Shown here in pieces: positions 1 to 52,815 of a stretch of 52,815 bases of DNA. The DNA comes from a virus (taxonomy: Duplodnaviria; Caudoviricetes). The DNA is taken from IMG/VR virus record IMGVR_UViG_3300042868_004895, positions 1-52,815 of that record; one strand, written 5' to 3'. The notes beneath the pieces are model-generated. The model did not search any database. It was not told the DNA's origin and worked only from the letters and a program-made list of their open reading frames with translations. The position numbers were made by a program, and so were the translations under genes. Numbering within the stretch: the first letter of the stretch is position 1; each line of letters starts with the position of its first letter.

Positions 1-2387
1 TGCTGCTCGATGGCGACCTTGGCCTGCAGCTCTGCGGCGTCCATCTGGGCGTCTATCTGCATCTTCTGGGCGTCCATCTGCATGCGCTGCGCCTCGGTTT
101 GCGCATCCATCTGCATGCGCTGCGCGTCGGCCTGTTGCTCGGCCTGCAGTTTCTGCTGATCGAGCTGCAGCTTCTGGCCTTCCAACGCCAGACGCGGGTC
201 TTGCATTGGCTGTTGCTGGAATTGCTGCATGACCTGCTGCGCCTGCTGGATGATCTGCGGTATCTGCGCGAACACCTGACTGCCCTCGGTCAACGCGGAC
301 GTCGACGCCTCGGCCAGCATGCGGTCGAGCGCCTTGCGTCCCTCGATGTCCTTCGGCTCCATGTTGCGCATCACGTCGCCGAGATCCTCGCCGTCCAGTG
401 CTGCGGTCGACACGTCGAAGACGGACGATGCGTACCAGAGCGCGACGTGCTCCTTGATGTGGTTGAGCATGGCGGGGATGTACACCGGCGCGAACACGGG
501 GTTCATGCCGAACGTCGGGGACATCATGTACGCGATGTGCGTCTGCAAATGCGCCAGATGGTCTTGGTTCGGAAAGGCCGTGACCGGCCGACCGAGCGAC
601 GCGGCGACGTTCTCGTTGACTGCGTTCTGCTCGGAAGGCTCAACGGCTGGGTTGAGCAGCTCCTTCGCGTTCGGCACCTTCAGCGTATCGAGGATGCGCT
701 CCTCGACCTTGCGCATGTTGTACATGCCGGGGATGGCTGCGGCGCGTTGCGCCACTGCCTGCACCTGCGCGTAGCGCTGCGCCTCGCTGAAGATGTTCGG
801 GTCGGAGACCGGCACGACGTCAAGGACGCCATCGAAGTCTTCACGCTTGGCCAGCTCTTCGCCCGCCTCTTTCTCCAGCTTCTCGTCGTCGAGATTGAAG
901 CCGTTGAGACGGTCGAGGATGCGCAGCATGCGCCCCATTGCGTCGTGCAGACGGCTGTGGATGGCCGAATAGACGACTGCGCCCTGCTCCAGCTTGGCAA
1001 GCGTCGTGCCGACCGGCGCGTTGGGGTTGCCGTCGGCGATGTCTTCCATCGACGTACGCACAACGCCCTTCGCCGCGTCGACAAGGAAGCCGAGCAGGCT
1101 GAAGAGCACAGGCGATGGCTGGTTGTACGGCAGAGGCATGGCCAGCTTGCGCACGTCGTCGACGTTCAGGCCGCCCTCGATCTCCTCGGTCTGGCCCGGC
1201 TGGATGGACAGGCTCTGCCCGCCGGATGTGCCGCCCTTGAGCTTGAGCATGGTCTGGCTGTTGCTGATGTGCGCGCTGTCGAGCAGCGCACGCAGCGCGC
1301 CGGTGGCCGCGCCGGACAGGCCGCCGATCATGTGCGGCAGGCCGATTGGGTAAGCGCCGCGCCACGGGATGAACGGGAACTCAACGAACCAGTACATCTC
1401 GTCGCGTGCCGCGTCTTCCTCGTCCCAGTTGCGGTAAACTGCGAGTACCTTGCCCGTCGTCTTGTCGACGCTGACGATGTACGGCGCGTTGCCCTCGCCC
1501 TCTTCGACTTCCATCGTGACGTAGCACTCGTACACGATGCGCAGGCCGTCCTCGTTGTAGCTGGTCTGGTCACGGCCCTCGATGCGGTCGTTCGCCTGTC
1601 CGGCTACGGACTGCTCGGGCTCCATGCTGGCGGGTGCCAGATCCACGTCGCGGTACATTCCGTCGCGTACGCGGTTTTCGTAGTCCAAACTGGTAATATA
1701 TTGCACGTGCGTCTTGCGCTGCGCCGTGTAGAAGTTCGTCGCTGCGTAAGGCAGGAGCATGTCGTCAATCGGCACGAACAGGAACGTCGGCCGGTTGCGC
1801 GGCGTGTCCCAGCCGAGCTTCAGGTACTGCGCGCCGCCGAGCGGTAGCTGCGTCATGAGCTGCTCGAGCTCGGCGCGTACCTCGGGGCACTGCACGGTCA
1901 TCTGCCAGTTGAGCAGGCTCGTCTTGCGCTTGGCCTTGTCGACCTTGTCCGTCGTCGTTGGGCCGCTGATGCTGTCCTTGGCTGGGCCGCCTGACGGGAA
2001 TATCTCCTTCATGGCGCGCGCCGCGAAGTCGACGCAGGCCTCGGTCATGACGGGATGCACGACTTTCGACGCGCCCTCGAACTGCGCGCCGCCGGGAGCG
2101 TCATCGCCCAGACCAGTGCGGCGCAGGCCGTCCTCGTACTGCTCGTCGCGCTTCTTGCGCGCGTCCTTGTCCTTGCTGATCAGGTCGAGAAGCTGCGTCG
2201 AGAGGCTGCTCAGCTCGTGCTCGGGCATGTCCTCGGCAAGGTTGCTGTAGAATTCGTTCTCGGCCTTCGGCGCGGCGTCGTCGCCGAAGCGCACAATCGC
2301 GCCACCGTCCTCGGTGTCTTCGACCTCGTCGTCGTCAACGTCGGGCAGATCCACGTACTCGCCTTCGGGCATCTCGTCTTCGTCCAT
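1..2387 (-). CDS. Portal protein (3' end truncated by window edge)
   Basis: Absent from the ORF track because it has no stop in the window. ATG at 2387 after GAAGGA reads MDEDEMPEGEYVDL..NLAE..RDEQYEDGLRRTGLGDDAPGGAQFEGASKVVHPVMTEACVDFAARAMKEIFP.. and the frame is still consistent at base 1, where it is Q/M-rich. Lies directly downstream of TerL. Confidence 0.85.
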   Translation of the reverse strand, partial: MDEDEMPEGEYVDLPDVDDDEVEDTEDGGAIVRFGDDAAPKAENEFYSNLAEDMPEHELSSLSTQLLDLISKDKDARKKRDEQYEDGLRRTGLGDDAPGGAQFEGASKVVHPVMTEACVDFAARAMKEIFPSGGPAKDSISGPTTTDKVDKAKRKTSLLNWQMTVQCPEVRAELEQLMTQLPLGGAQYLKLGWDTPRNRPTFLFVPIDDMLLPYAATNFYTAQRKTHVQYITSLDYENRVRDGMYRDVDLAPASMEPEQSVAGQANDRIEGRDQTSYNEDGLRIVYECYVTMEVEEGEGNAPYIVSVDKTTGKVLAVYRNWDEEDAARDEMYWFVEFPFIPWRGAYPIGLPHMIGGLSGAATGALRALLDSAHISNSQTMLKLKGGTSGGQSLSIQPGQTEEIEGGLNVDDVRKLAMPLPYNQPSPVLFSLLGFLVDAAKGVVRTSMEDIADGNPNAPVGTTLAKLEQGAVVYSAIHSRLHDAMGRMLRILDRLNGFNLDDEKLEKEAGEELAKREDFDGVLDVVPVSDPNIFSEAQRYAQVQAVAQRAAAIPGMYNMRKVEERILDTLKVPNAKELLNPAVEPSEQNAVNENVAASLGRPVTAFPNQDHLAHLQTHIAYMMSPTFGMNPVFAPVYIPAMLNHIKEHVALWYASSVFDVSTAALDGEDLGDVMRNMEPKDIEGRKALDRMLAEASTSALTEGSQVFAQIPQIIQQAQQVMQQFQQQPMQDPRLALEGQKLQLDQQKLQAEQQADAQRMQMDAQTEAQRMQMDAQKMQIDAQMDAAELQAKVAIEQ

Positions 2388-2398
2388 TGTATCGTCCT

Positions 2399-3880
2399 TC
2401 ATTGGCTATACGGGTTTCTGTACACCTTTGGCGCGGGTCTGTCACCCTCGGTGCGCTTCGGTGGCTTCGTGAGCTTCAGCAGGCCCTTGTCCATGAGGAC
2501 GCGGATCGCCTGCGTGGTCTGGTCGACGTGGTCGTCGTGCTTGATGCTGCGCTCGCCGGTGAAGCTGCAAAGCTGGTGGATGACCGGCTCGCACCATGAT
2601 CGCGGCTTGCCCGGCTTCTTGTCGCTCTCGGGCATCCAGACGCGGCGCTGCGCGAAGATGGGCGAGGCCATGTGCAGTCGGCTGAGCTTGTCTGCGCGTC
2701 CGGGGTTGTACGCGAATGCCTGTATGCCCTCGCGGTCGAGCATCTGCCGCAGCGATATGCCGCTGCCCTTGTCCTCGATCAGGAGCAGGTCAGGCTTGCG
2801 GCCCGATGACAGTGGCTTGCCGCTGCCGAACATGGGCTTGATGAGCGCCGTGTCCTCGTCGTCTCCGTAGCGCACCGCGAGCTCCTTCTTCACGCGCTTC
2901 ATCAGGTCGGGCAGGCCGAGATGGTCTTCCCAACAGTCGAGCAGGATGATGTGGCTCATCTCCTTGTACTGGAACAGGCCCCACACGCCGCACGCCGTCG
3001 GGTCTGGGTCGCCCTTACGGTCGAGGCTCTTCTCCGTGTACGCCGTGTCGAGCGACATGATGATGAAGTCGAGCCTCGGCAGCGGCTTTTCTGCGGGCCA
3101 GAGGTTGATCCAGCTACGCTGCACGATGCCGCTCTCTTCAGGATCAATCAGCTCCCCGTAAAGCTCCTGTCGCCCAAGCGTTGTGCCCTCGTATTGCGCC
3201 AGATTATCGAAGAAGGTCGACGGCAGGTTGGCCTTGTTGTCGTACGTCGAGCCGCGCACGATCAGCCGGTTGGCCTTCGGCGCGGTCAGGTTGCGGATGA
3301 GCTCCTTGGGCTTGGGCGTCGTGGTCCACAACACCTGCGGCCGCTCGCCCAGACGCATGCCCATCATCATCATGTCCCACGTGTCTTCGTCGTACTGCCA
3401 CGCGGCCAGCTCATCACACCACGCCCGTGTATGCTGTGGGCCCCGCAACCTCTCAGGCTTCTCTGCCGTGAAGCCGCGTATCGTGCAGATGTTGCCAGCC
3501 GCGTTGTACATCTTCACAACGAGATCCGACTTATTGTAATCTGCAAGTAGGGCGTTGGGCAGTACGTTGAGTATGCCGCTTTCGCCCTCGAAGCAGGTAA
3601 ACTTAACGTCCTGATACGTTGGCGCGATGACGCAGCTATCGAAACCGCTTTCGTCCTCGAACACGGCACGCGTCAACCACTCTGCGCCGACGCGCGTCTT
3701 GCCGAAGCCGCGACCGGCGAGGACGCCCAGCTCCGTCCAGTCGGTGCGTGGCACGAACTGATTGGCGCGCGCAGTCCTGCGCCAGCGCAGTTGCCAGTCG
3801 AGGTGCACGCGCTGCATGGGCGTGAGGTCGTCAAGCGTCATGCGACTGAACGTGTCGGTGATGTCGTGCATGGGAGGCAT
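2399..3880 (-). CDS. terL: Terminase large subunit
   Basis: Walker A AGRGFGKT, PERLRGPQ, Walker B WCDE, TTTP coupling motif, RNase H-like nuclease (SLDTAY, IEDKGSG, HDDHVD). Confidence 0.95.
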   Translation of the reverse strand: MPPMHDITDTFSRMTLDDLTPMQRVHLDWQLRWRRTARANQFVPRTDWTELGVLAGRGFGKTRVGAEWLTRAVFEDESGFDSCVIAPTYQDVKFTCFEGESGILNVLPNALLADYNKSDLVVKMYNAAGNICTIRGFTAEKPERLRGPQHTRAWCDELAAWQYDEDTWDMMMMGMRLGERPQVLWTTTPKPKELIRNLTAPKANRLIVRGSTYDNKANLPSTFFDNLAQYEGTTLGRQELYGELIDPEESGIVQRSWINLWPAEKPLPRLDFIIMSLDTAYTEKSLDRKGDPDPTACGVWGLFQYKEMSHIILLDCWEDHLGLPDLMKRVKKELAVRYGDDEDTALIKPMFGSGKPLSSGRKPDLLLIEDKGSGISLRQMLDREGIQAFAYNPGRADKLSRLHMASPIFAQRRVWMPESDKKPGKPRSWCEPVIHQLCSFTGERSIKHDDHVDQTTQAIRVLMDKGLLKLTKPPKRTEGDRPAPKVYRNPYSQ

Positions 3881-4344
3881 CAGGCCGCCGCGTCAGTCTC
3901 GTCAGCGCCCGGCTGTTGTGCGACAACGCTCGACAGTAATTTGGTCAGTGCGATGTTGTCCGCGTTTGCGTCGATCTTGAGGGTCTCGCCCTCCTTGTTG
4001 CCGATGCTTACGTCTTGCTTCGTGCCGTACTTCTTTGGGCTCCAGCATGCGAGCAGCTTAAGACGCGTGTCGATGCGCAACTTGCTGAGTTGCACGTGTT
4101 CGCTAATGGCGCGCGTGCCGTCGGCTATGTCGAGGATGTCTTCGGCCAGCGCCTCGAAGCCCAAATCTCGCGCGCACGCGACCCGTGCAGCGAACTCTTC
4201 GTCTGCTCGCATCCAATCATACACAACGCGCCAGCCCGGCATGTCATCCTGCCTGCAAAGCACGCGCAGCGCGATGCCGTTCGACAGGCCGTCGATGATA
4301 CGCTCCTCAACCTCGGGGGTACGTTTCGATTGGCGCTTGGCCAT
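3880..4344 (-). CDS. terS: Terminase small subunit (Sf6-like)
   Basis: N-terminal HTH (TPEVEERIIDGLSNGIALRVLCRQDDMPG), C-terminal RIDTRLKLL..PKKYG; abuts terL. Confidence 0.85.
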   Translation of the reverse strand: MAKRQSKRTPEVEERIIDGLSNGIALRVLCRQDDMPGWRVVYDWMRADEEFAARVACARDLGFEALAEDILDIADGTRAISEHVQLSKLRIDTRLKLLACWSPKKYGTKQDVSIGNKEGETLKIDANADNIALTKLLSSVVAQQPGADETDAAA

Positions 4345-4401
4345 AAGTCTGCATGCTCCGCTCTATTAGGCAGTACTACCAGTAAGGCCCCAACATACGC
4401 A

Positions 4402-5007
4402 TCACAACAAACCTTGGCAAGGGGTGCCGAACACAACACGCCCAGACGCCAAGCGAAGCCCACCAGACCGCGCCAGAGACTGGACGGCCCTCACGACCAT
4501 CTGCCTGCGCGTATCGCGCCCAGTGCCCGCCGCAAGCTTGCCTATGGCATGCTTAACCAGATCCGCGACCGTCGCGCTGTCGGCAACAACAGCCAGATCC
4601 TCGGCCGCACGCAATACGGCACCCTCGACGCGACCAACACGCGGCGGTGCCTTGACCTTCGCCGCCTTGACCGGCCTCGCGAGACGCTGGGCCTCCGTCT
4701 TCCACGCGTCCCGCATGTTCGTGCTGAACTGAAAGCGGTGCGCCTCACAACACCGCGTCAGGTGCGGCGAGGACATCCACTGGTGCACTTCCTTCGTCGT
4801 GATGAAATACTCCTCGCAGGTCTCGATGGCACAGCGCGCCTCCAAATCCACGAACAGCTTGAACTTACCGCGATGCTTGAACGGCCGAACGCCGATCACC
4901 TCGAAGTACTGCTCGATGTCAGGCAGGCAGAACTTATCCCCGACGGCCCACCGCACAGCCTTGTGCCCCTCGATGAAAGCACCGACCTCGTCTGCGTTAC
5001 TCCACAT
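4402..5007 (-). CDS. Hypothetical protein with a C-terminal domain paralogous to the primase-helicase C-terminus
   Basis: GGAG RBS; GRVE..VL..GRDTRRQ.V.RA.Q.L..LRL..G..F is shared with 12782-13006. Confidence 0.75.
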   Translation of the reverse strand: MWSNADEVGAFIEGHKAVRWAVGDKFCLPDIEQYFEVIGVRPFKHRGKFKLFVDLEARCAIETCEEYFITTKEVHQWMSSPHLTRCCEAHRFQFSTNMRDAWKTEAQRLARPVKAAKVKAPPRVGRVEGAVLRAAEDLAVVADSATVADLVKHAIGKLAAGTGRDTRRQMVVRAVQSLARSGGLRLASGRVVFGTPCQGLL

Positions 5008-5029
5008 ATCAAATCTCCAATCTGCTCGG

Positions 5030-5058
5030 GCTGTATATTTTTATAAAAGCAAATGCAA
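5030..5058 (-). promoter_or_regulatory. Putative leftward sigma70-like promoter
   Basis: TTGCAT-17nt-TACAGC, with the same GGTGTTG context as the rightward promoters at 5240 and 13025. Confidence 0.45.
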
Positions 5059-5239
5059 CACCCTTTCACATCTTACTGTACTTGCACCGCACCATTAGCA
5101 TCAGCAACTTGAACTACAAGTTAAGTGCTGATGTACTGATGCGTGTTGCAGAGTGCACCGCGCAGCACGACGCAACGTGATGCGCAAATGGTGTAAATGG
5201 TGCAGATAAAAATAATTTGCAAAATAATGCAAATAGGTG

Positions 5240-5302
5240 TTGACCTACCTTCAAACCCACAGTATGAGGGTACATCAGTAACGAAGAAACGGAGTACACA
5301 AC
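5240..5302 (+). promoter_or_regulatory. Early promoter and conserved leader L1
   Basis: TTGACC(5240)-17nt-TATGAG(5263); ATCAGTAAC at 5274; GGAGTAC; ATG 5303. Confidence 0.75.
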
Positions 5303-5569
5303 ATGACAAATATCGAAGCTAAAGCAGAAATCGCCCGTCTCGCATCAGTGCCAGTCGCGCCAGATTATTTTGTAGCTACTGACGGCGAGCTTTGCGCAGG
5401 ACCAGTTAACGGTTGGGTATCACCTTATAGTTCAGAAGCCGCTTGTGCGACGGAAGCAGAAGCCGAGCGTCGCGCAGCTCGTCAAGGTGGTTGCGTAGTT
5501 ACACGCCGCTCACCAGCCGAAGGTCGCGCTACTCGCCTCGCCCGTCTTGAGGCGATTGCCGCAGCTTAA
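5303..5569 (+). CDS. Early hypothetical protein
   Basis: 88 aa ORF with GGAG RBS, first gene after promoter L1. Confidence 0.75.
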   Translation: MTNIEAKAEIARLASVPVAPDYFVATDGELCAGPVNGWVSPYSSEAACATEAEAERRAARQGGCVVTRRSPAEGRATRLARLEAIAAA

Positions 5570-5576
5570 CCCAACC

Positions 5577-5592
5577 GGGGGCTTCGGCCCCC
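5577..5592 (+). other. GC hairpin with cUUCGg tetraloop
   Basis: GGGGGC-TTCG-GCCCCC with no U-tract; sits just before leader L2. Confidence 0.7.
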
Positions 5593-5596
5593 ACCC

Positions 5597-5621
5597 TATC
5601 AGCAACACAGGAGTACATCAC
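5597..5621 (+). promoter_or_regulatory. Conserved leader L2 (no promoter of its own seen)
   Basis: TATCAGCAACACAGGAGTAC; ATG 5622. Confidence 0.7.
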
Positions 5622-5876
5622 ATGACCATCATCACACAAGCAATCGAGACGAAGTACCTCAAGGCCACCAACGTGCGCGGATCGCGCATCAAGGCCACCG
5701 CACTGGCTGGCAGCCTGACCGTCGGCTACGACTACGCCCTCGACAGCGACGCCAACCACGCGGCCGCAGCGCAGGCGCTCATCGCACGCCTCGGCTGGAC
5801 TGGCACATTCGCTCAGGGCGGCAACGCTGCGGGCACTGGGTACGTCTTTGTCAACATCGAAGGAGCGCTGGCATGA
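5622..5876 (+). CDS. Phage hypothetical protein
   Basis: MTIITQAIETKYLKATNVRGSRIKATA; start reassigned to the ATG after AGGAG. Confidence 0.8.
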   Translation: MTIITQAIETKYLKATNVRGSRIKATALAGSLTVGYDYALDSDANHAAAAQALIARLGWTGTFAQGGNAAGTGYVFVNIEGALA

Positions 5877-5968
5877 CAGCCTTTCACGCCGCAACGACCA
5901 TCTTCTTCTTGGTCGTCCTGCCCGCCATCATCACCATCGCAATCATCAAGACATTCAAGGGAGAATAA
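5873..5968 (+). CDS. 31-aa membrane peptide
   Basis: MTAFHAATTIFFLVVLPAIITIAIIKTFKGE; AAGGAG RBS; ATGA overlap. Confidence 0.6.
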   Translation: MTAFHAATTIFFLVVLPAIITIAIIKTFKGE

Positions 5969-5969
5969 C

Positions 5970-6161
5970 ATGACCGACTTCCACGTACAGGACCACGGCA
6001 GCATCATCATCCTTCTGCCACAGACGACTGTGGCCAAGGACTGGGCCGACGAGCACTTCCCCGAGGACGCCCAGAACTGGGCCAACGGCACCGTCATCGA
6101 GCGCTGCTACTTCAAACCGGTCTACGCGGGCATCATCCGCGACGGCCTGACCATCAGCTAA
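5970..6161 (+). CDS. Hypothetical protein
   Basis: 63 aa, GGAG RBS. Confidence 0.75.
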   Translation: MTDFHVQDHGSIIILLPQTTVAKDWADEHFPEDAQNWANGTVIERCYFKPVYAGIIRDGLTIS

Positions 6162-6173
6162 GGAGCAAGACAC

Positions 6174-6323
6174 ATGACGAAGATCCACTCGAAGGCATAC
6201 GGCGGCAGCGTCACGACGCAGGTTCACCTGCGTGAGCTGTGGGCACTACTCGGTGCCAGCACCCAGCAAGAGGCCCGCAGGGCGCTTCAGCAACTGCTCA
6301 AAAATAGCTATTGCAATGCCTGA
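6174..6323 (+). CDS. Small hypothetical protein (49 aa)
   Basis: MTKIHSKAYGGSV..; preceded by ATCAGCTAAGGAG, a partial leader. Confidence 0.55.
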   Translation: MTKIHSKAYGGSVTTQVHLRELWALLGASTQQEARRALQQLLKNSYCNA

Positions 6324-6368
6324 TTGCATCCTTTAAGGGTACCTCATCAGCAACAAGGAGCACACGAC
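6311..6368 (+). promoter_or_regulatory. Early promoter and leader L3
   Basis: TTGCAA(6311)-17nt-TAAGGG(6334); ATCAGCAACAAGGAGCAC at 6346. Confidence 0.7.
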
Positions 6369-6632
6369 ATGATACGACCAATCATCAACAACAACGGCAC
6401 CAACGCCCTCGACCTTATCGACGCCCGCCGCAACGCGATGGCCCTGATCAACGAGGTTATCGACGCGCTCAAGCAGGTGACGCCCAACGGCCGCGACTAC
6501 CTCGGTGATCGCGACCGGCTCATCGCCGACCGTAACCTCCACTTCGACCGACTGGCAGCACTGCACGCACTGCGCGAGGAGCTACTCGACGAGGCACTGC
6601 ACATCCAACAGCAAGAGAAGGTGGGAGCATGA
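6369..6632 (+). CDS. Hypothetical protein
   Basis: MIRPIINNNGTNALDL..TPNGRDY; start placed after AAGGAG. Confidence 0.8.
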   Translation: MIRPIINNNGTNALDLIDARRNAMALINEVIDALKQVTPNGRDYLGDRDRLIADRNLHFDRLAALHALREELLDEALHIQQQEKVGA

Positions 6633-7018
6633 CAAAGACACACTGCGTACATGGGCATGAGTACACGCCAGAGAACACCCGCGCCAACAATCGAGGCCAG
6701 ATTTACTGCCGGATATGTTCGTGCATTAGAGCGCAACGGTACAAGGCCAAGAACCCCGACGTCGTTAAGGCCCACCGCGCAAAGTACCATCCGGTATGGC
6801 AGGAAAAGAACAGGCCCAAGATGCGCGCGAAGTCACGCGCCGCTGGCAGCACGTCTGCTGTGCATTACAACGACGGCGTGGAGGCCGAGCGCGCCGCGAC
6901 TGTGGCGTGGCTGCGCAAGAGCGCCAAACTTAACCCGCACATGCCCGAAGCGCAGGCGTTGGTTATCCTCTTTTCCAACGCCATCGAGGACGGCAAACAT
7001 CACGGAGAACCAAAATGA
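6629..7018 (+). CDS. Protein with an HNH-associated Zn-binding motif but no nuclease core
   Basis: KTHCVHGHEYTPENT..YCRIC. Confidence 0.7.
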   Translation: MTKTHCVHGHEYTPENTRANNRGQIYCRICSCIRAQRYKAKNPDVVKAHRAKYHPVWQEKNRPKMRAKSRAAGSTSAVHYNDGVEAERAATVAWLRKSAKLNPHMPEAQALVILFSNAIEDGKHHGEPK

Positions 7019-7209
7019 CACCCAAGCAACTGGAACTGAACAGCCTGCTACTGCAATACGAGATGCAGGTATTGGCACTATACGAGCTGCAACGCACCGA
7101 CCCTAGCGCGGATGACTACATCGACGACGTGGAGCTGGATAAGTCCATCGCGAAGCGTCGTGCGGACATGGAGCGCCTACGCGGCGCGATCCTCGAGTAC
7201 GCGGCATGA
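7015..7209 (+). CDS. Hypothetical protein
   Basis: 64 aa, GGAG RBS, ATGA overlap. Confidence 0.7.
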   Translation: MTPKQLELNSLLLQYEMQVLALYELQRTDPSADDYIDDVELDKSIAKRRADMERLRGAILEYAA

Positions 7210-7475
7210 CCGCCATCACCGAGGACACACCCGCAGGCGGCCCAGAGGAGCTTCAGTGGAAGATCGACCGGCTGATCGAGCAGGTCGAGCGGCACGCCGC
7301 CGAGCTGGAGCGCGAGCGCCACGCCCACAGGGAGACACAGAAGAGCCTGAGCAAGGCGCTTGAGAAATCACTCAACCTAACATCGCGCCTGACCGTTGGC
7401 GTCCTGCGCAAGGCAGGCTTCACGGTCGAGATCGAGCTGCCGGACGTCTGCGACGCCTGCGGCGAAGAATTTTAA
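7206..7475 (+). CDS. Hypothetical coiled-coil protein
   Basis: 89 aa, ATGA overlap, C-terminal CxxC. Confidence 0.7.
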   Translation: MTAITEDTPAGGPEELQWKIDRLIEQVERHAAELERERHAHRETQKSLSKALEKSLNLTSRLTVGVLRKAGFTVEIELPDVCDACGEEF

Positions 7476-7486
7476 GGAGAAGACCA

Positions 7487-8167
7487 ATGACCGTACCACA
7501 ATTAGAGAAACGCGTACTTGATTACCTGACCACCAAAGGCGCAGCCACTAAGTTCGAGATAAAAGCAGCCATCGGCTGCAGCAAATCGGGCGTGCAGCTC
7601 GCCGTTAAGAAGCTCGTCGCCAGTGGGCGCGTCGAGACCACGCCACGCTTGCGCAAGCACAACTCAGCCCGCAGCCACGCCGTCTACTCGGTCGTTGTCG
7701 CGAAGCCCATAGCGCCTGTGTTCAAGCAGCCAGCAGTCGAGAGCGTGAACGTCTTCGAGCACCCCGAGATCTACAACCGCTTGCGCGAGTTGGAAGAACA
7801 CACGCGGCGCTTGGACAAGATCGTCACCAATCTCAGGGAAGACCTGACCGACGCCACCGCCGGGCTGAAGAACGAGCTGGGCGCGCTGGCTAAGGAGCAC
7901 ACCGTAAACAACACCCGCCTGAACAAGGCGGTGAAGTACATCAACGATCTCGACCTCAATCGCATCCGCATCGACGGCGTCATACAAGAGGATCGCTGGC
8001 GCATGGACGATATTGCCGAGCGCCTGCGCGCACTGGAGCCGCAGCCCGCAGTCGATCCGCTGTACACCGAGATCGAGCGGGACATCACGGATAAGCTTGG
8101 CGGTCAGATCAGCCCCGAGCTGCTGCGCGCCACCATCGACAACGCGTACGCCGAACGGAAAAAATAG
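7487..8167 (+). CDS. Winged-HTH plus coiled-coil protein
   Basis: EKRVLDYL..GAATKFEIKAAIGCSKSGVQLAVKKLVASGRV; TAAGGAG RBS. Confidence 0.75.
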   Translation: MTVPQLEKRVLDYLTTKGAATKFEIKAAIGCSKSGVQLAVKKLVASGRVETTPRLRKHNSARSHAVYSVVVAKPIAPVFKQPAVESVNVFEHPEIYNRLRELEEHTRRLDKIVTNLREDLTDATAGLKNELGALAKEHTVNNTRLNKAVKYINDLDLNRIRIDGVIQEDRWRMDDIAERLRALEPQPAVDPLYTEIERDITDKLGGQISPELLRATIDNAYAERKK

Positions 8168-8170
8168 TTG

Positions 8171-8228
8171 TTGCACATACCCTCAAACTCCTCTAGTGCG
8201 AGGGTATCAGCAACAAGGAGTACACGAC
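8171..8228 (+). promoter_or_regulatory. Early promoter and leader L4
   Basis: TTGCAC(8171)-17nt-TAGTGC(8194); ATCAGCAACAAGGAGTAC at 8206. Confidence 0.7.
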
Positions 8229-8462
8229 ATGATTAACTGGACTAAAGACGAACGCGTAGCCGCTCTGCTTCCGCAGATCCTCGCGCACATCAACGAGAAC
8301 GACGAGTTCTCGCTTGAGCATGAGGCTCAGCTTGAGCTGATCCGCGACGAGTATCTTTGGGAGCGCTCGAACGACTATCGCGGCGAGTGCGCCGACGCAT
8401 TCGAAGAGTGGCACGGCCAGCCGACAGTCGAAGAATACATAATCGCGGAGATCGAAGCATGA
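8229..8462 (+). CDS. Acidic hypothetical protein (77 aa)
   Basis: MINWTKDERV..; start placed after AAGGAG. Confidence 0.75.
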   Translation: MINWTKDERVAALLPQILAHINENDEFSLEHEAQLELIRDEYLWERSNDYRGECADAFEEWHGQPTVEEYIIAEIEA

Positions 8463-8662
8463 TTACCGAAGACACACAGCACGACGTGCTGCTGCGCGCA
8501 GCCGAGCTGCTCAAGGAGCAGGAGGCCCTAAAGGTCAAACTACGCGTCAACGAGGCCGCCCTGACGGCAGTCGCACGCCAGTACGGCGAGGCGTACCGCA
8601 TATGGGGCTTCCGCCCCACCGAGGTGCTGCGTCAGGCCTGCGTAGCGCGGGGCATCCTGTAA
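8459..8662 (+). CDS. Hypothetical protein
   Basis: MITEDTQHDV..; GGAG RBS, ATGA overlap. Confidence 0.7.
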   Translation: MITEDTQHDVLLRAAELLKEQEALKVKLRVNEAALTAVARQYGEAYRIWGFRPTEVLRQACVARGIL

Positions 8663-8847
8663 TGGCGCGGCCCATGACATACCCGATGGGCGACCTCGCC
8701 GTGGGCGAGAGCGTCAGCATGCCCGCAGACCAGCCCGGCGATGCGAAGCGGATTGCTCGGAACTGCAGCCAGTATGGCATCCGTAAGGGTCGGGCATACC
8801 GGGTACGCACTATCGAGGGCGTCGCCTTCATCACGAGGCTAACATGA
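8662..8847 (+). CDS. Small hypothetical protein, possibly DNA-binding
   Basis: MARPMTYPMGDLAVGESV..; TAATG overlap. Confidence 0.7.
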   Translation: MARPMTYPMGDLAVGESVSMPADQPGDAKRIARNCSQYGIRKGRAYRVRTIEGVAFITRLT

Positions 8848-9143
8848 CAGACACACCACCAAACTGGGTACTGATCGAAGCCGCGAAGCGGTGCGATTGG
8901 GCACCGGGGAAGACGCTGGCGCAGATGCGCGGGCATATCCACAATTCGGGTGCTTATCGCGCCCTGTGCGACATGATCCAGAGATACGAGCAGCCGCCCG
9001 TGGATCGCAAGCTGCTGTGTGCGCAAGCCGCCGTTACTGGCGCGCTGATTGAATTGGATGCGTCACACTTCCCAAAGAAAGAATGTATATGGGATTGCTG
9101 CGTCCGCGCCATCGAACTTTGGGAAGAGGGGTTCGGGAAATGA
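8844..9143 (+). CDS. Hypothetical protein
   Basis: 99 aa, ATGA overlap. Confidence 0.7.
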   Translation: MTDTPPNWVLIEAAKRCDWAPGKTLAQMRGHIHNSGAYRALCDMIQRYEQPPVDRKLLCAQAAVTGALIELDASHFPKKECIWDCCVRAIELWEEGFGK

Positions 9144-9592
9144 CAGACAAATACGGCAAAATCCACACCGATGGGAGCCGCTCAGGTGGTCAGCCATTGG
9201 ACGATAGCATTGAAGCAAAAGCACAGGCGCTGGTGGATCGGCTACGCTATGACTGCCATCTTGCGACGCAACTGGGGGACGATGCTCGTATTGTATTACC
9301 GGCCATCGATGCCCGCACGATCATCTCGCGCATCGAAGCTCAAGCGGCGGAGATTGAGCGGCTGCGGGCCGAAGCAGAGGCGCATTACGACCGTGGCTAT
9401 TACGATGGCAGCACACACCCGATTGTGCGGCACGATGCGCTGCGGGAGGCTCTGGCCGACCTGCTCCATGCCGTTTGCGGGGAGAAAGGTTTTGCCGAAG
9501 CTGTGCGGCGGGATAGCGGACGGGTATATCCGTGGCCTGCCCTTGAACTGGCCGAAGCAAAAGCCCTCGCGGCATTGGGACAAAGCAAATGA
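9140..9592 (+). CDS. Hypothetical protein
   Basis: MTDKYGKIH..; ATGA overlap. Confidence 0.7.
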   Translation: MTDKYGKIHTDGSRSGGQPLDDSIEAKAQALVDRLRYDCHLATQLGDDARIVLPAIDARTIISRIEAQAAEIERLRAEAEAHYDRGYYDGSTHPIVRHDALREALADLLHAVCGEKGFAEAVRRDSGRVYPWPALELAEAKALAALGQSK

Positions 9593-9885
9593 CCGACAAC
9601 GGCAAGGCACTGGTTCAAACGCTTGTCGAAATCTACGGGCGCATTGGCGACTTCCATATAACGCCATGTGACGGCGCGATCCCTATATCCGAAGCCGATA
9701 GGCTCGCGGAGAAGGCCGTAGAGGACTACACCAACGCCATCCTCGGAAAGGCGCAGGCAGAGATTGAAAAGCTGAAACGCGACCACGCGGCAGCGGTAAA
9801 GGAAGCCAACATCGCCAAGGCGCGACTTAAAGGGGTTGAGAAACAATGGCACGCAGATCGCGCAGCACTAAAGGGAAGCAAATGA
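9589..9885 (+). CDS. Hypothetical protein
   Basis: 98 aa, ATGA overlap. Confidence 0.7.
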   Translation: MTDNGKALVQTLVEIYGRIGDFHITPCDGAIPISEADRLAEKAVEDYTNAILGKAQAEIEKLKRDHAAAVKEANIAKARLKGVEKQWHADRAALKGSK

Positions 9886-10010
9886 CCGACAACACACCGC
9901 TATTCGCTATAATCATCGGGCTGGCGGCACTCACCGCCTACCTGATCGCGACCGCGCCTAAGATAACCGAGCAAGAGCGCAAAGAGATGGAAGAGGATTG
10001 GTGGGGATGA
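9882..10010 (+). CDS. 42-aa membrane peptide
   Basis: MTDNTPLFAIIIGLAALTAYLIATAP..; ATGA overlaps at both ends. Confidence 0.6.
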   Translation: MTDNTPLFAIIIGLAALTAYLIATAPKITEQERKEMEEDWWG

Positions 10011-10294
10011 CAAACACATTCAGAGTTAGCGACGCGGACATCAAGCGAGCCTGCTCGTACATAACGGAAGACAAGGCCATCGCCGACTACTTCCACGTCG
10101 ACATAACACGCGTGAAAGAGCTGCGTAAGAAGACGTCACAGAGGGAGGCACTGAAGGCCGAGCGTGCGCAGAGCCGCGCGCCCATGCACGCCACCGCCGA
10201 AGAGCAGCGCATGCGCGCAAACGCAAAGCAGGGATCTGATGATTTGCTGCGCGCACTGATGAAATTCTTTGAAAACCGAAAGGCAGCACTATGA
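10007..10294 (+). CDS. Hypothetical protein, possible HTH
   Basis: DKAIADYFHVDITRVKELR. Confidence 0.7.
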   Translation: MTNTFRVSDADIKRACSYITEDKAIADYFHVDITRVKELRKKTSQREALKAERAQSRAPMHATAEEQRMRANAKQGSDDLLRALMKFFENRKAAL

Positions 10295-10518
10295 GCAAGA
10301 AGATAACAGCCGCAGTCGAGGCCGAGAAGGCCGCCGTCATTGAGCTGCTGACAACGATGCAGAGCGGCATAGACGTCGCCGCACGCACCGCTGGGCCTGC
10401 GGACATCGGCACGCTGCGCTTCGCCAGTGGCTTTATAGGCGGCATCATCGAGAGCATCCAAGACAATCTGCACCGTGGAGAGGCCCCGCAGCCGAAGTCA
10501 TCAATTATTTTGCCGTGA
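10291..10518 (+). CDS. Hypothetical protein
   Basis: 75 aa, ATGA overlap. Confidence 0.7.
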   Translation: MSKKITAAVEAEKAAVIELLTTMQSGIDVAARTAGPADIGTLRFASGFIGGIIESIQDNLHRGEAPQPKSSIILP

Positions 10519-10535
10519 GCAACTGCAAAAGGCTA

Positions 10536-10564
10536 TTGCGCAAACGGATGTTACAACATAAGAC
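10536..10564 (+). promoter_or_regulatory. Putative promoter lacking the ATCAGCAAC leader
   Basis: TTGCGC-17nt-TAAGAC upstream of the cro/primase genes. Confidence 0.45.
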
Positions 10565-10585
10565 GGCGCAAGAAGGAGAAACGAA

Positions 10586-10786
10586 ATGAAAGTATGGCCT
10601 TGGTCCGAGATCTCCGATCTCAAGGATGAAATCACCCAACTGAAGTGCGCATTAGACAAGTCTTACGCGACTGCGCGCAGCGCAGAGACGCGCCTAGCGG
10701 CCAGCAAGTCGCTCATCAAGCGTGCGCACTTCCGCAACCCAAAGACCGGCCGCATCGGCCGTAAAGGACAAATTTTTGATGTTTGA
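10586..10786 (+). CDS. Hypothetical protein
   Basis: 66 aa, AAGGAG RBS, RNPKTGR motif. Confidence 0.7.
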   Translation: MKVWPWSEISDLKDEITQLKCALDKSYATARSAETRLAASKSLIKRAHFRNPKTGRIGRKGQIFDV

Positions 10787-10994
10787 AGAAACCCTCGACA
10801 GGGCCATTGAAGCGGGCGGAGGCGTGATTGCCTTCGCCAAGGCGATGGGCGTAACGCATCAGGCCGTGTACCACTGGAAGAAGCGCGGATACGTGCCCTT
10901 CGATAAGGCCGCCAAGGTGCAGAACCTGTTTGGAGAGCCAATGCTGAACCTCGTCCGCGAGGATGTAGCCACTGCCCTGACATTGAACGCGTAG
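10779..10994 (+). CDS. Cro/YdaS-like HTH regulator
   Basis: LDRAIEAGGGVIAFAKAMGVTHQAVYHWKKRGYVP; AAGGA RBS. Confidence 0.85.
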   Translation: MFEETLDRAIEAGGGVIAFAKAMGVTHQAVYHWKKRGYVPFDKAAKVQNLFGEPMLNLVREDVATALTLNA

Positions 10995-10996
10995 AC

Positions 10997-13006
10997 GTGC
11001 AGAACGTGCAACCCATCACACCATCAGTACGCGCCGTGCAAGTGCCGCAGCCTTTGCACGAAGTGCAGGGCTGGCTGCTCTGGCGCTTCGAGCCCTTCAT
11101 CGGCGAGGCGAAACCGCGCAAGGTTCCGTACTGGGTGGACGGCACCCGCCGCCACGGCGAGCAGGGTGGTCCCGTTGACCGCGCACGCCTGTCGACCTTC
11201 GTCGCGGCGCGTGAGGCTGCCGCACGCATGGGCTATGACGGCGTCGGCTTTGCCCCGCTGCCTGACTTCGGCTACACGTTCCTTGACTTTGACAACTGCG
11301 TCGACGTCGCAGGCAACATGCCCGCCGAGATTGGCAGCATCGTCAGCCGCACGTACGCCGAGTACAGCCCGAGCGGCAAGGGCATCCGCGCCGCGCTGAA
11401 GGGCGATTTGGGCAATCACAAGTCGCAGACGACGATGGACGACTATGGCTTTGAGACGTTCAGCTCGTCCGGCTTTGTCACGTTTACCGGCAACATCCTG
11501 CCCATCTGCGACGTGCTCGGCCATCAGGACAAGATTGCCGACGTGGACGACCAGACGCGCGCCCTGTGCGAGCGGCGCTTCGGCGCACGTACGCAGGTTG
11601 CGTTCAACCCCGACGACTTCATGGCGGGCCGCGAGCCACGCCTCGGCTTAACCATAGCTAAGATGCAAGACCTACTGGCCGCACTCGACCCGAGCATGGG
11701 CCGCGAGCCGTGGCTGCGCGTAGGCTTCGCCCTGCACCACGAGACTGAGGGCGACGACACCGGCTTCGAGCTGTGGGACGAGTGGTCGAGCGATGGCGAC
11801 ACGTACCCCGGCACGGAGGGCCTGCGCCACCAGTGGGACAGCTTCAAGGGCGGCACAGGCAAGCACCTGACCACCATGCGCTCCGTCATCAAGATGGCCA
11901 AGGAGGCGGGCTACCGCGAGCCGGACAACCGCGAGGCCGTGATTGCCAAGGCCGAGGTGCTGATGGCCGAGCTGCCCAGCAAGAGCGTCGGACGCTTCGG
12001 CCCAGTGCCGATCTACGACCTGTCGCTCGCGCCGCCGATGCAGTGGCTGATAAAGGGCGTACTGCCGAGGGCCGAGCTGGGCGTGCTGTTCGGCGCGTCG
12101 GGCTCAGGCAAGACGTTCGTGGCGCTGGATCTGGCCTTCTCGGTCGCACGCGGCAACGCGTGGCGCGAGCGGCGCACGGCGCGCGGGCGTGTTGTTATCA
12201 TCGCCGCAGAGGGCGCAGGCGGCATCGGCAAGCGCGGTGAGGCCTACTCTCGCTATCATGAATTCGACCTGCGTGGCATCGACCTGCACGTCATCCCTGC
12301 CGCGCCGAACTTTCTGGACAATGACGACATCTCCGAGGTGATGGCCGAGATAAGCAACATCGGCCCAGTGGACTTGGTCATCATCGACACGTTCGCGCAG
12401 GTGACGCCGGGCGCAAACGAAAACACATCCGAGGACATCGGCCGCGCACTGGCGAACCTGAAGCTCCTGTACGGCGTGACAAATGCAATGAACCTCGTCG
12501 TCGCCCACGCCGGTAAGGATCTCAGCAAGGGCGTGCGTGGCTGGTCGGGCCTGAAGGCCGCAGCCGACGTCCAGATCGAGGTGCTACGCCACGAGAACGG
12601 CGACCGCGAGATTATCATCGAGAAGATGAAGGACGGCGAGGACGGCCTCCGTTGGGGCTTCAAGCTCGAAGTCGTCGAGGTCGGCATCGATTATGACGGC
12701 GACATCGTCACGAGCTGCGTCGCCGTGCCAGTGGAATTGCAGGCCAAGGTCGAGCAAGAGCGCATCGGATTGAAGCGTCGCGGACGTGTAGAAAATCACG
12801 TGTTGGAAGTCATGACGCTGTTCGGCGAGCAAAGCATTGTCGGCGCAGTGGAGCTTATCGACCGCGCCGTGGACGCATTGCAGCCACCAGAGGACGGCAA
12901 GCGCGACACGCGCAGGCAGTCTGTAACCCGCGCAATTCAGGCGCTCAGCAAGGAGAAGGACGGCCCGCTGCGTCTGGAGGGTGGAAAAATTATCTTCTAC
13001 GAGTAA
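10997..13006 (+). CDS. Primase-helicase (AEP prim-pol, PriCT-2, AAA_25/RepA-type helicase, C-terminal wHTH-like domain)
   Basis: LDFD..EYSPSGKG; WLRVGFALH..WDEWS; Walker A GASGSGKT; Walker B IIDT; HAGKD..RGWS. Confidence 0.9.
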   Translation: MQNVQPITPSVRAVQVPQPLHEVQGWLLWRFEPFIGEAKPRKVPYWVDGTRRHGEQGGPVDRARLSTFVAAREAAARMGYDGVGFAPLPDFGYTFLDFDNCVDVAGNMPAEIGSIVSRTYAEYSPSGKGIRAALKGDLGNHKSQTTMDDYGFETFSSSGFVTFTGNILPICDVLGHQDKIADVDDQTRALCERRFGARTQVAFNPDDFMAGREPRLGLTIAKMQDLLAALDPSMGREPWLRVGFALHHETEGDDTGFELWDEWSSDGDTYPGTEGLRHQWDSFKGGTGKHLTTMRSVIKMAKEAGYREPDNREAVIAKAEVLMAELPSKSVGRFGPVPIYDLSLAPPMQWLIKGVLPRAELGVLFGASGSGKTFVALDLAFSVARGNAWRERRTARGRVVIIAAEGAGGIGKRGEAYSRYHEFDLRGIDLHVIPAAPNFLDNDDISEVMAEISNIGPVDLVIIDTFAQVTPGANENTSEDIGRALANLKLLYGVTNAMNLVVAHAGKDLSKGVRGWSGLKAAADVQIEVLRHENGDREIIIEKMKDGEDGLRWGFKLEVVEVGIDYDGDIVTSCVAVPVELQAKVEQERIGLKRRGRVENHVLEVMTLFGEQSIVGAVELIDRAVDALQPPEDGKRDTRRQSVTRAIQALSKEKDGPLRLEGGKIIFYE

Positions 13007-13024
13007 AAAAATGCAAATTAGGTG

Positions 13025-13081
13025 TTGCAATACGTGTTTGCATCGTTCATAGGGGGTCATCAGCAACAAGGAGTACCCAAT
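13025..13081 (+). promoter_or_regulatory. Early promoter and leader L5
   Basis: TTGCAA(13025)-17nt-CATAGG(13048); ATCAGCAACAAGGAGTACCC at 13059. Confidence 0.7.
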
Positions 13082-13390
13082 ATGACCGTATTAGCCACCA
13101 TCAGCAACATCCACCCAGCCGACCGGCTCGGTGACATCAAGGCCGAGATCGCCCGCCTGTCGGAGATTGCGAAGTTCCTCGAAACCGAGATCAAGGATCT
13201 TGGCGTCGGCGCACACGAGGGCGACCTCTTCCGCGCCACCGTCAGCGAAGTGGCCGAGCGTTCGTCGCTCTGCCCCAAGGCTGCCGAAGCCAAGCTCCGC
13301 GAGCTGGGCGTTGACGGTCGCTGGTTCAGCAAGAACCAGAAGACCACCAAGGGCTACACCGTACTCAAAATCGTAGCGAGGAAAGCATGA
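13082..13390 (+). CDS. Phage hypothetical protein
   Basis: MTVLATISNIHPADRLGDIKAEIA..EGDLFRATV. Confidence 0.8.
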   Translation: MTVLATISNIHPADRLGDIKAEIARLSEIAKFLETEIKDLGVGAHEGDLFRATVSEVAERSSLCPKAAEAKLRELGVDGRWFSKNQKTTKGYTVLKIVARKA

Positions 13391-13557
13391 TCTTAGCCGC
13401 AGAATACACGTCGGGTACCAATCGGTACCCGCCAACCCTTTACATCAACCGGATCGCGGACGGACGCCGTTCGAACGTGGCCGCATTCACCGTGTCAGGC
13501 AAGCGCGAGGCGCGCAAGCTTGCGAAGCAACAAGGAGCAGAACCGTGGAACTTTTAG
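13387..13557 (+). CDS. Small hypothetical protein (56 aa)
   Basis: MILAAEYTSG..GAEPWNF; GAGGA RBS; ATGA overlap. Confidence 0.65.
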   Translation: MILAAEYTSGTNRYPPTLYINRIADGRRSNVAAFTVSGKREARKLAKQQGAEPWNF

Positions 13558-13838
13558 ACCGCAACCATTATCGAATGCGCGAGGACAGCAACCTCCTTGA
13601 AGAGGCGAAGTACAACCCCACCTCAGAGCTGGCCATCATATTGGCTGAGCGTTTGGACGACGTGCTTCTCGAGGCCGACACCGACATTGAGGAAGCAAAG
13701 GCGCGCGCCGCCGACTTCGAACGCGACGCGCTCGAACTCGACGACAAGATCTACCTGCTGCAACAGAAAATCGACGAGCTCGAACTGATGCTCAGCCAGC
13801 GCGACGAAACTATTGAAGAACTGAAAAAAGGAAACTGA
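13545..13838 (+). CDS. Acidic coiled-coil protein
   Basis: GTG start after AGCAACAAGGAGCA, a partial leader. Confidence 0.75.
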   Translation: MELLDRNHYRMREDSNLLEEAKYNPTSELAIILAERLDDVLLEADTDIEEAKARAADFERDALELDDKIYLLQQKIDELELMLSQRDETIEELKKGN

Positions 13839-13841
13839 TAG

Positions 13842-14282
13842 ATGATAAAGATCGAAGTAACAGGCAACAGCATCCCCGAAGTCGCCGACAAGCTGCTGGC
13901 CATCGGTGCCAGCTTGCGTGCCAGCACGGCCGTTCTGCCCATCGCCAATGGGGGCACCGGTGCCCAGACACTGGAAGAAGTTATGGAGGTAGCCGAAGCC
14001 GCACCCGTGGACCCTATTCCGGCCCCCAAGAGTGCCCCAGTTGCCGAAGTCTCCGAGAGCCAGCCAACGACGACGGAACCCTCTTCTACCCCTGCCCCTG
14101 CGGCATCGGCCTCTGAGCTGTCGTTCGAAACGGACGTGACGCCAGTCGTGCTGGCCGTGGTGCAGGCGAAGGGCAAGCCAGTCGTCGAGGAGATCCTGTC
14201 GCAGTTCGGCGTTGCCCGTGCATCGCAGCTCGACCCTGCGCGTTGGCCAGAGCTGCTCGCCGCATTGAAAGACCAACTATGA
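13842..14282 (+). CDS. Hypothetical protein (Pro/Ala linker plus small helical C-terminal domain), typical upstream of DUF2800
   Basis: [18 protein letters not shown]; gene position. Confidence 0.75.
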
Positions 14283-15469
14283 ACCTGCACGCAAAGCTAT
14301 CACCGTCGGGGGCCCATCGTTGGATGGCGTGCCCCGGCAGCGTCACCCTTGAGGCCGACATCCCTGACACAAGCAGTGCCTACGCCCGCGAGGGCACCGC
14401 AGCGCACGAGCTGGCGGCTATGGTGCTTGAAGATCCAGCCAGTCACGCCAGTGACTATGTCGGCAAGAAGATTGCATTCAACGATCACGGCGAAGACGTG
14501 CTGTGGCTAATCACAAAGGACATGGCCGAGTACGTTGACGATTATGTCAAGTTCGTACGCGAACGTGCTGAAGGCAAGATCCTGCACGTTGAGTGTAGGC
14601 TGTCCATTGGGCACATCACCAGCGAAGACGGTGCCACTGGCACCAGCGACGTCGTGATTATTGACCGCGAGCAGGAGGCCATCGAGGTCATCGACCTGAA
14701 GTACGGCATGGGCGTGCGCGTAGACGCGGAGCATAACGCGCAGATGCAGATGTACGCCCTCGGCGCGTTGTACGAGTACGAACTGATTTCGGACTTCTCG
14801 TGGGTGACGATGGTCATCCACCAGCCGCGCCTCAACCACGTCAGCGAATGGAACATCCCTGTCGACCAACTGCTCAGGTTCGGAGACGAGGCTCGCCTCG
14901 CGGCCGACAAGGTGCGCTGGGAAGAGCCGACGTTCAACGCAGGGGAGAAGCAATGCCGCTTCTGCAAGGCGAAGGCGACGTGCCCCACCCTGCGCGCCGA
15001 AATCACCGAGATCGTCGGCGGCGTGGCAACGCTTGATGACTTCATCCCGGAGACGGTCGACAGTCAGACAGGCGACAACTATCTGCCGATGGCCATGTCT
15101 AAGGTCGGTTTGGTCGAGGATTGGTGCAAGGCGGTCCGCGCCGAAGTCGAGCGAAGACTGCTTGCGGGCCAGACCGTTGACGGCTACAAACTGGTTGAGG
15201 GACGCAAGGGCAACCGCGCGTGGTCAGACGAGGACGCCGTTGAGAAGCTCTTCAAGAGCTTCCGTCTGCGTCAAGAGGAGATGTACGACTTCAAGCTGAT
15301 CAGCGCCACCAAGGCCGAGAAGCTTTTGAAAGAAAACCCGAAGCGGTGGGCGAAGGCTGAGCAGTTGATCACCCGCAGCGACGGCAAACCATCAGTGGCA
15401 CCCGCCACCGATAAGCGTCCAGCAATGGACGTAAAACCTGTCTTGGATGATTTCCAAGGCTTAATTTAA
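14279..15469 (+). CDS. DUF2800 Cas4-like/PD-(D/E)xK exonuclease
   Basis: [57 protein letters not shown]. Confidence 0.9.
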
Positions 15470-15497
15470 CTGCGAACTGAAGATTGGAAAATGTAAA

Positions 15498-16082
15498 ATG
15501 GCTACTCAAGTACTGCTCAAGAACGTCACGCTTGCCTTCCCCGCACTGGGCGAACCGCAGGCATTCGGCGAGGGCGAACCGGCATATGGTGCCAAGTTCC
15601 CCATCGAGCCAAACTCCGAAAACGCTAAGCTTATCGAAGACGCCATCAAGGCCGAGGCGAAAGAGGCGTGGAAGGACAAGGCAGACAGCGTGCTGGCTAT
15701 GCTCGTTGAGGACGGCAAGGTTGCCTACTCACGTCGCGAGTATCGCTCGAAGAAGACCGGCGAGCCTTACGCTGGCTTTGAAAAGACGTTCTACCTTGGC
15801 ACCCGTAACGCGTCGGTCCAGCCGTCCGTGTACGACCAGTACGGCGAACCTGTCGTCGGCAAGGCCGAAATCACCCGCAAGGCGTTCAGCGGCGCGGTTG
15901 TGAATGCGTCTGTCGAAGTCTGGGCGCAGGACAACAAGTGGGGCCGTCGCATCAACTGCTCGCTGCGCGGCATCATGCTGACCGGCGAAGGCCAAAGCTT
16001 CGGCGGCGGTTCAAGCCCAGCATCTGCAGACGAGTTCGCGGCCTTCGCTAAGGCCAAGGCTGACGCAGACGACGTCCTGTGA
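15498..16082 (+). CDS. DUF2815 ssDNA-binding protein
   Basis: NVTLAFPAL, WAQDNKWGRRINCSLRGI, FGGG followed by an acidic tail. Confidence 0.88.
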   Translation: MATQVLLKNVTLAFPALGEPQAFGEGEPAYGAKFPIEPNSENAKLIEDAIKAEAKEAWKDKADSVLAMLVEDGKVAYSRREYRSKKTGEPYAGFEKTFYLGTRNASVQPSVYDQYGEPVVGKAEITRKAFSGAVVNASVEVWAQDNKWGRRINCSLRGIMLTGEGQSFGGGSSPASADEFAAFAKAKADADDVL

Positions 16083-16333
16083 GCGTAATCGGCCACAACT
16101 CCAGCGAAGATCAACTGCGCCTCCTAATCGAGCGTGTTGAGCGTCTGGAAGAAGAAAAGAAGGGCGTCTCCGAAGATATTCGGGACGTCTACAGTGAAGC
16201 GAAAGCCTTCGGCTTCGATGCGAAAATCATGCGTCAAATCGTCCGCCTGCGGAAGATGACAAAGGATGACCGGGCGGAGATGGAGGCCATACTGGAGACC
16301 TACAAAAAGGCTCTTGGCATGGATCTGCTCTAA
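16079..16333 (+). CDS. gapR: GapR/DUF2312 nucleoid-associated protein
   Basis: DQLRLLIERVERLEEEKK..DIRDVYSEAKAFGFDAKIMRQIVRLRK..LETYKKALGM. Confidence 0.92.
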   Translation: MSVIGHNSSEDQLRLLIERVERLEEEKKGVSEDIRDVYSEAKAFGFDAKIMRQIVRLRKMTKDDRAEMEAILETYKKALGMDLL

Positions 16334-16345
16334 CTGTATAAGATT

Positions 16346-16473
16346 GGTGCGTTGGTCTCTATCCACCCTTTTAGACCAACGCACCTCTATTCTGGCGAGC
16401 CGCGCGTGGTGCGGGTGCTCCTGCGTTGCTGATACACGATCGCGCGGCTCACCAGAATAGAGGATGTATCAGC
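16346..16473 (+). ncRNA. Structured RNA in the DNA polymerase 5' UTR (two hairpins; loop antisense to early leaders)
   Basis: 13-bp perfect stem 16346-16358/16373-16385; 22-bp stem 16384-16406/16441-16463 with one C-A mismatch; loop contains GGGTGCTCCTGCGTTGCTGATAC. Confidence 0.7.
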
Positions 16474-18444
16474 GTGACTACACTTTGGCTTGACCTTGAA
16501 ACATACAGCACCGTGCCCATTAAGCACGGCGCGCACCGCTACGCCGAGGCGGCGGAGGTGCTACTCGTGGCGGTCGCAGTAGACGACGAGCCTGTCGCCG
16601 TGTGGGACTGCACGCAGGGACACGCCGACTGGCGTCAGCGCCTGCAGGCCCTGCTCGACGCAGCCGACACCGTCGTCATCCACAACAGCGCCTTCGACCG
16701 CACCATCCTGCGCCATCAAGGCGTGCACGTGCCCGTCGACAAGATCGAGGACACTATGGTTATGGCGCTCGCGCACAGCCTGCCAGCCTCGCTGGGCACG
16801 CTCTGCGACATTCTTGGCGTGCCCGTCGATAAAGCTAAAGACAAGTCCGGCAAAAAGCTGATACAGTTGTTTACGAGCCCGTGCCCACGGAACTGGAAGA
16901 TACGGCGCGCAACGTCGGAGACGCATGCAGATGAGTGGACCAACTTCGTCGAATACGCCCGCCTCGATGTGGACGCGATGCGAAACATACACGGCCGCAT
17001 ACCAAGATGGAATTATACACATAGTGAGCGGTACCTTTGGCAACTCGACCAAGGAGTTAATGACCGTGGTATCGCCGTCGATGTTGACTTCGCCAAGGCA
17101 GCAATCCGAGCTTTTCGACGAGCTTCTGGATCTTTGGCCACTCGTGCGGCAAGCCTGACCGGCGGCGCGGTTCCGAACACAACGCAGCGCGAGAAGCTTC
17201 TGCAGTACCTGCGCACGGCGCGTGGGCTCGAGCTTGAAGACCTGACGAAGGCGACCGTCGAGACCCTGCTGAAGGGCGAGCTCGATCCGCTGACGCGCGA
17301 GCTGCTCGAGATACGCCAGCAAGCCTCGGCCACGTCGCCTGCGAAGTACGGCGCGCTGATGGACGCAGCCTCGACGGACGGGCGCTTGCGCGGGACGATG
17401 CAGTTTTGCGGCGCAGGCCGCACAGGCCGTGACGCGGGCCGCATCTTTCAACCGCAGAACCTGCCCCGCTCGCCCGACTGGTTCGACGGCGACGTTCAGG
17501 AGCAGACGATTGTCGCGTTCAAGACGGACTGCGAGGACATCATCTACGACAACGTCAGCGAGCGCTGCGCCTTCGCCGTTCGCGGGTGTCTGGTCGCGGA
17601 CAAGGGCAAGAAGTTTGTGATCGCCGACCTTTCCAACATCGAAGGGCGCGTCCTTGCGTGGATGGCCGGTGAGGCGTGGAAGATTGAGGCCTTCAAGGCG
17701 TACGATCGCGGCGAGGGCGCGGACTTGTACAAGGTGACCGCCGGGCGCATCCTGAACAAGGATCCGTTCGAGGTGACGAAGGGCGAGCGCCAGACGCAGG
17801 GCAAGGTGCCTGAGCTGGCCGGAGGCTACGGCGGCGGCCTCGGTGCCTACCGCAAGATGGGCGGCGCAGTGTTCGACGCGATGGACGACGACACCATCAT
17901 GGAGATCGTGCACGCGTGGCGTAAGGCGCACCCTGCGACGAAGCGCTTCTGGTACGACGTCGAGGGCGCAGCCCGCTCGGCCGTGCGCGCCGAGGGGGAG
18001 AGTTTCGCCGTGCGCGGGGACATGGTGCGCTTCGACCGCCAGAAGGGTCCCGACGGCGTTGATTACGTTCGCTGCCGTCTGCCGTCTGGCCGGTACCTGT
18101 GCTACCGCAGCATGCACATCAACGAGGACGCCAAGCTCGTGTACGAGGGCATGAACCAATTCACGCGCAAGTGGGAGCTGCAGGAGACGTACTACGGCAA
18201 GCTGGTCGAGAACATCGTTCAGGCCGTGGCGCGCGACGTGTTCATGACCGGCATGCGCCGCGCCGAGGAGAACGACTATCCCGTCGTCCTGCGCGTGCAC
18301 GATGAGCTTGTGTGCGAAGTGCCCAACCACAAGGGCTACGACGCCGACGTTTTAGCGACAATGATGTCAACGAACCCGAGCTGGTCGATAGGCCTGCCGC
18401 TGTCGGCGGCGGGCTTCGAGGGCCTGCGCTACCGTAAGGAATGA
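16474..18444 (+). CDS. polA: Family A DNA polymerase with 3'-5' exonuclease (APSE/SPO2-like)
   Basis: Exonuclease DLETYS, HNSAFD, YARLDV; RTGRDAG; motif A ADLSNIEGR; motif B R..GKVPELAGGYG; motif C VHDE. GTG start 9 nt after AGAGGA. Confidence 0.93.
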   Translation: MTTLWLDLETYSTVPIKHGAHRYAEAAEVLLVAVAVDDEPVAVWDCTQGHADWRQRLQALLDAADTVVIHNSAFDRTILRHQGVHVPVDKIEDTMVMALAHSLPASLGTLCDILGVPVDKAKDKSGKKLIQLFTSPCPRNWKIRRATSETHADEWTNFVEYARLDVDAMRNIHGRIPRWNYTHSERYLWQLDQGVNDRGIAVDVDFAKAAIRAFRRASGSLATRAASLTGGAVPNTTQREKLLQYLRTARGLELEDLTKATVETLLKGELDPLTRELLEIRQQASATSPAKYGALMDAASTDGRLRGTMQFCGAGRTGRDAGRIFQPQNLPRSPDWFDGDVQEQTIVAFKTDCEDIIYDNVSERCAFAVRGCLVADKGKKFVIADLSNIEGRVLAWMAGEAWKIEAFKAYDRGEGADLYKVTAGRILNKDPFEVTKGERQTQGKVPELAGGYGGGLGAYRKMGGAVFDAMDDDTIMEIVHAWRKAHPATKRFWYDVEGAARSAVRAEGESFAVRGDMVRFDRQKGPDGVDYVRCRLPSGRYLCYRSMHINEDAKLVYEGMNQFTRKWELQETYYGKLVENIVQAVARDVFMTGMRRAEENDYPVVLRVHDELVCEVPNHKGYDADVLATMMSTNPSWSIGLPLSAAGFEGLRYRKE

Positions 18445-18445
18445 C

Positions 18446-18643
18446 ATGTTCACGCAACTGAACCCGTCGATACCAATGGACACGCCCAAGGGCGCTGGTC
18501 TGGCGCTGGCCGTCATCGACTACGGACTGGAGCACAGCCTGCTCTGGGTCGTCGCAATCGACGCCACCGGCGAGATCTGGTGCGTGCCGAATGCCGACGT
18601 GCGTGCGCAGAAGAACTGGTCGGCGGGGCGGTTAATCGAATGA
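18446..18643 (+). CDS. Phage hypothetical protein
   Basis: QLNPSIPMDTPKG..IDYG.EH..WVV..TGEIW. Confidence 0.75.
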   Translation: MFTQLNPSIPMDTPKGAGLALAVIDYGLEHSLLWVVAIDATGEIWCVPNADVRAQKNWSAGRLIE

Positions 18644-18924
18644 CGCCCGCAGGCAAGCTGCAGGATCACCTGAAGCACGTCGTGCAGAAGAGTGGGGGTC
18701 AGTACCGCAAGGTGCGATGGGAGGGCCGCAGGGGCTGCCCAGACTGCTTTGTGTGGTGGACGTGGCCCAAGGCGGCCTTCATCGAAATCAAAGCCGACGG
18801 CGACCGCGTCAGCGGGCACCAGCAGCGGGAGATTGAGCGCATGAGAAACGACAGTTTTCCGGTCTTTATCGCCCGGTCGATAGAAGAAATCGACGAGATC
18901 GTAAAAAAAGTGCGAATTGGTTGA
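18640..18924 (+). CDS. VRR-NUC domain nuclease
   Basis: GRRGCPD..FIEIKA..Q..E; ATGA overlap. Confidence 0.88.
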   Translation: MTPAGKLQDHLKHVVQKSGGQYRKVRWEGRRGCPDCFVWWTWPKAAFIEIKADGDRVSGHQQREIERMRNDSFPVFIARSIEEIDEIVKKVRIG

Positions 18925-18933
18925 ATTAGGGGG

Positions 18934-18992
18934 TTGCAACCTGTGTTTGCATATGCTATATACTGCGTATCAGCAACGAAGGAGTAAACCAC
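18934..18992 (+). promoter_or_regulatory. Early promoter and leader L6
   Basis: TTGCAA(18934)-17nt-TATATA(18957); ATCAGCAACGAAGGAGTA at 18969. Confidence 0.75.
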
Positions 18993-19169
18993 ATGTCTAA
19001 CAAATACACCGCATACGCCGTCTTCGAGAACGGCGACCAAGAAGTCCACGAGGGTCTGAGCCGCGCTCGCGCCATCGCCCGCTACGGCCAGTTCACCCGT
19101 CAGGTCCGCGACAAGCGCTATGGCGTAGCTGGCCCGATCAAGTCCTACGGCTGGAGGCTCGAAGCATGA
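18993..19169 (+). CDS. Small hypothetical protein (58 aa)
   Basis: MSNKYTAYAVFENGD..; strong RBS. Confidence 0.7.
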   Translation: MSNKYTAYAVFENGDQEVHEGLSRARAIARYGQFTRQVRDKRYGVAGPIKSYGWRLEA

Positions 19170-19417
19170 CATACCTCACAGCCAAATACATCCGCGCAGC
19201 CGCAGCCAAAGACCCGCGCATAGACCCCGAGATCGAGTGGGACGAGTTGGGCAAGGCCATCGTCTGGCTGGCGGATGGGTACACGTGGGACGCCCGTGAC
19301 GGTAACCGCTCCGTCGAGGCTTTTATCATTGCCGAGCGCAACGCTGACCAAGATCCACGCGACACCGTGGCTCGTTGGAAAGACTGCGTTGCTAACATCG
19401 AGGAGATCGCGACATGA
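19166..19417 (+). CDS. Hypothetical protein
   Basis: 83 aa, GGAGG RBS, ATGA overlap. Confidence 0.7.
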   Translation: MTYLTAKYIRAAAAKDPRIDPEIEWDELGKAIVWLADGYTWDARDGNRSVEAFIIAERNADQDPRDTVARWKDCVANIEEIAT

Positions 19418-19569
19418 AGACCAAGAAACGCACCGAAGCAGAACTCAAGGCTATGGCTTACGCCATAGCCGACGAGGTCGAGACCCGCGCCGAGGCCATC
19501 TGGCAACGCGCACCGAAGCTCACGTACGAGCAATGCCAGAGTTTGGCGCTATTGCAGATGTTGAAATGA
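19414..19569 (+). CDS. Small hypothetical protein (51 aa)
   Basis: MKTKKRTEAELKA..; AGGAG RBS; ATGA overlaps at both ends. Confidence 0.6.
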   Translation: MKTKKRTEAELKAMAYAIADEVETRAEAIWQRAPKLTYEQCQSLALLQMLK

Positions 19570-20951
19570 CCAAAGCTTTCACACCACACGATTATCAGAA
19601 AGAGGCTATGGCGCACCTGTACAAGGTGCGCCGTAGCGCTTTGTGGATGCCGATGGGCGGCGGGAAGACCGTGTCCACGCTGACCGCACTCGACAACCTG
19701 TCGACGGTCGAGGACGTCTTCCCCGCGCTGGTGCTGGCACCGCTGCGCGTTGCCAAGTCGACGTGGCCGGACGAGATTGCCAAATGGCCGCACCTGTCGC
19801 ACTTGCGCGTCAGCGTCATCACAGGCACGCCGAAGCAGCGTCAGGCGGCACTCGACAAGCCAGCCGACATCTACTGCACGAATTACGACAACCTCGTCTG
19901 GCTGCGCACTGCCCTCGGCGACGCGTGGCCGTTCAAGACGGTGGTGGCCGACGAATTCACGCGCCTGAAGTCCTACCGCATCCGTCAGGGTGGCTCGCGG
20001 GCACGCGCACTGGGTCAGGTGGCCCACACGCACGTGACGCGCTTCATCGGTCTGACGGGAACGCCTGCGCCAAACGGCGTGAAAGACCTTTGGGGGCAGA
20101 TATGGTTCCTCGATCAGGGCGAGCGTCTGGGCAAGACGTTCAGCGCCTTCGAGAGCCGCTGGTTCCGCAAGGGGTACGACGGCTACAGCCTCGTGCCGTA
20201 CGACCACACGCAGGGCGAAGTGGAGGAGAAGCTGAAGGACATCTGCCTGACGGTGCAAGGCCTGCAGGTTGATGAGCCAATAACGACGCCAATCTACGTC
20301 GACCTGCCTGCGAAGGCGCGCGCCGCGTACGCGGAGATGGAGGCGGAGATGTTCGCCATAATCAACGAGGAGGGTGTCGAGGCACCCAACGCGGCCGTTC
20401 GCACGCAGAAGTGTCTGCAGATTGCCAACGGGGCTATATACACGAATGAAGTAGGAGAGTGGGAAGATGTACACGCCGCAAAGCTGGACGCGCTGGAAAG
20501 CATTATTGAGGAAGCCAACGGCGCGCCGGTTATCGTTGCCTATAACTTCAAGCACGATCTCGAACGTCTACAAACTCGTTTCCGTCAAGGCAGGGTGCTG
20601 GACGCTGACCCTGATACGATCCGGCAGTGGAACGCCGGGCGGGTGCCGCTACTATTCGCTCACCCTGCGTCGGCGGGACACGGACTGAATTTGGCCGACG
20701 GCGGTAACATCCTCGCCTTCTTCGGCGTCAACTGGAACTTAGAAGAGCACATGCAGATCATCGAGCGTATCGGGCCCATGCGGCAGAAGCAGGCGGGCTA
20801 TGATCGACCGGTGCACATTTACCCGATCCTCGCACGCGACACGGTCGACGACATGGTCATGGAGCGACTGTCGTCGAAGAAGAGCGTGCAAGAGATATTA
20901 TTAGAAGCGTTAAAAAGGAAGAAAAATGAAAAAGGTACTGATAGAAATTGA
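19566..20951 (+). CDS. SNF2-family helicase
   Basis: PHDYQ, MGGGKT, VADE, LTGTP, HPASAGHGLNL, QIIERI; start reassigned to MTKAFTP. Confidence 0.92.
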   Translation: MTKAFTPHDYQKEAMAHLYKVRRSALWMPMGGGKTVSTLTALDNLSTVEDVFPALVLAPLRVAKSTWPDEIAKWPHLSHLRVSVITGTPKQRQAALDKPADIYCTNYDNLVWLRTALGDAWPFKTVVADEFTRLKSYRIRQGGSRARALGQVAHTHVTRFIGLTGTPAPNGVKDLWGQIWFLDQGERLGKTFSAFESRWFRKGYDGYSLVPYDHTQGEVEEKLKDICLTVQGLQVDEPITTPIYVDLPAKARAAYAEMEAEMFAIINEEGVEAPNAAVRTQKCLQIANGAIYTNEVGEWEDVHAAKLDALESIIEEANGAPVIVAYNFKHDLERLQTRFRQGRVLDADPDTIRQWNAGRVPLLFAHPASAGHGLNLADGGNILAFFGVNWNLEEHMQIIERIGPMRQKQAGYDRPVHIYPILARDTVDDMVMERLSSKKSVQEILLEALKRKKNEKGTDRN

Positions 20952-21159
20952 TGAGATAACGCACCGCAAGCTTTTAGAGTTTTGCGAGGGGCGCGACCTT
21001 TGTGACGAGATTTACTCGCTCATACTGTGGGCGCAAAAACAGCCAAGTGTACCTGCAACGGTGAAAACCATCAGCAAGTATTACGACACTGAAAAATACA
21101 AGGCGATTGCCAAGGCGGAAATTAAGCGTACTTCTCCAGAAGCTCTTGAAGGCCAGTAA
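20926..21159 (+). CDS. Small hypothetical protein, possible ribbon-helix-helix
   Basis: MKKVLIEIDEITHRKLLEFC; AT-rich. Confidence 0.5.
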   Translation: MKKVLIEIDEITHRKLLEFCEGRDLCDEIYSLILWAQKQPSVPATVKTISKYYDTEKYKAIAKAEIKRTSPEALEGQ

Positions 21160-23083
21160 CAACACCGTCAACGGATCCACCTTCTGCGAACCCGCGTTTG
21201 CGGATTAAATCGCGAAGTTCCTTTTCACCGCCACCGGCGACCGCACTTAGCATTTCGTCAAAATATTCTGGCAATACCATTTGGTTTTCCTTGCCAAAGT
21301 TCCGGTACGTTTCTTGCAATTTTGCGGCCAAATCTGGCGCGACGTTGTCGAATGCCGAAACGTACTCGGGACGCGCGCCGATAAGATCGAGGTACGATTG
21401 GCCGTAACGGCCCGCGTCAGTTTCCCAAGGGTTCTCCGCGTACATGCCGTGGAAGAAGCCTCCTTCTGGTTTGGCGGATCCAGTTTCACTGGCGGCCGCT
21501 TCAACATATTTTTTGAAGAGGTCGGGGTCCATGCCAAAGTTAGGAAGGCGAACGCCTTGCGGGCTTGAAATGATACCCATGCTTTCCGGGTCGACGCCAA
21601 GTCTTGATTGGAGGTCTGAAAGGACTTTAGCACGGTCGTCGTCAAGCGTTTGGCCGTAGTTAAGTTCGACGGCGTTTCTGGAGCCTACAGGAACGTCTTT
21701 GAACAGCTTATTACCTGCAATGGCCTTCTGGCCCGTCATGAGGCCGTAAGTCGCCTCAATCGCCTTCATAAGGTTCATTGAAGACGGATCGATAGCCTTT
21801 CCTACTGGAATATCGTCGGTCTCCATGCCCTTTTTAATGGTGTTTGTGCCCAAGGCGTACTGCGCTTGGCTTCCGGGGCTGATGACACCCTCGTACACGC
21901 CGGGCCCTTGGAAGCGAGGCCCAGTAAGCGCGCCGAAGCCGAGTGCGATACGGTCGCGGGCTGCTTGGTCGTAAACCACGTCCGCGACGCGGTCGTCTAA
22001 TTCTTGTTTTAATGCAAGTGGCGCTTCAGCAAGCTCGGGCATGATGCCGGTGTTTGAACCGAAGATGGTTTCGCGCGAGCCCTGTCCGTAGTGCCTCGGA
22101 AGGTCATCCGCGTAACTGTACGCAGCCTCGTTCGGTTGTATTTCGCCCGCGTCAATCTTTCCGCCGGACCAACCAGCGCCTTGCACGCGTCCCGTTGTCC
22201 AATCGAATGGCTGCTCCGAAAGTGTCGGGATAACTTGGTTGATTTGGTCGTCCATCCAACGGTGCTGCGCTTCGGTGGCCGTGCCCTCGTAGGGTTTTCC
22301 GTTCTTTCCCGGATAGCCCCACACGCGCATGTCCCAGATGTCGTGCACGGCGCGGGGGTCGATACTCGGGTCGGCAAATCCGCCTCCGATAGCGAGCTGC
22401 TGTTCAAACGGGCCGCGCTTTAGGCCAGTGGCAACGCCATTGGTATTGTACACATCGGTGATGCCAGCGCCCATCGCCGTAGGGAAACGGCCAGTGTTCA
22501 CCGGATCGCCTGAAATAATTTGGTTGTGGCCCTTTACGGTAAAGCCAGTGTTGGGTTTTACGCCCGTGCTTGACGATGTAACGGAAAAATTGCCCGCTAC
22601 CTTGCGTGCCATTTCGGGATCTTCGCCGACGTGCGACATAATAGCTTTGCCGCTATCGTCATACCAAAGCGCGCCTTGTTTGCCTTTCTCGACCGCTTGC
22701 CGGTAATTCTCCCGCAAGACGGCTTCTTGTTCGGGCGTTGTAACACCTTGCGGGGCACCTGCTATTTGTTTGGACGGGGCTTGCGTGGTTGGCGCGGATG
22801 TCTTTTCCGTCTTTACGGCAAGCGGCTTTTGCGTTTTGGTGGTCTTGACAGCCAACGCGTCCCGATCAGCCTTGGCCTTTGCCGCCTTGGCCTTTGCAGC
22901 CTTAGCAGCGGCAGCCTTAGCCGCAGCGTCTCTTTTGGCTTTGGCAGCGGCCCGTTCGGCCGCGACGTCGGTCACGCCGAATAGGTCGCGCGCCGCAGGC
23001 TCGATGCTGTCAGGAAGCACCCGGAACAGTTTGTCGTTGATAGGGTCTAGTACCCGACGAAATGGGTTCTTCTTATCGGCCAC
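21122..23083 (-). CDS. Putative internal virion/ejection protein with a possible enzymatic domain
   Basis: 653 aa, last gene of the structural operon; GGAG RBS; C-terminal FAEGGSV. Confidence 0.7.
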   Translation of the reverse strand: MADKKNPFRRVLDPINDKLFRVLPDSIEPAARDLFGVTDVAAERAAAKAKRDAAAKAAAAKAAKAKAAKAKADRDALAVKTTKTQKPLAVKTEKTSAPTTQAPSKQIAGAPQGVTTPEQEAVLRENYRQAVEKGKQGALWYDDSGKAIMSHVGEDPEMARKVAGNFSVTSSSTGVKPNTGFTVKGHNQIISGDPVNTGRFPTAMGAGITDVYNTNGVATGLKRGPFEQQLAIGGGFADPSIDPRAVHDIWDMRVWGYPGKNGKPYEGTATEAQHRWMDDQINQVIPTLSEQPFDWTTGRVQGAGWSGGKIDAGEIQPNEAAYSYADDLPRHYGQGSRETIFGSNTGIMPELAEAPLALKQELDDRVADVVYDQAARDRIALGFGALTGPRFQGPGVYEGVISPGSQAQYALGTNTIKKGMETDDIPVGKAIDPSSMNLMKAIEATYGLMTGQKAIAGNKLFKDVPVGSRNAVELNYGQTLDDDRAKVLSDLQSRLGVDPESMGIISSPQGVRLPNFGMDPDLFKKYVEAAASETGSAKPEGGFFHGMYAENPWETDAGRYGQSYLDLIGARPEYVSAFDNVAPDLAAKLQETYRNFGKENQMVLPEYFDEMLSAVAGGGEKELRDLIRKRGFAEGGSVDGVVTGLQELLEKYA

Positions 23084-23085
23084 GA

Positions 23086-26000
23086 CTATCTCCCCCGGAG
23101 TATTGCGAATGGATTTCGGGCAAAGTTACGTACGGCCAGTGCGGCTTGGTAACCGGGCTTTGTGGCAACTGCTTTTTGAAAGCCTTTTTTGCCGAGTGCG
23201 CCAGCGCCTGTCATTTGCATATACGTAAGTGCGTTGCCCGGCGTGTCCTCGCGGACGGCACGCATGCGGCTCGTTTCAGGCTTGCCACGGACGGGTTCCG
23301 CCTTACCCGCGCTGTACGCAGCGCCTTGCAATGCGTCCTCGGCAAGGCCGACCCCTAATTTTGAAAGGCGCGGCGCGCGTGCCGCGACGCGGCCCACCGC
23401 ACCCGGCACACGCAGCGCGGCCAGTGATGGCGTCAGCATTGCGCCGCCAACCATACCTGCCATTTCAAGGCCACCAGCCGTCATTGGGTTAGCTTCTGCG
23501 TAACCTTGCTGCGCCAAGCGGATGCGCTTAACTTCGTTTTCATATGCCTTTGGATCTTTGGACGCGAGTGCGCGCAGCTTCGCCTCGATCTCGTCACCAA
23601 AGCCGAAGGTCAGGCCTTGCCCGAACGTGCGAGCCGCGTTGGCGTAATCGTATCCGGCCTTTGGCTGGCCGCCGTTCTTGAACGCCTGCACGTGGCCGCC
23701 ACGGTACATGCCGAGTTCGGGGCTCTCGTAATCCTCACCAGTGTCGGCGTAAAACCGACGGTCAGTGTCTGGATCATACGTCACTTCGCGCCCCGTAAGC
23801 TTGTCGACTACAATGCCCTCTGGGGCCGCTTTGATGGCGTCGATCGACACCTCGTCGACCACAGGCGCTTGCGGCGCAGCTTGCGGTGCAGCTTGCTGGT
23901 ACCGAGCGGCAAGATCTTCAGCCGAAGGCTGCTGTGGGTAGCCGTTAACTGCGGTAACCCGCACCTCATCTGGCTGGGAAGCCTGCTCGATGGCGTTCGC
24001 CGCGCCCACGACCCCGTACGCTGGCAGACGATATTTCGACGCAAGGTTTGTCACGGTGTCGGCGAATGGCGCGGTGCGGCCTGCCAAGTTTTCAGCAAAG
24101 TCGGAGACCCCACCGGCAAAGCGCCCACCAGCGTACGCAGCCTCGCCAACGAGGCGCGGCGATGTCAAAGGCAACGCTATCAGGGACGTGCCGCCAGTCG
24201 GTATCGCACCCATGACGCCACCGCCTGCCGTTACAGCACCAAGGCCGCGTGGCGTGGTAGCATTTAACTGTTGCCCGGCAAGTGACGGGAACATCGTGTC
24301 GGCCCCAGCTTCCTCAATGGTGCGGCCAAGGTCAGCACGACGTCCGTAATTGGTGTTCGCGTTATTGCGCAAGATAGACTGCAGCTTGCGGATGCTGGTA
24401 TCTACGGGCGCGCCGGTCTTTAGCGACAATGAACGCTCAATGTCGGCCAGTTTCTCTGCGGCAGTCTGATACTGCTTCATAACCTTGGAGTATGCGGGCA
24501 CTTGCTTGGCTATGACGTCACGCACTTCACCATAAATGCCGGTTGCGATAGATGACGCGCGGCGGTTGTTATCTGTGGCAAAATCGTTGGACAAATCCCC
24601 AAGGCGTTGCTTCAGCCCGTCCATACCTTCTGGCGTGTGGAACTGCGCAGGATCGCCTGCGGCCCAATCGTCCACAATGCCCTTGGCCTTTTCGTACACG
24701 GCAGCGGCAGACGGGTTCTTAACCTTATCGCCCATAAACGCGCGGTCGCGCAGCTTGCCCAGTCGGTCGTATATAGGCTGGAAGTCGAGAATTGTTTTGT
24801 CCTTGGCAACATCGACCATGCCGTTGCGATATGTTTCCGAGGCATCCTTGCGTATGTTGCCGACAGCCTCGCGCGCCTGCGCGAGAATGTCTTCCATGTC
24901 GCCGCCGCCGCGCATGTTTTCGACGAATGCCTTGCCCTTATCGCCGCCTGCCTTACCGGCACGAACGGCCTCTTTGACGGCCTCGGCACCCGCGCCAGTG
25001 GTGACACCGAGGACGTTTGCGCCGACTTCACCGGCGGCCTTTGCGGCGACGTTGCCTGCCTGAAACGGCATTTTTGCAACGCGTGTAGCCAAGCGGACAG
25101 GGTCGAGTAGCTTGCTTAGCTCAGTAGCCTTCGCGACTTTACCCAGCGAGCCGAGGCCACCGACAACTGTGCTGGCGTCCATCAGGATCTCGGCAGGACG
25201 TTCGGCAAGCGCCTCAAGGAAACCTTGCTCGGTGCCGTACTGATTGGCGTAATGCTCGCCGATGGCGGCGATGGTTTCGCCGTCTGTGACGCCGATAATA
25301 TCGCCCGCCACTTTGCCCATAAACTGCGCGGTCTCGGGCAGGTTGACGGTCAGGGCCTTGCCCGTCTCGGCGAAGGTCTCAAGTGCGCTATACGGCAGGT
25401 TGACGAGGCCACGCGCAGACGCGCCGAGCAGGCCCATGCCTTCCTTCTCTTCTTTATCCACCAGATCGTAGCTAAAGCCACCCCAACCGACGTCCTTGTT
25501 CATGTTGTCGACGGTGGTCTTACCTTGCACGAGAGCATCGGCCATGAAGGCCTCGTCAGTCGGTACGCCAGCCTTGATCGCGCCGTCCATAACAACAGCG
25601 GCGTAAGTTTCCGGCGTCAGTTTCTTCTGGTCGTACAAGGCGCGGATGCGGTCTTCCGTCTCCTGCGGCAAGCGGTAACCCTTGACTTCGTTTGGCGCTA
25701 GTTCGCGGCGGATTGAAGCCTCAACCTCGTCAACGCCGCGTGGCTTTGTGCCGAGTGCCAAAACTTCCGAGGGCGGCTTGCCATCGGCCATGCCCGAAAT
25801 GAGCATATCGAGCATAGCGTACTTGGTTTCAATGGCCCTGTCGCTGTCGCCAGCTTGAGGAATGTAGGCCATGAAGACCTCCATTTCCTTGTCACTGTCG
25901 CCTTCTTTTGCAGACTGAGCCACAAGCGGGCGGATCAGCGGCAGGATGGCTGCGTTAGCTTTGGTGAAGTTCTCGAACTGCGGTATCGCGGGGATGATGC

Positions 26001-26394
26001 CACCTAGGCTTGGCTTGTCAAAGTACTCGGCGTAACCGAAAGCGCGCGTCGCAGGATTGCCTTTAATCTCGTTCTTGTACAACTGGATGTTGTTCAGCAT
26101 CTGCGCACGCACGACGGCGGCGCGAGACTGCGCGCCTTTCGTTTTGGCTTCGAGTGCCACTTCAGTTGCGCTCTTGACCGGGCCCCTCGCCGCGTCGGCT
26201 TTTGCCTTTATGGCGTTAGCCACGGCTGTATCGGCGTCTGCGTTTGCCTTGCGGATTTGGGCGTCCATAGTCGCTTCATTGATTGCAATGTCCTGACCGC
26301 GCTTGACGCCTTCCTGCGACGTCTTGGTCCCTTCAGGGCTGCTGCTCTCGGCGGCCTTAGCCGCTTTGAGGTCTTTTGACCAAAAATCTGCCAT
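23086..26394 (-). CDS. Large putative DNA ejection (pilot) protein
   Basis: 1102 aa, Ala/Gly-rich; GQGLTFGFGDEI motif; TSPRLVGE; AGGAG RBS. Confidence 0.75.
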   Translation of the reverse strand: MADFWSKDLKAAKAAESSSPEGTKTSQEGVKRGQDIAINEATMDAQIRKANADADTAVANAIKAKADAARGPVKSATEVALEAKTKGAQSRAAVVRAQMLNNIQLYKNEIKGNPATRAFGYAEYFDKPSLGGIIPAIPQFENFTKANAAILPLIRPLVAQSAKEGDSDKEMEVFMAYIPQAGDSDRAIETKYAMLDMLISGMADGKPPSEVLALGTKPRGVDEVEASIRRELAPNEVKGYRLPQETEDRIRALYDQKKLTPETYAAVVMDGAIKAGVPTDEAFMADALVQGKTTVDNMNKDVGWGGFSYDLVDKEEKEGMGLLGASARGLVNLPYSALETFAETGKALTVNLPETAQFMGKVAGDIIGVTDGETIAAIGEHYANQYGTEQGFLEALAERPAEILMDASTVVGGLGSLGKVAKATELSKLLDPVRLATRVAKMPFQAGNVAAKAAGEVGANVLGVTTGAGAEAVKEAVRAGKAGGDKGKAFVENMRGGGDMEDILAQAREAVGNIRKDASETYRNGMVDVAKDKTILDFQPIYDRLGKLRDRAFMGDKVKNPSAAAVYEKAKGIVDDWAAGDPAQFHTPEGMDGLKQRLGDLSNDFATDNNRRASSIATGIYGEVRDVIAKQVPAYSKVMKQYQTAAEKLADIERSLSLKTGAPVDTSIRKLQSILRNNANTNYGRRADLGRTIEEAGADTMFPSLAGQQLNATTPRGLGAVTAGGGVMGAIPTGGTSLIALPLTSPRLVGEAAYAGGRFAGGVSDFAENLAGRTAPFADTVTNLASKYRLPAYGVVGAANAIEQASQPDEVRVTAVNGYPQQPSAEDLAARYQQAAPQAAPQAPVVDEVSIDAIKAAPEGIVVDKLTGREVTYDPDTDRRFYADTGEDYESPELGMYRGGHVQAFKNGGQPKAGYDYANAARTFGQGLTFGFGDEIEAKLRALASKDPKAYENEVKRIRLAQQGYAEANPMTAGGLEMAGMVGGAMLTPSLAALRVPGAVGRVAARAPRLSKLGVGLAEDALQGAAYSAGKAEPVRGKPETSRMRAVREDTPGNALTYMQMTGAGALGKKGFQKAVATKPGYQAALAVRNFARNPFAILRGR

Positions 26395-26411
26395 TTTAAT
26401 CTCCTGCGCCC

Positions 26412-27077
26412 TTATTGTTTCGGGATAACTTTACCGGCATCTGGGCCGGAAGGCACTACGTAATACTCGCCGATAGGGATTGCGTCGTACTGGGCCGGTG
26501 TCTTCGGGCGGTGTACTTCGTTCGGTATTTCGCGAAGGGCCCCCTTTGTGTCGATGTCGTACCTGTATGGCGCTTTAGTGCTTTTCTTCAACAGCGGCGC
26601 GGCCGTCTTCACAAGGTCCGCTGCGGTCTGCGCACGCTTGACGCCGTAGCCGTCGCTTTTCTCCATGTACGCGTCTTGAAACTGCGCCAGTTGCGCATCG
26701 CGCTGCAGGCGAGCCTTGCGCTCGGCGTCGGAGATGTCGCTGAACGCGCCGGAGATCTTGCCTATAGTGCCGCCGATACCCGTGTACTTCCTCGGTGCGA
26801 GGAGCGCCTTAGACAGCATGAATAGCTGTTCGGATTGCGTCGGGCCTTGGTTGCGTGCTTTGATGCGAGCCTCGCCAGCCTCGAAACGCTTCTTGTCGCT
26901 CGCTTCTTGCTGTGTCAGTGCGCCCATTTGCTGCTGGTACAATGACTGCAAGAGGCCCGGCAGTTTTGCTTGGTCGCCCAGTTGCGAAAAGTCGATGCCG
27001 CCGCTTTTGGCCGCCAAGTTGGACATCGCCGTTACCTGTTCTTGATCCTCGGCGCTGGTGTCGTCTTCGTACATCAT
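26412..27077 (-). CDS. Putative internal virion protein
   Basis: 221 aa helical protein inside the ejection cluster. Confidence 0.65.
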   Translation of the reverse strand: MMYEDDTSAEDQEQVTAMSNLAAKSGGIDFSQLGDQAKLPGLLQSLYQQQMGALTQQEASDKKRFEAGEARIKARNQGPTQSEQLFMLSKALLAPRKYTGIGGTIGKISGAFSDISDAERKARLQRDAQLAQFQDAYMEKSDGYGVKRAQTAADLVKTAAPLLKKSTKAPYRYDIDTKGALREIPNEVHRPKTPAQYDAIPIGEYYVVPSGPDAGKVIPKQ

Positions 27078-28153
27078 TTAATTCCCAACAGCTTATTGAG
27101 CGCCGATCCAGACTGCGAATTGCCCAATATACCACCGAGAGCAGCCAGCGCGCCGCCGACTGTCTCGCCTGTGCTCGGCTTAAGTTCTGGCTGGTAGCCG
27201 AGTGGCACGAGGCCTTCTTCCCTGCTCGCCTTCGGCACGCCAGCAGCAACGCCACCGAACGTCTGCAGCATAGCATTGATTTGCTCTTGCGGATAGCCCT
27301 GCTGACGCAGGAAGTCGCCGTATGCCACGTCGATGTTCTTCTGAGCCTGACCCTGCTGCGCCGCGCCGACTTGCTGCAGTGCGCCCGCACCGGTGATGCC
27401 GAGTGCCTGCGCCTGCGCGCCGAGTTCGCCGAGTTGTCCTGCGCCCGCAAGGTTGCGCGATATATCCTGCCCACCGAGGTTGCCTGCCGTACTGGCAAGG
27501 TTGGCTTGGCGCGCAAGGTCTGTGCTCGCAAGGCCCGTGGCGTCAGTAAAGCCGCTACGGAGGGCAATCGCCTGCTGTCCGAGGATGTCGGCGTTCGTGT
27601 CGCGGAGGGCGCGCGCCGTATCGGTCATCATTCCCGACGGCGTGCCACCCATGTTTTCGTCGCGTGGGCCGAAGCCGAGTTGGCCAGCCTTGACGTAACG
27701 TCCTTCAACGTCAGGCAAAAGATTTTCGTTTAGATTGCGTCGGCCCAATTCACCAATGCGGTTAACGACCTGATCCGTGTACGGGTTCATGTATTGGCCG
27801 ATGTTGGCAACACTGGTCTGCCCCGCCGCACCGAGGTACGGCTGCGCCGCGCCAAGGCCGCCCGGCGAGTTAATCGCGTTCGCCGTTGCGGTCGTGGCGG
27901 TGTTCAGCGCAGGCGCGTATGCGCCAGCCGCTTGACCTGCCATGTCGAACCCAGCCCGCATCGTCGGCGAGAACTCGGCTACGCGCGGCCCTTGATACGT
28001 GGGCATCGGCTGCGCGGCCTGCGCCTGCTGGTTCGACAGCAACTGCATGGCGTAGTTCGTGTACCAGTCAGGCAGCACGGTCTCGCTGGTGAGCGACTTG
28101 AACGTCGAGCCAGTGGGCAACTGCCCGTTATTGAGAAAGTCTGTAAGCGCCAT
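27074..28153 (-). CDS. Putative DNA transfer/ejection protein
   Basis: Q/A/G-rich; YMNPY; C-terminal hydrophobic GGALAALGGILG. Confidence 0.7.
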   Translation of the reverse strand: MALTDFLNNGQLPTGSTFKSLTSETVLPDWYTNYAMQLLSNQQAQAAQPMPTYQGPRVAEFSPTMRAGFDMAGQAAGAYAPALNTATTATANAINSPGGLGAAQPYLGAAGQTSVANIGQYMNPYTDQVVNRIGELGRRNLNENLLPDVEGRYVKAGQLGFGPRDENMGGTPSGMMTDTARALRDTNADILGQQAIALRSGFTDATGLASTDLARQANLASTAGNLGGQDISRNLAGAGQLGELGAQAQALGITGAGALQQVGAAQQGQAQKNIDVAYGDFLRQQGYPQEQINAMLQTFGGVAAGVPKASREEGLVPLGYQPELKPSTGETVGGALAALGGILGNSQSGSALNKLLGIK

Positions 28154-30438
28154 TATGCTGGTCCTCCGGCCAAGTACTGCTCTGGCCTTTTTGCGTTGTC
28201 ACTGAATTTGCCACGAGCGAGCTTCTTGCCCTTCTGCTTGCGGACTTTGACGCGGAAGCTGTCGAGCAGCTTTGCGCCTGCCTTGTTCGATCCGTTGCCG
28301 AGTAGAGCCACAGTCTCCGCGTCGATGACGTACTCGCCGTCCGAGAGGAGGGCGGGGATCTTGTCGTCGCGACCGTCACCGGCACCCTCGACGGCGAAGC
28401 CACCGCGTGCGAAGCGCATGTCATCGGCAGCGGGGGCGTACATCGAAGGGCCAGCGGGGTTGTTTGGCACCGGCGTTGTGACCGGCTGCGGCAATGCAAC
28501 CTGCGGCGCACGCACTGGCTGCGGCGCGAATGCGTCCTCGGCCGTTGTGCCCTCGTAGCCAGTGTATGCGCGGCTGGTGTTCGGCGCGCCTTGTGTGGCG
28601 TAATCGAAGAAGCTTTGCTCGGGGCCGTAGCCGTAGCGGTAATAGTTCTGCGGGCTGCGCATGCCTTGGCTTGCGAGTGTGGACGCAGGAAGCGCGCCGC
28701 CGCTAACGCCGCCCGGCAGGGTCGATGCGGGCAGTTGCTTGCTGAAGAGCGAGCTAAGAGCGCCCATGCCTGCGGGTATTTTGCCGCCGGAATTGCCGCC
28801 CTTATCGCCACCGAGTAGGCCGCCGATTGTGCTGACGCCAAGGCTGGCAAGGCGCAGATAGTCGGCGATGTCTTTAGCGGTGAGCTTCTTATCGGCTTCT
28901 GCGGGCTGCGTCATGTCCGGCAACGGTGTATCAAGGCCAAATATAGGGCCGTATGGGCTGACTGCGCCCGAACGCTGCCCAGTGACTTTAATAATTTCCT
29001 CGTCTGGGCCGTTAACCGCACGAAGTATTTCGGGCGACAGCGCGCTGTCGGGGATGACTACATTCGGCGAAAGTGGGTTTCGGAAGCGATTGCCTTCCGC
29101 CACAATCTCACGGGTAGCGGTATCCACGCCGTCAACCACCGAGCTAAGTGGCCCACGAGCGTCGTTGGTTGGGATTGATACGTTTGGCGTAACCGCGCCG
29201 AGGCGCTCCCCCGTTACCTTGATGATGTCTTCTTCAGACATCTGGTCGGGCTTAGGTTGCGCTGCCGAGGGGTTCACACCCGAAAGCACGCTTGCGGGTA
29301 TAGGGAACGCGGCGGCGAACGGCAAGCCTGAACCTGAGACGATTGTGGCTGGGGGTTCGAGTTCCGCCGGTTTGGCCGATGGAGATGACCCGCCGCCGAT
29401 TGGGACAGGGGCCGAGAAGCCGGTGTTTCCAGTGACCGTTGCTATCGGTGCGGGGCCGCTGGCGGCACTCGCGCCAGTGCTGCCAGCGCCAACATTAGGC
29501 CCTTGGCCTATACCCTTGATAGCGTCTTGTATACTTGGCGCTGCATACGCAAGAGCGCCAGAGGCAACGCCGCCAAGTAACGAGTTTTGCAAGTTTTTAC
29601 CTGTGGCCAAGCCGCCTGCGGTCGCGCCGAGGCCTACGCCGAGTGGTTTAGCCAACTTGCCTAAATCACCGATTGCCGGTATCTTAGGTATTAGCGCACC
29701 CCCAGCGGCAGTGAGGCCACCTAGTGCAGCACCTTTAAGGACATTCTGGCCTTTAAGCGCAGAACTTGCCCCGCCTGTGAGCGCCCCAAAAGCAAGCTGA
29801 CCCCCAAGAGTTTTAGCAAAATTAGCGCCAAGCAAAGCTGCGTTGACACCCGGTATAGCCATCATCGCCAGCGGCAGCACGGTGCCCGCCACATTGGCAA
29901 TCTCGCCCAACGTGCTCTTGTTCGACTTCTCGTTGGCAACGGTCGTGTATGCGCCCGACGGGTCCGCCGTCTGGATGACGTACTGGGCCTTACGGCCAAG
30001 GGTGTCAGACAAGTTCTGTCCTGCGGCAACGGCTTGCCGTGCGGCGTCATAGCCTGCACCTTCGAACACAACCTGATTGGTGCGGAGGTCAACGAGGCGC
30101 ACTGGCTGATCAGCTCCCATGACGAACGCATTGCCCGATTGCGCAGTGAAGTTGCCTTTGTTGGATAGCGGTGCAGCAATGTATTCGGTATTCGGATCGT
30201 CTGGGTATATTCCGCCCATCGCGCCGCCGCCAAAGTCTGTGCCGAAGTTCATTCCGTACAGGTTGTTCAGGCCGCTTAAGTCCAAACCGCTCAGATTGTA
30301 AGGCGCTGCGGCCTCCTGCGTCGTCGGCTCAACCATCGCCCGCTGTGGTACGGCAGGCTCCGCGTCCATGATCGGCGCGGGCCCGTACTCAGGCACGGAC
30401 GCTTCCAAATAGTTGCTGAAGCCGGGGATGTAATTCAT
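28153..30438 (-). CDS. Putative ejection protein with Gly-zipper hydrophobic segments and TonB-box-like repeats
   Basis: Start MNYIPGF (ATGA overlap); C-terminal FARGG..GAGDGRDDKIPALLSDGEYV. Confidence 0.7.
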   Translation of the reverse strand: MNYIPGFSNYLEASVPEYGPAPIMDAEPAVPQRAMVEPTTQEAAAPYNLSGLDLSGLNNLYGMNFGTDFGGGAMGGIYPDDPNTEYIAAPLSNKGNFTAQSGNAFVMGADQPVRLVDLRTNQVVFEGAGYDAARQAVAAGQNLSDTLGRKAQYVIQTADPSGAYTTVANEKSNKSTLGEIANVAGTVLPLAMMAIPGVNAALLGANFAKTLGGQLAFGALTGGASSALKGQNVLKGAALGGLTAAGGALIPKIPAIGDLGKLAKPLGVGLGATAGGLATGKNLQNSLLGGVASGALAYAAPSIQDAIKGIGQGPNVGAGSTGASAASGPAPIATVTGNTGFSAPVPIGGGSSPSAKPAELEPPATIVSGSGLPFAAAFPIPASVLSGVNPSAAQPKPDQMSEEDIIKVTGERLGAVTPNVSIPTNDARGPLSSVVDGVDTATREIVAEGNRFRNPLSPNVVIPDSALSPEILRAVNGPDEEIIKVTGQRSGAVSPYGPIFGLDTPLPDMTQPAEADKKLTAKDIADYLRLASLGVSTIGGLLGGDKGGNSGGKIPAGMGALSSLFSKQLPASTLPGGVSGGALPASTLASQGMRSPQNYYRYGYGPEQSFFDYATQGAPNTSRAYTGYEGTTAEDAFAPQPVRAPQVALPQPVTTPVPNNPAGPSMYAPAADDMRFARGGFAVEGAGDGRDDKIPALLSDGEYVIDAETVALLGNGSNKAGAKLLDSFRVKVRKQKGKKLARGKFSDNAKRPEQYLAGGPA

Positions 30439-30671
30439 GAGCTTGTACCTTCGAGCATTGGATATACACGCATTCCCCACTCACGCCAATCAGAGAACTG
30501 ATATGGATCAGGAATAATTTGCTGCGTAAATGGTGAGGCACGCAGTAGCCCGATTGCCCAGCCTTGCCACTCGGCCTCCTCGGGAGGCGTGCCGAATGCC
30601 CACGCGTCGTTGACGGACAGTATAACCGAACATGCCCAGTCTTGCCAAGTCATTCCGCGAGGGTCGATCAT
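30435..30671 (-). CDS. Hypothetical Trp-rich protein
   Basis: 78 aa, ATGA overlaps. Confidence 0.7.
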   Translation of the reverse strand: MIDPRGMTWQDWACSVILSVNDAWAFGTPPEEAEWQGWAIGLLRASPFTQQIIPDPYQFSDWREWGMRVYPMLEGTSS

Positions 30672-32443
30672 CCCAGTGTCGTCCCATCGCCCGGCTGGAC
30701 GTGCGCAAGCACGAGGCCCATCTGATAGTTACCACCGAGGGTGTTGCTCTCGAAGCGGAAGCGCAGCTCGCGGCGCTGTGTCTTAAGGAAGACGACCTGC
30801 TCCTGCGGCGTCTGCGGGGTCTCAACAAACGTCATGATTATGCCGTTCACTTCAGGCGCACGGGCGTTTGCTCGGCCCATAACCTGAACGGTCATGTCGC
30901 CGCTCTGCACGAAGTCTGGCTCAAGCATCAGCACTTGCATGGACTTGTTGATGCCCGACGTGACAGGCATGGACAGGTCCGCCGTCTCGAAATACGACTG
31001 TATCGGGTTGAGCGTCAGGCCGTCAACCTCATCCGTGCCGACCTCGTGAACCCAGAACTTGTACGGATTGTCGAAGGTCAGATTGAACGTGGCAGCGCTG
31101 CCCGAGCCACCCGTCACGCTGACAGGGTTGGCCGGTATTTCGGCGTACTGGCCTGCGTTGCTGATTGTTACGCCGGTAATGCCGCCTGAGCCGTTGACCG
31201 TGGTCACCGTCAACTCTGTGTCAATCTGGCCGAGGCCGCCCACAACGTCGAGGGTGTCGCCTGCGGTATAGCCGGTTCCTGCCGCGTTGATGGCGACGCC
31301 AACTGCTTGGGCCTCCTGCGGCGCAACGCCAGACAGGAGCGGCTTGCTGAACACGGCGGGGAATAGGCCCGCGCCGCGTCCGCCGTTTGGCAGCTCGGTG
31401 TCGTACCACGTATTTTCGCGCACGTTGTAGATGACGGCGTGGTTCGGTTCGATGCTGTCGCCGAACGGGAAGCACCACCATATCTCACCGAAGCGCGGAA
31501 CCTTATACGCAAACACCTTCTGGCGCTGCGCATAGTTAAGGTTGTCGAAGAAGAAGTTCAGGTTTAGGTTGTTCTCGACTTCGCGCACGACGCCGTTGAA
31601 AGTCAGGAAGCGGTCGGTACCAATCCAGTAAAAGATACCGTCGTATTCGATGACGCTGTTGGCCGCCAAGATTGATGACTGCGTGCTGATGGTGTCGAAC
31701 TGGAACACCGCCGTGCCGCCAACATACGTGCCGCGAATGAGGCTGTCCGCCGACCAGAACAGGCCCGACGGGCTGTTGCCGGGGCCGCCGCGCAGTGGCA
31801 TTCCCTTGACGATCTTTTGGCCTGTGATGTACGCGTTGCCCGCACCGGAGCTGGTGAAGTCGGCGGGGTCGTTAGGCACAGACCACGCCGCGTAGCCGTC
31901 GTTGCCGAAGGCGAATGTGTACGGCGGCAGTGTGACCACGCCGCCAGTGACGCTGAAGTTTGCGGGCACCGTGGTGACTTGCGTCAGGGCACTCGTGCCG
32001 AGCAGGTCGCCGACGAAGAGCGCGCCGCCGTCACTGTTGCAGATGCAGTTCAGGTTCGGCGCGACTTGCGCGACGATCTGGTTACCGTTGGTCGTGTCGT
32101 ACGCCGTGGCGAACTGCCACATGTTGCCGTCGTCTGTGGTGAAGCCTGACGACGGGGTGCGGTCGGTGATGACGCTCGTGTTGTACGTGGCGTCGATGAA
32201 GAAACGCTCAAGGCGGTCTGCCGAGCCTGCGTGAACGTATGTTAGCAGATCCTGCGTGTACTCGTGCAGCGCACGCGGCAGGCCGCGCAGGAATTTGTTG
32301 ATCGAGCGGTAGCCGCCAATCTTACGCGGCAAGCCGCGCTGGAAGCGGACCCACTGCCCGTCGACGTACTGGTCGCCCTCGAACTTGGTGCCGTCGCGCT
32401 TGATGCCGGGGGCGGAGCGTATCTGTACGATTTGTTCGGGCAC
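30668..32443 (-). CDS. Tail hub/nozzle (packaged-DNA stabilisation-type) protein
   Basis: PGIKRDGT, WVRFQRGLPRKIGG, FGEIWWCFP, VIYNVRENTWY; beta-rich; gene position. Confidence 0.65.
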   Translation of the reverse strand: MPEQIVQIRSAPGIKRDGTKFEGDQYVDGQWVRFQRGLPRKIGGYRSINKFLRGLPRALHEYTQDLLTYVHAGSADRLERFFIDATYNTSVITDRTPSSGFTTDDGNMWQFATAYDTTNGNQIVAQVAPNLNCICNSDGGALFVGDLLGTSALTQVTTVPANFSVTGGVVTLPPYTFAFGNDGYAAWSVPNDPADFTSSGAGNAYITGQKIVKGMPLRGGPGNSPSGLFWSADSLIRGTYVGGTAVFQFDTISTQSSILAANSVIEYDGIFYWIGTDRFLTFNGVVREVENNLNLNFFFDNLNYAQRQKVFAYKVPRFGEIWWCFPFGDSIEPNHAVIYNVRENTWYDTELPNGGRGAGLFPAVFSKPLLSGVAPQEAQAVGVAINAAGTGYTAGDTLDVVGGLGQIDTELTVTTVNGSGGITGVTISNAGQYAEIPANPVSVTGGSGSAATFNLTFDNPYKFWVHEVGTDEVDGLTLNPIQSYFETADLSMPVTSGINKSMQVLMLEPDFVQSGDMTVQVMGRANARAPEVNGIIMTFVETPQTPQEQVVFLKTQRRELRFRFESNTLGGNYQMGLVLAHVQPGDGTTLG

Positions 32444-32934
32444 TATACGCTCTCCAACTCGACGGTTACGGTGCCAGACGCGGTGTTGCTTAAGCTGTCC
32501 GTTACGGTGCAGCGGTACACCCCGCTCTTGAATATGTTAGCGGCAAGCGATGTGGTGAATGTGGTTGTAGCAGATGTCGGGCTGTTGATTGTGAAGACGT
32601 CGCCAGACACACGGGTCCAAGCGTACGTGTAGCCACCCGCGCCTCCCGACGCGGTTCCTGTGACAGGGTCACTGGTCAACGACCCGGCCCCAACGCGGGT
32701 GTTGTACGTATCGCTGGGGCTTACGTTTATCGCCAACGCGGTCGCGGCCGACGTACCGTAAAAGTTACGGATGCTGATCGCGCCGCTTGACGGCACCGCG
32801 CCGTACGTCCCGGTCGTACCGGGTGGAACTCGGCCTCCGCCAGCATAATACTCGTTCAACCCGATAGGGTTTACGCCGCCAAACTCAGTTTGGATGTTGG
32901 CGAGTGTGAGGGGGCCGCTGGTAGGCAGTGCCAT
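32443..32934 (-). CDS. Putative fibre-tip adhesin
   Basis: MALPTSGPLTLANIQTEFGGVNPIGLNEYY attachment-like N-terminus plus Ig-like C-terminus; follows the S74 fibre. Confidence 0.6.
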   Translation of the reverse strand: MALPTSGPLTLANIQTEFGGVNPIGLNEYYAGGGRVPPGTTGTYGAVPSSGAISIRNFYGTSAATALAINVSPSDTYNTRVGAGSLTSDPVTGTASGGAGGYTYAWTRVSGDVFTINSPTSATTTFTTSLAANIFKSGVYRCTVTDSLSNTASGTVTVELESV

Positions 32935-35723
32935 TATTTAGCTCCCCGTAGCTCGTCCACTTCAGCTTTTAACTCTGCGATGGCAGCGAACGCCACGGCG
33001 ACTAATTTCTCGTAGTCAACGGCCAGTGTGCCATCGTCACGAGTGCGGACGGCCAACGGGAAAACCGCCTGCACGTGCTGCGCGATGACACCGAAGTCGG
33101 ACTTCTGAACGAAGTAGCCGTCCTCGCCGCCATGCTCGGCGATGTACGCGTCCGTCCAGTCGAACGTCTTACCGCCAACCGCCGACACAACGCCGAGGGC
33201 GTTTTCAATCGGCTGCACGTTTTCCTTCAGACGGGCGTCCGAGGAGTAGTACGCCGTGACGTTGTTCGTTGCGCGGATCTCGCCCGCAGTGCCCGAACCG
33301 GCCGTGCCGACGCCGAGGCTGTTGACCTGATAGTTGTTGCTCGTGTTGAGCGCGTTTGCGGTGGTCGCCGTCGTTGCGGTTGTCGCCGAGGTAGCAGATG
33401 TAGCCGTCGCCGCGTTGCCGCTGATGCTGATGGCCCACGTGCCGCTTGCGCCTGAACCTGTGGTCGAGGGCACACCAAGCGCCGATTGCGCACCCGCAGC
33501 CGATGTTGCGCCTGTACCGCCGTTGGCGACCGCAAGCGTGCCTCCGAGCGTCAACGTACCGGACGTTGTGATTGGTCCGCCAGTCAGCGTCAGGCCCGTT
33601 GAGCCGCCTGAGCCAGAGACTGAGGTGACCGATCCGCCGCCCGCTGTAGCGGAGATGGTTATGCCGCCCGCACTGTTCGAGACAGATATGCCCGAGCCTG
33701 CGGTGAGCGTCGAGACGCTATAGCCAGAGCCGTTCCCGATCAGAAGCTGGCCGTTTACCGGTGTGGTCGCGACGCCGGTGCCGCCTTGGCCGACGGACAA
33801 CGCCGTGGTGAGGCCCGTCAGGGACGTGATGTCGGAGTTCGCGCCAGAGCCTGCCGCGCTGAGGGTAAGCCTCGCGCCGGAGGCACTGGTCGCGCCAGTG
33901 CCCCCAGACGCTATCGCTAAGGTTCCCCCTAGAGTGAGTGTGCCCGCGCCTGTGATAGGCGAGCCGGTGAAGGAAAGGCCGGTGGTGCCTCCCGACGCGG
34001 CCACGGAGGTAACGCTGCCGCCGCCCGAGGTGGACGCGATAGTGATCGATCCGTTGCCGTTGGTGACAGTGATGCCCGAGCCAGCCGTTATGGTTGCCTT
34101 CGTGAGCGTGTTGCCGGTGCTATTGCCGATGAGCAACTGCCCGTCGGTGTACGTCGTCTGGCCTGTGCCGCCGTTGGCGACGGGCAGCGCAGTGCCCGAG
34201 TACGACAACGCAAGCGTGCCAGTCGTCGTGACTGGCGAGCCGGATACGGTAAAGATGGACGGGGCCGACAAGGCCACGCTCGATACCGATCCACCGGCCG
34301 CCGCGCCAACGCCGTTGATGAAGAGGCCCGTGGCGTTGATGGTGCCCGCGCCCAGTGCGCCGCCGGTAGGCGCTCCAATCTGGATACCCGATGAGTTAAG
34401 CAGCGCGGTGATGTCCGAGTTCGCGCCGCTCGCAGCCGCGCCGAGGTTGGTGCGCGCAGCACCGGCGGTCGTTGCGCCAGTTCCGCCCTGCGCGACGGTC
34501 AACGCCGTCGTGAGGCCGGTGATTGCCGTGATGTCGGAGTTCGCGCCTGCGGCCGCAGCCCCGATGGCCGAACGCGCCGCAGCCGTTGTCGCCGCCGTAA
34601 ACACGGACGTGCCGATGCCTGTACCGCCGAGGTTGGTCAGCGCTGATGGCGCGTTGACCGCGCCCGTTCCGCCTTGGATGACGGGAACAACACCGGTAAA
34701 GGCCGCCGAGGTGGTCGCCGAGATGATGTTCGTGCCGTCGCAATACAGGATGGCCGTTGCCCCCTGCGTGACCAAAGTGGCCGCGCCACTGGCAGTCTTG
34801 ATGCCGAGTGTGAACGCGCCAGTCGTGGCGTTGTTCACCCAGTACTGCTGAACCGTTGCAGGCACAACGATGTTGACGTTGGACGTCAGCGTGCCTGTGA
34901 ACTTGTACGCAATACGGTTCAGCTCCGAGCCAGCGAGCGTGTACGTGCCGCCAGTGACGGCGATGGTCGTGTAGTCGAAGGCGAAGACCGCCTGCTGGCC
35001 GAGGCCGATAGTGTACCACTGGATGCCGTCGCTTACGACCACGGCGCTGTCGCCGGGCTGCAAGAGGAGCGTGGACGCGGCATTGATAAGCTCGGAGCCG
35101 GACGGGTCGACGGTGAGATCGCCTTGGCCGCCGTTGCGAACTTGCACGAACCAGCCATCGCCAGCGGCGACGGCGGTAGGCAGGTTCATCGTGCCGAGGC
35201 CGCCGTTCCAGACAAAGACCTTCGCTCGATCAGGCGCGGTCAACGAGTATGGCGTGGCGGAGAAGTCGATGACTTCGTAATTCTGTGCGAGTTCCGAGCC
35301 GTCTGCTACCAGACCGGCACCGGCCAGCGCGGCGGCCTGAGCCTGCGCCACAGCCGCGCCGTAGCGGAACGTGCGCCAGACACCGCCGATGGTGGTGTTG
35401 TCGATGAGGTACGCCTGCCACTGCTCGCCCGCGCCGATGCTCAGGATTGCGTTACCAGCGGCGTTGTCGATGGTGATTGTGTCGGGGCCGAGGTTGTTGA
35501 ACAGGATTGTCTGGCCGACGCTGACAGCGGTCGCGTCAGGCAGCGTGACGGTGAAAGGCCCCGTTGGTGTGATGTCGATGATACGCGCGACAACGCTGTC
35601 GCCCTCGCCTGCGCCAACCGGCCAGTTAAGCGCGATGTCGGCGGTGAGCGCCAACGCCAAGTACGAAACGTCTGCGGGGTATATCGTCGTGCCGCCGAAG
35701 ACTTGTGTGAAACTGCCAGACAT
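32934..35723 (-). CDS. Tail fibre with intramolecular chaperone (peptidase S74)
   Basis: GGTG and GANSDIT repeats; SSDARLKENV; FGVIAQ; VDYEKL coiled coil. Confidence 0.88.
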   Translation of the reverse strand: MSGSFTQVFGGTTIYPADVSYLALALTADIALNWPVGAGEGDSVVARIIDITPTGPFTVTLPDATAVSVGQTILFNNLGPDTITIDNAAGNAILSIGAGEQWQAYLIDNTTIGGVWRTFRYGAAVAQAQAAALAGAGLVADGSELAQNYEVIDFSATPYSLTAPDRAKVFVWNGGLGTMNLPTAVAAGDGWFVQVRNGGQGDLTVDPSGSELINAASTLLLQPGDSAVVVSDGIQWYTIGLGQQAVFAFDYTTIAVTGGTYTLAGSELNRIAYKFTGTLTSNVNIVVPATVQQYWVNNATTGAFTLGIKTASGAATLVTQGATAILYCDGTNIISATTSAAFTGVVPVIQGGTGAVNAPSALTNLGGTGIGTSVFTAATTAAARSAIGAAAAGANSDITAITGLTTALTVAQGGTGATTAGAARTNLGAAASGANSDITALLNSSGIQIGAPTGGALGAGTINATGLFINGVGAAAGGSVSSVALSAPSIFTVSGSPVTTTGTLALSYSGTALPVANGGTGQTTYTDGQLLIGNSTGNTLTKATITAGSGITVTNGNGSITIASTSGGGSVTSVAASGGTTGLSFTGSPITGAGTLTLGGTLAIASGGTGATSASGARLTLSAAGSGANSDITSLTGLTTALSVGQGGTGVATTPVNGQLLIGNGSGYSVSTLTAGSGISVSNSAGGITISATAGGGSVTSVSGSGGSTGLTLTGGPITTSGTLTLGGTLAVANGGTGATSAAGAQSALGVPSTTGSGASGTWAISISGNAATATSATSATTATTATTANALNTSNNYQVNSLGVGTAGSGTAGEIRATNNVTAYYSSDARLKENVQPIENALGVVSAVGGKTFDWTDAYIAEHGGEDGYFVQKSDFGVIAQHVQAVFPLAVRTRDDGTLAVDYEKLVAVAFAAIAELKAEVDELRGAK

Positions 35724-35725
35724 CT

Positions 35726-36379
35726 TTAAGCCTCCTTACGCACAGCGGTTCGGTCGAGTATCTTGGCGAGGTCTTCGCCGTTCAACATGCCAGCCGCGCG
35801 GTCGTACATATTTTGCCATACAGGGATGCGCTCGTCGTTCTTCAGGAATGGCGTCGCCTCTAAGAGGGTGGCGTACAGAAGTATTTCAGGCGCGTTTTCA
35901 GTGAGCCAGTTTGTTTGCGCCTCCTCGTCGAGGAGCGGCGGCAACTGGTAGTATAGGATCTCGATAGGGTAGTCTACGTCCGGCGTCGGAGCGACAAGCC
36001 AGTGATTATAGTCATAATCGCTGTAGAATACCGGCTGTCCGGTTTCGGTGGCGTCTGGCCAGTAGCTGCGCAAATAATCGTAGCTGCGGGTATACAGGGC
36101 CGTGCGGCTGTTGTTACTCGCGCCGGTGCCGATGAACACGGACACAGTGTCGCGCCACCGGTCGGGTTTAGTTACGACGGGATTGCCTGCGGCGAGCTGC
36201 GTGGTGACCACGTTGATGAAGCCCTGTATCTTCAACTCGCGAGCGATGCGGCGCTCGGCGAGGTTGATTAGACGCGGGATTTGCTCGAAGACGATAGGGT
36301 CGGACGCAAGCGTGTCGCCGCGCTCAAGGTAGCGCTGCACGTCTTGTTTCAACGTCGTGAATGTCATCGCAGTGGCCAT
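35726..36379 (-). CDS. Head-tail adaptor-type structural protein
   Basis: INLAERRIAREL, VAPTPD, TNWLT..PEILLYATLLEA. Confidence 0.65.
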   Translation of the reverse strand: MATAMTFTTLKQDVQRYLERGDTLASDPIVFEQIPRLINLAERRIARELKIQGFINVVTTQLAAGNPVVTKPDRWRDTVSVFIGTGASNNSRTALYTRSYDYLRSYWPDATETGQPVFYSDYDYNHWLVAPTPDVDYPIEILYYQLPPLLDEEAQTNWLTENAPEILLYATLLEATPFLKNDERIPVWQNMYDRAAGMLNGEDLAKILDRTAVRKEA

Positions 36380-36418
36380 AACGTGCCCCTATAACAGATT
36401 TAACGCATAATAACAGCC

Positions 36419-36441
36419 TTCGCCGCGACTAGCGCGGCGAA
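36419..36441. terminator. Hairpin, probable terminator
   Basis: TTCGCCGCG-ACTAG-CGCGGCGAA after the lysis genes; the T-rich run is on the + side. Confidence 0.55.
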
Positions 36442-36449
36442 TTTGTTGT

Positions 36450-36635
36450 TTACCCGGCGAGGTACTGCGAAAGCAGTGTCGCGCCTGTGGCAATCGTGGC
36501 AAGTATGGCCGCAGCCTTGGCTTTCCAACCGAGGGCGGGCTTCGCTTCGCCGTCCATCGGCAAGATTTTGCCGACGGCTTTCTTGAGGATTGCCTTCTCG
36601 GCTTCTTTTTGGATAAGTTTCTTTAGATTAAGCAT
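36450..36635 (-). CDS. Small membrane protein, lysis-associated candidate
   Basis: 61 aa, AAGGAG RBS, C-terminal hydrophobic helix; follows the endolysin. Confidence 0.65.
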   Translation of the reverse strand: MLNLKKLIQKEAEKAILKKAVGKILPMDGEAKPALGWKAKAAAILATIATGATLLSQYLAG

Positions 36636-36646
36636 AATCGTTCTCC

Positions 36647-37261
36647 TTAGAGCCAAGTAGCATACTTCTTGGTCTTAGCTTTGCGGTCCTCGAGGCCATG
36701 TGTGCCCCCGTTGATCCGCTTCGTCAGTGCGAGGATGGCAGCGTCATTGATGCCCTGATCGCAAATCGACCACAGCTTGTTTGCGTCGAAGAACCACAGG
36801 GCGCTTTCAAAGCCCAGTTCGGTTGCGACGAGGTCTGGATTGTCCAAAATCTCCTGTTCGCGACCAATGTACCGACCGAATGCGCGGTAATTGTTCTTGC
36901 CCGTGAGTTGGAGGGGGCCTCGGCCTTTGTATGCGAAACCGTCGCCTGACGCCTCATCGCCGTTGCCCATGCGGTTAGCATAGACACGGTTAGCAATCTT
37001 GGCTGGCTGACGCTCGTAAGCCTTGGCCATTGCGTCGGTTGGGAAATACTTCCCGAAGATGCTGCGCAAACCCTTTGCGCTATAGTTCAGGTTCTCGCTG
37101 AACGATTTGAAGTTGCCGCTTTCGTGCGCCGTCTGGGCGAAGAAATGCGCGGCGCGGTTCTTGTTCAGCTTGAAGTGCGCGCAGGCGGATTTCAATGTCC
37201 CCGGACCGAACGCGCCATCTGGATGGCAGCCACATTTATCTTGAAGGTTCATTAAGCTCAT
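36647..37261 (-). CDS. GH19 (chitinase-class) endolysin
   Basis: AHFFAQTAHESGNF, ENLNYS, YKGRGPLQLTGKNNY, TKRINGG; N-terminal DGAFGPGT. Confidence 0.92.
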   Translation of the reverse strand: MSLMNLQDKCGCHPDGAFGPGTLKSACAHFKLNKNRAAHFFAQTAHESGNFKSFSENLNYSAKGLRSIFGKYFPTDAMAKAYERQPAKIANRVYANRMGNGDEASGDGFAYKGRGPLQLTGKNNYRAFGRYIGREQEILDNPDLVATELGFESALWFFDANKLWSICDQGINDAAILALTKRINGGTHGLEDRKAKTKKYATWL

Positions 37262-37731
37262 TTGCCAGCACTCCGCCAATCAGGAAAGTCAAGTTCATCG
37301 ACAACGCCGTCGCCGTTGGCATCGTAGCGCAGGTCACCGCGATACTTCTCCCAAGGCTCCATGTCGTCATCATCGTCATCTTCAAGCTCGTCGACGGGGG
37401 CGTCGACAGGCTGCATTTCCGGCGTCAGGTCGAGCGGCGCGGGCGGTGGCGAAGCAGGCTCTTCTGGCTCAGGGTCGTTGCGGTCTTCAGGGGGTGGTGG
37501 AACCAACTCGCCCTTCATGCCCATCAACGTGGCGTAGGAGCCAGCCACAGCGCCGACAACCGAAGTCATGACGTATGACAGCAAGCCGAACACGTCCTTG
37601 TTGTCGATGATTTCGTTCGACACGAACAGGCCAACAATCATGGCACAGGTGATCGCGACGATGACGAAGGCCATCGTGCGGGCGGCAAGCCATAGCGCCT
37701 TAATGCGCGCATCAAGCAGTTTATCTTCCAT
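37258..37731 (-). CDS. Two-TM membrane protein (holin candidate) with a C-terminal EF-hand/dockerin-like loop
   Basis: Two hydrophobic helices, Pro/acidic linker, DANGDGVVDELD. Confidence 0.6.
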   Translation of the reverse strand: MEDKLLDARIKALWLAARTMAFVIVAITCAMIVGLFVSNEIIDNKDVFGLLSYVMTSVVGAVAGSYATLMGMKGELVPPPPEDRNDPEPEEPASPPPAPLDLTPEMQPVDAPVDELEDDDDDDMEPWEKYRGDLRYDANGDGVVDELDFPDWRSAGK

Positions 37732-37733
37732 CT

Positions 37734-38255
37734 TTAGTCCTTTCCGGCCAGCGGGTTCGCCAGCGTCTTTTGAATACGTGCAGCAGTCTCAGTCTCAAGT
37801 TCCTTGATCCGGCGCTGTTGCTCCCTGTCCTGCTCACGCAGTTGGTCTATGATAGCGCGCTGCATCGACATGTTTTGCGCGTCGCTGTTTCTAACACTGC
37901 TCGACACTGCGTCAACGGTCTGGCGCGTTGCGCCCACGCTGCTGGAGATCGAGCCGGTCAGGTAGTTCAGGGCTTCGCTATTGCCTTTGGTCAGACGTTC
38001 GACGCTCGTGACGCGCTCGTCCAATACCGAAATGCGGCCTTCAATGCCCGATAGGTCGGGCGGCACGTAGGCCGCCGTGACTTCCTGCATCGTCAGGAAT
38101 TGCTGATACACTTGGAAACCGGCCCACAGACCGCCGAGGATTGTGGAGAATGCAGCAAAGATAATGGCTATCTTGCCGCTGCTTAGGCCACCAATGTTAA
38201 AGCTGAAGCCGCTTTCGTCGAAAGAGACTTTGGGCTCCTCATCTGTACTGCTCAT
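37734..38255 (-). CDS. Single-TM coiled-coil protein
   Basis: IAIIFAAFSTILGGLWAGF followed by coiled coil ending LANPL. Confidence 0.7.
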   Translation of the reverse strand: MSSTDEEPKVSFDESGFSFNIGGLSSGKIAIIFAAFSTILGGLWAGFQVYQQFLTMQEVTAAYVPPDLSGIEGRISVLDERVTSVERLTKGNSEALNYLTGSISSSVGATRQTVDAVSSSVRNSDAQNMSMQRAIIDQLREQDREQQRRIKELETETAARIQKTLANPLAGKD

Positions 38256-39699
38256 CTACCATCTCCTGCCAACGGGCATCGTTCGTCTGCATCATACGAT
38301 ACATCTCAAAGTTTGCGTCTTGCAGCCTACGTCTGCGGTATATATCACGAATTGCGTAAAAGTCAGCCCTATCTTGCAATGACGCCTGCGTGTACGCGGC
38401 GAAGCCCGGTACGGCTCCCATCGCTGCGATGGTTTCGCTCTCCCCCTCGGACATGCCGCTTTCGGTCTGAGGCGCGTTTCCGCCTGTGGCCGAGGGCTGG
38501 GACGAACCGAGGCCCAGCGCCTCGACCGTGTTGGACACAGACATCGGACTGCCCGCCGAGATCGCCATGTCCAATGGCGACGATCCTTGCGACGCAGACA
38601 TGCTCGGCCCCTGCACAAACGATCCGCCGAATGCGTTATCGAAGCGCACCTGCACCGTGAACGTGCCCGACGCCGATGCGTCCTGTGTCTCTTGCATGGT
38701 GCCAGTTTGCGTTTGCAGACCGCCCTGCGCCTGTTGCGCTTCCTGCGTGGCGACATCCTGCTGCTGCGCGCTGGCTTCAAAGTCCGGGTTGACTGCGGCC
38801 AACGCAGCGACCTCGTCAGGGTCAAGCCGCTCATCCGCGTCGGCCTCTGCCGCACTGACATCTGCAACAGCCGCAGTCTCGTCTACGGCCTCATCAAGTT
38901 CTTCTGCGACTTCGATGGTGTCCGCAACCTCCTCAGCCCGCTCCAGCGCAATCTCCGCCACCTCTTGCACCTGCTCCACCTCCTCCGGTGCGAGGGTCAC
39001 GCTCTGCTCAACAGCTTCGGCAATCGCGGCCACGGGGTCAGGTATCGCGTCGATACTGATTGGCGGACAGCTTGGGTCCATAGGCGTCACGTTACAGTCA
39101 ACGGTAGCGGCGGGCGCAATCCACGACAGGATGCCCGACTGGTTCTGGAGGAACTGCGCGTTGCGCCCATAGAAAAGCTGGATGTTGTCGTCCGCAGTTG
39201 GGCCGGTGATGCCTGCGGTGAAAGTGTGGCCCCCATTAAAGCCCAAATTGCCGTAATTCAGTTGTATCTTGCCGTCGGCAAAGAGGCCGATCTCGAAGGT
39301 GCTGCTGTTGTTCGTGCCGTATTCGTTTACGCCATACCAGCCGAAGAGGATCGAACCGTTTTCGCGGCGGTAATAGGGGTTGCCAGTAAAGCTGATTAGG
39401 TCTGACCAGTAGGCGTAAATGGTGTTGCGCTGCGCCAGCTCTATAGGCCGCCCATCGCAGCATAAATGCGCCCCGCTTTGAAACGACACAAAGCCGTTGC
39501 TCGACACCCAAGCGTCTGTGAATGTCTGGCCCCAATATTCAAACTCAAAGCCAAGAGCCACGTTCTGCGTGTTATCGTCCCCCAAATTAAGGGGTGTCAT
39601 CGTTGTTGGAACACCGTTGATTTGCGGCGGGATTAGGGCAGGCTCGTAGGTCTGCGCACGCAGAGGCGTTGCGCAAGTCAGCAGGAGAGCCACCCGCAA
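38239..39699 (-). CDS. Exported protein with a nidogen(NIDO)-like N-terminal domain
   Basis: Signal-like RVALLLTCATPLRA/QTY; LGDD..LGFEFEYWGQTF..VSSNGFVSF. Start uncertain; TTG at 39699 chosen. Confidence 0.65.
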   Translation of the reverse strand: MRVALLLTCATPLRAQTYEPALIPPQINGVPTTMTPLNLGDDNTQNVALGFEFEYWGQTFTDAWVSSNGFVSFQSGAHLCCDGRPIELAQRNTIYAYWSDLISFTGNPYYRRENGSILFGWYGVNEYGTNNSSTFEIGLFADGKIQLNYGNLGFNGGHTFTAGITGPTADDNIQLFYGRNAQFLQNQSGILSWIAPAATVDCNVTPMDPSCPPISIDAIPDPVAAIAEAVEQSVTLAPEEVEQVQEVAEIALERAEEVADTIEVAEELDEAVDETAAVADVSAAEADADERLDPDEVAALAAVNPDFEASAQQQDVATQEAQQAQGGLQTQTGTMQETQDASASGTFTVQVRFDNAFGGSFVQGPSMSASQGSSPLDMAISAGSPMSVSNTVEALGLGSSQPSATGGNAPQTESGMSEGESETIAAMGAVPGFAAYTQASLQDRADFYAIRDIYRRRRLQDANFEMYRMMQTNDARWQEMVDEQYR

Positions 39700-39709
39700 A
39701 GCGTATGTC

Positions 39710-40582
39710 TTAATCTTTGACAGGGCGAAGCTCGACGTTTTCGGTCCACGCGGCGCGGGCTTCCTCGCCAATCAATCCCAAGAATGGGCACGGTGTTCCG
39801 GCCATCTCCATTGCCCTAAAGACGCGGAAGTCTTGGCACAGGAGGCTCACAGCGGCAACGCGCATGCCCATGTCGTACAGGGTCTTCGACAGCTTCATGC
39901 GTTCGCAGTTCTGGTCACGCACAGTGCGGCCAGCCGACAGGCCGATGATCTGCGTCTGCACCGCGCCAGACTGGCCGGTGGTGCAAAGGTCTTGACTGTA
40001 GGACATCATCGACGGTGCAATGGCACTGGGAGGCGGCGACTTAATGTTCTGGTCAATTACCTGCCGCGATACGTTTTCACTGTAGCTGGTGGACTTGCTG
40101 TCATTCACGTTGACGTTGTTGTTCTGGTTGACGTTGTTGCTCGTCTGATTGATTGTGTCGCTGTTGATGTTGCGGTTGGTATTGTTGGCCGTGCTGTTCA
40201 CGCTCTGGTTGATCGTGCTGTTGCTCGTGTCGGTATTGATATTCCGATTGGTGTTGTCGGACGTACTGGCCGATGTATTCTGGTTGATGTTGGTCATCGT
40301 CCCAGAGTTGATATTATAGTTTGTGTTCGTGTTAGCGGACGTGTTTTGGTTGATATTGGTCATCGTGCCGGAGTTGATATTCTGGTTCACGTTCGTGTTG
40401 GTGTTCGTGCTGGTGGACGTGTTGGTATTCGTGTTCGTGCTGGTGGACGTGTTGGTATTGTTCGACGTGCTGTTCGTCGTCGTGTCGTAGACATACGACG
40501 TCGGCGCAGGGGCCGCCTGCGCAAACACGAGGGAGGTCGCGCTAATGGCGGCCACAAAACCAAACAGAAACCGCTTCATCAC
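39710..40582 (-). CDS. Exported protein with Asn/Thr repeats and a Cys-containing C-terminal domain
   Basis: Signal peptide MMKRFLFGFVAAISATSLVFA; NTNT repeats; SPPPSAIAP..DLC..NCER..LLCQD..GTPCP. Confidence 0.75.
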   Translation of the reverse strand: MMKRFLFGFVAAISATSLVFAQAAPAPTSYVYDTTTNSTSNNTNTSTSTNTNTNTSTSTNTNTNVNQNINSGTMTNINQNTSANTNTNYNINSGTMTNINQNTSASTSDNTNRNINTDTSNSTINQSVNSTANNTNRNINSDTINQTSNNVNQNNNVNVNDSKSTSYSENVSRQVIDQNIKSPPPSAIAPSMMSYSQDLCTTGQSGAVQTQIIGLSAGRTVRDQNCERMKLSKTLYDMGMRVAAVSLLCQDFRVFRAMEMAGTPCPFLGLIGEEARAAWTENVELRPVKD

Positions 40583-40791
40583 CGATCCGCCTTGTTGTCT
40601 AATTTGTCCTCGATCCGGCGCAGGTGCATCATCACCTCGTCGAACTTCTTGTCGATGGCGTTGAACTTCTCGTCACCAAAGCCGAGACGCGCCTCAAGCA
40701 GCGTCAGACGGCTGTTGAGGTTCACCCACACGGTGATGAGGCCGCCGATAAAGGCGAGCACAGTGACGATGCTGACGAGGTCGAGGTCCAT
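40579..40791 (-). CDS. Small TM plus coiled-coil protein (holin-like)
   Basis: N-terminal TM; RIEDKLD. Confidence 0.65.
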   Translation of the reverse strand: MDLDLVSIVTVLAFIGGLITVWVNLNSRLTLLEARLGFGDEKFNAIDKKFDEVMMHLRRIEDKLDNKADR

Positions 40792-41153
40792 TATTTCAGG
40801 TTCCGCAGCTTGTATATGGTGGTCAGATACGTGTCTGTGACGCCGTCAACCAGATTGCCCACAGCGCGGTTGCCCTTGCATATCTCTTCGTGATGCTCTT
40901 CAATCCAGTCCGCGTCGGCCTCTAGGAGCTTCAGCACGTCGCGTTCGGTCACCTTTGGCGCGGGTATGTTGCCAATCAGCTCGAACGCGCCTTGGTACGC
41001 TTCCACGAGCTTGTCGATGGCGTCGATCACGTCGTCGTAGAAGTCGCCCAGTGACATGTGCTTGGCGTAGCTGCCGTCGCCCTTCGCGCGCCAGTGCTCG
41101 AAGTGTGCGACGTTGCGTGCATAAAACACGCGGCTGATAAGTTCCTCGATCAC
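40791..41153 (-). CDS. Ferritin/Dps-like four-helix protein (DUF5856-like)
   Basis: AHFEHW..SYAKH..LGDFYD..D.LVEAYQG..YKL; GTG start overlapping the upstream TGA. Confidence 0.75.
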   Translation of the reverse strand: MIEELISRVFYARNVAHFEHWRAKGDGSYAKHMSLGDFYDDVIDAIDKLVEAYQGAFELIGNIPAPKVTERDVLKLLEADADWIEEHHEEICKGNRAVGNLVDGVTDTYLTTIYKLRNLK

Positions 41154-41509
41154 GACCCTGTTCCTTCTGCGACTTCTACCCAAGCCAATGTGGCTTCGTC
41201 CCAACGATATGGCTTGCCGTCATCCGGATATGCTGTTGGCGCATCCCACAGGCAGGTTTCTTCGTTCAGCGTCCATGATGGGAATGGTTTAGGCGGGATA
41301 AATGCGTCGCGGCCCGCATCGTAAGTGTAGCCAATGCCAGCATAGTTTTTACGCAGCGGGCGTCCTTCGGGGTGTTGTCCGCCGTGCGTGTTGTACGATG
41401 TCTGCACGAATAGCGCAGGGTCACCAAATAGGCCCGTGTCGATAACATCCTGCTCGATGACCAGAACCTCGGTGACGATGCCGTCGATAACTTTTGCAAA
41501 GTGGCTCAT
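41150..41509 (-). CDS. Fibre-associated small protein, copy 2
   Basis: MSHFAKV..QTSYNT..RKNYAGIGYTYD; paralogue of 45007-45360. Confidence 0.8.
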   Translation of the reverse strand: MSHFAKVIDGIVTEVLVIEQDVIDTGLFGDPALFVQTSYNTHGGQHPEGRPLRKNYAGIGYTYDAGRDAFIPPKPFPSWTLNEETCLWDAPTAYPDDGKPYRWDEATLAWVEVAEGTGS

Positions 41510-43308
41510 GCCGTGTAACTCCCAGATGAATTAAATTGAAGTATGGTGTTTGCACCAGAGGTTGTGACCACAGGCGAACCTGTTGTCGTGCCGGTGTAGA
41601 AAGCTGTTGGTACTGAAATTATGACCACGCCCGAACCGCCAGTAGTCGATCCACCAGCACCACCGTTACCTGTATTAGCTGTCCCAGCAGAACCTGTGCG
41701 AGAGCCACCTACCGCACGGGTAACTGATGTCCCTGTTATTGACGAAGCCAATCCGATGCCGCCAGCACCGCCCGCCGCGCTAGAGGCACCCGCGCCACCC
41801 GCACCGCCGCCACCGGCGGCAGTATTAGCCCCCGATGAGGTTCCCCCTGCGTTACCAAAACCACCTGATGCAGATGTAGGCTGTGTAGCCGCGCCACCAG
41901 CGATTGTACCGCCGCCGCCAGCGACAGTGGCACCACCGCCGGACCCACCTGACTGACCAGCGGAAAAGCCGCTACTGCCGCCGCCACCGCCGCCTAGTGC
42001 AGTTAACGAAAGCGCCGCCACAGTTGAGTTAGTGCCGTTACCAGCCGGAAAGCTGGTGTTAAATGGAACAGAGCCTCCAGCGCCAACATTTACTGAGTAT
42101 GTTATACCCCTAAACAATGTTTGAGTAGAAGGGAGGTAGCCACCCGCACCGCCGCCGCCGCCGATACCGCTATTAGTACCGCCGCCGCCACCGCCAGCAA
42201 TAACCAACATGTCTGCGCTGTAAAAAATACCACCACCGACAGCCGCAGTATACGACCCTGACGCTGTAAAGGTTAAAACGGCGTTATTACCCGCCCGCAC
42301 AATCGCTGGAGAGCCGGTGCGCGTGCCACTATATTCCGACAAGGGAACAGAAATGACAACTACGCTACCCTTACCAGCAGACCCCGCCTGAAACGTGCTA
42401 CTGTCGATGTAGTAGCCGCCATCGCCGCCAGCGCCATAGTAAACTGGTGCACCTGTAATTGTAGAAAGCAGTCCTATACCACCTTGCCCAACGCCGTTAT
42501 ATCCAGAGCCGTTTCCACCCGCGCCACCCGCGCCACCGCCGCCACCGCCAGATGTGAAATATGAAGTGCCGTCATAGTAGTAGTTCTGCAAGCCTTCTGG
42601 AATACTTGCGTTACTGCGTGCCGCGCTTGATGAACGCGCCAATATTGTGGTAGACCCAGACAGGCTTGAGTTAGCACCCGCGTTTCCGCCGGAGCCTTGC
42701 GCACCAACAGTTACGGTAAGAACACCAAGCTCAAAGTTTGACGCACCTGTTACAACGCCGCCGCCACCACCGCCGCCATAGGCTCCTGTATTACCAGCGC
42801 CCCCGCCGACAACGACGTAATTAACCAGACCGGCTTGAACAACGCCTACTATGGCTTCCCAGCTATTGGTATCTACCTTGACCAACTGCCCTGTTGCACC
42901 AGCCGGAACAACAGGAGAAGTAACAGCAACCGCGCTACCTTCGGGGAACACAGAAACACCCGCCCCCGACAGCAGGATGCTTGTCGTGCCTTGGTTAACA
43001 ATCGTGATTAACGTGCCTATCGGAAAAGCAACCGACGCATTTGCCGGAATTGTAATTGTCTGTGCGCCAGTGTTGGCGGAATAGATGTGCTTGCCAGCGT
43101 CAGCCAGCACCAGCGTGTAGTTACCACTCTGGATGTTCTGCGGGTATGCCACCACTGCCGAGGCAGATGTCCAGTTTGTGCCGTCGCTGGTCAGGATGTT
43201 ACCGGCAGTACCGGGTGAAGTTAAGCCTGTTCCTCCGTTGGTAACAGGCAGAGTGCCTGAAGCCGTGGATACGCTTACTGGAGGAATTATACTTGAGAGT
43301 GTAGCCAT
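41506..43308 (-). CDS. Glycine-rich tail fibre/adhesin
   Basis: Two Gly-rich domains (..GGSGVVI..F..SG) and a YTLVLADAGKH module. Confidence 0.75.
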   Translation of the reverse strand: MATLSSIIPPVSVSTASGTLPVTNGGTGLTSPGTAGNILTSDGTNWTSASAVVAYPQNIQSGNYTLVLADAGKHIYSANTGAQTITIPANASVAFPIGTLITIVNQGTTSILLSGAGVSVFPEGSAVAVTSPVVPAGATGQLVKVDTNSWEAIVGVVQAGLVNYVVVGGGAGNTGAYGGGGGGGVVTGASNFELGVLTVTVGAQGSGGNAGANSSLSGSTTILARSSSAARSNASIPEGLQNYYYDGTSYFTSGGGGGGAGGAGGNGSGYNGVGQGGIGLLSTITGAPVYYGAGGDGGYYIDSSTFQAGSAGKGSVVVISVPLSEYSGTRTGSPAIVRAGNNAVLTFTASGSYTAAVGGGIFYSADMLVIAGGGGGGTNSGIGGGGGAGGYLPSTQTLFRGITYSVNVGAGGSVPFNTSFPAGNGTNSTVAALSLTALGGGGGGSSGFSAGQSGGSGGGATVAGGGGTIAGGAATQPTSASGGFGNAGGTSSGANTAAGGGGAGGAGASSAAGGAGGIGLASSITGTSVTRAVGGSRTGSAGTANTGNGGAGGSTTGGSGVVIISVPTAFYTGTTTGSPVVTTSGANTILQFNSSGSYTA

Positions 43309-43358
43309 ACTTATGCGCCTTCGTTAGTAATAGTCATCACAAAAGTTCCTCTACATGC

Positions 43359-43922
43359 CTATACCGTAAGCCACAGATCGACACCTTGGCTGTCAATGCC
43401 ACTTCCAGCATAAACACTGCCATCCGTAGTTATAGAAGCGTAAAAATTTGGGTATAGGCCGCTCGTAACATGGCTGTATACGCTACCTACGAGGGGAGTA
43501 CTAGAGTATCCTGATGTATATATTGACGCGCCGCTAACACACCCGAACCCTAAGTCTATGCTATAATAATCGTAACCACCCTCGCTAGACCCAGATATGG
43601 GCGACGTGGACAACTTGCCTCCAATAAACACTTCTGAAACAGCCTGTAGGTTGCTGTAGGTAGTGCCGCCTAAAGCCGACCCAGCAGTGTCCGATGAGCT
43701 ATCTCCCGGCCATGACGTGCCGTATATATAGGCGCTTCCGAGATATATCCCTTTGAGACCATTGTAGCCATTTGTCACGGTAAATTGGACGGCCGTGGGG
43801 GCGTTCGGGCTTTTTAAGAAATACGATTGCCCTACAACTGTTTCAGCCGAAAACTGGGCAAGAGACGTAATAACAGCCGCTCCGCCTTTAGCCCCTGCTA
43901 GGACGCATAGTACCCCTGTCAT
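43359..43922 (-). CDS. Putative fibre-tip/receptor-binding protein
   Basis: MTGVLCVLAG; S/G/Y-rich; AT-rich DNA; ATGA overlap with the upstream fibre. Confidence 0.6.
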   Translation of the reverse strand: MTGVLCVLAGAKGGAAVITSLAQFSAETVVGQSYFLKSPNAPTAVQFTVTNGYNGLKGIYLGSAYIYGTSWPGDSSSDTAGSALGGTTYSNLQAVSEVFIGGKLSTSPISGSSEGGYDYYSIDLGFGCVSGASIYTSGYSSTPLVGSVYSHVTSGLYPNFYASITTDGSVYAGSGIDSQGVDLWLTV

Positions 43923-45004
43923 GTCACGTTGCCCGTCGCCACCCATACTGTCGAGGTTACTTTGACCAGTGTTGCAAGGCCGTATTGGGCTAGTGTGCGC
44001 GAACCTGTGCTGGCCGCACCCGCTAGGCGCAAGGTATCCGTCGTGATACTGATTGTCTGGTTACTGCCACTGTTGTTGAATACCACAATGGTTGCCCCGA
44101 TAGGGAACGCAACGGAAGCGTTTGCGGGGATAACCACGCCGCCTGTCGTGATGCTGATGTGCTTGCCCTGATCGGCCAGTGCCAGTGTGTACGACGCCGT
44201 CTGGCTGTTCTGCGGCAAGCCGCGATAGCCTATGGTGGCTGCGGTAATAGTGCCTGTCGCGGTAATTGTTACGTCTTGGTCGAGTGCGGTTATGTCCGTA
44301 TTTGCGCCTGACGCGGCAGCGCCGAGGGCTGTTAAGGCCGCTCCTGCTGTGGTCGCGCCTGTACCGCCGTTGGCGATAGGCAGCGTACCGGAGACTTCAG
44401 ATGTAAGGCTAACGGTTCCAGCAGTGAAAGCCGAGGTGCCATTACCTTTAACAACACCCGTGAGCGTAGTCGCGCCCGTACCGCCGCGTGAGACATTCAG
44501 CGTGCCGGTAGTCTGACTGTTAATATCTATTGCCGCCGCGCCTGCACCGCCGACCTGCGCGAATACGTTCCAAGTCGTGCCGCTATAGACAAACTGGACA
44601 CTGACGCTGGAAATATCGCAGACGAGATTTTCGGACAAACCCTCGATGGTGGATCCGTTGCGGCCAACCGTGAGGTTGTTCGTGGCCCACGACGCTGCGG
44701 TGTCAACGACAAACACCTGATCGCCTACAGCCGGAGTGGCTGGAAGCGTAACCGTGAAGGCTCCGCCACTGGTGTTGGTCTGCACACCCTCGTCGGCAGC
44801 GGCGGTATAGTTAGACGTTTTGACCGTAGTGTACGTTATACCGCCGCCAGACGGAACTTGCGACACCCACGCGGTGCCGTCGCTGGTAAGGACATTACCC
44901 GTAGTGCCCGGTGAGGTTAAGCCCGTGCCGCCATTACCCGCAGGCAATGTGCCCGTTGGTGCCGATACGTTTACCGGCGGGAGAATGTCTGAAAGGATGG
45001 TCAT
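43919..45004 (-). CDS. Short tail fibre-like protein
   Basis: Start MTILSDILPP; modules shared with 45370-49167. Confidence 0.75.
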   Translation of the reverse strand: MTILSDILPPVNVSAPTGTLPAGNGGTGLTSPGTTGNVLTSDGTAWVSQVPSGGGITYTTVKTSNYTAAADEGVQTNTSGGAFTVTLPATPAVGDQVFVVDTAASWATNNLTVGRNGSTIEGLSENLVCDISSVSVQFVYSGTTWNVFAQVGGAGAAAIDINSQTTGTLNVSRGGTGATTLTGVVKGNGTSAFTAGTVSLTSEVSGTLPIANGGTGATTAGAALTALGAAASGANTDITALDQDVTITATGTITAATIGYRGLPQNSQTASYTLALADQGKHISITTGGVVIPANASVAFPIGATIVVFNNSGSNQTISITTDTLRLAGAASTGSRTLAQYGLATLVKVTSTVWVATGNVT

Positions 45005-45006
45005 AG

Positions 45007-45360
45007 TTACGCTCCCTCGGGTAGTGCGACCCACGCCAATGTATCTTCGTCCCAAGTGTATGTCTTGTCGTCATCTGGGTATGCCGTCGGCGCATACCAC
45101 AAACATGTTTCTTCGTCCAACGTCCATGATGGGAATGGCTGTTGCGGGATGAACGCATCGCGCTCTGCGTCGTATGTATAGCCGATCCCTGCGTAGTTCT
45201 TCCGCAGCGGACGGCCTTCAGGATGTTGACCACCATATGTGTTATATGAGGTCTGTACCCAAAGCGCAGGATCGCCAAACGCGCCTGTGTCGATGACATC
45301 CTGCTCGATAACTAGAACTTCGGTGACGATGCCGTCTTCTACTTTTGCAAAATGAGCCAT
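45007..45360 (-). CDS. Fibre-associated small protein, copy 1
   Basis: MAHFAKVEDGIVTEVLV..; AAGGA RBS. Confidence 0.8.
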   Translation of the reverse strand: MAHFAKVEDGIVTEVLVIEQDVIDTGAFGDPALWVQTSYNTYGGQHPEGRPLRKNYAGIGYTYDAERDAFIPQQPFPSWTLDEETCLWYAPTAYPDDDKTYTWDEDTLAWVALPEGA

Positions 45361-45369
45361 TGTACGTCC

Positions 45370-48300
45370 TTAGAATGTAATCGTGCCGGATGAGTTGAAC
45401 ACGTAAACCGTGTCACTGCCATCGGTGGTTATTGTTGGCGAACCTGTGGTCGCTGTTGCGGCTGAAGCTGTGGCTACGCGGATAATGACTACGCCTGAAC
45501 CGCCCGAGCCACTTATTGTGTAAGAACCACCGCCACCGCTTCCTGTGTTTGCAGTACCCGAAGTGTTGCCTGAACCGCCGCCACCAGCACCGCCAGCGCC
45601 AAACGCATTGTTACCACCGCCGCCGCCGCCGCCAGCGCGTGTAACCGATGTTCCTGTGATTGATGAGGCCAAACCAGCACCACCAGCACCACCATTGTCG
45701 CCAGAAGCAGCGGTACCGCCGACACTAGCACCGCCGCCACCGCCGCCAGAACGGGTCACACCAGCACTACCGCTACCCCCATTAAATCCTTGGCCAGATA
45801 CACCTGTGCCGCCAAAACCACTGCCAGTACCGCCGCCACCTGAGCCGCCAGCGCCACCAGTGATAGTGACGGCTGGTGTGCCCCCATAGCCCCCGCCTGT
45901 AGTAGTTACCGTTGTTGACCCAGAAATTACAGATGAGGAACCAATCGTATTTGACGCACCGCCAGCACCAACGGTGACGGCTATCGTCCCACCATTAAAA
46001 AGTGCCGTGCTGGTTAGATACCCACCTGCGCCGCCGCCACCACCGCCGCCTTGCCCACTACCGTTAGCCCCGCCGCCACCGCCACCTGCGATAACTAGAT
46101 AAGTAAAGGATACCGTGTTCTCAGCGACTACGCCGAACGTAGCTTTCCAAGCATCTGTGCCTGTCTTCATTAGTTGCACGGCTTGACCAGCGAAAATAGC
46201 TGGTGAGGACAACGCACTGGTACTGCCGTTTGCTTTTATGGTTACGCCTGATGATGACAAAACAATTTTGGCAGTGCCATCATTCACAATCGTGATTAAC
46301 GTCCCGATAGGGAATGCGACCGATGAGTTTAATGGCATAGTGATTGTCTGCGCACCTGTGTTGGCAGAATAAATATGCTTGCCAGCATCGCCAAGAACCA
46401 GCGTGTAGTCACCCGACTGGACGTTCTGCGGATAGGACACCGCGCTTGATGGGGCCGCTGCCGATGTCCATGTAGTACCATCACTCGTCAGCAAGTTTCC
46501 AGCAGTGCCCGGTGCGACAGTCTGAACCGCACTCGCACCATTCCCCAATACAACGGCATTTGCCGCCAGTGTGGTTGCGCCTGTGCCGCCGTTCGCTACA
46601 CCAAGCGTCCCTGACAGGTCGCTCGTTGGGATAGTGACCGAGGCGGTGAAGGGCGAGGTGCCGTTGCCCTTGATGTAGCCAGTTATGGTGGACACGCCCG
46701 TGCCGCCACCGGCCACTGCAATAACGCCACCGCTTGCGCCGCCGACTTGGGCAAACACGTCCCAAGTCGTGCCGCTGTAAACCAACTGCACGCTGACGCT
46801 GGAAATGTTGCAAATAAGGTCGGTGGCCGACCCCTCGATGGTTGAGCCGTTACGCCCGATTGTAAGGTTGTTCGTTGCCCATGTGCCGCCACTATCGGTA
46901 ACGATAACTTGGTCACCGACGGACGGAGTAGCTGGAAGCGTAACCGTGAAAGAGCCACCGGCAGTGCTGGTCTGCACGCCGTCGTTAGCGGCGGCGGTGA
47001 AGTTAGACGTCTTGACCGTAGTGTACGTGATGCCACCGGCTGCGGGGAGCTGCGACACCCACGCGGTGCCGTCGCTGGTCAAGACGTTTCCTGCGGTGCC
47101 GACTGCGGACAGCCCCGTGCCGCCGAGGCTAACAGCCACAGGAGCGGTTAGGCTGAATTGCGTGCCAGTTAGTGTCAGGCCCGCGCCAGCCGAGTAAATC
47201 TGCGCGGATGAAATCTGCGCGAATGTGATGTCTGTCGTACCAAACGTAATCGTACCCTGCGTATTGCAGGTGTAGGTCTCGCCTGCGCCGGTCGTGCCCT
47301 GCTGAACAAACACGGTCGAGCCTTCGCTCAGGCCGTCTGGGCTGGCGTTGACAAAAGTGTCCGCGTCACTGGAGCGTGTCAGCACCCAGTTTGTTGAGCC
47401 GGAACCTACGTTTGTTACGACATAGATGCCGTTCTGGGTCTCATCGGTCTGCTCATAAACAAGGACGCGGTCAGCGACGCTAACCGTCACGCCGTCGATA
47501 ACTAGCGCCGCTTGAGTGCCAGCATTAGTCAGGGTAGCGCCGACCCCAGCAGTGCCATTGTTGTATGTCGCGTTCAGATTGATGGGGCTTTCGACCCGCA
47601 CCGGCTGGTGGAAGTGAATGCCGCTTGAGGCTACTGTATCGACGTACTGTTTGTTGGCGATGTCATTGTTGCTGGCTGGGGCCGTGCTAACTGTACCTGT
47701 CGTGAGCGCGATTGACGTGATGTCGGTGTTCGCGCCTGAAGCCGCCGCGCTGAGGTTTGATCGTGCGGTGGCGGCCGTCGTTGCGCCAGTGCCGCCGTTG
47801 GCTATGGCGATAGAGCCCGAGATGTCTGCGCTGACAATGCTACGGAACGTGGGCGTGCCCGCCGCGCCGTCCGGTGCCGCGAGGACGGTGTTGGCCGTTT
47901 GCGTTGCGAAATTGGAAGGGAGGACGGCCAGCGTCCCTCCGAGTGTCAGCGAGCCTGTTGTCGTCACTGTGCCGCTCAGGTTCAGCCCGCTGACGGTGCC
48001 GGTGCCTGAGACTGACGTCACCGTACCTGTGTTCGACGTGTATCCTGCGGGGTTGCTTGCGGGATACGCGCCTAAGTTCGTCAGGGCCGTGGCCGCGTTT
48101 GTCGCGCCTGTACCGCCATTTGCAACGGCAAGCGTGCCGCCGAGAGTTAGCGTGCCTGTCGATGTGATCGGGCCGCCAGTGAACGATAGGCCAGTCGTGC
48201 CGCCGCTGGCGTCAACGCTGCTGACAGTGCCTGTGCCGCCCGTGGATGTGATGGTGAAGTTGGGATACGTGCCAGTTACGGACGTCAAGCCAGCGCCTGT

Positions 48301-49167
48301 CAGCGACACAATCTGGTCGGGCGCGGTGTTGACGACGTTAATGGAGCCGGACGACGTTATCGGGCCGCCAGATACGCTGATGCCTGTGCCTGCCGTCAAG
48401 TTTACGCTCGTGACGGTACCAGCCCCTGAAATCGTCTCCCATTGAGGCTCGTCCGTGCCGTTAGACACAAGAACTTGGCCAGCAACGCCGGGGTTGGTCA
48501 GCGCAAACTTCGAACCCGTCGAGTATACGACGGCACCGGCAACGGGAGAGAGGGCGTCGCCAGTGCCGCCGCGACCCAAGGGGAGCGCGCCTTGGGTTTG
48601 GGTTGCGTCGGAAAGGTCCACGGCTGGGTGGACGTGATCCCCGCGAGATACATTGGTAGCGGAGCCCGGCGACGGGACCCCGAGTGCCAAGGGCGTTGCC
48701 ACAGAAAAGTTGGCTGCGAGTGCTACGTTGTCGGCAAGCGAGCCGCCGCCTACTAGGCCCGGACCGGCCGTGATTGTGCGTGAGGTGGGCACGAAGCCCG
48801 TGGCGTCGAGTGCAACCGTGCTGGCGCTCGTGACGCGGCCCTTGGCGTCGACAGTGAGGATTGGGATGGCTGATCCCGAGCCGTACGTGCCTGCGGTGAC
48901 ACCCGTAAGTGCGAGCTGGTCGAAGCCAACGCCGCCGGGCGCAATCGAGATGACGCGGTTTTCGGACAAATCCCCGCCGCCTGCGAGGCCCGTGCCCGCC
49001 GCGATGACGCGCGTGGACGGCACTGCGCCAACGGCAGCGATATTTGCGAACTGGACCTTGTATGTCCGCCCCTCAAGGATGTACGGCAAGTAGCCGAGCG
49101 TACTCGAGCCCATGTACTCGGGCAAGCCAGTGATCGGCGTCGGGATTAAGTTGGTAGGTACACCCAC
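45370..49167 (-). CDS. Long tail fibre protein
   Basis: 1265 aa; VDAKGRVT, ANKQYVD, DRVLV..QNGIYVV, GGTG repeats, Gly-rich C-terminus. Confidence 0.85.
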   Translation of the reverse strand: MGVPTNLIPTPITGLPEYMGSSTLGYLPYILEGRTYKVQFANIAAVGAVPSTRVIAAGTGLAGGGDLSENRVISIAPGGVGFDQLALTGVTAGTYGSGSAIPILTVDAKGRVTSASTVALDATGFVPTSRTITAGPGLVGGGSLADNVALAANFSVATPLALGVPSPGSATNVSRGDHVHPAVDLSDATQTQGALPLGRGGTGDALSPVAGAVVYSTGSKFALTNPGVAGQVLVSNGTDEPQWETISGAGTVTSVNLTAGTGISVSGGPITSSGSINVVNTAPDQIVSLTGAGLTSVTGTYPNFTITSTGGTGTVSSVDASGGTTGLSFTGGPITSTGTLTLGGTLAVANGGTGATNAATALTNLGAYPASNPAGYTSNTGTVTSVSGTGTVSGLNLSGTVTTTGSLTLGGTLAVLPSNFATQTANTVLAAPDGAAGTPTFRSIVSADISGSIAIANGGTGATTAATARSNLSAAASGANTDITSIALTTGTVSTAPASNNDIANKQYVDTVASSGIHFHQPVRVESPINLNATYNNGTAGVGATLTNAGTQAALVIDGVTVSVADRVLVYEQTDETQNGIYVVTNVGSGSTNWVLTRSSDADTFVNASPDGLSEGSTVFVQQGTTGAGETYTCNTQGTITFGTTDITFAQISSAQIYSAGAGLTLTGTQFSLTAPVAVSLGGTGLSAVGTAGNVLTSDGTAWVSQLPAAGGITYTTVKTSNFTAAANDGVQTSTAGGSFTVTLPATPSVGDQVIVTDSGGTWATNNLTIGRNGSTIEGSATDLICNISSVSVQLVYSGTTWDVFAQVGGASGGVIAVAGGGTGVSTITGYIKGNGTSPFTASVTIPTSDLSGTLGVANGGTGATTLAANAVVLGNGASAVQTVAPGTAGNLLTSDGTTWTSAAAPSSAVSYPQNVQSGDYTLVLGDAGKHIYSANTGAQTITMPLNSSVAFPIGTLITIVNDGTAKIVLSSSGVTIKANGSTSALSSPAIFAGQAVQLMKTGTDAWKATFGVVAENTVSFTYLVIAGGGGGGANGSGQGGGGGGGAGGYLTSTALFNGGTIAVTVGAGGASNTIGSSSVISGSTTVTTTGGGYGGTPAVTITGGAGGSGGGGTGSGFGGTGVSGQGFNGGSGSAGVTRSGGGGGGASVGGTAASGDNGGAGGAGLASSITGTSVTRAGGGGGGGNNAFGAGGAGGGGSGNTSGTANTGSGGGGSYTISGSGGSGVVIIRVATASAATATTGSPTITTDGSDTVYVFNSSGTITF

Positions 49168-49169
49168 AG

Positions 49170-49481
49170 CTATTCGCCTCCGTAAATTAAAAAGTCGTCA
49201 AAGTCCTCGGTGACGAGGAATTGATTGCCGTTTTCCGTAATGACGCCGCTGGGGTTGGTCGGTATGGGCGCGTCCGTGCGCATGAACGGCAAAGTGATGT
49301 TTTCCGTCTGCCGAGCGGGCAAGCGGTACGGATCGAACTGATCGAGGTCGGCGTCGCAGACACGCAGGCCGGGGAAATTTAGGTCCGAATGCAGCATGTG
49401 CAGCGGAAACTTGCGGCTGCAGCGTGCGCAGATGCCGATGCCCAGCGTCGGGTTGCCGCGAGTGTTAAGAAAGACCGGCAT
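49170..49481 (-). CDS. CxxC protein, paralogue B
   Basis: GICARCSRKFPL..PGLRVC..DPYRLPAR. Confidence 0.75.
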   Translation of the reverse strand: MPVFLNTRGNPTLGIGICARCSRKFPLHMLHSDLNFPGLRVCDADLDQFDPYRLPARQTENITLPFMRTDAPIPTNPSGVITENGNQFLVTEDFDDFLIYGGE

Positions 49482-49711
49482 CAGCTCAGCGCCTCGTCAG
49501 GACGCGGGAACCGCAACGAAATCTGCTCACCGGCGCGTGCGGGCAAGCGATACGGGTCGTATTCGTCGAGGTCATCGCGGCACACTTTTAGGCCCGGACT
49601 GTTGCGGTCGCTCCACAACTCCTCCAGTGGGAATTTGCGCTTGCATCGGTCGCATATGCCAATGGCCAGCCACCTCTTTCCGCGTGTGTCAAGGAAGCCC
49701 TCTACTGGCAC
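49481..49711 (-). CDS. CxxC protein, paralogue A
   Basis: GICDRCKRKFPL..PGLKVC..DPYRLPAR. Confidence 0.7.
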   Translation of the reverse strand: MPVEGFLDTRGKRWLAIGICDRCKRKFPLEELWSDRNSPGLKVCRDDLDEYDPYRLPARAGEQISLRFPRPDEALS

Positions 49712-49715
49712 GGCC

Positions 49716-50702
49716 TTATCGCGTGTACATTGATATGTTTGGCAAGATCATCATCGGGCTGTTGTCCCGCTCTTCTTGCTGCGCGAAGTACAGGCTTTCC
49801 TTAGCCTTCGCGTCGAGCATTGAGATCATGCTTGGGTCGACTTCGATATACTCCAGCGCCAGACGCGCGGCGAGCATAGCCACAATCGCCTCGTACCAAC
49901 GCTGCGGCACTTCGATTTCTTGCGTCATGGTGCCTACGTCCATGATGTAGCGCTGACGCCACAGGACGATTTGGTACACTTCCGCCTCTTGATTGGGGAC
50001 CGGCCACATGTGCATCACTGGCTGCTGCACTTGACGGTCAAACCAGTACTGAAGTGGACGATTTGACTGGAAATATTTGTTCGGCAGGTTCGTGTAATCG
50101 TCGCGGTTGATGCGCGCCAGCGGGATTTCGGTCGGCATGTTGCCGAGATACACAAGACTGAAGCTCAAAGTGCCTGATGTCGCGCGTACGCGGAAATACG
50201 TTGTCGCGACGCTGCTTTCGAGGTCGAACCACGTCCACTGTCCGGCCGTTGCTGACGGTGTTTCTGTCTGGATGACGTCCCAAATCAGGCCGTCTTCGCT
50301 GCGCTCAAGGGCCAGCGGCACGGCGTCCGCCGCCCACTTGACGCCTACCGTGCTGACGAACGTCGGTGAGGTAAAGTTTACTTCACGTGCCGTTGACGTG
50401 TCGTAATTGATGCCGGTGACTTGCTGCAGCGTGCGCAAGTTGCTGTTCAGGACGTCGAGCGTGCCTGTGTCGAGGGTGATGTCGCCAACGCCGTTGTAGA
50501 GCGGGTATATTTGCTTGTCGATGCACCAGAGCTGGATGCCGCGATTGGACAGGTCCGACAGCAGCATGAAAAGCTGGTCGTTTGCGATGTCGACATGCTC
50601 GGGCGTCAACGACTGCGCGGGCAGTTTGCAGCGGCGCGCCGCGTTTTCAATAACTTTGCGGGTATTGAAAACCGTCTGCGATACTGTGTTTGAATAGGCC
50701 AT
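49716..50702 (-). CDS. Head completion/head-tail connector protein
   Basis: NRGIQLW, RINRDDYTNLPNK..RPLQYWFDRQ..WPVP, VPQRWYEA..LA. Confidence 0.65.
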   Translation of the reverse strand: MAYSNTVSQTVFNTRKVIENAARRCKLPAQSLTPEHVDIANDQLFMLLSDLSNRGIQLWCIDKQIYPLYNGVGDITLDTGTLDVLNSNLRTLQQVTGINYDTSTAREVNFTSPTFVSTVGVKWAADAVPLALERSEDGLIWDVIQTETPSATAGQWTWFDLESSVATTYFRVRATSGTLSFSLVYLGNMPTEIPLARINRDDYTNLPNKYFQSNRPLQYWFDRQVQQPVMHMWPVPNQEAEVYQIVLWRQRYIMDVGTMTQEIEVPQRWYEAIVAMLAARLALEYIEVDPSMISMLDAKAKESLYFAQQEERDNSPMMILPNISMYTR

Positions 50703-50779
50703 AAGTTTTTGCTCGCTGTTTCAACGCAGCAGCGCGCAAGCGTGAGCGCGCATTTCTGACCTGACCCGCATACACGAAA

Positions 50780-50807
50780 GCAGTCTCGGCTACAATACCG
50801 AGACTGC
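50780..50807 (-). terminator. Putative intrinsic terminator
   Basis: GCAGTCTCGG/CCGAGACTGC 10-bp stem followed by TTTCGTGT on the minus strand. Confidence 0.6.
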
Positions 50808-50818
50808 CTTAGATGTTA

Positions 50819-51253
50819 TTAGCACTTGCCCTTTGGCATTGCCATGAGGCCACCCTTGCTGCGCGGGATTGGGAGGCGTATCATCGGACGGTCGCTGTGC
50901 GCGGGAACGGCCTTCTTCTTCTTGGCGGCGAGGGCTCCGAGCTCAGCCATACTATTCATGCTTTTTGCTGGTGCCTTCTTGGCGGGGCTCACGCCGCCCG
51001 GTGTCATGCCGAGTTCTTTATCCGTCATACGGCGGCCAGAGCTGTCGGTTGGGCGGGTCGAAATGCCCTCGACTGGTGGCTTGCGGCCCTCCATGCGGCG
51101 ACCTTCTGCCGCGACTTCGGCAGCCGTCGCGCGTTTGCCGCGCTCGTTGTACACGCCGCCGCCATCAAACTTCTTTACGACGCCGCCAGTGGCTTTCTTC
51201 ACTGGTCCGCCGCACATGTACTTCACCTTGGTGCTGTCTTTGAAACCTTTCAT
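50819..51253 (-). CDS. Basic low-complexity protein with repeated xxGG motifs
   Basis: MKGFK..YMCGG..KATGG..FDGGG..SKGG. Confidence 0.7.
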   Translation of the reverse strand: MKGFKDSTKVKYMCGGPVKKATGGVVKKFDGGGVYNERGKRATAAEVAAEGRRMEGRKPPVEGISTRPTDSSGRRMTDKELGMTPGGVSPAKKAPAKSMNSMAELGALAAKKKKAVPAHSDRPMIRLPIPRSKGGLMAMPKGKC

Positions 51254-51254
51254 G

Positions 51255-51422
51255 TCACTTACCTTTCTTGCGGGCCGCAGCCATGTTATCAACGAGATTT
51301 GGATATGGTCGCCCGGCCGCCTTGGCGCGGGCCTTGGCGGATTTCTTCTTTTTGACCGATAAATCCTTCGGCTTTCCGAGATCCTTCGGGCGTTTCTTGT
51401 CCCAAACGGCTAAATCGCTCAT
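51255..51422 (-). CDS. Small basic protein (55 aa)
   Basis: MSDLAVWDKKRPK..AKARAKAAGRPYPNLVDNMAAARK. Confidence 0.65.
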   Translation of the reverse strand: MSDLAVWDKKRPKDLGKPKDLSVKKKKSAKARAKAAGRPYPNLVDNMAAARKKGK

Positions 51423-51423
51423 A

Positions 51424-51711
51424 TCAACAGTCCCATTTGCGTAGTGATAGGGCCTTGCGCGTCGGTCGACCCTTGTCGTCCTTCATCGGCCCCGGCATGC
51501 CAGACATTCTTGCGCAAAATGACTTGCGCCGCGCAGCGGATTTGGGTGATTTCTTCGCCTGTTTGGCCGAAACGGGTGGCTTGATGTCATGCCCCTGAGC
51601 GCGCAGCGATGCGCGCCCCTTGGCGTTAAGGCCACCCTCGGGGTTCTTACCCTCCTTGCGGGTCCATGCGCCTCCCTTGGCGCGCTTGACGGCAAGGTCG
51701 CTCATCATCAA
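51424..51711 (-). CDS. Basic protein (DUF6321-like)
   Basis: AWTRKEGKNPEGGLNAKGR..RRKSFCARM..LRKWDC. Confidence 0.75.
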   Translation of the reverse strand: MMMSDLAVKRAKGGAWTRKEGKNPEGGLNAKGRASLRAQGHDIKPPVSAKQAKKSPKSAARRKSFCARMSGMPGPMKDDKGRPTRKALSLRKWDC

Positions 51712-52115
51712 TCTGCGTAGGACTTAACCATCTCAAGGATGATTGTGTACGTATCACCTGCGGTCTGGTCGAGTGTCGAAAACTGAATATCGCCCGTCTT
51801 GCCTGCGCCTGCGTTGTTCCACAAACCGCCGAAACTTTCGTAATCGGAGACGTAGTTGTTGTTCTGCGGGACGACGGTGACAAGCACGTCGGTGGTCGCG
51901 TCCCAGTAAATGGCCACTTCCATGCCGTGCGTCATGGCGTAAATCTTTGTGATTGTAACGCCGTCGCAAGGCCGGTCAAAAGAACTGGGGAGGAGTGTCG
52001 ATACATCAACCTTGGTCACCTTGGTCTCGCCGGTGCCGTCGGAGATGTTCGTGAATTTCATGATGGCTTTGCGTTCGCCATCGAACAAGATTTGTGTTGC
52101 TACTGCGTCTGCCAT
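51708..52115 (-). CDS. Virion-region hypothetical protein
   Basis: MADAVATQIL..KFTNISDGTGE..TGDI.F..DTYTIILEM. Confidence 0.75.
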   Translation of the reverse strand: MADAVATQILFDGERKAIMKFTNISDGTGETKVTKVDVSTLLPSSFDRPCDGVTITKIYAMTHGMEVAIYWDATTDVLVTVVPQNNNYVSDYESFGGLWNNAGAGKTGDIQFSTLDQTAGDTYTIILEMVKSYAD

Positions 52116-52138
52116 CTGTGTGTTCCTTATAAAATGCG

Positions 52139-52171
52139 GCGGGTAGCAGGGACTTCCGATCCACTACCCGC
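52139..52171. other. Intergenic hairpin
   Basis: GCGGGTAG..CTACCCGC. Confidence 0.45.
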
Positions 52172-52196
52172 ACGCACTATATCATCGCGTTAACGA

Positions 52197-52640
52197 TTAG
52201 TCATCAGCCGTTGTTTGAACGTACAGCATGGTGACGCGAACTTGGCCTGCAGTCGGCTGACCGACTGAGGTTACAGTTGCGACAACCGCACGGTTCGTGC
52301 CAACATCGTCCATCGCAGCGAGCTGCGCAGCGCTGAAGCCGTTTGAACGGCGAGCTGCCGTCTTTACGCTGACTGCGCTGAGGTACTGCGTGCCGCCGGA
52401 AGCGGTACCGGCCGAAAGCGTGGCCGAAGTCGCGCTGTCGTAAGCCGTGAGAACGTCAACGTAGAAGTCAACAATCTGCGAAGACGCAGGGATGTTGAAC
52501 GTCGCGTTTTGTACCAGTGTGGCGTCGAAATTGATCAACGCGGTTTGGCTGAGATAGGCGAGGCCGAGGTTTGGGCCAAAGCTTTCGCCTGCGTTGCGGT
52601 CGCCAGAGGCGAGTGGTCCGCTCCAAGTAGTCTGTGACAT
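52197..52640 (-). CDS. Putative capsid decoration protein
   Basis: MSQTTWSGP; beta-rich; directly after the capsid gene; AAGGAG RBS. Confidence 0.65.
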   Translation of the reverse strand: MSQTTWSGPLASGDRNAGESFGPNLGLAYLSQTALINFDATLVQNATFNIPASSQIVDFYVDVLTAYDSATSATLSAGTASGGTQYLSAVSVKTAARRSNGFSAAQLAAMDDVGTNRAVVATVTSVGQPTAGQVRVTMLYVQTTADD

Positions 52641-52664
52641 TTAGTTTCTCCTTTAGAGAAGGGA

Positions 52665-52682
52665 GGGGGACCGAAGTCCCCC
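52665..52682 (-). terminator. Hairpin after the capsid gene
   Basis: GGGGGAC-TTCG-GTCCCCC followed by a pyrimidine run. Confidence 0.65.
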
Positions 52683-52689
52683 AACCCGA

Positions 52690-52815
52690 TTAGATGCCAG
52701 CCGTACCGTATACGCCGCGTGGATCGGTCCAACCGAAGTTGTAACGCTCAGTGGCCTTGTAGCGCATGCTGTCGGTTTCGAAATCACCTTCCATGCTCTT
52801 CTCAAGACCGCGACG
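52690..52815 (-). CDS. Major capsid protein C-terminus (5' truncated)
   Basis: RRGLEKSMEGDFETDSMRYKATERYNFGWTDPRGVYGTAGI*. Confidence 0.8.
   Translation of the reverse strand, partial: RRGLEKSMEGDFETDSMRYKATERYNFGWTDPRGVYGTAGI

Follow-up and report, generated by a model that had tools for sequence, protein, structure and literature searches.

A conserved plus-strand RNA hairpin upstream of polA in an uncultured phage clade carries a loop that co-evolves with the leaders of the early operons

The window (the whole stretch of DNA analysed, 52,815 nucleotides) is a 52.8-kb metagenomic phage contig for which INPHARED yielded no close relative, the best match showing 66.5% identity over 45% (Caulobacter phages). 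Between a GapR-like gene (stop at 16333) and polA it carries a structured element with the following features.

16079..16333, + strand: GapR-like (DUF2312) gene (Pfam GapR_DNA-bd, E = 3.4e-34), always upstream of the element
16346..16385, + strand: hairpin 1, from folding; 13-bp G+C-rich stem (16346-16358/16373-16385), then a pyrimidine/U-rich tract
16384..16463, + strand: long stem-loop S1, from sequence, folding and covariation; 5' arm 16384/6-16406, 3' arm 16441-16461/3
16396, + strand: C16396 facing A16451, a conserved non-Watson-Crick position (column 15 with 91 in alignment A3)
16407..16440, + strand: loop of 34 nt, whose reverse complement reads leader motif, 2 nt, Shine-Dalgarno (SD) sequence
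16416..16422, + strand: anti-SD UGCUCCU, complementary to AGGAG(C/U)A of the leaders
16425..16433, + strand: anti-motif GUUGCUGAU, complementary to AUCAGCAAC and invariant in 43/43 close relatives
16459..16464, + strand: polA SD AGAGGA, partly within the base of S1; its SD/anti-SD pairs covary
16467..16475, + strand: GUAUCAGCG, cis partner of loop positions 16426-16435 (helix S2), with covariation pair 57-90
16474..18444, + strand: polA, family A DNA polymerase with 3'-5' exonuclease (Pfam DNA_pol_A, DNA_pol_A_exo1)

The polA gene starts with GTG at 16474, where relatives have ATG. A gene end reading ...LGxDLL* likewise precedes the element in relatives, and the gene 3' of it varies among phages, being polA, a 98-aa gene or a tRNA; in many relatives the 98-aa gene follows the element and is translationally coupled to polA.

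Hairpin 1, which shows compensatory changes among relatives (e.g., GGTGCGTCGGTCT/AGACCGACGCACC), is a possible 3' stabiliser or putative weak terminator. In S1, the 21 positions of 16386-16406/16441-16461 comprise 20 Watson-Crick pairs and the C16396.A16451 mismatch, a position that reads C.A or U.U in relatives and never forms a standard pair. Adding C16385-G16462 and C16384-G16463 lengthens the stem, whereupon hairpin 1 loses its last two pairs; this extension gives the 22 bp of a preliminary description of this DNA. At the base of S1 an anti-SD, CCUCU, pairs with the polA SD, as that description had also noted. The SD of the downstream gene is paired in a conserved helix, as in SD-sequestering hairpins: columns 3-8 of alignment A1 pair with columns 81-86 with CG/UA/AU/GC exchanges, and RNAalifold pairs columns 3-11 with 95-103.

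Folding of the plus strand from 16334 to 16500 gave -74.5 kcal/mol (z = -5.85), and 0 of 200 shuffled sequences folded as well. Among 31 close sequences, 96.2% of the S1 cells are paired, vs. 31-50% when the partners are slid, and the covariation score is 0.128 against 0.053 in shuffles (0/500 as high). Independently, RNAalifold on 57 distinct sequences recovered 21 S1 pairs, 17 of which have changes on both sides. The stem cells of this 57-sequence alignment contain 28 G.U against 2 A.C/C.A combinations, which indicates that it is the plus-strand RNA that folds, and neither the DNA nor the minus strand. As the phages differ in the DNA that follows the element on the right, no conserved minus-strand promoter can lie on that side. 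In view of both observations, a minus-strand RNA acting as a decoy, raised earlier as an alternative, is unlikely.

The element is a well-supported structured RNA family that is absent from Rfam. A cmscan of positions 16000-16800 with E up to 10 returned only a chance match to mir-967 (17.8 bits, vs. a gathering score of 70), and the whole window gave no matches at gathering thresholds. Our covariance model matched 75 of 81 polA-related IMG/VR loci, with polA 55-94% identical; of the six loci that it missed, four lack upstream DNA. Six of six whole records contain a single element, always in the same position, with polA down to 68% identity among the aligned whole records that bear it. All members have a stem of 21-28 bp, and the loop core CCUGCGUUGCUGAUA is unchanged in 43/43 close relatives. 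The preliminary description had named leaders kept without a complementary loop as the case that would speak against its proposal; this was not seen, as the antisense loop is kept in the 75 of 81 loci. In a limited literature search (phages of the clade; c4 and CI RNA) the element was not found described, although a description may exist, and the literature on Sandarakinorhabdus phages, by title and start of abstract, contained nothing on this clade.

Some further sequence matches were recorded. The exact 15-mer ATCAGCAACAAGGAG occurs in at least 117 stretches of viral contigs, nearly all of them single chance matches, and only L065 and L068, fragments of early regions, were useful. Three RNA-library runs contained 6-10% of the sampled words, in the form of contigs, mostly at 88-95% likeness, from which we take these contigs to derive from relatives. 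One contig of X3 begins in the GapR-like gene, crosses both hairpins and ends in a 'small gene' variant; its strand and ends are invisible and DNA carry-over is possible.

The loop of S1 is to be compared with a leader, AUCAGCAAC-N1-2-AGGAG, that opens six early transcripts or cistrons in the window. All the leaders listed in the preliminary description were found:

5274..5305, + strand: leader variant AUCAGUAAC...GGAG, ATG at 5303
5598..5624, + strand: leader copy without promoter, after a GGGGGCUUCGGCCCCC hairpin, ATG at 5622
6346..6371, + strand: promoter-proximal leader, ATG at 6369
8206..8231, + strand: promoter-proximal leader, ATG at 8229
13059..13084, + strand: leader of the replication operon that holds the element, ATG at 13082
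18969..18995, + strand: leader of the operon after polA, ATG at 18993

The motif ATCAGYAAC occurs 11 times in the window, vs. 0.60 expected, and none of 100 shuffles reached 11. Copies at 13100, 1260 (minus strand) and 31157 (minus strand) fall in coding sequence, and one at 5100 is self-paired and lacks an SD. Five of the six leaders start 6-7 nt past a sigma70-like -10 element (TTGCAA/TTGACC-N17-TAnnnn), which makes the A of the motif the probable +1 of those five transcripts. The first genes behind the leaders mostly gave no family in PHROGs and Pfam.

That the loop is the reverse complement of the shared leader, as had been proposed, was borne out by pattern matching in the window: searched as a 21-mer, ATCAGCAACNNAGGAGCACCC is found without mismatch on the minus strand at 16413-16433 and with 3 mismatches at each of the leaders at 5598 and 18969, where 0.01 matches are expected. 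The 13059 leader matches the loop over 10 nt (AGGAGUACCC), and the C/U variants among the leaders lie opposite G16428 and G16417, again as described before. Opening of the anti-motif at 16425-16433 costs 1.0 kcal/mol. As RNAcofold is blind to helices inside hairpin loops, it was replaced by loop-only RNAduplex with opening energies; by this measure, five of the eight best loop sites in the early arm are leaders. The duplex energies of the leaders range from -33.4 to -36.2 kcal/mol, but a coding site at 11368 reaches -35.7 kcal/mol, and since G+C-rich coding sites score like leaders, duplex energy alone does not single the leaders out. RNAcofold of the element with the leaders, which allows no intermolecular helix inside the loop, gave ddG values like those of shuffled leaders (for 6346, 10/100 shuffles were as low).

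The preliminary description had suggested looking for covariation of loop and leader in related phages, and this comparison was positive. Loop and leaders co-evolve: in at least five lineages a change in the loop 9-mer is matched by one in the leader 9-mer, kilobases away, the paired states being AUCAGCAAC, ACCAACAAC, GUCAGCAAC, CUCAGCAAC and ACCAGCAAC, plus a CAAGCAA core. Every lineage that has an altered loop 9-mer and for which a leader was fetched shows that change in its leaders or start-site motifs as well. Counted on non-redundant sets of element plus leaders, loci with a ATCAGCAAC loop have 65 ATCAGCAAC and no ACCAACAAC among 99 start-site-linked cores, and loci with a ACCAACAAC loop have 7 ACCAACAAC and no ATCAGCAAC among nine. 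Two of two leaders match the GTCAGCAAC loop of L281 and the one leader of L251 matches its CTCAGCAAC loop; L299 has the CAAGCAA core in loop and leader alike. For L012, with a GUUGCUGGU loop, ACCAGCAAC adjoins two start codons; these copies came from a pattern search, the search for repeats in L012 having found no repeated leader cassette. On a quick IQ-TREE tree of polA, the loop states form separate lineages, with nine label changes over nine groups.

In an unbiased search of the plus strand for the reverse complement of the loop, the top match was a leader starting with the motif in 40 of 49 loci. Of these 40 leaders, 39 follow a promoter; their positions are roughly -3000 to -3500 or +2400 to +3900, apart from one at +6233. 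One leader of G003 is identical to the reverse complement of the loop over 19 nt, and in G001 (locus L248), L243 and L294 the match continues past the SD. The internal deviations within a genome, at 5274 in the window and at position 31 of L012, are both compatible with G.U pairing. At position 1 of the motif, G occurs in five real leaders, where it would wobble with the U of the loop, and C in three, where it is mismatched. Exceptions are L260 and L263, whose leaders begin with C/GUCAGCAAC where the loop reverse complement reads AUCAGCAAC, and L234 and L275 have one leader each with C at position 1. The spacing between motif and SD is 0-8 nt in leaders vs. 1-5 nt in loops, so that the two half-duplexes would often be interrupted; the closed 34-nt loop also restricts the length of a continuous helix.

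A complementary RNA and an inverted 9-bp DNA motif look the same in sequence, and the covariation taken alone is therefore also compatible with a DNA-binding factor or with concerted evolution of the cassettes. The motif could be bound as DNA by a protein of the phage or the host, or belong to the start-site region of the promoter, its copies co-evolving with the protein and the loop copy being an inverted site, for instance a regulated roadblock before polA. Its fixed distance from the -10 element, at the probable +1, in five of the six leaders of the window would fit such a site, as would the presence of the same variant in all copies of a genome. In addition, several targets resemble the reverse complement of the loop in the 1-4 nt ahead of the motif too (GTGTATCAGCAAC, for example, in L261, L269 and L278), and these bases would lie outside the RNA if transcription begins at the motif. 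We nevertheless consider a DNA site distinctly unlikely. Copies of the motif that lack a promoter are still tied to translation starts, always lying just 5' of an SD or beside a start codon (5598 in the window; 354 in L009; 4572 in G004; 3530 and 17097 in L012). The inverted copy bears the SD complement in register in every clade, is placed in the loop of a stem that the G.U asymmetry assigns to RNA, and is the sole non-coding inverted copy in six whole records. No candidate binding protein was identified.

In the clade of the window the loop has a further pairing partner in cis, GUAUCAGC(G/A) at the start codon, a point that the preliminary description missed: GUAUCAGCG takes in the spacer together with the first nucleotide of the start codon, and the pairing covaries. 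The element could accordingly be a purely cis-acting translational operator of the polA operon, with an SD-sequestering stem and a loop that folds back on spacer and start codon, its resemblance to an anti-leader arising from a polA start region built of the shared motif and SD blocks. Besides the covarying SD/anti-SD pairs, this is supported by the covariation of loop GCUGAUAC with GUAUCAGC vs. GCUGAUAAC with GUUAUCAGC (pair 57-90: CG 12, AU 11, other 1), and by the anti-SD half of the loop matching the element's own SD region in L012, L308 and L243. At least nine contiguous bases are complementary between the loop and its own start in 23 of 57 distinct elements, vs. 5.4% of shuffled flanks, with several clades at chance.

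The cis pairing is missing in other clades, however. Many members that still have the anti-motif either lack the cis helix or show it no better than chance (L265, L267, L269, L278, the L283 family, L304, L299, L294 and L298). Since the anti-motif is also kept in clades with no motif in their own start region (L265, L267, L269, L278, L243 and the L283 family), cis pairing does not explain it. Moreover, the own start reads SD and then motif in the clade of the window, while the reverse complement of the loop reads motif and then SD, so that colinearity with both halves of the loop is confined to the distant leaders. It is leaders kilobases away that the loop 9-mer follows. The steric fit of the pseudoknot is also doubtful: with the full 21-bp stem in place, 5 + 5 linker nucleotides must bridge about 59 Å by a geometric estimate, which makes the cis helix and the lower stem probably mutually exclusive. 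A purely cis-acting operator appears unlikely to us.

A processing site was considered as well. In T7 early mRNA and in the lambda N leader, RNase III sites are intercistronic stems of about 20 bp with internal mismatches, where cleavage could free an RBS and leave a stabilising 3' hairpin. The stem of S1 resembles these sites, with about two turns of double-stranded RNA and internal non-Watson-Crick positions, although cleavage is putative here. The hairpin might thus mainly serve as an RNase III processing or mRNA-stabilising site between the GapR-like gene and polA, as in T7, with the loop conserved for recognition by the enzyme or a protein. Every member has the 21-28 bp stem, the C.A or U.U is conserved at a fixed height with a variable U.A/U.U/U.C three pairs below, and the element lies between cistrons immediately after a stable hairpin. 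To our knowledge, however, RNase III sites require no conserved loop sequence, and the covariation of the loop with distant leaders, which sets the element apart from the T7 and lambda N sites, is left unexplained. As the main role of the element we therefore find processing very unlikely; as one of its roles it is compatible with the anti-leader reading, the two not being mutually exclusive.

The preliminary description had also proposed that the early leaders act as triggers that remodel the polA leader. While its idea of a loop directed at the leaders gained support from the covariation, this toehold-like part was not supported. In synthetic riboregulators and toehold switches (reportedly those of Isaacs in 2004 and Green in 2014), a trigger RNA is said to invade the stem. 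The element shares with these a hairpin-locked RBS or start and a trans RNA complementary to part of the hairpin, but here complementarity ends at the borders of the loop and never reaches the 21-bp stem. Past the SD the leaders read (C/U)ACACGACAUG etc., which is complementary to neither stem arm (GAGCCGCGCG/CGCGCGGCUC), and the sequence 5' of the motif is not transcribed. Leader binding can therefore not unzip the SD; the leaders could compete only with the cis pairing at the start codon in the clade of the window.

Our preferred reading, held with modest confidence, is that the element is a same-strand antisense RNA directed against the leaders, similar to c4 of P1, joined to an SD-sequestering stem. 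It would be a plus-strand structured RNA within the transcript of the replication operon, with two functions. In the first, the long stem would lock the SD of the next gene (polA, or the 98-aa gene in many relatives) against the anti-SD of its 5' base. In the second, the loop would act as an anti-leader, with the anti-motif GUUGCUGAU and an anti-SD (CUCCU) 2 nt away, colinear with the predicted 5'-terminal leader AUCAGCAAC-N-AGGAG of every early operon, including its own. The loop may pair with the initiation regions of these leaders, in trans or over 3.3 kb in the same transcript, thereby occluding their ribosome-binding sites as c4 of P1/P7 does, and it may also pair in cis where the downstream start region has the motif, as in the window. 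If this pairing occurs in vivo, it presumably represses translation and leads to shut-down or timing of the early arm. RNase III would cut the stem of about 21 bp at the conserved mismatches, freeing the polA SD and releasing the upper hairpin as a small RNA; translation of polA from a locked SD is explained only through this putative step. More tentatively, a single master anti-leader in the replication operon may pair with the common leader of all early operons, its own included, and serve to shut off or time the early arm post-transcriptionally across the genome, with loop and leader kept as lock and key across a clade of Sphingomonadales phages and with cleavage of the stem simultaneously turning polA on and freeing the regulator.

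Related systems are known from other phages and from bacteria. The c4 RNA is processed into a small active RNA by RNase P. According to its published description, c4 of P1/P7 is an antisense RNA from the same strand and the same transcription unit as its targets, active after being processed out of a longer transcript; it consists of three stem-loops with two separate target-binding loops, of which b' occludes the RBS and a' gives specificity (PMC5320573). The element is, by sequence, likewise a same-strand antisense in the transcription unit of its targets, and its loop bases are complementary to an RBS and an upstream specificity sequence, for six leaders and covarying across clades at the sequence level. 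Unlike c4, it is one long hairpin with one 34-nt loop that holds both anti-SD and anti-motif, and processing, established for c4, is putative for the element. The element also differs in lying in the polA 5' UTR, where the stem locks the SD of that gene as well, and it is predicted to target the leaders common to all early operons (six in the window) instead of a single immunity operon. It has no homology in sequence or structure to the C4 family and does not match the Rfam covariance model.

The CI RNA of the satellite phage P4 is processed from an operon leader, is complementary to several sites of the same-strand transcript and controls replication genes, acting by premature transcription termination in prophage immunity. 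The element shares the operon-leader origin, the complementarity to several same-strand sites and the context of replication genes, with processing again only predicted; in contrast to P4 CI, its targets would be the translation starts of several operons, and there is no sign of immunity. In multi-target bacterial sRNAs such as RybB and OmrA/B, a conserved single-stranded seed pairs with many mRNAs at or near the RBS, to which the one short conserved single-stranded region and the many predicted RBS-proximal targets of the element correspond. Here, however, it is the targets that have the sequence in common, at the extreme 5' end of the phage's own mRNAs, and the regulator is embedded in an mRNA leader.

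The host of this uncultured phage clade is probably Sandarakinorhabdus limnophila. A search for the loop pattern in the genomes of 185,579 species gave one match, a CRISPR spacer in S. limnophila, and the covariance model returned only this same spacer from 151 Sphingomonadales genomes. As no prophage copy of the element was found in the other 150 sampled Sphingomonadales genomes, the phage appears to be lytic or non-integrated.

If the pairing is real, the element would be a natural case of one RNA loop that addresses an entire set of operons by way of a 5'-terminal tag common to them, and the comparative record, with at least five matched lock-and-key variants, offers ready-made compensatory pairs. 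It would widen same-strand phage antisense control, as in P1 c4 and P4 CI, from immunity to the timing of lytic genes, and would couple the control of early genes to translation of the DNA polymerase.

The window is an entire IMG/VR virus record of 52,815 bp with a CheckV completeness of 93%, and no close relative of it was found in INPHARED. The structural genes are on the minus strand, and the early and replication arm consists of plus-strand genes between about 5.3 and 21 kb, with the following products:

plus strand, early/replication arm: primase-helicase (PriCT_2 + AAA_25)
plus strand, early/replication arm: DUF2800 nuclease
plus strand, early/replication arm: Enc34-type SSB
plus strand, early/replication arm: GapR-like protein (stop codon at 16333)
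plus strand, early/replication arm: polA (start codon GTG at 16474)
plus strand, early/replication arm: SNF2 helicase

Between the GapR-like gene and polA we identified a structured element, the region of which folds at -74.5 kcal/mol (z = -5.85 relative to shuffled sequences). Hairpin 1 (13 bp, 16346-58/16373-85) comes after the GapR-like stop codon, and immediately 3' of it lies a long stem (16386-16406 with 16441-16461) with a single mismatch, C16396.A16451, which two more C-G pairs can lengthen to 16384/16463. The Shine-Dalgarno sequence (SD) AGAGGA (16459-64) is partly within the stem base. In the 34-nt loop (16407-16440), residues 16413-16433 match exactly the reverse complement of ATCAGCAAC-GC-AGGAGCACCC, the motif and SD of the early leaders. 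Opening the half complementary to the motif (anti-motif) costs 1.0 kcal/mol, indicating that the loop is accessible. The sequence of 16200-16700 thus bears out the hairpin with a leader-complementary loop of the preliminary description, which we here widen to a family.

An exact search of IMG/VR with a 17-mer of the loop yielded 41 stretches, of which 36 contain the whole element and five (L140, L155, L162, L164, and L165) were rejected as chance matches (L-numbers denote fetched loci, mostly from IMG/VR relatives). Anchoring the search on the stem arms also gave 41 stretches, including six new ones with small loop changes. A covariance model built on 31 distinct sequences produced one match per genome in six whole records, and matched 75 of the 81 loci fetched via polA alignment (polA 55–94% identical to that of the window); among the six misses, L250, L280, L302, and L305 lack DNA upstream of polA, whereas L242 and L310 have it. 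No Rfam family matches the element. Its position is constant: it follows the GapR-like gene and hairpin 1 and ends at the start codon of whichever gene comes next, either polA or a gene of 98 aa that overlaps the polA start with its stop. This 97–99-aa gene (L221:16180-16476, with homologues in the whole-record relatives G001, G002, and G005; phrog_23243) has a weakly HTH/repressor-like C-terminus, and its stop overlaps the polA start in many relatives; it is absent from the window and from G003, where the element directly adjoins polA (at 16474 in the window). The element of the distant relative L012 is directly followed by a tRNA-Gly(UCC) gene (9221-9293), which an ORF of unknown function separates from polA. 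One RNA-library contig of 638 nt (run X3, record 14), approximately 92% like window 15980-16477 and indistinguishable from DNA carry-over, extends from the GapR-like gene across both hairpins into a small-gene variant.

In 31 close sequences, 96.2% of the cells in the stem and the cis helix (the loop paired with its own downstream start region) are standard pairs, compared to 31–50% in slid controls, and the covariation score is 0.128 versus 0.053 in shuffles, none of 500 of which scored as high. Pairs between the SD and the anti-SD are exchanged (CG 19/UA 12; CG 15/UA 14/UG 2; UA 12/AU 8/GC 7/GU 1). RNAalifold, run on 57 distinct sequences without an input structure, recovered the same stem with 21 pairs, 17 of which show compensatory changes. 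Because this set contains 28 G.U cells and only 2 A.C/C.A cells, the stem fits a helix selected in plus-strand RNA, and neither in DNA nor in minus-strand RNA. We conclude that a plus-strand RNA structure is under strong selection and that the SD is locked by the anti-SD.

The 9-mer ATCAGYAAC occurs 11 times in the window (0.6 expected). Five copies (5274, 6346, 8206, 13059, and 18969) begin 6–7 nt past a -10 element and are followed by an SD and ATG; their promoters, assigned from geometry only, are sigma70-like (TTGCAA/TTGACC, 17 nt, TAnnnn). The motif is therefore probably the 5' end of these five transcripts. The early promoters (window 6311-6345, 13025-13058, 18934-18968, and 5215-5273) have an A/T-rich upstream stretch and carry direct repeats TTGCAA-N7-TTGCA(T) over the -35 and spacer, resembling operators to which a regulator would bind. 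The copy at 5598 is preceded by a GGGGGCUUCGGCCCCC hairpin, not by a promoter. This UUCG-loop hairpin is found repeatedly beside promoterless leader copies (window 5576-5597, L009 12863-12885, and L068 2835-2855), either directly 5' of the motif or between motif and SD, and may act in processing or as a stabiliser. A further ATCAGCAAC copy, in the divergent control region (5100-5133) and identical in fragment L065, has no SD and forms a self-hairpin with GCUGAUG, which lies 18 nt downstream. The minus-strand 9-mer at 1260-1268, also present at G001 31046 and G003 15690, is part of conserved coding sequence within a large minus-strand ORF (...HISNSQTMLKLKG..., translated by eye) and was rejected as a leader, being a coding coincidence.

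In every member of the family, the loop, when reverse-complemented, gives in order motif, 1–5 nt, and SD. Covariation of loop and leader in related phages was indeed found, with lineage-specific loops matched by leaders or start-site motifs on the same contig.

Loops and the matching leaders or start-site motifs (locus; loop; leader or motif)
L283 family; GUUGUUGGU; ACCAACAAC behind promoters in L286, L288, L289, L292, L295, and L296
L282; GUUGUUGGU; ACCAACAAA
L281; GUUGCUGAC; leaders GUCAGCAAC (n = 2)
L251; GUUGCUGAG; leader CUCAGCAAC
L012; GUUGCUGGU; ACCAGCAAC beside two start codons
L299; CAAGCAA core; CAAGCAA core

When start-site-linked cores were counted blind to promoters and grouped by loop type, loci with a ATCAGCAAC loop had 65 of 99 cores of the ATCAGCAAC type and none of the ACCAACAAC type, and loci with a ACCAACAAC loop had 7 of 9 ACCAACAAC cores and none of ATCAGCAAC; the off-diagonal cores inspected are mostly in coding sequence (CCCAGCAAC, GCCAGCAAC, AACAGCAAC, and several CTCAGCAAC). 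The loop states form separate lineages on a quick polA tree. In an unbiased local alignment within each locus, excluding loci below 6 kb and duplicate elements, the best plus-strand match of the loop reverse complement is, for 40 of the 49 loci, a leader headed by the motif. Exceptions to the loop-leader match, all confined to position 1, are the L260 and L263 leaders and a single leader from each of L234 and L275. The loop thus co-evolves with the 5' leaders of early operons. Taken alone, this covariation is also compatible with one of the main rival explanations, that the motif is a DNA site read in either orientation.

Another main rival is a purely cis operator. The loop has a cis partner that goes beyond the preliminary description: in the window's clade its 3' half, UGCUGAUAC, complements GUAUCAGC(G/A), a stretch that runs into the start codon, and relatives with loop GAUAAC have GUUAUC 5' of the start codon (pair 57-90). 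In L012, L243, and L308 the anti-SD half of the loop matches the SD region of the element itself. At least 9 contiguous complementary bases between loop and own start region are present in only 23 of 57 elements (5.4% of shuffled flanks), so that on this comparison cis pairing is not general across the family. The anti-motif is kept in clades whose own start region is without the motif, and colinearity with both loop halves in all clades is confined to the distant leaders.

Loop-leader pairing would cover the ribosome-binding sites of the early leaders, with the target's free 5' end helping the helix to form within the closed loop, and would damp or time the early arm after transcription of the replication operon. 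The preliminary reading of the loop as an anti-leader agrees with its co-evolution with the leaders; the proposed toehold switch fails, since leader complementarity nowhere reaches the stem. One stem position never holds a standard pair, being C.A in the window's clade and U.U in others, and a second, three pairs lower, is U-A, U.U, or U.C. RNase III would cut the stem at these conserved mismatches, freeing the polA SD and releasing the upper hairpin; that the element is a plain RNase III site is the third main rival.

The element was compared with P4 CI RNA, the RNase III sites of T7 and lambda, synthetic riboregulators, and seed-type sRNAs. Among known systems its nearest mechanistic counterpart is c4 RNA of P1 and P7, which is processed from the transcript of its own targets, occludes the RBS with one loop and reads an upstream specificity sequence with another (PMC5320573). 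The element resembles c4 on paper; its architecture differs and it does not match the c4 model, so that it does not qualify as a c4 RNA. Overall, the data partly support the preliminary interpretation, in which loop-leader pairing itself is predicted.

Among the genomes of 185,579 species, the sole match to the loop pattern is a CRISPR spacer of Sandarakinorhabdus limnophila DSM 17366 (L227:5453-5482, NZ_ATVO01000010.1), flanked by repeats gtttcgatccacgcccccgcatgggggcgac and identical to the L267-type loop over 30 nt. TTC precedes the reverse complement of the protospacer in most phage elements; this PAM and the repeat are presumably of type I-C. The identity of spacer and loop suggests S. limnophila as the host of this phage clade, with the host targeting a sequence that the phage can hardly change.
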